From positions 1-39,139 of the forward strand of contig MRSU01000103.1 in the NCBI GenBank assembly GCA_008369845.1: a stretch of DNA of 39,139 bases, read 5' to 3'. Positions 1 through 39,139 of this stretch are shown here, piece after piece; position 1 is the first letter of the stretch; the number at the start of each line of letters is the position of its first letter. The DNA is from Trichomonas gallinae (lineage: Eukaryota). Below the pieces are notes generated by a model. The model was not told where the DNA came from. It ran no database searches and saw only the letters and a program-made list of their open reading frames with translations. The position numbers and the translations under genes are program-made.

Positions 1-4
<4 letters not shown>

Positions 5-41
<37 letters not shown>
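5..41 (+). repeat. poly(A) tract (37 nt)
   Basis: Uninterrupted A run following TTTT at the window edge. Confidence 0.9.
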
Positions 42-43
<2 letters not shown>

Positions 44-371
44 ACAAGAATCAAAGAACACGCTCACGACTTAAAGGATTCATCAGCTGGCTGTCCTGAA
101 ATTGCTTCATTTATAAATATTTTACGCTTGACGATCATCATATAAAAAATATTTGGCACTTTTCAGGCAAAAGAAATTTTATTTGTTAATTGAAAATACA
201 ACATATAAACTAGCATTTTAACATTTTGGTCAATTCAATTGTCTAAAATTAACCTTAATTATACGTGACAAAAAATTCTGTAAACTTATCAATTTTTAAG
301 AACTTTTATCCTTAAATATTGTATTTTTGACAGTTGTCAGATGTAAAGTGTCAAAACGTCATTAATGAAGA

Positions 372-1610
372 ATGGCAACCAAAAATATGAGCATCTCAGA
401 GATTAAAAATAAATCTATCCAAGCTATTATCCGTCCACCACGCAGAGAATACGAAATAGAAGACCTCCCGTTGAAAATTCAGTCGAATGATATGTATTTT
501 GTTAGACATCCAATTAATTTTCGAAACGTTAATAAGGATAAGATCGTCGGTTCTCTTTACTTCATGGAAGGAGTTGATCCAATGTCCGGAATCCCATGCG
601 TTATTTATCTCCACGGCAACGCTTCATCGCAACTAGAAGGCCAATTTCTTGTTCCTAACCTCTGCCCGCTCGGCGTTGCTGTTTACTGCTTCGATTTCGC
701 CGGCTGTGGTTCAAGCGGTGGAGAGTACATATCGTTGGGCTACTATGAGCAGCGTGACGTTGAAACTATTTTGTCGAACTTAACTTCTTCATATAGATTC
801 TCAAAATACGTGCTCTGGGGACGTTCTATGGGTGCAGCAACCTCAATACTAACAAATCATCCAGCGCTTGCCGGCCGTGTTGTTGATTCATGTTATACAT
901 CTATCTATGACGTGAGCTACGCCATTGCAGCATCCATGGGTGTTCCATCTTTGATCATTGGACCAGCAATCTGGTATTTAAGAAGCTGTATATCAGACGT
1001 AGCAAAATTCGATATTTATGATGTTGTTCCTCTAGAAGCAGCTAAGCGCGGAATGGGCGTACCAATGATCATGGGCCATGCAACTGATGATGAGTTTGTT
1101 CCATTCGAACAAGGCCAAAAAGTTTTCGAAGCATACAACGGAAATGAGAAAGAATTCGTGATTTTATCAGGTGGACATAACGGAAGAAGGACATCAGATT
1201 GGATCACACGCGCTTGCAGGTTTTGCTTGAAAGTTTTTGATATGCAGCCTTCAGAGTACAAATACAAACTATTTACTGGATTTGATAACTCAGAAAATGA
1301 TCCTCATTACAAGAATCTCCAAGATATGTTGAACTCACAAGGAGCAGCACCAAATCAACATGCACAATTAAATCCACAATTCCAACATCATGAAAACAAA
1401 GCAGAAGAGGAAAATACTAAGCCTTCTGATGATAATTCTACAACAACAAATGCTCCTGAGCCAAATGTACCTGAAGAAAAAACTCCAGATTTAAATGACA
1501 CCGAAGCGAAGGCTCCGGAAGCCAATTTATCAGAAACAAATGCCCTTGATGCAAACACACAAGAAGTTAGCAATCCTGAATCAAATTCTCCTGATCCGAA
1601 TAATTCATGA
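372..1610 (+). CDS. alpha/beta hydrolase (S9/ABHD-like serine hydrolase) with low-complexity N/E/P-rich tail
   Basis: YLHGN oxyanion motif, FDFAGCG, nucleophile elbow WGRSMG, acid residue in HATDDEFV, His in GGHN. Confidence 0.9.
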   Translation: MATKNMSISEIKNKSIQAIIRPPRREYEIEDLPLKIQSNDMYFVRHPINFRNVNKDKIVGSLYFMEGVDPMSGIPCVIYLHGNASSQLEGQFLVPNLCPLGVAVYCFDFAGCGSSGGEYISLGYYEQRDVETILSNLTSSYRFSKYVLWGRSMGAATSILTNHPALAGRVVDSCYTSIYDVSYAIAASMGVPSLIIGPAIWYLRSCISDVAKFDIYDVVPLEAAKRGMGVPMIMGHATDDEFVPFEQGQKVFEAYNGNEKEFVILSGGHNGRRTSDWITRACRFCLKVFDMQPSEYKYKLFTGFDNSENDPHYKNLQDMLNSQGAAPNQHAQLNPQFQHHENKAEEENTKPSDDNSTTTNAPEPNVPEEKTPDLNDTEAKAPEANLSETNALDANTQEVSNPESNSPDPNNS

Positions 1611-2717
1611 AAATGCTTATATATTTGATTTACTATCGATCTATTGCATGCAATTTCTATCTTAACATTGTTATCTTAAATATTATTACTTTCCAAAAAA
1701 AAAAATTGAATCACTATGTTATAGTAATACAACAAATATATATATATCTTCAAGCTATAAATAATGAAAAAATCATAACTAAAGCATAATATCTGAACAT
1801 TTAAAAATTTTGAAAATTATTAACTCGTTATTTGTGCCAAAATATTTTAAATCTCTGTTAAAGCTGCAGAGTACTTTTTAACAAATCCAAGATGCAAATA
1901 TGACTAGCTTGATCGAAATTTGTATAAAAATATAAAATTTGAGGTGGAGCTTGACGGATGGCTGCTATATAGCTAAGGATCCAACATTTCCTTAGCCAAA
2001 TCAAATAAAGGATTTACCGTATACGTATTTGACGGTGACCATAATCTAATGTAAGATTATATATTTGACAAATAAAATATTTACTTGACAAGAATTATCA
2101 TAATCCATTGAAAAATCCTTCAAAACGTGACATTTTATTTTAAAAAGTAGAAATTGCTATATTAGTTTTGTGCATGGACTGATTTGTAAAACGATTATTT
2201 TAGCAAGAAAATTGAATCTTCTCAAGTGGTCAAAAGTGACAAATCAATCTTTACAAAAAATCAATTGTTTTGAGAGGATGATTTGCTTACATCCGCTTGA
2301 TTGGAAAAATAATGACATAGATAAACATATATAATGTATTTTTTCTGGACATAGGGCCGCATGTAAATATCTTTCATCAGGGGCTTGTTATCATTGAGAT
2401 TTCGAAATTTTGAAGGTGTGAAACTCCGATAACAGACTGTTTTCTATACGGATTTAAGAATAGTATGTCTCGTAGTATTAAATATGGTGATTTATATTGA
2501 AATATTGTGTCTTTACATGTATTTAATCTCGAATTTAAAGAATTCTAAGTTAATAGAGAAGAATAAAAAGAAGAAAAGAAAGAAAAAAGGGAAAATACGG
2601 AATTCTACTGTTTTTATTAATAAAAAAATTATATTCCAGAAAATATGATAATCGATTTATCCTGGTAATGGAGGATGTGGGTTCCCTAGGGATTGGTTAA
2701 ATCACTGTGTGTGTGAT

Positions 2718-3578
2718 TTACTGTAACTTGCCGAGCTGCTCGAGGATAACTGCAGCAACTTCGAGCTGGCGCTTGCGGAGGTCCTCTGTGCTCATGGCGT
2801 GGCCGTTGGCATCAGAATTGACGACTGTGACGCAGGCAGCGTGGATGTCCTTGTTGACCTCTCTGAGAGCTGTCCAGTAGAGTGGATATGTATCCATTTC
2901 GAGAGAATCGATCTTGCCGAGCTCAGCTTGAACCTTCTCGAGAAGACCGTCTGTCTTGAAATCGAGATTGCCGACACCGCCGGAAGCAAGTGTTGGGGCG
3001 TTGACACCAGAGACGAAGGATGGGTTGGAAGCAACTCTGCCCTCGACTGTTGGGATGTTGGCAGCCTTGAGTCCCTCATTCAAAGCCTTAAGGAGTCCCT
3101 CGTGGGCTGGGACTGGCTTCTTGAAGAAGCGGTATGGTGTAGCGTTGTCCTTGTTGAATGTGTTGAAATCAAGCTCGTAGGCGACGCAATCCTTGACATT
3201 GATTGCTGTTCCGAGAGCGTGGCCAGCTGGGGATGGAGCAGCACCGAGCTGGATGAATGTGAGCTTGCCCTTTGTGATTGTACGAACTTCACGAACGAGG
3301 AAATCGATCATAGCGAAGCCGATACCGAAAGCGCAGATAGAGAGGCGCTTGCCCTTGTAGTGGCCTGTGAATGTTGTGTATCCACGGTTAGAGCGGAAGC
3401 AGAATGGCTCCTTCTCTTCGAAGAGCTTTGAGATCTGTTCGGCCAAGTAGTAATCTGTTGTGATGAGGAAATCGTTGGAGACCTCATCCTTTGTGCAGCC
3501 AAAGTGATATGGGCGTCCGTCCTTATCAACTGGAATTGTGTTGCCGCCCTTGCAAGAATCTGGATGCTGGAGAGTCAT
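2718..3578 (-). CDS. uridine phosphorylase / PNP_UDP_1 family protein, divergent active site
   Basis: DGRPYH, SNRGYTTFTGHYKGKRLSICAFGIG, MIDFLVRE and LEMDT segments fit the family. First in-frame ATG is at 3578 (the ORF track starts at a TTG). Strong C-ending codon bias. Confidence 0.8.
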   Translation of the reverse strand: MTLQHPDSCKGGNTIPVDKDGRPYHFGCTKDEVSNDFLITTDYYLAEQISKLFEEKEPFCFRSNRGYTTFTGHYKGKRLSICAFGIGFAMIDFLVREVRTITKGKLTFIQLGAAPSPAGHALGTAINVKDCVAYELDFNTFNKDNATPYRFFKKPVPAHEGLLKALNEGLKAANIPTVEGRVASNPSFVSGVNAPTLASGGVGNLDFKTDGLLEKVQAELGKIDSLEMDTYPLYWTALREVNKDIHAACVTVVNSDANGHAMSTEDLRKRQLEVAAVILEQLGKLQ

Positions 3579-3640
3579 CGAAATCTGAAAGTTAACAGAG
3601 CTATTCAATTTCTGATCGTTTTTTCTTTCATCGTTTCAGA

Positions 3641-3648
3641 AAAGTGAC
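3641..3648 (-). promoter_or_regulatory. initiator-like GTCACTTT (reverse complement of trichomonad motif AAAGTGAC) upstream of the phosphorylase
   Basis: Reads TCACT on the sense strand, matching the TCA(T/C)(T/A) initiator consensus. The same 8-mer occurs at 5043, 10050 and 23487 next to gene starts. Confidence 0.55.
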
Positions 3649-4290
3649 AAATTAAATCTCTTTTTTCCAAAATTACTACTATTTTCTGCATATATAACAA
3701 CTTTTGGATTTAGCTCAAAATTTTTGAAAGCAATTCTATATTTCATTAGATTTTATACTTTAACAATGACAAAATGTTTTTACATAACCCATTAAATTTT
3801 GAAATTGGGAGAAAAAAACAAAAAACTCAAATTTTTTGTGTTTTTGATTTTTTATTAACTTCGATTCTTGTAATGGGTTCTATACAAGCTATATAAATGA
3901 ATCCGTATTATGGTGGATTCCAACTGCCTGTAACCAGATTGGTAAGAAGTTCCTTAATTCCTAATGTTGAAATATCAAATGCTTATAGGTAGTATATAAA
4001 TAATAAATGGAAAATTGTAACATTATTTTTGAATCAGAAAAATGAAAAAAGTGAATCATTTTATTACAACACCTGTCATTAGAATGACCAATAATTGTAC
4101 TACAGTTGTATGCATTTTGCATAATTTTGATGGTAATGCTTTCGATTCATGTTTATGGTAAAGAAATAATTAAGGATTTCGAAAAATTGATCAAATGCCA
4201 CTCTAATATATGGATTTGGCATATTTATCCTCGGTTTATATAAATATTTGTTTTTATAAGATGTTTGACGTAATACAATATTTCATAATT

Positions 4291-5007
4291 TTATTCAACG
4301 ATAATGAATATGAACAACATCATGATTTGAATGCATATGCCATATATAGGCTTCATGCATGAAATAGGATCAGGATTGTAATGAATTATCGAAGCATCTT
4401 TATTACTTCCATAAAGCAGATGAAATTTGTTTATATTAACCATAGAAGCGTAGTTTCTGAATTCTATATACTCAATGTTGCTAATCGCGAAAAATTGCCA
4501 TGATTCAACATTATTTACAGTTGGGGGAAAATATATTTTTCGAAATTGGTCAGATTTAGCAAATGCAGCACAGGCAATACTCAGAGTGCCATAAGGAACA
4601 TACACAATTGTTTCTCCATGTCGTGGAGGCCAAAAATACAGAGTTTTTAGATCTTTTGTAAATAAAATCCCATCAATATCAGTAAAAAACTGATTTTCTT
4701 TATCCACGCAAACTTTTGATAGAACAGAAGTGCCATCAAATGCTTGCAAAGGGCTCAGCTTCATTACAGATTTTGGAAGATTCAAAATTGCAAGATGTCG
4801 AAGATTATCATTAATATCATTTCCAAATTCCGTTACATTATCATCAAATACAATCTTTGTTACTAATGGATAGTTTTTAAAACTATTATCTCCAATTTTA
4901 GTAAATCCTTGCATATATAGTATCTTTGCATCTGTGTGCTCATTGTAGCCAGCAAACTCATCATATCCATATATAACAAATGAGTCTGGCTCAGGGCCAT
5001 TAAACAT
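4291..5007 (-). CDS. short BspA-like (TpLRR/LRR_5) surface protein
   Basis: KIGDNSFKN, LPKSV, ENQFFTDIDGILFTKDLKTLYFWPP, VPYGTLSIACAAF; Cys followed by a hydrophobic C-terminal tail. First in-frame ATG at 5007; true start uncertain. Confidence 0.75.
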   Translation of the reverse strand: MFNGPEPDSFVIYGYDEFAGYNEHTDAKILYMQGFTKIGDNSFKNYPLVTKIVFDDNVTEFGNDINDNLRHLAILNLPKSVMKLSPLQAFDGTSVLSKVCVDKENQFFTDIDGILFTKDLKTLYFWPPRHGETIVYVPYGTLSIACAAFAKSDQFRKIYFPPTVNNVESWQFFAISNIEYIEFRNYASMVNINKFHLLYGSNKDASIIHYNPDPISCMKPIYGICIQIMMLFIFIIVE

Positions 5008-5137
5008 ATTTAAGATTGGCAAATTCAAATCATATGAATTAAAAAGTGACAAAATTTAAAAATTGACAAAATAACCTTATTTAAATAAATTGGGCCTCGA
5101 AAAATAAAAGAGGGTGCTATAAACGTACAAAAAAATT

Positions 5138-6205
5138 ATGTGGAAACTTGATTATCAAATACGCAGACATACAAAGCCAATCAACGCTGTTACGGTTTCC
5201 AATGATATGAAAATTATAATGTCAGCATCGGAAGATCATACAATCGGTATATTTGATCGAGAAAATCAAGATATTGATATTATCGAAGCACATGATGCTC
5301 CAATAACAGATATCAAACTTTCACCAAATGGCCAGTTGTTTGCAACTGCATCTACAGACAGAACAACAAAAATTTGGGATGTTAAATCTCATAAATCGAT
5401 TTTTACAACGAAAACACATAAACAAAGTGTATCAGCTGTTACATGGTTCCAAGATTCATCCAAAATTGCTACAGCATCCCATGATGGCTCAGTAATTCTC
5501 TGGGATGTGAAAGAACTCGAACGTTTATTGATAATGAATGGAATCAATGGATGGGTTAATGACGTACAAGTGCATGAAAACCTTATTGCCATGGCAGGAA
5601 ATGACAGAAACATTGTAATTTATGATGATAGAACTGGAAAAGTTGCGCAAAAACTAAATACACACACGGAAACAGATGTATCTTCCATTTCTTTCCATCA
5701 TTTAGGCTCTTGCATAGCTGCTAGTTCAAATGACAACAAAATCAGATTGTTTGATCTTCGTACAACAAATGTTGTTCGTAGACAACGTTGTCATAAAGAA
5801 GCAATTACTAGAGTTGCTTTTAATCCGTTTACAGATGACTATATTACTGTTGGCAAAGACGGCTTTGCAAGAATCTGGTCATTAAAGACAACAGACATTG
5901 TTCATTCATTCCAACAACACGAATCTGGCATAAACAATGTCACATGGTGTGCTGATGGAAAGCATTTCGCAACAGCTGGCGACGACAGAAAAATTTGCGT
6001 TTGGTATGAAAGTGAGTCTAACAATAACGATTTTGATGGTGGAGACATCCTCTCAACACTCGGCACGATACAGCAGCAGCTGAGAGTCCTGACAAGTGCA
6101 ATGAAAAGATTAGATGAGAGATTACTCATACAAGAAAGCAAAGTTAAGTTTTTGCAAGATATCGATAGACCAATAACGCGTGCATACAACAAAAAACCAA
6201 AATAA
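5138..6205 (+). CDS. POC1: WD40-repeat centriolar protein POC1-like
   Basis: Seven WD40 repeats plus a C-terminal coiled coil (LGTIQQQLRVLTSAMKRLDERLLIQESKV) resembling the Poc1 motif. Confidence 0.75.
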   Translation: MWKLDYQIRRHTKPINAVTVSNDMKIIMSASEDHTIGIFDRENQDIDIIEAHDAPITDIKLSPNGQLFATASTDRTTKIWDVKSHKSIFTTKTHKQSVSAVTWFQDSSKIATASHDGSVILWDVKELERLLIMNGINGWVNDVQVHENLIAMAGNDRNIVIYDDRTGKVAQKLNTHTETDVSSISFHHLGSCIAASSNDNKIRLFDLRTTNVVRRQRCHKEAITRVAFNPFTDDYITVGKDGFARIWSLKTTDIVHSFQQHESGINNVTWCADGKHFATAGDDRKICVWYESESNNNDFDGGDILSTLGTIQQQLRVLTSAMKRLDERLLIQESKVKFLQDIDRPITRAYNKKPK

Positions 6206-6644
6206 ATGTTTATTTTTCTCTGTTTTTTTAAAATTATAATTTTATCAAATACGAATTTGAACATTCAAAGGGCAACCATAGTTGTCAGCACAAGGCTCTA
6301 TTCATTTTGCATATAAGCAAACATGAATGCTATGGGTTGATTGAGCAATAATTATTTGGAATAATATAATTATGTAAAGCCAAGGGCCATTTGCTTGTTC
6401 CATGGCCATTTATAGCGTATTTTTATAAGATATAAAAATATATTTACTGACATTTGTCAAAAATTCACCAGGTTAATAATCGACGACTATTATCGTAGGT
6501 GATTAGAGCTGAACTAGTCTAATTGCTAAACATGATAGTATACTATATACCCTAATGTCATGAGAGAAACTAAATCTTCTTTATTTAATTTTCGTGCTGA
6601 ATATTCGATATTAATATAGATGTCCATATTTGTTTGTAAATTTT

Positions 6645-6850
6645 TTTGACATGTAAAGCAAAATATGACAAATACAACTATGACATGTACAGTAAAAAAT
6701 ATGGCAAATTCTAAATTCCATCATATGCGTGGAATGAATCGACATGTAAAGTCAAAAATATGATATTTTCAATATATTTGACAAGTAAAATAAAATATGA
6801 CGAATTTTCGAATTTTTGACACGTAAAGTTCAATATGACATATGACAAAT
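6645..6850 (+). repeat. degenerate tandem array of about 5 TGACATGTAAA(N4-6)ATATGAC units
   Basis: Units begin near 6647, 6680, 6741, 6779 and 6817. Confidence 0.8.
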
Positions 6851-7567
6851 TTCCATCATATGTCTGGAATTAATCGCGGTGGCAATCAACAAAATCCTAA
6901 TGCTAATCAAAATGAACCAGAACCCCCAATGTACGATTGGGAAAAGAAAACAGTATCTACGCCCGTTAATACTGGAAAAATTGATTGGGATTATGTAAGA
7001 CCGGAATCTAAACAGGAAGAAGAGCAGCCAAAAAGAAATAGAGATGTTGTTTTTGACCTTAAGTCCAATAAAATCAAACAAATTCCTGATCTTCCAGATA
7101 GTTTTTATAATGTCAAGTTTGGCGACGTTGGTGGTGCGGCTAAGAGTATGAGAACAGCTGGAACATTCGCCAAGAAAGGAGGACCGCCAAAACAAAGAAC
7201 TACAGCAAGAATTAGATTTAATTTCGATGGACCATATTCAGATTTGCTTTTAGAAGCTTCATTTGGCATTAATGAAGGTTGCAGCGAAATTTATAACTTT
7301 TTACAAGGGGAAATTTTCATTCCAGAATGCGAACTAAAATTATCATTGCCTTTCCCAGTTAAGCAAATAATGAACACACATCAAATGGACCTTTCATCGC
7401 AAAATATTGTTGGTAATTGTATACTTAACGTAATGATTCGCTCTAAAGGCTTCTTAATTCCAGAATTACGCGAAAAATTCAAAGAACTTACAGAAAAGAA
7501 AGCTGCTGAAGAGCAAACTAAGGCTGAAGAACAAGCTAAGGCCGAAGAAGCTCCTAAACAAGAATAA
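6842..7567 (+). CDS. hypothetical protein, possible UBX-like domain
   Basis: 241-aa ORF. TARIRFNF...LLEASFGINE..SEIYNFL...LSLPFP resembles UBX; KAEEQ repeats at the C-terminus. Start may be the ATG at 6860. Confidence 0.65.
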   Translation: MTNFHHMSGINRGGNQQNPNANQNEPEPPMYDWEKKTVSTPVNTGKIDWDYVRPESKQEEEQPKRNRDVVFDLKSNKIKQIPDLPDSFYNVKFGDVGGAAKSMRTAGTFAKKGGPPKQRTTARIRFNFDGPYSDLLLEASFGINEGCSEIYNFLQGEIFIPECELKLSLPFPVKQIMNTHQMDLSSQNIVGNCILNVMIRSKGFLIPELREKFKELTEKKAAEEQTKAEEQAKAEEAPKQE

Positions 7568-7926
7568 ATCTTTTTGTATTCCTTTTAATCGTATATGTTT
7601 TTGATTATTAAAGATGCACTGCTCTTGTTTTGCTAATGCCGATGAAAAAGCAGAAATGTTGCAAATATTTTAAATAAAAATAGCAGCTAAGAAACACATA
7701 TAGTTTAGAACTCAGCAGTTTAGTGGCTGATATTTTGTACAGACTTTAAAATTTACCAAAAAGTAGTCATAGTCCGCGGGAACAAAGAATCCAGATGCCA
7801 TATATCTAAATGACTTTGTCCGCGTTGTGGAAAGTCTTGCTTCATTGTTGTTGTTATGCCCTCGATCACGATTTGCTGAAACTAGTTTTGCATCGGTAGG
7901 AACTATTACTCTATCAACTCTGACCG

Positions 7927-8705
7927 ATGCAACCTAGGAATTTTGAGGAAGCCAAGATCGATCGTCTTTTCACGCGTCCTCTGAACCTTTCTAAGCATGT
8001 TGAAGAAGTTGGATGGCGCAACGCTTGCCTTCTTCTTCCAGAGGTCAATCACGAAGATCGTGTTCTTGATTGTGTCTTAGATATGGGATTTGATCATTTA
8101 CAATGGAATGAAAAGGAGCGGGAAAAGACTATACAAAAAAACTATTATCAAGCACTGAGTTATGGACTACTGCGTCCTTTTGCCGAAGGCATAGGATTCA
8201 TCGAGGATGCGTTCAAAGGCTGGAACGGATGCTATTTCCAAATCAAGCCTTTCCAGGATAAACCTTTGTCTGAAGAAGCAGACCATGTTGCAGTTATTCT
8301 TCGTAATCGTGCTGCATACTCAAACTGGGAACTTCCAAAAGGATTCTACATCCCAACACGTGCATTCAGATGCCGGTATGGTCAATTCAGCGTTTACCAT
8401 TATGGACCGTGCACTCTCATATGCTAATCAGATGTTTTTCTTGATAGAAACATGTATTCACCAGTATTTATTCCAGTTGGCACACGTCCATACAACTTAA
8501 ACAACCCATTCGAGAAGTTTCTCAAAGAGATCTCTGTTTTAGTTTTTTTTTTTGCCGCGTTAAAGGTACTACTCTTCCAGTTGAAGGCGAAGACTCTAAT
8601 CCAGACGCCGAAAAAGACATGACTCCAAGTGAAAAAGTAGAACTTGAATATCAAAGATTAGATGCAAGAGAAAGGAAATTCCTCCATTCGACTATAGTCG
8701 CGTGA
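7927..8705 (+). pseudogene. disrupted coding sequence of unknown family
   Basis: 166-aa ORF. The same frame stays protein-like past TAA 8425-8427 (SDVFLDRNMYSPVFIPVG...), then shifts at a poly-T near 8543-8553 into RVKGTTLPVEGEDSNPDAEKD...*. Confidence 0.45.
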
Positions 8706-9425
8706 AAAATAGGCAAACGCTATAGTGAAACCAAAATTAGTGTCGTAGCGTGCTTGACTTTTGAGTGAAAAAATCTAAACCACACGACACTTATTATGGC
8801 CCATTCAAATCAAAAACGTGCTTATTTTCAAGGTTGCTACTAATATAGGCTATAGTAAAAACACAAAACTAATTTCTCTTTAAGAAGTGTTCTGGCGGAG
8901 TAACATATATAAACGCATGCGAAAATGCTGTTCAATGAGGCTTTAATTACATTTTAGTCGAATTAAACAGATATTTTATTAAAATTTCAAGATTCCCACC
9001 ACATTAATTTTTCGACTGTCTCCTACATGTTTCACAACATAGATATTTTGAAACTGTTAAATTTTATATCAGTGAAGCATCCCAATACAGCTATTATAGA
9101 ATATTATTAGAATAAATATAGTTTGATCCAAAAGCAAAATATTTAATACGAGTGAACTTAAGGCAATTAGTTAGTATAATATTTTCTGAATACTATTTTT
9201 GTGATATAGTAAACTTCTGGACTATTTTTAATATAACATCCATTTTTTCAAAAGTTGAAGGATCCTTATACTGTTGGAACCTTGCCTAGCCAGATTTAGA
9301 CACATTTAATAGATGTAATTGACTGATTCGAAGAACTGTCGAGATAATCTACAGCAATGCGCCAAAATTAATTGCGATTCTCTCACTAGTAATAAGCAAT
9401 GAGATGCTACAAAAACAGAAAAAAT

Positions 9426-9640
9426 ATTTGGCGCCTGCATTGATGAGAATGTCGCGAATTCAGGTTAAGTTTTTAGACTTTGTTCTTTTATTGTATTTGT
9501 TGTCTTTCTCGTTGAGTTTGGCTCCATGTTTGATGAGATATTCAACACTTTCATCATCATCCATGTTCATTGATATCCAGGCCTTGAGAGAGGAGATATT
9601 CAATGACAGCATCTTGATTTGTTGGTGCAGTAGATACATA
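9426..9640 (-). pseudogene. ankyrin-repeat gene relic
   Basis: Broken frames read VIEYLLSQGLDINEHG, VEYLIKHGAKLNEKDNK and IRDILINAGAK. Confidence 0.7.
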
Positions 9641-9669
9641 ACATTTATTTAAAATAGAACAAACAAATT

Positions 9670-10044
9670 TTACACATTCGATTTTTGTAATTTTTCTAAT
9701 TCTGCAGTTAATTCTGCGTTCTTCGCATGGAGTGCTTTTATATCTGTATTACACTCAATGATGCGATTTTGAGCGCTGTCTGCTCTTCTAACAAGTTTCG
9801 TTAGGTAATGTACTGCTTTTTCATAATTTTCTCTAAGAGTCTTAGAGTTTTGTATTTGCTGATTTGCTGCGCTGACATCAATTTGAAAATCATCGGAGAA
9901 AATAAAGAAATTGTTATTATTTTCGATAACTTTGATATTCTCTGGCTTTATTTCCATTGACTCTGCGAATCCATCCAAAATGCCGTCATCCATAGCATCG
10001 CCGCGGACTCTGTGAGTCGGAATTGCAATAAAAACCTCCCCCAT
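9670..10044 (-). CDS. hypothetical small coiled-coil protein
   Basis: 124-aa ATG ORF with a heptad C-terminus. AAAGTGAC and TTTACATGTCA lie directly upstream. Confidence 0.7.
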   Translation of the reverse strand: MGEVFIAIPTHRVRGDAMDDGILDGFAESMEIKPENIKVIENNNNFFIFSDDFQIDVSAANQQIQNSKTLRENYEKAVHYLTKLVRRADSAQNRIIECNTDIKALHAKNAELTAELEKLQKSNV

Positions 10045-10174
10045 ATTTTGTCACTTTTTTGATTTTTGACATGTAAACTATATCCAAAACATTTACTTTA
10101 GAATCAACAAAACATTCAAAACTATTGCTACGATCCTTATATAGAGAAGATGACTATAGAAATCCGATGAAAAA

Positions 10175-10256
10175 GCCTTGATTCTTGCTTCAAGATATGA
10201 TCATCATGAAGCTGTTTAACTCCATGTCAATGTTCATGTTTAAGATGTCGATGCGC
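10175..10256 (+). pseudogene. ankyrin-repeat relic
   Basis: ALILASRYDHHEAV*...VNVHV*DVD; shares CATCATGAAGCTGT with the relic at 14154. Confidence 0.5.
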
Positions 10257-10482
10257 CATAATAAAATTTAGCATATATGATATTTTGAGTTTGAATCCAT
10301 TGTTTAATCTAGACTGTTTACATCTACATCAGAAATACTTGAGATGAAGTTTGACATTCAATGAAGCATCAATCAAGACTGTGTAGTCATTTTTGCATGT
10401 CAAAAACAAATTTATTCGTCAAATATGATTTTTATGTAGCAAAAAATCTAGTTTACATGACATATTTTTAATACTTTTTGTT

Positions 10483-11259
10483 ATGTCATTTTTATAGAAT
10501 CCTTCAAAGAAGAAGACTTTATTGACACATTGCGCCAGTTTGATCTCGAGAACCAGGAATTTGATGAAAAGCACCTGCTTTCATTACTACTTAGCGAAGA
10601 ACAATTGATAATAGATGAATTAAATTCGGGAGATTTAAATGCATATGGGCATACGATCGATAAATTGCTTCAATATTCATTTTCTCGTTCTTTTGATATA
10701 ATACATTGAAATTTGCTCATGATTACATTGAAATCTTGACTCAATTGTATAACTACGGTTTCCACGATAAAATACTTTCTATTGTCATGCATATAGTACA
10801 ATTCAAAGAAGAAATTCTTTTCAATTTTATGGAAACTAAATTATATTATTTGATTATCAGTCAGTTACTTGGTGCAAACGATGAAGATATTAATTTTTTG
10901 TTGTAAAATTTACAAATATAATACAAAAATCATACCTTACCGCATAAATTTTTTATTCATCTGGATTTTTTATTGAAGTAATGAATAGAATTGAAGAAAT
11001 TTTCCCAACACGTGGGCAGTTCATGAATTGTGTAATAAGACAAGAAAATACAGGAATTAAGCAAGATTTTTTCCAAATAACTTCTGCAACTGAGCATTTC
11101 TTATGGCTTATTGTTCAACTTGTTAATTCTATTGTAAAAATGAAAGTAGATAGGAAAACAGCCGAGATGCTTCAACAAAGATATGAACAAATATCAATAC
11201 AGTATCCAAATTGGGAATTGATAAGACAATGTTTGATATCTTCCTTCAAGATTCAATAG
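10483..11259 (+). pseudogene. multiply disrupted hypothetical gene
   Basis: ATG at 10483 followed by three protein-like segments in different frames (IESFKEEDFIDTLRQF..., ORF 10706-10906, ORF 10981-11259). Confidence 0.55.
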
Positions 11260-11384
11260 ACCTCTCATCAGTATTGCCGAATATTGCAATATTTTTTCAA
11301 GTCAATGTAATTAAAAAAGAAAATCATCATAAACTAGACATTTAATTATTTCGCACATATGACTGGCATAAAATCAACGTTAAA

Positions 11385-13980
11385 ATGTTGGAAATTTTTA
11401 AAATTTTGCTGTTGACACTTTTTAATTTATTCCAATGCACCATATTTTTTTTAATTAAAAATGAATTAAATAACAGATAATGTGCAAGATAGCCAATTTG
11501 TTTATTACAGTACTAATTTTGAAATCCTTATTTCTGTTCCAGAAGGAAAAGAAAATATTATCATTGATTCGCGAGCAAAATATATTGGCGAATTTGCGTT
11601 CAAATTAGTAAATAATACTTTAAATGAGTTCTCTTTTGGCCCAAATCCGAATTTAATCGAAATAAAAAATCAAGCATTTCAGAATTGCATAAAATTAACT
11701 CGAATCGATCTTTCAGCATGCACTAATTTAATAACAATAGGTCCGAAAGCTTTCTACAACTGTAAGAATGTCAGAGAACTGTTACTTGCAGAAGGATTAA
11801 TTACAATTAACGAAAGTTGCTTCGAATTCCTTAGTATTACTTCTGTTGAGATCCCATCTACATTGAAGTACATGGATTTAAGATGTTTTGCTGAATGCAC
11901 TCTACTAGAGTCAATGAAATTTCCTGATGAAAGCCAAGTTGAAGTTTTAAGCAGCCAAATGATGTATAATACAAAGATAACAACTTTCAACTTACCCAAA
12001 AATGTTAAAAAGATCGAAGGGTCTTTCCACCAAAAATCTAGAATATCAAAATTTACCATAGATCCAAGAAATTCAAATTTCGTAATAAAAAATGAAGCAA
12101 TATATAAAGCTTCCGAGCCAACTGTTTTGCTATGTTATCCGCCGCAGCTACCTGGAGATGTTGAAATACCAGAAGGTGTCACTAAAATAGAAGGCGCTGC
12201 CTTTATTTTTGCACAAATAAAAAATGTTAAGTGTCCTTCTACTCTTACTATCATTGAAAAATATGCTTTTGCAAGCTCAAAAATCAGTTCAATAAGCTTA
12301 CAAAACAACATAAAAGGATTATTTAGTAATTCTTTCCACAATTGCCCATATTTAACATCTATTGAGATGCCAAATTCCATAACATATCTTGGATCACATG
12401 TCTTTGAAAAATGCATAAGACTTTCTAACGTTACTTTATCTAATAATGTTAAAATATTAGAAATGAATTTATTCAAAGATTGTAATTTGACGAGTATTAG
12501 CATTCCTTCAAGTATCGCAACAATTAGAACAGGTTGTTTCATTGGTTGTTTGTATTTACCAGAAGTTACTCTTCCTGATTCTTTGACGACGTTAGAAGGA
12601 AATGCTTTTGAAATCACGACAAAATTATTATTTGGAGATAATTCCAATTTTTACATTTTGAATCAATGCTTAGTTCTAGATAAACAAAATACAACAGTCT
12701 CGTTGTATATAGGCCCAAATGATAACAGAAAATTAGAAATTCCGCAAACAGTTACAACAATTAAAAAAAGCGCATTTTACCAAAAAAGCTCTTTATCACA
12801 GATTTCATTCGGATCAAATTCCCAATTGGCTACAATAGAATCTAATGCATTCTATGGATGCCATAGCATGAGATTCGTTGGACTGTCTGAGAATCTTATT
12901 GGTATTGGAGAATTTTCATTCTATCAATGCTATAATTTATTAAATATCAATCTAAACAAAATCAGTATAATTGGAAAGAATGCTTTCGAGCAATGTCGTC
13001 TTCTTTCATCCATTGTATTTGAATCCTCTCCATTAAAGAATTTGTCAGAATATACATTCAGCTCGTGCGTGAAATTAACATCAATTCGTCTTCCATATGG
13101 AATTGGTTATATTGGCCAAAATTGTTTTGCGAATTGTGCAACATTATCTTCTGTTTCATTTCCATCCTCTTTGTCGACGATTGGCGAATTATGTTTCATT
13201 GGATGCGATTTGGCAAAAGCTGACATGTCCTCATGCACAAATTTGATATCTATACCTGCTTATTGTTTTTCAGATAACATTCATTTGTCAAATGTTTTAT
13301 TCCCGCCAAATCTTGATAATATTGAAACAAGATCATTTCAAGGAACATCATTAAAATCTGTCAATTTTCCTGTTTCTCTAACAACATTATCTGATTATTC
13401 ATTTGATTCATGTGCATCAATAAAAAGAATTTCTATCCCTGCTGGATCAATGCTATCATCAATTGGAATTGGTGCATTTAAAGGCTGCAAATCAATTTCA
13501 ACAATTAAATGCGACAGTGACAGATTTACATTATTCACTGGAGCACTTTTTGACAAAGATCTGAGCAATCTGTTGTTGTTCCCTCCGGCATCGAATATAT
13601 CTTTCTTTTCACTTCCTCCCAATACTCGCACGATAAAGAGCGGTGCTTTCTATGAATGCACTAACCTAATTTCTATACTGATTCCCAGTGACAGCATTCA
13701 CCAGATCAGTGAAAGTGCATTTGAAGGCTGTGCATCACTCAAAATGATTAACATACCTTCCTGCGTAACAAATATTGGTCCAAATGCATTCCTTGGCTGT
13801 TCCTCACTAATTTGCGGCGTTACAGTCGAATCAAAAAGTATGGAATTTCGTTCTAATCTTATCTCTATATCTATGCTTAATCCACATGCAATCAAAGAAT
13901 GCGTTCCAAATGTTTCATGTAAATCAGTTCAAACAGCTCATATACAATATTTCCTTTTATTTCCATTCATACTATTATAA
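11385..13980 (+). CDS. BspA-like TpLRR surface protein, 5' end frameshifted (possible pseudogene or assembly error)
   Basis: Many IxxxAFxxCxxLxxIxIP repeats and a Cys plus hydrophobic tail. The main frame opens at 11470 with no ATG for about 130 codons. A hydrophobic leader from ATG 11385 is in another frame. Confidence 0.85.
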
Positions 13981-14153
13981 GTTTATGCCATAAGCTCTCC
14001 TTATTGTTTCTTGATGACAGCAATGTCAAAAATAAAATATTTGTTTTTCATATTTATTTATATAATGATGCAACTTTGATAGTCTCTTAATTTGGTTCAA
14101 GAATCTTCACTGAATCAATATTGCATTACTAACAAGACTTGATTAAACTTTAG

Positions 14154-14306
14154 ATGAAATCTGGAATCGAATTTAACTCAAGAGATAAATTCAACAATAT
14201 AGCCCTCATTTGTGCTTCATTTTATGGTCATCATGAAGCTGTCAATTTCTCTTTTGCAGTTCCTAAAATAGATATAAACGCAATAGGCAAATACAACAAT
14301 CTATAG
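14154..14306 (+). pseudogene. ankyrin-repeat relic (single repeat)
   Basis: MKSGIEFNSRDKFNNIALICASFYGHHEAVNFSFAVPKIDINAIGKYNNL*. Confidence 0.7.
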
Positions 14307-14335
14307 CTTTGTTTTAGGTACTTATTGAGGAAAAA

Positions 14336-14464
14336 GTTACATGCCAATAAATGATATTTATGTGGCAAAAATATTTACATGTCAATAAGTTATGTGGCAA
14401 AAATTATAATTACATGTCAGATATTATTTCTGTCATCCATCGGCAAAACCTAGTTTACGTGTCA
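14336..14464 (+). promoter_or_regulatory. cluster of TTAC(A/G)TG(T/C)CA / TTATGTGGCA motifs upstream of DENR
   Basis: About six related copies; the last, TTTACGTGTCA at 14454-14464, ends about 10 bp before the ATG at 14474. Confidence 0.55.
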
Positions 14465-14473
14465 AGAATCAGA

Positions 14474-15058
14474 ATGGCCGAAGAAGACGTTCCCGAGGCA
14501 CCAGTTCTGCAGAAGGCCTCTGTAGAATACTGCCCGAAGTGCGACGTTCCTCTCTGCTACTGCCGCTTCTTCAAGATCCACGGAGAAGGCGCAGAAGGCG
14601 AAGAAGGCGAAAAAGCTGAAGGCGCAGAAGGAGGAGAAGCTGAGGAAGAGAAGAAGGCACCAGCTAAGGGCGGAAAAGGCGGAAAGAAGGGCGCTAAGGA
14701 TCCAAAGGACCTTCCAAAGATCGAAATCGTTGTTAAGAACCGCAAGGCAAGAAAGTTCCTTACTACAGTTTCTAAGATCGAGCCATGGGGCCTTGATCTC
14801 AAGGAACTCCAGAAGGCTATCAGCAAGAAGATGTCCACATCCTGCTCAACAAAGAAGAAAGACGGCATGATGCAGATCATCGTCCAGGGTGATGCTTCAA
14901 ACCAGCTCAGAGATGTCCTTAAGACACAGTTCGGCGTCCCTGTCACATCAATTCAGATCACAATCAAGCAGAAGAAGAAACCAGAGCCAGCTCAGCCACC
15001 GCCACAGGGCAATGTCAACGCAAACGATGATGATGATGACGATGATGATTCCGATTAA
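14474..15058 (+). CDS. DENR: density-regulated protein / Tma22 (SUI1 domain translation reinitiation factor)
   Basis: N-terminal zinc motif VEYCPKCDVPLCYC and SUI1 domain (RKARKFLTTV...IIVQGD). The codon bias switch places the start at 14474. Confidence 0.85.
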   Translation: MAEEDVPEAPVLQKASVEYCPKCDVPLCYCRFFKIHGEGAEGEEGEKAEGAEGGEAEEEKKAPAKGGKGGKKGAKDPKDLPKIEIVVKNRKARKFLTTVSKIEPWGLDLKELQKAISKKMSTSCSTKKKDGMMQIIVQGDASNQLRDVLKTQFGVPVTSIQITIKQKKKPEPAQPPPQGNVNANDDDDDDDDSD

Positions 15059-15354
15059 ACATTTTGACGCTCATCATAATTTTTTTTCTTTTCTCAAGAC
15101 AAACTTTTTTATTCAATCCGAGTAGCATGCAAATATCATCAACACAACTTTTTATGAACAAAACTAGTTTGAATATTTTATTAATAGAATAAATTATAAA
15201 ACTGAAGGATAAATTAGAGCTTATGAGATTGGTGGATCGGTTTTATTCATTACTTTTGTTTTAAAATTGAATTTAAAAATTGATCATTTTTTTGATGTTT
15301 TTTGGGTCAATAAAAGTGTATATTTATATTTATTCAACATTTGTAGGAAGAAAT

Positions 15355-16491
15355 CTATTCAACTTTGTGTGGTTTGTTATCATCAGCATCAGCGAATAAA
15401 TCTGCGCAGCTGAATGTGCATCTGAACATGAATTTTCCAGGCGAAACATCTCTAACGTTGTGTACATCCATGTGCGGAAGCTTCATTCCGAGAGCTTTCT
15501 CAGCTCTTGCGCGAAGTGAGCTGATGTAGTCTCCATCTTTGTTATCGAACGAGTGGAAGATAACTATTGGCATTCTCGCTGTCTCGCGGTTCTTTGTTGC
15601 GCCTTCAGCAACAGCATCGAGAAATTCCACGGCAGTTCCTGGAAGATTCATAACGATGTAGTCACAGCCACCATTGTCGAACTGCTGTCTGATGAATTCT
15701 CTTGCATCCATGTTGAAACACTCAACTTTGTCTGCAACATTATTTAATTTGCAATTTTCTTGAAGCCAGTAGTAAGAGTCTGGATTCAAATCGTTTGCAC
15801 GTACATGGCATCCCTTTCTAGCAGCTCTAACAGCGAATGGACCGATTCCGCACATTGCATCACAAACGAGAGCGTTTTCTTTGAATGTTTCTACCACGGA
15901 ATCGTGTTCGTACTGAAGCCTAGAGTTCCAGTAGACCTTAGAGAAGTCCATTTTGAATGTGAAACCTGACTGATTCACTGTAGTAATGAAATCATTTTTG
16001 CCTGCAATGACTTCAAGCTCCATATTTCTGTAAACGTTGTTGATTGGGCCTTGTTTGATGGCAACTGTCTTGATGTAGGGATTTTTAAGGATGATTGTCT
16101 CGCCAATTACTTTTTTATAGGGTAATAAATCGTCATTTAAGTTCAAATGCGCAATATGACCTATTGTTTCGAATGCTGTTGTAATAACAATAGGTTCTGG
16201 AATGTAATGACGAAGAATTTCTTGAAGAGAGAGGTTTTTATATGTTAATGTAACTGAATATGGCTCAAGCTTCGCATCTGGGACTTTTTCTAAGACCTCA
16301 CTTGGAATTTCTGTAACATTTTCTAATAAAACTATTCTTTTTCCGTTTGGATCATCGACAACATTTCTAATATCTGTTGGAACTAAGCTTTTTGATTGAA
16401 GAAGAGATTTGACTGTGCTTGTCATCTGCTTTGGAACAACAATGGACTTGAATTCTTTTGGAATTTGTATATCTTTAGGCTCAACTTGCAT
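15355..16491 (-). CDS. TRM5: tRNA (guanine37-N1)-methyltransferase Trm5 (Met-10+ family)
   Basis: FETIGHIAHLNL, FSKVYWNSRLQYEH, DAMCGIGPFAV, ANDLNP, VMNLP. Confidence 0.93.
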   Translation of the reverse strand: MQVEPKDIQIPKEFKSIVVPKQMTSTVKSLLQSKSLVPTDIRNVVDDPNGKRIVLLENVTEIPSEVLEKVPDAKLEPYSVTLTYKNLSLQEILRHYIPEPIVITTAFETIGHIAHLNLNDDLLPYKKVIGETIILKNPYIKTVAIKQGPINNVYRNMELEVIAGKNDFITTVNQSGFTFKMDFSKVYWNSRLQYEHDSVVETFKENALVCDAMCGIGPFAVRAARKGCHVRANDLNPDSYYWLQENCKLNNVADKVECFNMDAREFIRQQFDNGGCDYIVMNLPGTAVEFLDAVAEGATKNRETARMPIVIFHSFDNKDGDYISSLRARAEKALGMKLPHMDVHNVRDVSPGKFMFRCTFSCADLFADADDNKPHKVE

Positions 16492-17071
16492 TTTTGTGCT
16501 CTTATACTAGAAATGGCGGTATTTGTCTTTGAAATTATTTTTAAAATTATTTATAGCATTTATATATTAAATATTTGCAATTTATTATGAGAAATTAAAT
16601 ATTGACATGTAAAACAATATTTTGTCATGTAAATTATATATTTTGACATAATTTTTAAAATTTAAGTTTTTGAGATTTTTCTACCAATATTAAGGATTTT
16701 CTAGGCGATTGTAATCATATTATTAATTTACTTTGTGTATTTTATGAATTTGATATTTTCGATTTCAAATACATATGTTTAAACAGAATGTATAATATTT
16801 CATTTAGTTAGTATATTAAAATAATAATGAAATGAATGAGTTTTTTGATCATAAATCTATCTTTATATATGATTCTCTATTATTTGATTCAAATTTTTCG
16901 TTTTAAAGATTCAACTCATTGGATTTTGTAAGATTTGTTAATAAGTACCTTCTATAAAGAACAGGAATTGCTATAAACTGTAAATTCAAACAAATAAAAT
17001 ACTTTGATCGAAATTGTAAGCAAATCTTTTGCTTTGATATGGGTTATTAAAAATATCGAATGAATTTTGTC

Positions 17072-18589
17072 TCAGAAGAAATTTTTGTACCATTTCCGTG
17101 AATCCCAGTCATAACCTGACATTGCGTAAAGCCATGGTGTGTAATAGATCCATAAAATGAATCCAGATATTATAAGAAGCGTGAACAAACAGCTAGAAAC
17201 AACCCTGTGATTTTGAAATGCGACATCAATAAAAGTTGCAAAGCTAAGGACGCCAAACATCAGAGGAATAAGATAGTGGTACACATAAAGAATCCGTGGG
17301 ACCAAAGCAAAAGGCAGCCAGCTTGAAAAATAAGCAAAAGGCCAAATTGAAATCTGCAAAAGATTCCAATTTTTGAACCAAAAGGCAGCAATGCTCAGTG
17401 CTAAGCCAAGAAAAGCACCTAAAACGGCTGAATACCAAACGAGAAAGTTTGGCGTTAAAACTAGACTCATATTATTTGTATAATAAGGAATACTCTTCAT
17501 GAGGACAAAAGGCCACTGATACCAATATGACTGTGCGCTATGCTCACCAGTAATCCTCATATTATGGACGTGCATTAGGTAGATTAGCGAGAAAACTCTT
17601 TTTAGCAATGATGAGCCTTTGACGTGATCAGAGAAGTCTGTTGTGCCTGATGGAAGAAGTGTCCCGTTGAAACAGTCTGGAATTGCATGGGATCTATTGG
17701 ATGGATAAATTAAAACAATAACATGAATGCAAAACAGTGAAATTGTAACAAAAAGTCCCGTAAATACAATGATGAACATGCGGAAAATGTACTTTCCGAG
17801 AATGTTATTCGTTAAGAAATCTTTGAATGAAGATTTTCGAATGTAGAAGCCATCTAATATCTTTAAAAGATTCCCTCCTGTTATATAAAGGAGCTGGTGT
17901 AGTGCAACTATCGCGTAAATGCTTAATGCAGTAAATTTGATCGAACTGCAGCAACCGCAGCCAATTCCTGCAACAACCAACGCAGCAATTGATTCTTCTG
18001 ACGTGTGTAGCACAGCCATCAACATAATTGCGAGCATCACGAATGAGTGCAAAATTCCGTCAGTAAAGATTTGCCGGCCTTCAACGATGAGCATGAACTC
18101 TATTGATAGGTAGAATCCAACAAACAGCGATGAAATGTATGAATATCCGAATATTCGCAGAGTTGCAAATCCATAAGGAGCAACTAGTGAAGAAAATGTT
18201 GCTGCTGTCATTCTAAGAGTTACATAATACTTGCTTTTGAATCCTTCAATGGCTGCATGGTAGTTTGTCGTTGCAGGATCGAAAGATAATTTTGCAAAAA
18301 ACGCGAATATTAGTTTTGCGAATGGAGGATGTACATCAAAGAAGTACTGATTCGTTAAATAGTAGTTTGTGAAGTTTCCAAAATAGATTTCGTCGAAAAT
18401 TCTGGCTTCAGGATATTGAATTCGAAAAGTTCTTGAAAGGAATCCGAAAAACATCAAGAAAAGCAAAGTTAACACGTCAGCCAATGTAAATTTCTTGTTG
18501 TAGTTGGGATGTTTTAATTTTGAAATATAATCACCCAACATACCACAAGAAATAATGGCAAAATCCAAAAATTTATTCATCCTTAGCAT
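17072..18589 (-). CDS. dolichyl-phosphate-mannose--protein O-mannosyltransferase (GT39), no MIR domain
   Basis: IFDEIYFG, FFDVHPPFAKL, HSAQSYWYQWP, RILYVYHYLIPL; multiple TM helices. Confidence 0.9.
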   Translation of the reverse strand: MLRMNKFLDFAIISCGMLGDYISKLKHPNYNKKFTLADVLTLLFLMFFGFLSRTFRIQYPEARIFDEIYFGNFTNYYLTNQYFFDVHPPFAKLIFAFFAKLSFDPATTNYHAAIEGFKSKYYVTLRMTAATFSSLVAPYGFATLRIFGYSYISSLFVGFYLSIEFMLIVEGRQIFTDGILHSFVMLAIMLMAVLHTSEESIAALVVAGIGCGCCSSIKFTALSIYAIVALHQLLYITGGNLLKILDGFYIRKSSFKDFLTNNILGKYIFRMFIIVFTGLFVTISLFCIHVIVLIYPSNRSHAIPDCFNGTLLPSGTTDFSDHVKGSSLLKRVFSLIYLMHVHNMRITGEHSAQSYWYQWPFVLMKSIPYYTNNMSLVLTPNFLVWYSAVLGAFLGLALSIAAFWFKNWNLLQISIWPFAYFSSWLPFALVPRILYVYHYLIPLMFGVLSFATFIDVAFQNHRVVSSCLFTLLIISGFILWIYYTPWLYAMSGYDWDSRKWYKNFF

Positions 18590-19194
18590 AGCAGTTTCAA
18601 GCTCATTTATCTAGAACTGTTAAATTCTAAAAATTCTTATATGAAAAAAAATCAACAAATTCTAACAAAATCTTTATTTTTTACGGCATTTCCAGAAGTT
18701 TTTGAAATGTTTTAGATGCCCAAAACTAAAATCAAATAAAATATTTATCAAATTCTCACAACTAATGAGCTGTAAGTAAAAAATTTGCTTTATATGGCAT
18801 GATGAGAATGTTATAAGGATAGAAAACAATATGAAAAAAGGTAAATAAATTTCGAGGTTCGAAAAGATTGGAATAGTTATTGGCCAATTAGCAAATCAAG
18901 TAGCCACGAAGCTCCTAACGAATAATTGGTCGTTTGTCTCCGTGATGAATAGTTACTGGAGAGCACGAATCTTCCAGTGACCGTGACGGATATGGCCACG
19001 AAACAGACCTGTTCAATTTTAATGAAACTTCGCCAAAATGTTTAATATTTGGAGAATGTTTTAAATAACTTATATTGATTTTAGTTCATTATTTAAAATT
19101 AGGAAAAATCATATGAAAAACAGTTGATTTTTATATTTGTTTATAATTTTTCTATTTTTTTAAACATTTGTTATGCGTTTAAAATTAGTTTAAA

Positions 19195-19718
19195 ATGCCA
19201 GCTGCCCGTGATTTTGGGCGTTGAAAGAACAATAGGCATTAAGAAGCTCAAAATCTACCTGATGGTGCTTGAGTTAGAGATATTTCATTAATATTAGTAA
19301 TCACATTGAAAATTTAGTTTTTAATCAGCGATATATAAACCTTACAGTCATCAAATACTCATTGAGTACTAATCATATGGTAGTCTTACTATAAGAAGTA
19401 GTTCTAAATCAACCTAATCAAGATGATATTGTTAAAGGAATCAAAAATCTTTCATATAGCATCAAACTTTCAAGGTATACAGCTCAACCATTGGAGAAAA
19501 TTCCACTCTATCTTTAAACGTATTCAAATTTTTCTTCAACTAATCCTCATACGAATCTAAACATCATTAATACATTCCTTAAAGATAAATAACCAGATAT
19601 TCCAGAGAAATTTAAAACAAATCAAGGAATTGATTTAATTTTGTTTGATTTCTTTCTTGTTTTCCAACAGAAATATCATCATGCTCATTATAATCGAGTT
19701 TCAAGCAGATGTTACTGA
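19195..19718 (+). pseudogene. decayed coding relic, family unknown
   Basis: One frame from about 19395 to 19718 reads protein-like (EVVLNQPNQDDIVKGIKN...) with scattered in-frame TAA codons. Confidence 0.35.
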
Positions 19719-20365
19719 ATCACGTTTGTAATTTCCAAGAAAAATTCGTTGAGAATTTTTCTAAATACGATTAAAATTACATGGCAGATTTTCCTATTAA
19801 TGTGGCATGTAAACAATTTTTTAAATAATTTATTACCTTGTGATTTATTAATAGGAAAAATAACAACAATTTATTTTTGAATGTGCTAAATCATCCTAAA
19901 AAATCGCAACAAGAATAACAATGAGTTAATCCCAAACATCCAAAATTGATCCTAAAACCGATCATAATCTAAATTATCCAAAACCGAATAATTTTTTTAA
20001 ATTGATCGCGAAAATTTTGTGATAATATTAATCATCTATCTGTGATGTAAACAAAAATAATTAAGATCAAATTGAATTGATCTAAAATTTTTGAACTTTA
20101 CTTCTCTTTAGGATGTTATATACCAAATTCGCGAAGTAAAAATCACCACATTGAAAAATATAATTTGCGAATTTTATTCAGCTATGTAAATAGATCATAA
20201 TACGCTATAAAATTTTATCTCAATTAAATTTGAATGGTTCTCAATTGATGATCGGATTTAAATCCAAATTTAACCCACAGGTGATAGTGATTCTAAATAA
20301 CGATTTATGATTTTTTGTATTCGTATTCGATTTTATGTCAAATTTTTATAGTTTTTCTTTTTGTA

Positions 20366-20599
20366 ATGAGTGGAAAACGAATCCAAGATTTCTTCATTGC
20401 ATTACAAAGGAAACTTGAGATGGACTGCGACGACATTGATCTCCCGGATGAGCATCTAAATAAGGAAGCCGAAAAGCCTTATCATGAACAAAACATTCAA
20501 AATCGAAAGCAAACTCTGGCGAATCCGTTCTTAGGCGACTTCTTCCAAAGATTAAGATCGAATCATAAGTCTAAGAAGCATTGGTTCAACAAGAAGTGA
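20366..20599 (+). CDS. small hypothetical protein (77 aa)
   Basis: ATG at 20366 (MSGKRIQDFF); higher GC than the flanks. Confidence 0.55.
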   Translation: MSGKRIQDFFIALQRKLEMDCDDIDLPDEHLNKEAEKPYHEQNIQNRKQTLANPFLGDFFQRLRSNHKSKKHWFNKK

Positions 20600-21245
20600 T
20601 ATCCCTAGTCGAACTCATACGTTTTGCGTGATAATTGACCGGGGATTTTATATTCTTAGCTGTTTTTGTTTGTAAATATTTCTTTTCTATCACCTCGCTC
20701 ACTATTTGACTCTCAATAAATTTCGGAATTAACTTCGACTGAGTCGAAGACTTGCTAATACAGCTCCAAATTCACATGTTTCTTCAATCTATTTCTTTCG
20801 ATAATTTAATATGGAATCGTCATTCGGATTACTCTTTATATCTCACTCGTTTTTGATTATATTACACATCATATTGTTTAATAAAGAACACTCGAGTCGA
20901 AAATCTTTTCCTAATCAGTTCAATCTTCTGCCATGTAAATTAATCAAAATTTCGATTACATGACAAAATTTTAAAATACATTAAATTTCAAGGGACGGAA
21001 TTCATGGTAGACTCTAAAATACATTGTTTTTGTGAGGTTCTTTTATTTTTTTAATTCAGCCTTGTGCAATGATAATATATTATTGATCACATTGATATTA
21101 TAAGTTAAAAATCATATATGTCCATACAGCTTTAATTATGGCTTCATAAAATGAACAATTGATTTTTCTGTAAAAATATTTTCGTATATTAGATAGGTAC
21201 AGAACATTTTAAAGTACAAACAATGGTATTTTAATAAAATAATTA

Positions 21246-23483
21246 TTATAATGCGCTGGCTAAATCTTGTTCTTTTGCATCTTCACGGAGAGGAAGAAGT
21301 CTGCGTGCGAGATCTATTGATTTCGGTTGCATTTGCAAATCTTTCTTGATCTGGGCGATATTGTCTGCTGGTGCATTCATTAACTTGACTGCCTTATCAA
21401 GATCCTCGAATTTGTTGTTGACGAAGTCAAGATTGAAACGCGAGAAACAGTTCTTATATTCGTTGACGTCGATTGAAAGCTGCATTGTTCCTTCTGGGAA
21501 ATCATATCTGACATCGAATAAAGCATTGATAATTATATCAACTAAGTCTTTGCTCAAAACTGAGCAGAATGATATGTTATTTTCACCAGTGAGTTCTTTT
21601 GACGCTGAAAAGACTGAATTTGGTCCAGATAATATAGAGATTATCTCCTGGCAGCACTTTGAAACAGAACCAAATGTTACGTATGATCTTAAGAATCCTG
21701 TCTTAAATGGCTTTGAAGTAACAATGGACTTGACGCGCTCTGTGATGATGTTGATGCATATCTGCAGGTTCTTTGTGATTCCTTCTTCTAGCTTGGCGAT
21801 TAATGTATCTTTCTGATTGATGAATTTTTCGTGAGCCGTTGGTTTTTGAATGAGGTGCTGCTTCAATATTTGCGTGTATTTATCTTCGATAGTAAGAATT
21901 GTCATGTTAATTACTGATGTAACTGCGATGAATTTCTCGACAACGCTAATATCGTTCTTTTGCGTCATATATATGCTGCAGGCTTCAAGATATGTTGTTA
22001 AGTACTTGCTTAAGCTATCACTGATGATCAAATCGATAAGTTTTTGCAAGAATGTATGTTTTCTCGTCGAATCGCAGAGAACAACGCATCTTTCCCAGGC
22101 AGAACCACCGAATGTCAGGATGGTGATAGGCATTTGTGGATTGAATTCTGTGAAAATGTCGAAATTCGCGTCATCTTTCTTGAGGAACAGTTTCTTGGCG
22201 TTTTCGATGAGTGTTTCGAGTTTCCTGATAACAGGATTGACGTGCTCATCAAGTATCAACTTCAAATCATCATATTCACGGTTTTCATAGGTGACTTGGA
22301 ATTGTTGGAAAGTATTTTCTGTGATATTCGCGTTATTGAACATCTGACCATCGAGTGCCCAAATTTCTTTAAGCATTTCGTTAGTTTCTCGAACTAATTT
22401 GTAAAACATTTCGCAAAACGAGCCATTTCTTGGATCTAAGTAGTGTCTCAGCACTCTGGTGATAAACGGATCGAAAACAGCATTGAAGACGCTTGTAACA
22501 AGGGCTGTTTTCGGTTGTTGGCTCTTATTGAAAATAACTTCCATAACTTCCCAGTTCTTCTTACAATCGCTGACGAAGAAGTTGCATGTGTCTTTGTAGT
22601 GTTCCAATAACTGGCTTTCGGACTGGAATAAGTACTTATCCTTGAAATGATATTTATTGCCTGCTTCTGTCATCAAAACGGTCTGATTGATGAATGCTTC
22701 CATTGCGTCGTATTCATGCTGAAGCAGATCAAGTGCTGCAGCGCATTTTGCTTGTTCGTATTTATTTACCTTATGATTATCCTTGAATTCTTGGACTAAC
22801 TCTTTTCTCAGTCGCTCTCTGTAGCATTGTAGATTGTTCTTGGCGTTATTTAATTGATCTCCTTCAGCAGATGCAACTATTTTAATTAATTTTGCGCAAA
22901 CTTCGGCTCTTTGATAAAGAGTTGGCGGGAACTGAATGGAAGAAAGCAGTTTATCCAGTGGATCGAAGGCTCGGATCATTTTTGGTTCCGGCGGATTTGG
23001 ATCATTTGGATCTGGAGGCGGCTGATTTGGATCTTTCTTCATATGAGGTTCTTCTAGTGGCAAATTGAAGTCCTGAATGTATTTTATTATGATTGACATA
23101 TCTTCAGCGCGATTTACGAGTGATGTAGCGAAATCAAGCTGATCAGTAACCTTTGAGAAGTCCACTGATATCTGATTTGTCGAAATATACAGTTCATTCG
23201 ACTTCTCTTTTGTAGCTTGTAATTGCCCTGTAACATTAGACAGATTTTTAACGAAATCATCTCTCTTGGTTACAGCTTCGTTCGCATAATGCTTTAAGTC
23301 TAAGATATTGCTCTCTCTTAGCTTCAAAAGATCGATTTGATCGAGTTTCAAGGCTTTCTCGATGTCAGCAACCATGAATTCTGTAATAGGCGTTTTCTTT
23401 CCCTCTCTTTCGCGCATGGCACTCATATACTTGCCAGCTGTCAGAGAGTCGAGGTAATAAACAGAACTTTCTTTGGATTTCAT
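21246..23483 (-). CDS. SEC10: exocyst complex component Sec10 (EXOC5)-like
   Basis: N-terminal coiled coil, ELVQEF...AKCAAAL, and C-terminal GTMQLSIDVNEYKNCF...FEDL...APADNI resemble Sec10; 745 aa. Confidence 0.75.
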   Translation of the reverse strand: MKSKESSVYYLDSLTAGKYMSAMREREGKKTPITEFMVADIEKALKLDQIDLLKLRESNILDLKHYANEAVTKRDDFVKNLSNVTGQLQATKEKSNELYISTNQISVDFSKVTDQLDFATSLVNRAEDMSIIIKYIQDFNLPLEEPHMKKDPNQPPPDPNDPNPPEPKMIRAFDPLDKLLSSIQFPPTLYQRAEVCAKLIKIVASAEGDQLNNAKNNLQCYRERLRKELVQEFKDNHKVNKYEQAKCAAALDLLQHEYDAMEAFINQTVLMTEAGNKYHFKDKYLFQSESQLLEHYKDTCNFFVSDCKKNWEVMEVIFNKSQQPKTALVTSVFNAVFDPFITRVLRHYLDPRNGSFCEMFYKLVRETNEMLKEIWALDGQMFNNANITENTFQQFQVTYENREYDDLKLILDEHVNPVIRKLETLIENAKKLFLKKDDANFDIFTEFNPQMPITILTFGGSAWERCVVLCDSTRKHTFLQKLIDLIISDSLSKYLTTYLEACSIYMTQKNDISVVEKFIAVTSVINMTILTIEDKYTQILKQHLIQKPTAHEKFINQKDTLIAKLEEGITKNLQICINIITERVKSIVTSKPFKTGFLRSYVTFGSVSKCCQEIISILSGPNSVFSASKELTGENNISFCSVLSKDLVDIIINALFDVRYDFPEGTMQLSIDVNEYKNCFSRFNLDFVNNKFEDLDKAVKLMNAPADNIAQIKKDLQMQPKSIDLARRLLPLREDAKEQDLASAL

Positions 23484-23523
23484 TTTGTCACTTTTAATTC
23501 GAATGACAATAAATTTTTGACAG

Positions 23524-23686
23524 TTTTTTTGACAATATCATAAGGAATTTTGGCTTTTTGACGATTATTTGACATTGTAAAGTAATTTTGGCAAATTTAT
23601 TGTAAAGCACATTTTTTTTGACAAAATCATAAGGAATTTACAAAATTTGACAATTATTTGACATTGTAAAGCAAATTTGGCAAGTT
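23524..23686 (+). repeat. imperfect tandem duplication (about 89-bp period) rich in TTGACA
   Basis: TTTTTTTGACAA(T/A)ATCATAAGGAATTT...TTTGACATTGTAAAG..A.TTTGGCAA occurs twice; a third partial copy lies near 23875-23910. Confidence 0.8.
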
Positions 23687-24302
23687 TGTTATTTATGATT
23701 TTTTTTTTGACAATGAAGAAAAGATTGATACATCAGGAAATAACGCAATAGGTTGTAGTCGTCGTGAAAACTTGTAAACACACGAGATCCTGTAGATGAT
23801 AAGTTAGAGTTAAATTGCTTATGAGACTGACTTCGACATTAAGCTGCGGCAACAATTTTTTGCCCAAAATTTGCTTGACAAAATATTTGACATTGTAAAA
23901 TGATTTTGACAAAATACTTCACAATTTTATTATTTTGTAAAACAAAATTGGCAATTTTTCATTATGTGTGAATCAGTCGAAAGATAATCTTATTAACTCG
24001 AGCAGTATTGATAGACACAATTCTATTATCATTGATTTGATCATATGTCCATTACTTTTCATCAGATCTGAAATAGTTTAATTGTTCAGCTAAAATAGTT
24101 AAATTTTGTCGTTCTTTCTGAATTTGGTGAGCAAGCACTTCTTACAAATGCGTAAAGTGATGTTTATTTTAACTTGTTCATTTTTCGGTCGATTTATCCA
24201 TGTTATCCAAAAAGTTTAGATCATGAAAATTTTGAAAATAATCGTTTTCCTCTCAATTCTAAATATTGAAAAAATTATGTCACATCAAATCATTTTAGAA
24301 TA

Positions 24303-25073
24303 ATGCAGTTCGAAAACATTGTCCTCAGCGGATATGCACTAAACACGTACATGGCGGTCATGTCAATAATTGCTCTTGCAATATTCATTGCCTTGTTCTT
24401 CATAACAGCAGGATACGGAAAGTTCGCAAGCAAGACATGGGGTCCTTCTATCAACAACAAGGTAGCTTGGGTCCTCATGGAATGTCCTGTGTTCATCATC
24501 ATGTGTATCATGTTCTATTACTCCCAGAAGAAGAATATCATGACGACTTTATTCTTCTTAGCATTCCAGGCACATTACTTCCAGAGATCTTTCATTTTCC
24601 CTCTCCTCATCAAAGGAAGCTCCGTGATGCCTCTCTCTGTGATGCTCATGGGTGCACTCTTCAACACTTGCAATGGATACATGCAGGGATGCTGCATCTT
24701 TTTCGAGAATGATTATTCATCTGATAGCATCTTCTCTTATCACTTCATCATTGGTATGATGTTGTTTGCAGCAGGAATGTCAATCAACATTCATAGCGAC
24801 AGCGTGATCAGAAACTTGAGGAAACCAGGAGATACAAAACACTACTTGCCAAACAAGGGATTCTACAGATTTGTTACATCAGCAAACTACTTCGGCGAGA
24901 TTGTTGAGTGGACTGGTTTCTTCGCCATGACTCGCTCATTATCAGGTCTCGTCTTTGTTTGGTGGACTGTTGCTAACCTCGTCCCACGCGCACACAAGAT
25001 CTACGAGAAATACATTGGTGAGTTTGGCAATGTCGTCCTCACAAAGAAGAGAATCATTCCTTTTGTTTATTAA
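24303..25073 (+). CDS. 3-oxo-5-alpha-steroid 4-dehydrogenase (steroid 5-alpha-reductase), bacterial type
   Basis: AGYGKF, AWVLMECP, HYFQRSFIFP, FNTCNGYMQG, INIHSD..IRNLRKPGDT, VTSANYFGEIVEW, ANLVPRA, IPFVY. Confidence 0.92.
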   Translation: MQFENIVLSGYALNTYMAVMSIIALAIFIALFFITAGYGKFASKTWGPSINNKVAWVLMECPVFIIMCIMFYYSQKKNIMTTLFFLAFQAHYFQRSFIFPLLIKGSSVMPLSVMLMGALFNTCNGYMQGCCIFFENDYSSDSIFSYHFIIGMMLFAAGMSINIHSDSVIRNLRKPGDTKHYLPNKGFYRFVTSANYFGEIVEWTGFFAMTRSLSGLVFVWWTVANLVPRAHKIYEKYIGEFGNVVLTKKRIIPFVY

Positions 25074-25321
25074 AAAATTATATTAACTTGAATTTTTATC
25101 AGTTTTGTTAAGTATTACTCGAAATCTCATTTTTGGTCTAATTTCAGTATTATCATTGGTTTCAAATCATATACGAAGACGATACGATGGGAAAAATTAT
25201 TGAAAATTGAAGATATTGAAAGATCACGACCAAATTTTTATGATAATTTGGAATTTTAGATGGATAAATTTGATAATTTTAAACAATATAGTGTTTACAT
25301 GACAGTAAATAGATTAATTCA

Positions 25322-25507
25322 AAAGTCTGCTCGATGCACGAAATGGTCACAAGGAAGTGCGGACACTGTGGATCTGAATTTGAAGCAAAACCAAACTTGA
25401 TATTGCGCGGAGGACACTGGTGCCCGCATTGCTACACTTCATCAACAGCCTGGGACTATGGAAGAATTGCAGAAAATAAAATTATTTTTTTGACATTTTC
25501 CATATAA
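25322..25507 (+). pseudogene. zinc-ribbon fragment, probable C-terminal relic of a bacterial-type NAD-dependent epimerase/oxidoreductase
   Basis: GC-rich island translating to KCGHCGSEFEAKPNLILRGGHWCPHCYTSSTAWDYGRIAEN; the 57-aa ATG ORF 25334-25507 is absent from the ORF track. Confidence 0.6.
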
Positions 25508-25552
25508 AATAATTTACATGTCAGACGATATTTTACATGACAAAATCAAAAA

Positions 25553-26785
25553 ATGTCTTATGAGGAAATTTATTCATATTTAACTGGCCTTTTTCAAGAT
25601 CCGAAAGTAAGAATCCTTGTAGAAGGTCCTCCACTTTGTGGAAAAACAGAAACAATCGTCAAAGCGCTCGAAGATTCAGGGCGCCAATATATTCATTTAA
25701 CAATTGCACAATTGTTTATAGATCCTAATGTTCAAACAATGTCAATACTTGATAAATTCATTACTAACGGATATTTGATATTCATAGATGATGTAGACAC
25801 AGTTTTTCCAGTTAATGATCCTGACTTTGTCTTAATTCAACGATTTTTCTCAAGAAAACCAAATGTTATTGCTGCAACACGTGATAGAAAAGAAATACAC
25901 CCATTTGCATTGAGATATTTCAAAGATGTTTTTATCATGGAGCAGCCACCGTCAAAAACGCAGTCCGAGAACGTCGCTCACGTCACATTCGATGACATTG
26001 GCGGCGCAAAACATGCCAAAGATATGGTAATGATGATAGCTTCATGGTGTGTGCTAAATGCGAACAAAGTTTCTGCTTGGGGCTTAAAACCGCCAAGTGG
26101 AGCAATTTTATATGGTCCACCAGGCACAGGTAAGACACTGCTCGCGAAAGCAGCAGCAAACGCCTGCAATTGCGCTTTCTTTTCGATCGCGATTCCAGAT
26201 TTGCTTCGTTGCTTGGTCGGCGAGTCAGAAAAACGCCTTACAAGGACATTCGAGATCGCCAGGGCCAACGCACCAGCCATAGTCTTCATCGATGAGGTCC
26301 AAGCGTTGTTCGGAAAAAGAGCTGAAAGGAGAGGAGACTCGAATAGATTGGTTGTGCAGTTATTGGCGCAGCTAGATATAGTATCAAAGCGTGGTGCAGT
26401 GTTTTGCCTTGCTGCCACGAATAAAATTGAGTCCGTGGACCCAGCACTTCTCCAGCCAGGACGCTTCGAAGAAGTCATAGAAGTTGGCGCCCCAGGAAAA
26501 AGCGACAGAGAAGACATTGCGCGCGTTGTTGTCCGCAATATAATGAGAGATGAAAGTGTTGATGCTAATCTCGCTGAAATTGCTAATCTAACGGGCGGAA
26601 TGACAGCATCAGATATAAACGGTATAGTGCAGAAAGCAGCAATTTCGGCAATGATGGATGGAAGAGAAAAGATGACATTCGATGATATAAAGAAAGAGAT
26701 TAATAATGAAGCACTCAAGAGATTTAGAACAGGAGAAAAAATCTCAGTTGCAATCAAAGAGGATTCACCGAAAGAAGAAGAATAA
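25553..26785 (+). CDS. AAA+ ATPase, CDC48/AFG2-related, degenerate first module
   Basis: D1 GPPLCGKT/IFIDDVD; D2 FDDIGG, GPPGTGKT, VFIDE, ATN...DPALLQPGRF. Confidence 0.92.
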   Translation: MSYEEIYSYLTGLFQDPKVRILVEGPPLCGKTETIVKALEDSGRQYIHLTIAQLFIDPNVQTMSILDKFITNGYLIFIDDVDTVFPVNDPDFVLIQRFFSRKPNVIAATRDRKEIHPFALRYFKDVFIMEQPPSKTQSENVAHVTFDDIGGAKHAKDMVMMIASWCVLNANKVSAWGLKPPSGAILYGPPGTGKTLLAKAAANACNCAFFSIAIPDLLRCLVGESEKRLTRTFEIARANAPAIVFIDEVQALFGKRAERRGDSNRLVVQLLAQLDIVSKRGAVFCLAATNKIESVDPALLQPGRFEEVIEVGAPGKSDREDIARVVVRNIMRDESVDANLAEIANLTGGMTASDINGIVQKAAISAMMDGREKMTFDDIKKEINNEALKRFRTGEKISVAIKEDSPKEEE

Positions 26786-27176
26786 TCTTTTAATAATATT
26801 TGTATTTGTTAATAGATAAATTGTTTGTTTATATACAGCTTTAAAAATAGTATCATTGGAGCATGAATATTATAAAGTTTGCGCAAAAAATAGATGACTC
26901 ACGACTTAATTAAAGAAAAACTCGGAATTTGATTGCTAATGGCCTAGACTATATGCTAATGAAGTTTGCACAACTTTTGGTGCAATTTCGTGAATATTAT
27001 GAAAAGATGTAATTTTTGCCATGTAAAGTCAAAAATGTGATTTTTTGATTTTAGAGAATTTGTTAATAAGACTATGATTATCTAATGAAAATTCATGTGT
27101 TGGTTGCATTTTTTGAAAGAATTATTAATGATTTGCAAATCGAAATTTATTAATAACTACAAATATAATAAATAAA

Positions 27177-28463
27177 TTACAAATTATTAACACGCTTAAC
27201 TGCGCGATCAGGCTTAGAGCGCGCAGATGATTCTCGAGGAATACTAATATAAGATGGAAGTGAACTTGATGGATCTAAAGGCCAGTGCATGAATAGGACG
27301 AAAATAAATGAAATAGACGAATAGAGATGCATGAGAAGTCCAATCTTTGAATTACGTGCAACAGATGTTGCTTTGTAAAAAGAATAAAAAATCGAAGGCA
27401 ATATTGCAAATACAATATGAACAAGGCAAGTTCTGAGCTGTGGAGTTCCTGGTTTAAGTCTATCAGGAATGAACAGCAAAGAAAACGTGACGCCAAGGAT
27501 AATAAATAATTGAAGCCAATGTTCTAAGAAATTCTGGAGTTCATTGTTGAATAGTTTGATTGCCTTAGGAATAAGCAGTAGAACTATAGTAATAATAGAC
27601 GCGCCGTAGTAAAGTTCGATTCTTGATGATTCTTCTTCTGTATTGTGAACTGGTAAATCCCAGGCTGAAATTATAACATAGACGATCATGAATGATATAG
27701 AGATGAAATCGAAGTATTCTGATATTCTGACGAAATTGAATTTTCCAATCAAGTTGAATAATTCAGGCAATGGGAAAAAGCAGATCGCAAGGATAGGAGA
27801 AAGTCTGCTTGTTAATGCTTGCATGTATGTTGGTTCGCAATCTAGCTGAGAAAGTGTTTTTCTGAATTTAAATAACGAGAAACAAACGATTACGAAGATA
27901 ATTCCTCTTATCATGGAATGGAAGAAGATGAATGAATAATTTTCGAAGACCCAAACGTAAACAAATTCGTTAAAATAATTATCTGCTGAAATTAAGTTAA
28001 TATTTGCAACAATTTCGTCGACATTATACTGTCCTGTTGAGAAGACTTCTTGAAACTGTAAAAGCTTAAGATGAAAAGCGTTGTTGTCGATAATGAAATC
28101 GCGTACGAGATTTCCATTCTTTTTTAGCTTAATAAAGCCGTTAACTGTAATAATATAATCTGTAATCCTCCTTCCTGTCCTTTCCATTTTGATTCCCCAT
28201 GAAACCGATCTGTGATAAAATTTCAGATTTGTTAAATGAAGTTCTAAACCTACTTCACGAGTTTGTCCGGTTACGGATACTTTCGATTCTTTCGTATATG
28301 TAACTGTTGGCGAAAACCATAGAAATGTAACAACAATTACGCATGTTATCGCGTAAAGTACAACAGCTTGTATCAAATTTTTCACTTCCATATGCTGAAA
28401 CACCTCTTCAGCAAGCATTGTATTATCAAATTGATCGTCAACGTCATCTTGACTCCGTATCAT
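27177..28463 (-). CDS. hypothetical multi-pass membrane protein
   Basis: 428 aa: N-terminal TM, luminal beta-rich domain, about 7 further TM segments (Wntless/TMEM181-like topology, unverified). Confidence 0.75.
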   Translation of the reverse strand: MIRSQDDVDDQFDNTMLAEEVFQHMEVKNLIQAVVLYAITCVIVVTFLWFSPTVTYTKESKVSVTGQTREVGLELHLTNLKFYHRSVSWGIKMERTGRRITDYIITVNGFIKLKKNGNLVRDFIIDNNAFHLKLLQFQEVFSTGQYNVDEIVANINLISADNYFNEFVYVWVFENYSFIFFHSMIRGIIFVIVCFSLFKFRKTLSQLDCEPTYMQALTSRLSPILAICFFPLPELFNLIGKFNFVRISEYFDFISISFMIVYVIISAWDLPVHNTEEESSRIELYYGASIITIVLLLIPKAIKLFNNELQNFLEHWLQLFIILGVTFSLLFIPDRLKPGTPQLRTCLVHIVFAILPSIFYSFYKATSVARNSKIGLLMHLYSSISFIFVLFMHWPLDPSSSLPSYISIPRESSARSKPDRAVKRVNNL

Positions 28464-29046
28464 ATTTTAAAATTTAATTTTTTATATTAGACTTTATTTG
28501 ACATTTTTCGATTTTATAACCTTAAAGTCAAAAATCAATTTTAAACGAATTATACATGTCAAAACACTTTTTCTGACATTTACGGGTCAAAATACAAATA
28601 CGTTTATTACTTTACATGTCATATTATATCTTAGCCCAGTAAACCCTCTGTTTTGTTTACTATCACCATATCTCTGAATTGGTAGATTTACAAGCTTTAA
28701 ACTTACCCGCAATTTACTATTGGTTTTAAAGAATATATTACATATAAAGATGTATCTATATATGCAATATTGGTTGAAATTAAAGTTCTTTTATAAAACC
28801 TCCTCTATACAATTTACATGGCATATAATATAAATTTACATGCCATATGACAATATTTCTAATAATTACATGTCAAAAACGAAGATTTTAAATATATATA
28901 ACTATAAAAATGTTATTTCATAATATCTAAAAGAAAATTCTTTTCTGTTATTGATGTTGCATTGTATGGAAAAAGAAAATCAATCAAAAATTAAGATCAT
29001 CCACTCATAATTTTTGCCAACCCCTGCTTTTCATTTTCAGAGCGTA

Positions 29047-29502
29047 ATGACTTATCTTTTGGATTTTATCGTGAATAGTGCAACATTCACGAATGAAATT
29101 CCGCTCCCAAAAGATCCAGTCTTTGTTATATTTCAAACTGATGGCTTTGCGGAGTCAGTGGCTACAAAACCATCTCCACCATCTTCAGTAATCAGTTTTA
29201 ACCATCCAGTTCGAATCGTTTTGACATTAGATTCGCTAACACAAGCTCAAATGTACGTTACGCTTTGCATATTGCAAGAAAATGGAAATAATAAACAAAG
29301 TTCAATTCCAATTGGATATGCACGCATTAAACTTAAGTCCTTTCCGATAGGATGTCCCGCAACATTTTCATTTTCACTACTTAATCCATTGAATACTGCA
29401 ATTACGATTGGATCCTTATCATTAACAGCCAATATTTCAACTATGGTTCCTTCAATTGATATATCATCATTTGCTATGGGAATTCCAATGGGAAGGAAAT
29501 AA
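29047..29502 (+). CDS. hypothetical protein, possible C2-like beta sandwich
   Basis: ATG at 29047 after initiator-like TCATT; PIGYARIKL and IGSLSLTANI strands are typical of C2 folds. Confidence 0.6.
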   Translation: MTYLLDFIVNSATFTNEIPLPKDPVFVIFQTDGFAESVATKPSPPSSVISFNHPVRIVLTLDSLTQAQMYVTLCILQENGNNKQSSIPIGYARIKLKSFPIGCPATFSFSLLNPLNTAITIGSLSLTANISTMVPSIDISSFAMGIPMGRK

Positions 29503-30275
29503 CATTCTCTATTGGAAAAATTTTTGTTTGTATTTATATTTTTATGTTTCCTAATAATTATATTTTAAATCTTCAAATACGCGAATCAGGAACAATTGTT
29601 ACGGCCATTCTTACATACAGCAATGAAATTGAACCCAAATTCAACGATTTTTAGATATTCTTCCAACCATTAATCGAATTTGCAGTTAAAAATCGTGCTG
29701 ACAATTCGGTCACAGAGCATAATTTTCAATATAATCTAGGTTTTTTATTATCAAATTTCTTGTCTTGTTTAATTTCTTCACTGATCTGCGCAAACACATA
29801 TTATCAATATAATTATCTTGTTGTTTAAATATTATTGTTTATTCTAATTTAATTTTCTCAATATATCTCAAATCTAATTAAAATATTTGGACGAACTCCG
29901 CAGATCTATAATAAATCAGCTGCACAGTCAATAGTCATATTAGACAGCAAATGATTTTAATTTTGATCATTAGAAAAAAATAATTATAGTCATTGGTATA
30001 TTTTTACTTCACACAACTTAATATGACTATGGTTACATTGATTTTCTTCATTAATAGGTTGTTCTAATATATTTTAATAATGTTTTGATATATTAACTAG
30101 AAAAGCATATTCAATCTTCTATATTCCAGCTATACACGCATAATATACTCTAAATTAAGGATTATAACAATGTGTAATAGAAATATATTGCTGAATGAAA
30201 ATTTGACATGTAAACTATTTTGACAAAATCTGTCGTGTAAAGTCATGTTTACTTTTTGTCCTCTCAGTAATTAAA

Positions 30276-31736
30276 ATGGAAAAATCATCTTGTTGTTCGA
30301 ACAAAATCCAGATTATCACTGCAAACGGTGACAAACTGGAAGCCAAGAGTTTGATAAACGAAAAACAGGCCGAGAGATACAAAGAATGCAATAACGAGAT
30401 TTTCAAATGCTTAGAACCAGTTTTCAACAAAAATGAGCATCCAAATATCGATAATATTATAAAAGAATTAAAGAAATCAATAAGTAAAGTCAATAAAGAC
30501 GTCGATGAAATTTTCTGGTACTTATCTCTTCTCAACGATCCAAATAAGACAGTTACACCAAAAGAGGTCATTAAAATGCTCGCAAGCACAAGCAAAGATT
30601 CTAAAAATCCTAAAGAAGGCAAAAATTATATGACTTTACTTAGAAAACTGCTTGAATACACTGTATTGGATGGATCAGAAGAGGAAGAAGCATACAGCGA
30701 ATTCATAACAGATTACCAAGCAATTGGTGGTACTGCAACAGTAAGAGATTTCCTAACAACCTTCTACGAATACATTGAAGAAGAAGAAAATGCAAAGGAA
30801 AGCGAATTAGCTCAATTCGGAGCGAAAACAAATTCAATTGAAGATTTTAGACAAAAATTACACAAAATTAAAGAAACAAGGACATTAAGTGACGTCGATA
30901 GAAGTGTTATCGATTCCATTTTGAATCATCACGTTAAATTCAGCGACGACCAACTATTTTCGATTTTATTCAATTCTGTTTTCTCTGGAGTTAAAATTAC
31001 TGCTAAATCAATTGCAGACTTTGCTAATGAGTTAGGAAAGCCAGAACTTCAAGGAAACGAAAATAATTTCAATCTTATTCTGACTTATCTTCTCAGAAAC
31101 GATTTTGATGACCTTGGTAAGAGTTTGTACGTTATCACAAAGGATTACATATTAGAATTCGTTATAGTTTTCTTATTGAAATTAATTACAAAACAAAGAA
31201 GCGATTTATCATTTGATAAGGATGGAAAAATATTATCAATTGCAGTTCGTCGTTATTGCCAAAATATCTCAACAATTGACGAGAATAATAAAATCATTAA
31301 TAAATATCTCACGCTTCTGAAAGATACACCACATAATTCTGTTTGGAAGTGCTTCAGGCCAGATACTACTGGAGTTTATAGCCCAGATATTGTATTTGCT
31401 GAAAATAGTTGCGAAATTTTGAACGATATCCGTTTTGCAATCAAGTCGAATGATTTTGAAGCCATTATCAATAAGCTTAATGATGAATCAACTCTCCAAA
31501 TTTCAGATCAGATTCTTGAATATGTTATTTCTGATCTTATCGAACTTAATGATCTTCAAATAGAAAATTTGAAATCAAAGATACTCATTAAGATCATCAA
31601 TGTTTTGAATTCTCAATTAGAAAAATGCAAAGATGATGAAAAGCGAGCAAAAATCCGTTCATTCATCACGAAATGCAGAGACCAATCTATCAAATACATC
31701 GTGGACGAAACTTCAGTTCCTCTTTATCCTTTGTAA
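30276..31736 (+). CDS. hypothetical alpha-helical protein (weakly Nup93/Nic96-like)
   Basis: 486-aa ATG ORF, helical solenoid character; the family assignment is tentative. Confidence 0.75.
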   Translation: MEKSSCCSNKIQIITANGDKLEAKSLINEKQAERYKECNNEIFKCLEPVFNKNEHPNIDNIIKELKKSISKVNKDVDEIFWYLSLLNDPNKTVTPKEVIKMLASTSKDSKNPKEGKNYMTLLRKLLEYTVLDGSEEEEAYSEFITDYQAIGGTATVRDFLTTFYEYIEEEENAKESELAQFGAKTNSIEDFRQKLHKIKETRTLSDVDRSVIDSILNHHVKFSDDQLFSILFNSVFSGVKITAKSIADFANELGKPELQGNENNFNLILTYLLRNDFDDLGKSLYVITKDYILEFVIVFLLKLITKQRSDLSFDKDGKILSIAVRRYCQNISTIDENNKIINKYLTLLKDTPHNSVWKCFRPDTTGVYSPDIVFAENSCEILNDIRFAIKSNDFEAIINKLNDESTLQISDQILEYVISDLIELNDLQIENLKSKILIKIINVLNSQLEKCKDDEKRAKIRSFITKCRDQSIKYIVDETSVPLYPL

Positions 31737-31977
31737 TATTATTTTTATTTTTTTATCTCATAGAGTTTCTAAAGCATAAATAAAGATTATATGTTAATGT
31801 AAATTTTCCAATATTAACTTCATATATAATATATTGTGATTAAAATCAAGAAATATTTTAATAAAAAAATTTAAATCAAATTTGAACGATAATATTAACA
31901 AAAATACAATTCTGTTGAGGAAATAAGCTTAATGATAGATAATTCTTAGTATAATATTTAATCTATAACAAACAAAT

Positions 31978-33390
31978 TTAATTTTCTTTGAATTCAAACA
32001 TAGGAATAGTGTATGTACCATTGAGCTCAATGATTGTAGTTGACGGATAATTTCCTGGTTCTTCCAAAAGTAATACATCAGATTTAGAAACTGAATATCT
32101 ATAATATGAAACATTTTGAGAATTTGCAGCTAAATAACCGCTTTGTAAGCCTTCGAATCCGCTTGGAACAAATTCGAAATATTTTCCTTTATTGACCCAA
32201 AAAGCGAGGCCAGTTGCCGAACCAGATGTTGCAAATATGTATTTTGCATGATAAATTGCGTAAATTACTTCAACTTCTGACGTTTCTGAAATATTTAAAA
32301 TGTGTGGATCAGTTTTGGAAATGCTTCGAGCTATTTCATTCATATTTGTAAAGTTAATATGAGGATTAGTGCCTTGTAAAATGATGCAATCATGCTTTTC
32401 ATATGTTTTTTGATTAATTTTTTCAATAATCATTGATTTTAATAGCGTTCTTGCTTCCCACGATGGATTAAGACGCTTTATTGATCCTTTGTCAACACAA
32501 GAAATGTTTTGGCCGATAACTGGAATAATATTACCAAATATTTTTGCAAAACTTGAATTTACAACATAATTTGGTGCTCCAATCGCGAATATGTTCTCAC
32601 TGGTTTCACTGTTGTTAACGAGTGTTGCAAGTGGAGAAGCAACGTTATATATCGTTTCCCAAGAAAATGGATCGAAATTATTGAATGAAACAATGAGATG
32701 AGAGCCTGGATAAGTAACATTGCCTTCTAGGTTATATGGAAGAATTACAGATGTGTTTTGCATCGAATTTGACGTAGATCGAGTAATAAAATGTGCATAA
32801 TCAGATAAAGTCATAAAAGGAGAAGGGAACTTGACGTCATGCAAATATGTGTAGAACATAGTGTTAGAGTTGAAGCAAAACCGAGTTAAATCGCATTCTC
32901 GAGATTTCGCGTCATTTCCTGTGCAATGGAATCCTGTCAATGTATTATTCGATGGAGTTAAGTTTGTGAGGTTTGTTTCATATACTAATGTTTTGGCTCT
33001 GTAAAGTTTTGCTGTTACATTTCCAAAAAATGGATTTAAGTAGTACCAAGTGACATTTTTGTTGGGATTGTAATCATTGAGGAGTCTTGTTCGTGGTTTG
33101 AACGTTAAACCGCCCTGAGTCAAATGCATTTTTGTGTGGAAATAATGTTCTTCGAGAGAGATGGGAAAAATGTAGTCAACATACATATTTAGCTCTACTA
33201 AGTTGAATTCATTAATATGAATCGAAACTTTCTTAATATTTGTTAATTCAGTTCGATTTTCTGGCAATCTGTTTAATTCTATTGCATAACTTTTCTCACA
33301 AAGCATTGTAGCAAACGTGAGAAAGAGAAGGCTGATAAATATGTATGGTTTTAATGGTAATTTACTGAGATCAATAACAATTTCATTCAT
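31978..33390 (-). CDS. type II membrane protein, glycosyltransferase family 61-like
   Basis: N-terminal TM, FHC...RECDLTRFCF, and AKYIFATSGSATGLAFW...FEFVP aligning by eye with the GT61 HGA region. Start set at 33390 because the upstream in-frame extension is a repeat array. Confidence 0.65.
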   Translation of the reverse strand: MNEIVIDLSKLPLKPYIFISLLFLTFATMLCEKSYAIELNRLPENRTELTNIKKVSIHINEFNLVELNMYVDYIFPISLEEHYFHTKMHLTQGGLTFKPRTRLLNDYNPNKNVTWYYLNPFFGNVTAKLYRAKTLVYETNLTNLTPSNNTLTGFHCTGNDAKSRECDLTRFCFNSNTMFYTYLHDVKFPSPFMTLSDYAHFITRSTSNSMQNTSVILPYNLEGNVTYPGSHLIVSFNNFDPFSWETIYNVASPLATLVNNSETSENIFAIGAPNYVVNSSFAKIFGNIIPVIGQNISCVDKGSIKRLNPSWEARTLLKSMIIEKINQKTYEKHDCIILQGTNPHINFTNMNEIARSISKTDPHILNISETSEVEVIYAIYHAKYIFATSGSATGLAFWVNKGKYFEFVPSGFEGLQSGYLAANSQNVSYYRYSVSKSDVLLLEEPGNYPSTTIIELNGTYTIPMFEFKEN

Positions 33391-33396
33391 TGATAT

Positions 33397-33522
33397 TTTA
33401 CATGTCAAAAAATTCTTTACGTGACAAATATATTTACATGTCAAATAATATTTACATACCAAATTAATATTTACACGTCAAATTATAAAATTTAGTTATC
33501 AAATTAAAATTTAGTTATCAAA
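33397..33522 (+). repeat. tandem array of seven 17-21-bp units (TTTACATGTCAAA and variants)
   Basis: TTTACATGTCA, TTTACGTGACA, TTTACATGTCA, TTTACATACCA, TTTACACGTCA, then 2x TTTAGTTATCA. Confidence 0.85.
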
Positions 33523-33765
33523 AATCAAATGCTAATCTATCTTCTAAAAGAATATCATTGGTATAGTTCGATGTATTTTTTATAGTAGTAGCACATATCA
33601 GTAGAAAACTGTAGAGTTACGCTGCAGAGTTGCCAGTATAGAAACACTTATAGCTCAAATTCAAGGCTGTTCATTATCAGTTTTACTATTTCTGCAAGTC
33701 CTTATATCAGATAATTTGGATTTTAACTCAATTATTCCAGATTTCTACAAAAAACTTTTATTTTA

Positions 33766-34197
33766 ATTTACTTCTCTGATTCGCTTATAGAGGCAATGTT
33801 TCACGTCCCTACAATGATGCCAACGAGAGAAAATGACAAACAGCAGATCCAGAAGAAGAAACATGTCGGAAATGATAATGTTTGCATTGTCTGGAATGAG
33901 AATTTAGACATTCCATGGAATACAGGTACAATCGTTTCGCAATTCAATAATTTCCACGTCGTTGTTTATCCGCAGAATGAGAATCTTCTTTTTGTTGATG
34001 TCAGAAAGAAAGTTGACTCATATGAAATCGGCCCAATTCGCTATCCAATGCTGCTAAACACAAAAATATGTGGAGAATTATCAAGATGGACTGATGTTCT
34101 TTCTGACTTCTTGATTCGTGGATACTTTAACCTTCTCGATATACCTCATCCGAATGTTGTTCAGAAGATCCAAGATTTACTGAAATACGGAGCTTAA
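33766..34197 (+). pseudogene. Rap/Ran-GAP domain C-terminal fragment (RalGAP/tuberin-like), 5' truncated
   Basis: IYFSDSLIEAMFHVPTMMP...KKKHVGNDNVCIVWNE...SQFN. Similarity begins before the ATG and no upstream domain portion is present. Confidence 0.7.
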
Positions 34198-34681
34198 TTA
34201 ATAGTATATGTATAATTTGTTTTTATTTGCTTGTAAATAGACATTAATTTGAAAATTTTTAATCAATATTCATAATAAGGGATATTGCAACTAATTAAAC
34301 CTTATTCTCAAGATAAGCATCATTAGGCAAAATTCCCATGTGATTTTACACGATAGAACGTAATATTAAAGTAATATGAAATGCTTAATATGTCATGTAA
34401 AATTATTTTTTGTTATGTAATTATTTCAATTTGAAGAAATTTTGTATTTTTTGACAATTTACAAAGCAATTTTTCAAATTCTAATTCTTCAAATCATAAT
34501 ATATCACATGAAAGAAAATGATGGATTTTGAGCAACCAATTAGCATCTAAGCATAAACTGAAGATATTTTTCTCTGAGATAATTATAATCTGATGAGTAG
34601 TAAACGAGTTATGATGGAAAATACTATTTGACATTTGTCAAAAATTTTAATTTTTTTGACATTTTTCAAAAAATATATATC

Positions 34682-35197
34682 ATGGATGATCTTACGCAAA
34701 TCAGTATTCAAGGAATGTCAACGTATGGAGATTTGAATATGGAGAGTCAAGCACTACCTACTATGAACTCTCAGGCTGATAATAAAAAGATAAAGAGGCC
34801 GATGAACGCATTTTTATTGTTTTGTAAGGATAAAAGACAATCAACGCGCGGTGAAAACCCTGATATGAAAAATGTCGATGTTTCACAAGTTCTCGCTGAA
34901 CAATGGAAGAATCTTGACGACGCACAAAAATTACGTTATCGTGCTCTTGCAGCAGAACAACAGAAAGCATTCAAAGAAGAAAATCCAGATTATAAGTACG
35001 AAAAAGCCAAGGCGAAGCACCTATTAAATCGTCAAAAATTAAGACCTGAATTCAGGCACATTACAAATGTTCTCGATGTTAAGACGCTTCTTTCTATGAC
35101 TGTCGATGATGCTAAAGCATACTTGCTTTTCCTCACAACACAAACTGTTCCACAAAATCAAGTTAATGATCAACTCATTATGAATACGTATCAATAA
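34682..35197 (+). CDS. HMG-box protein (SOX/MATA-type box)
   Basis: KIKRPMNAFLLFCKDKR...NPDMKNVDVSQVLAEQWKNL...NPDYKY; first ATG at 34682. Confidence 0.92.
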   Translation: MDDLTQISIQGMSTYGDLNMESQALPTMNSQADNKKIKRPMNAFLLFCKDKRQSTRGENPDMKNVDVSQVLAEQWKNLDDAQKLRYRALAAEQQKAFKEENPDYKYEKAKAKHLLNRQKLRPEFRHITNVLDVKTLLSMTVDDAKAYLLFLTTQTVPQNQVNDQLIMNTYQ

Positions 35198-36122
35198 TGC
35201 ACAAAGTGCATCCCAATTTTCAAAGTGAACTGTAGTATTCACATGTATTTGACAATAATTATTTGATTGAATTGCGTTCATGAGAATTATCACACAACTC
35301 ATTGTGCTACATCATGAGCACAGTCAAAACATACGCATATGCATATTATAGGCTCATTAAATCAAAAGTTTTCAAAATCTGAACTCATAGAATAAGTTTT
35401 GCTTATATCTGCTCACACTATATAGAATAATACTTCCATTCGATGTAGTTTTTGATATACAACCAAAATATATATGCATTGGGTTTTAGAGTAATAAAAA
35501 TTTTTATCTATATATAATATAATGAAAGTTTTTAGACATCTGCCGATTATTATTGTTGTTAACAGAAAAACGCAACAAACACTGTTCATAAATTGATTCT
35601 CATTCTGAGAAAAATCACTGTGTCAAGAGCATTACTGATCTATTGCACTTCTTGAGACTGAAACCTGACCAAAATTGCATTCTTTAAAATGCAAAATGTT
35701 CTGTACAGAAATTGGGAACGAAGAAGAGAAGGGTTTACATGTCAGATTTGGCACGTATCTAAAAGTGACACTATAGACAGGGGCGCATCCATATCTGTCA
35801 CTTTTCAAATGATTTTGAAACTGCATTGTGTAATAAAATACTAAATTTTGTAGATAAAGAGTTTGAAGAAATGTAAGAAGATAGTGCCAGCGTCAGATAT
35901 GACACGCATATGATCTTCTTCTTGATAATCATCTTTTTGGAGCTCTTCTTGTTGATGTTTTTCTTCTTGACGATCTTCTTTAAATGGTTGTTAGAAATAT
36001 GATTAGTAAATTGGCATGTGAAACTGTTAAATGCTGCTGGAGGTAAGTACTAGTTGGTTGTTAGAAATAATATATGGCTCATTAAAAAATGAACGTTTAC
36101 TTTTTTTGTTAAATTTATAAAA

Positions 36123-36681
36123 ATGGAATATAAGGATCCAGGTTTTCAGAACATCGAAAATAATCATGCAGAGCTACTGACATCAATGTTCATGGACCAA
36201 TATGATACTATTGATTTCTTTTCTGAAAATATACTACACGAATCAGAATCTTTCCCATTAATTGAGGTGTTACATAACATTATTAGATCAGACGAATGTT
36301 TTGACGTGTATTGCTGATAAATAGACGATATAGAAGTTGTTGATCTATGTAGATTGTTTATTGCCCGGTTTGAACTTCCAAGACAAAGATCTTTATGAAA
36401 AAAATTTCATGTTGTTGTTCTTTAATTTAGCAATTGTCGTGGATGAAAGCGTGTACCATGGTATAGGCGAAATAACATCGCAAATTCTAGGAGATTTGTC
36501 TTTCTTATTTTTATCATGTTTTGTTCTCATGATACCTCAAGTTGGAACTCTAGAACTTCAATTGACTATCAAAGAAGAGCTCCAATCAGAACTTGATACA
36601 TATTTAGAATGGTATGAAGCAAAAGAAGATGAAAAGGAAGAAAATACGAGTCAAGCAGGTGACACTAAAAGACCTTATTAA
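36123..36681 (+). pseudogene. disrupted hypothetical ORF, possibly transposon cargo
   Basis: Two adjacent acidic ORF pieces (36123-36317 and 36337-36681) in different frames, ending just before the left inverted repeat. Confidence 0.4.
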
Positions 36682-36689
36682 AAAACAAC

Positions 36690-36755
36690 ATTATATATCT
36701 ATATTTAAAATGAAATTAAGTTTTTGATCGTATGGTTATTTTCTTTTCAAAAAAA
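36690..36755 (+). repeat. left arm of inverted repeat flanking the tyrosine recombinase gene
   Basis: Core 36718-36755 matches the reverse complement of 37723-37760 at 35/38 positions; outer ATTATATATC...AAAATGAAA also matches. Confidence 0.9.
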
Positions 36756-36801
36756 GTTAAATAATTTTCACTTCACATTTGAAATGACTTTATTTTTAAA
36801 A

Positions 36802-37673
36802 ATGCAGTCCTTCGAACAATACAAACAGTCTGCAGAACTAATTAAACAGAACTCACTGCAGCCCAACTCAAGGAATATGTATGATACATGCCTTAAACAG
36901 TATCAGAATTTCACAAAAAAAACTCCAGTCCTTCCCTTTAACGCCAAATAAGATAATTCCATTCTTCGAATTCCTACGAAAAGAGAAATGCTACACTTAT
37001 AAAATAATTGCCAATTACTTGCACAGTTTCCACAACTATTATATTACCCATCCTGATTCTTACACCCAAGATCCAACAAAGAACCTTGAAGTTAAGCAAT
37101 ACATGATCGGCTTGATCCGCACCATGCATGGGGGATCACCCCCGAATCGAAAAGAATCTGTCACAATTCGACAACTTGACCAAATATCAGAAATAATCAA
37201 TTTAAATAATGACAAAGAAATACGTGATATGGCATTAATGTCTTGTCTATATTCTGCATTTTTAAGAATTTTGGAAGCATTGAATCTCAAATTTAGCGAT
37301 TTTAACTGTAAAGAAGATTTTCTTATCATCCTTATCAGATTTTCTAAAACAGTTCCAGATGGAAAAGGATCCAAAGTGTTCATAAGGAAAACTGATTCTC
37401 CTCATGATTGTCACAAATGGGTAACCCTTTTCTTTTCCAAATGTCATTTTGCACCCGATAAAATTTTCCCAATAACACCATGCACTGCCAACAAGCGTAT
37501 TCATTTGTACTTACATCGAATTGGAACCAATGGAAAGAAAATTTCTCCCCTTTCTTTCAGACGTAGTGGCGCATTGTTGTCAAGACTCTTCCATCAAAGT
37601 TCATAGTAGATGGAAGAGCTATTGCTACCGAATGTATACTTCATTATCTAGTGAGAAGCTGGCACTATTATAA
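36802..37673 (+). pseudogene. tyrosine recombinase (phage integrase family), two frameshifts
   Basis: N-terminal NSLQPNSRNMYDTCLKQYQNF, frameshift in the A8 run 36915-36922, then AFLRILE (R), RFSKT (K), PLSFRRSGA (HxxR with His replaced). A second shift gives IKVHSRWKSYCYRMY (W, catalytic Y). Confidence 0.88.
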
Positions 37674-37722
37674 CACCAAATTTATGAATAAAAATTATTT
37701 TTGACGATTATTTCGAATTCAA

Positions 37723-37785
37723 TTTTTTTGAAAAGAAAATAATCGTATGATCAAAAACTTTTTCATTTTGAATGCGATATATAAT
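37723..37785 (-). repeat. right arm of inverted repeat flanking the tyrosine recombinase gene
   Basis: Reverse complement of the 36690-36755 arm with few substitutions and small indels. Confidence 0.9.
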
Positions 37786-38199
37786 TGCAATTTTAATTAT
37801 ATTAATTGTTGAAATATCCGCTGCCTCATACAGCCGAGACTTTGCTGGAGGAACCAGAAGTGCATGTGTGGGCAGCAGGAAACAACAAGAGCGTTAATAA
37901 AGACAGAGGAATCTGAGCAACGAGTACAAGCAAGTCTCAAAAGACCAAAAACATTACAGAAGCTATTTACATATCAAGCGACACCTAGACAATACCAAAA
38001 AGAAATTTGGCGAATCCTGTCCTGAAATACAATTCATCGTATATTAATGGAGTTGTATTGTTCATGCAGCCTTGGAAAATATACGTTTCAAAAGTCAGGT
38101 TGGTAAAAAATTTGATAACCCTCATAGAATAATTCATTGAGTAGTATTGAAAAAGTTGTCACTTTTCAGATCTGACTTATGAAACAACAAAGTGTTTTA

Positions 38200-39070
38200 C
38201 TAGATATCATGAAGTTTACCAACACTCATGTATTGCAAAATAGTATTAAAATCTTCGTTTCTTTCATTGAATACATTCGATATTTGCTGATCATGAAGAA
38301 AGTCTTTAATATTCATACGAGCTTTAAATTCTGAATAATTTTCATATATTTGCATTATAATTGATTTAAGTTGTTGATGAGCAGCTCTAAGAATATTGTA
38401 TGCGTTGGTAAATTTAAGATCTTTCACTAAATTAATAATTTGATCGTGAAAATCCAAATAAAATGTCAAAAATTCTGCGTGTGGTAAGTCTTGCATTATA
38501 TACTCATCTAATTTTTGTTCTGCCCTTATCTGCAGCATTTCTAAATGAGGGCGAAGTTCGTCTATGATCGATTCAATTGCCTCCTTTTGCAATGATTTTA
38601 GTCTATGTCGTTGGTCAACAAGAATTTCATCCACAAGTGCGATGTGCTCAGTCAAGAACTGTCTTCCTTTCGCTTGGTTACGAAGAAGATCATTTATCTG
38701 TGCACCCTTGCGAAGAAAGACTTATTTACAACGACGATGAAATGAATCAATTAAAGCATTGATTGTTTTGAATGGAATTGTATCCCAAATAAACTTTACT
38801 CGTCTAAATAATTCTTCTGCGTTTTTTGGATTTTTCTGGTATCTGTAAAGTCTCTTTTTAATGATTGCCTATACCATTTCAATCGGATTAAGACATGGAC
38901 TATTCGCTGGCCATCCATAATAAATATTAACGCTTTGTAGAAGCTGTTTAATTGGAATATCTTTCGTGTGGCATGGTGCACCATCTTGGACAAGATACCA
39001 GTTTCGAGAACCAAACATTGAATCAGAAGTTAGTAATAAGAAATTCGCAGTACAATGGATTCACCATTCT
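38200..39070 (-). mobile_element. IS630/Tc1-mariner DD34E transposase pseudogene with long C-terminal extension
   Basis: Single frame: WYLVQDGAPCHT...GWPANSPCLNPIEMV*AIIK...WDTIPFKTINALIDSFHRRCK*VFLRKG, continuing into ORF 38200-38655. D at 38983-38985 and E at 38878-38880 are separated by 34 residues. Confidence 0.88.
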
Positions 39071-39139
39071 ACTTCGAATTTCTAAAAGTGTCATTAGTAA
39101 AGTTCACAAATTCAAAAATTGACGTTTGTAAATTTCTTA

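Follow-up and report, generated by a model that had tools for sequence, protein, structure and literature searches.

An inverted repeat encloses the tyrosine recombinase (YR) gene near the right end of the analysed Trichomonas gallinae DNA, and this repeat, overlooked in the initial annotation, is the main feature of the region. In the reading that we prefer, with a probability of roughly 45%, positions 36690-37785 of the window (the whole stretch of 39,139 nucleotides that was analysed) would constitute a mobile element of ~1.1 kb that encodes only a YR and is bounded by inverted repeats, a dead copy lying in transposon debris beside a Tc1 relic that is probably unrelated to it.

The window is gene-dense, with a GC content of 33%, intronless protist genes and initiator- and M2-like promoter motifs. 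The last host-like gene, encoding an HMG-box protein, ends at 35197, and only broken frames are present from there to the window end. The proposal of mobile-element relics in a genome of the parabasalid type is upheld: a YR and a transposase relic are both recognised, and the host is taken to be a parabasalid on account of the YR family members annotated in Tritrichomonas musculus and of the promoter motifs. The reported lack of a reverse transcriptase (RT) also holds, as no RT frame was found in the six-frame translation of 35200-39139 or in Pfam scans. Self-tblastx did not reveal a second copy of 35200-39139 in the window. Comparisons were also made with X1, one public run containing a close relative at ~27x, whose host genes are ~94% identical. 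The features considered are the following:

35574-35905, no strand: two short repeat pieces, at about 35574-35697 and 35778-35905, to which numerous X1 contigs of high depth align
36123-36681, plus: disrupted ORF outside the left arm, with coding-like codon use in part and a diverged match in X1
36690-36762, plus: left inverted-repeat arm, which aligns with its right counterpart at 86% identity over 66 nt (blastn E 1e-14) and whose outer edge begins ATTA
36802-37673, plus: decayed Cre-like YR gene of ~290 codons, recognised by Pfam, tblastn and a Cre-like profile
37717-37785, minus: right inverted-repeat arm, whose outer edge ends TAAT and to which numerous short contigs of high depth align in the close relative
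37810-38110, no strand: stretch initially annotated as ORF-like, coding not supported
38070-38204, no strand: short repeat piece abutting the end of the transposase frame, matched by many high-depth X1 contigs
38200-38721, minus: helical tail that continues the transposase frame through 173 stop-free codons and may be cut short by the 38070-38204 repeat
38725-39139, minus: 3' part of a DD34E Tc1/IS630-type catalytic domain, with the second D and the E visible, a stop inside and a probable frameshift near 39030
39039-39083, no strand: hairpin inside the transposase relic (20-bp stem with two mismatches, 5-nt loop; folding z -6.5)

The arms and the repeats around them

The position and the strand predicted for the YR gene proved correct, its main frame matching Pfam Phage_integrase with an E of 6e-6. 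In tblastn, seven intact relatives align along the gene in three frames, the frame changing near 36920 and again near 37575; a second in-frame ATG is available at 36784. Of the catalytic residues, the relic retains R, K, R and Y, the His of the HxxR motif being replaced by Leu.

The two arms form the top-ranking pair among 190 inverted repeats in the window, scoring 86, while none of 2,914 control pairs drawn from AT-rich window tiles exceeds 54. The left arm lies 39 nt before the ATG and the right arm 43 nt after the YR stop; thus, the YR gene alone is boxed, in a unit of 1,096 nt. Inverted sites do therefore flank the YR gene, and the suggestion that the recombinase acts on inverted sites in its vicinity is probably right.

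The unit of the window and that of a second locus, L003 (see below), both open with ATTA and close with TAAT, so that all four arm edges read ATTA. These edges are compatible with a TA target duplication, a TA that only an empty site would set apart from arm sequence. The TA at each unit edge fits a Tc1-type target duplication equally well. No direct repeat of 4-6 bp was found outside the arms of the window, no lox-like 13-8-13 palindrome was detected in them, and their folding was no better than that of shuffled sequences.

In X1, the summed contig depth reaches 2,000-6,000 over 35574-35905, the right arm (bin mean 2,013) and 38070-38204, against ~24-27x for unique DNA; this sum is not a copy number and is thus read only as the presence of many similar short contigs. 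Taking into account the many short matched pieces and the relics, the region resembles an accumulation of small repeats and relics. The pieces at 35574-35905 are likely the ends of small non-autonomous elements, although no partner end was found for them in the window, and the 14-nt end at 35778 is not repeated there, even when up to three mismatches are allowed. These and the piece at 38070-38204, three in all and as deep in X1 as the arm, could also belong to one larger element. X1 cover over the YR interior (36855-37664) is almost nil, a gap that was not counted as evidence.

The initial annotation considered the outer termini unidentifiable in the window, and indeed neither outer terminal repeats nor a terminal inverted repeat (TIR) pair was found. 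When 11 segments were aligned pairwise in both orientations, only the arm pair stood clearly above shuffles. A direct-orientation likeness of 35795-35840 to 38156-38205 was rejected (p 0.02, uncorrected, among ~110 comparisons).

As for the additional ORF-like sequences, the one at 36123-36681 kept its coding character in part, since two of its three pieces show coding-like codon use (2.7% and 0 of 1,000 intergenic draws as high); no family was found for it, and for the piece at 36334-36678 Atlas was uninformative. Shorter, diverged X1 contigs match 36001-36107 and 36361-36632. The second stretch, at about 37810-38110, was not upheld as coding: 10.5% of draws were as high as the best of its three plus frames, and no Pfam family matched. 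The codon-use test is a weak one, because the YR core, too, went unflagged by it (18%).

The recombinase family and a second boxed copy

When the broken YR frame was used as query, a word-index search gave no relatives, whereas an index-free search did find the family, yielding 142 proteins at E <=0.001, the best of them 30-38% identical and of ~300 aa, together with one fragment at 54%. Further members were added by profile search, and the Cre-like family comprises at least 80 proteins of ~300 aa. In a FastTree of 142 rows, built from near-full-length matches with 6 cluster duplicates omitted and with no Tec, Sardine or Crypton sequences included, the window YR falls inside an 86-row clade (SH 93), separate from Xer-like and from animal DIRS/Ngaro-like rows. 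The window copy and L003 belong to different sub-branches of this clade (SH 87 and 89).

The enzyme is a Cre-type tyrosine recombinase with a core-binding and a catalytic domain, the R-K-H-R-H/W-Y set being present in the family and the window copy being devoid of the His. In an alignment of 83 sequences, R, K and R are invariant, and H and Y are found in 90% or more, with an identity of ~30% across the family. The family profile aligns with Cre from position 19 to position 299 (E 3e-21), the solved structures matched by the window YR include XerD/Cre, and a family model (pLDDT 95.6) gives its best superposition on Cre, with a TM of 0.74-0.80. Pfam analysis of the window frame, of the family protein P0005 and of 20 other matches returned only Phage_integrase/SAM domains and one weak DUF3435, and the Crypton-type domains DUF3504 and GCR1_C gave no match to the window YR.

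Metagenome contigs provided three loci carrying family genes (L001, L002 and L003). L003, a distant relative, contains an intact ORF of 303 aa between 80-bp arms that are 91% identical (E 2e-27) and lie 53 and 38 nt from the gene, forming a unit of 1,162 nt; its contig stops one base beyond the right arm. Both copies with enough 3' flank, the window and L003, are boxed, whereas the other two of the four, L001 and L002, end 4-19 nt past the stop. Thus, inverted arms of ~70-80 bp occur in two of two testable copies, and in both the YR is the sole mobility enzyme within the unit, with neither an RT nor a DDE transposase inside. RT and gag beside the YR, the feature of DIRS/Ngaro/VIPER elements, were absent from 35200-39139 and from the inside of either boxed unit. 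The likeness among the arms of different members is weak, though visible by alignment: in pairwise score, the window arms come first and sixth among 631 tiles, by thin margins, and an nhmmer profile built from the L001-L003 arms matched the window without significance (E 6).

The mini-element reading draws on these two complete units only, and the inverted orientation of their arms fits an invertible cassette equally well.

It is very improbable that two copies of an abundant short repeat were inserted by accident around a stray YR gene, such as one left behind by a DIRS/Ngaro element. Such an event would agree with the abundance of the arm sequence in X1 and with the presence of DIRS/Ngaro-type YRs among the weaker matches of the search; however, L003 shows an identical geometry with largely different arm sequence, and the family members are complete genes of ~300 aa with their own ATG and initiator-like motif, close matches containing core-binding and catalytic domains only and no RT fusion.

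In a different proposal, a Tc1/mariner transposase would mobilise the boxed unit in trans as a TIR element flanked by TA, and the YR would be either cargo or what is left of a composite after deletion. For both the window and L003 units, TA-element-TA within an AT/TA/AT target is a possible reading, the high arm depth in X1 fits a MITE-like spread, and a Tc1 relic adjoins. Moreover, the region upstream of the L002 YR contains TACAGTTG, a Tc1-like end, with no above-chance match in the window. Against this, the bases inside the TA differ between the window and L003 and mostly miss the Tc1 end consensus, and the catalytic set has been kept across ~30% identity, which implies that the enzyme needs a use. 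This proposal is regarded as quite unlikely.

In T. musculus, six fragment proteins were found at four loci (M9Y10_004843/004845, 043378/043379, 022772 and 023457) on three contigs measuring 5.6-9.0 Mb, and they share 95-100% identity with intact members; the L002 YR carries an in-frame stop. Scattered, split copies together with this stop are what a mobile element in decay would leave behind. Proteins of T. musculus appeared in 2 of the 10 clusters of one look-up, and another 10 clusters had no named eukaryote. No family loci were found in the prokaryote genomes and phages scanned; viral contigs gave one distant match (31%, L004), and plasmids four weak ones (24-34%).

Among the full-length family genes, 32 of 42 lie on contigs with no more than 600 non-coding nt (median 345); for the remaining YRs that this search yielded, the figure is 8 of 31 (median 1,897). 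These counts were made after dropping 8 fragments under 280 aa and leaving out P0192 and P0226, one per side. Short contigs fit a unit of ~1.1-1.3 kb, a comparison confounded by coverage, as the Tc1 cluster, of similar origin, is likewise found on contigs of 0.5-2.3 kb.

The transposase relic and a possible composite element

The initial annotation joined the YR, a DD34E IS630/Tc1 transposase on the minus strand and the additional ORFs in one Tec-like composite. The family of the transposase and the D-to-E spacing of 34 were verified, with only two of the three catalytic residues inside the window, since the first D, the DNA-binding part and the 5' end lie beyond it. The relic matches Pfam DDE_3 (E 6e-5) and shares 40% identity along 100 aa with an intact 342-aa protein of Tc1-like type (E 8e-20). 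The YR (plus) and transposase (minus) frames face each other with 527 bp between them, in accordance with the annotated convergent pair at ~530 bp. The two genes are similarly decayed only in a rough sense, two frameshifts affecting the YR and two in-frame stops the transposase, whose 5' part is outside the window.

The transposase frame continues ~160 residues past the end of the intact relative, and 173 open codons would be expected by chance with a probability of ~1e-6, given the base composition. This tail is predicted to be helical at low confidence (single-sequence model, pLDDT 50); it has no Pfam family, and Atlas recognition was low, with helical-bundle look-alikes only.

The fixed arrangement of the two genes can be compared with X1, where a transposase contig of 2,974 nt (24x) matches 39024 to 38205 with 46 differences in ~820 nt and a 265-nt insertion at 38487. 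Past 38205, this contig runs for 1,136 nt with no match to 37800-38069 or 37260-37664. If the composite were fixed, the remainder should enter the YR by about 600 nt; the linkage was thus not reproduced in the sole other transposase copy, a single case that may carry its own insertion at 38205.

A multi-gene Tc1-type composite of the Tec/Sardine/MarCry kind, moved by the DD34E transposase and with a YR that flips or resolves the arm-bounded cassette, is unlikely. The ORF at 36123-36681, the YR and the transposase are all decayed and lie within 3 kb, and DDE+YR composites have been described elsewhere, in Paramecium and Fusarium. The transposase tail is unusual and displays some sign of selection, with 9 of the 21 listed differences from the X1 copy (of 46 in total) being synonymous against 19-25% expected (P 0.011-0.053). 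The X1 contig through the HMG gene departs from the window after 35197 and continues for 8 kb, resembling the empty site of a large insertion. Furthermore, Cre-like enzymes invert DNA between inverted sites, and the end of the L003 contig at the arm edge fits an inversion break.

Against these points, the YR has its own ends, repeated in L003, the X1 transposase does not continue into the downstream sequence of the window, and the window contains no outer TIR pair. The 166-nt left flank of L003 has no match in the window, and at least 1.4 kb of other DNA is present on only 3 of 42 family contigs. According to the accessible text of the source, the Paramecium YR composites mostly have D32E spacing and share an ORF2 (PMC5405496). 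The claim of a Tec-like composite is hence not supported, and it keeps its place among the alternatives because the transposase extends past the window and its X1 copy may have an insertion of its own. Under the reading of a YR-only element, the transposase is probably a neighbour, outside the YR unit.

Likeness to known systems and meaning of the finding

Among known enzymes, phage P1 Cre is the best full-length sequence and fold match for the family, and both are simple recombinases of two domains; however, identity is only 13-17%, and the window arms lack a palindrome of the lox type. Tec3 is an element of ~4.5 kb with long TIRs (~260 bp) that is developmentally excised. It resembles the boxed unit in having a YR without a DDE gene and long TIRs, a likeness by description only, and differs from it in dimensions, the unit being of ~1.1 kb. 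In the part of the source available, Tec3 appears among the elements that encode a YR, lacking the DDE gene carried by Tec1/2 (PMC3212892).

The co-encoding of a DDE transposase and a YR had been presented as a hallmark of Tec1/2, and it is not unique to them, since Paramecium Sardine and Thon and Fusarium MarCry-1_FO have both genes. As described in the accessible text, Tec1/2 have TIRs of ~700 bp, three ORFs and a DD34E transposase (PMC7325037), and Sardine and Thon contain a DDE gene and a YR within palindromic TIRs of 425-700 bp (PMC3464196). The window shares with these elements a YR beside an IS630/Tc1 DDE gene and extra ORFs, and with Tec also the DD34E signature; in contrast, they measure 5-7 kb and their TIRs of 425-700 bp surround all the genes, whereas the short arms of the window box the YR alone (PMC3464196, PMC5405496, PMC7325037, as far as their accessible text goes). 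MarCry-1_FO, for which the available portion of the source gives a Mariner transposase and a Crypton YR within 16-bp TIRs and a TA duplication, is similar in having DDE and YR genes in one neighbourhood and TA edges, and dissimilar in that its TIRs surround both genes and its YR is of the CryptonF type (PMC3212892).

Cryptons, like the boxed unit, have a single YR gene, with no RT and no DDE gene inside, and a circle-type movement would be common to both. Unlike the unit, with its inverted arms of ~70-80 bp, they are described in the accessible text of two sources as having direct repeats of 4-6 bp and no TIRs (PMC3212892, PMC13465315). The YR also differs, that of the boxed unit being Phage_integrase/Cre-like, with no DUF3504 or GCR1_C. 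By analogy, the boxed unit would work most like a Crypton, yet it departs from the lack of TIRs that characterises them.

With Tn916/Tn1549-type integrases, a circle junction is formed first and is then integrated into AT-rich DNA. In a comparable way, the recombinase of the boxed unit might bind both arms, and the two ends could be joined into a circle junction via a short AT-rich core at the ATTA...TAAT edges. The circle would then integrate into AT-rich DNA, in the manner proposed for Cryptons in the part of the source available (PMC3212892). Arm-only derivatives would multiply in trans. In Cre chemistry, two complete sites in inverted orientation lead to inversion and not to excision; thus, excision needs ends that are half-sites completed by host DNA. 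Present data fit self-excision and self-inversion equally well.

Tyrosine recombinases are uncommon among eukaryotes, and their carriers described there are few, the accessible text of two sources naming the 2-micron plasmid, Tec, DIRS/Ngaro/VIPER, Cryptons and Starships (PMC3212892, PMC13465315). No parabasalid YR element was found in the literature searched, and Repbase, most subscription papers and supplements may hold one. The main text of two parabasalid genome papers makes no mention of recombinase, integrase, Crypton or DIRS (PMC13735942, PMC12589397), a T. vaginalis transposable element table lists no YR element (PMC7845603), and the accessible parts of PMC6431247, PMC3537659, PMC5718144, PMC10045372 and bioRxiv 2024.06.04.597373 contain nothing on parabasalid YR elements.

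The unit is likely a small, apparently undescribed, inverted-repeat-bounded variant of the YR-driven DNA transposons in trichomonad-type protists. More tentatively, and with somewhat less than even chances, parabasalids may harbour a large undescribed group of minimal DNA transposons of ~1.1 kb, TIR-bounded and encoding a Cre-like YR, together with arm-only derivatives, apart from Cryptons, DIRS and Tec; such a group would provide dozens of eukaryote-adapted Cre-like enzymes, each accompanied by its own candidate target sites. If the neighbourhood were instead a composite, it would represent a DDE+YR transposon outside ciliates and fungi, and the role of the Tec recombinase would become testable. 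If the YR-only element with inverted ends is real, it adds an architecture to transposon classification, and intact Cre-like enzymes beside short candidate sites would become directly assayable. Parabasalid genomes contain 17-30% of unclassified repeats, and such an element would, if true, explain part of them.

Flank following the HMG-box gene

From position 35197 on, where the HMG-box gene ends, the corresponding contig of the relative (a close relative of the window found in one public run) runs 8 kb further with sequence unlike that of the window, which can be read either as a synteny break or as the empty site of a large insertion.

Within this flank, 35574-35697 and 35778-35905 are small-repeat ends facing each other; loose ends in the relative and in the window suggest termini of the CAGGGG type, which we take to be hAT-like. 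A possible broken ORF, rich in lysine, lies at 35798-36086 (-), divergent to the ORF at 36123 and separated from it by about 37 nt. The codon test of this putative ORF was without significance, and it contains a 15-nt direct repeat (copies at 35985 and 36055).

Other observations in the window and among recombinase relatives

Two putative leucine-rich-repeat proteins look BspA-like:

11872-13980, +, leucine-rich-repeat protein
4291-5007, -, leucine-rich-repeat protein

The intergenic stretch 23520-23697 is a tandem pair of 89-nt copies, 80% identical, in which TTTGACA motifs are abundant; similar TGTCA/TGACA motifs are repeated across many intergenic regions.

Among the profile-search matches, P0226 is a more distant tyrosine recombinase of 475 aa with a PHD finger (PF00628). 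In L003, the metagenome contig carrying an intact distant recombinase, a hairpin (74-109; 11-bp arms, 14-nt spacer, z -4.4) adjoins the boxed unit immediately outside its left arm.

Transposase tail and internal hairpin

The Tc1-type transposase frame is extended by a putatively helical tail that matched no known family (38200-38721, -), common to the window and the relative's transposase copy, with synonymous differences mildly in excess between the two. Since the relative's match stops one codon short of the stop, the tail may originally have been longer than now.

Within the transposase relic there is also a near-perfect hairpin (39039-39083; 20-bp stem, z -6.5), whose transposase reading is good in one arm and poor in the other, as would be expected of a template-switch copy.
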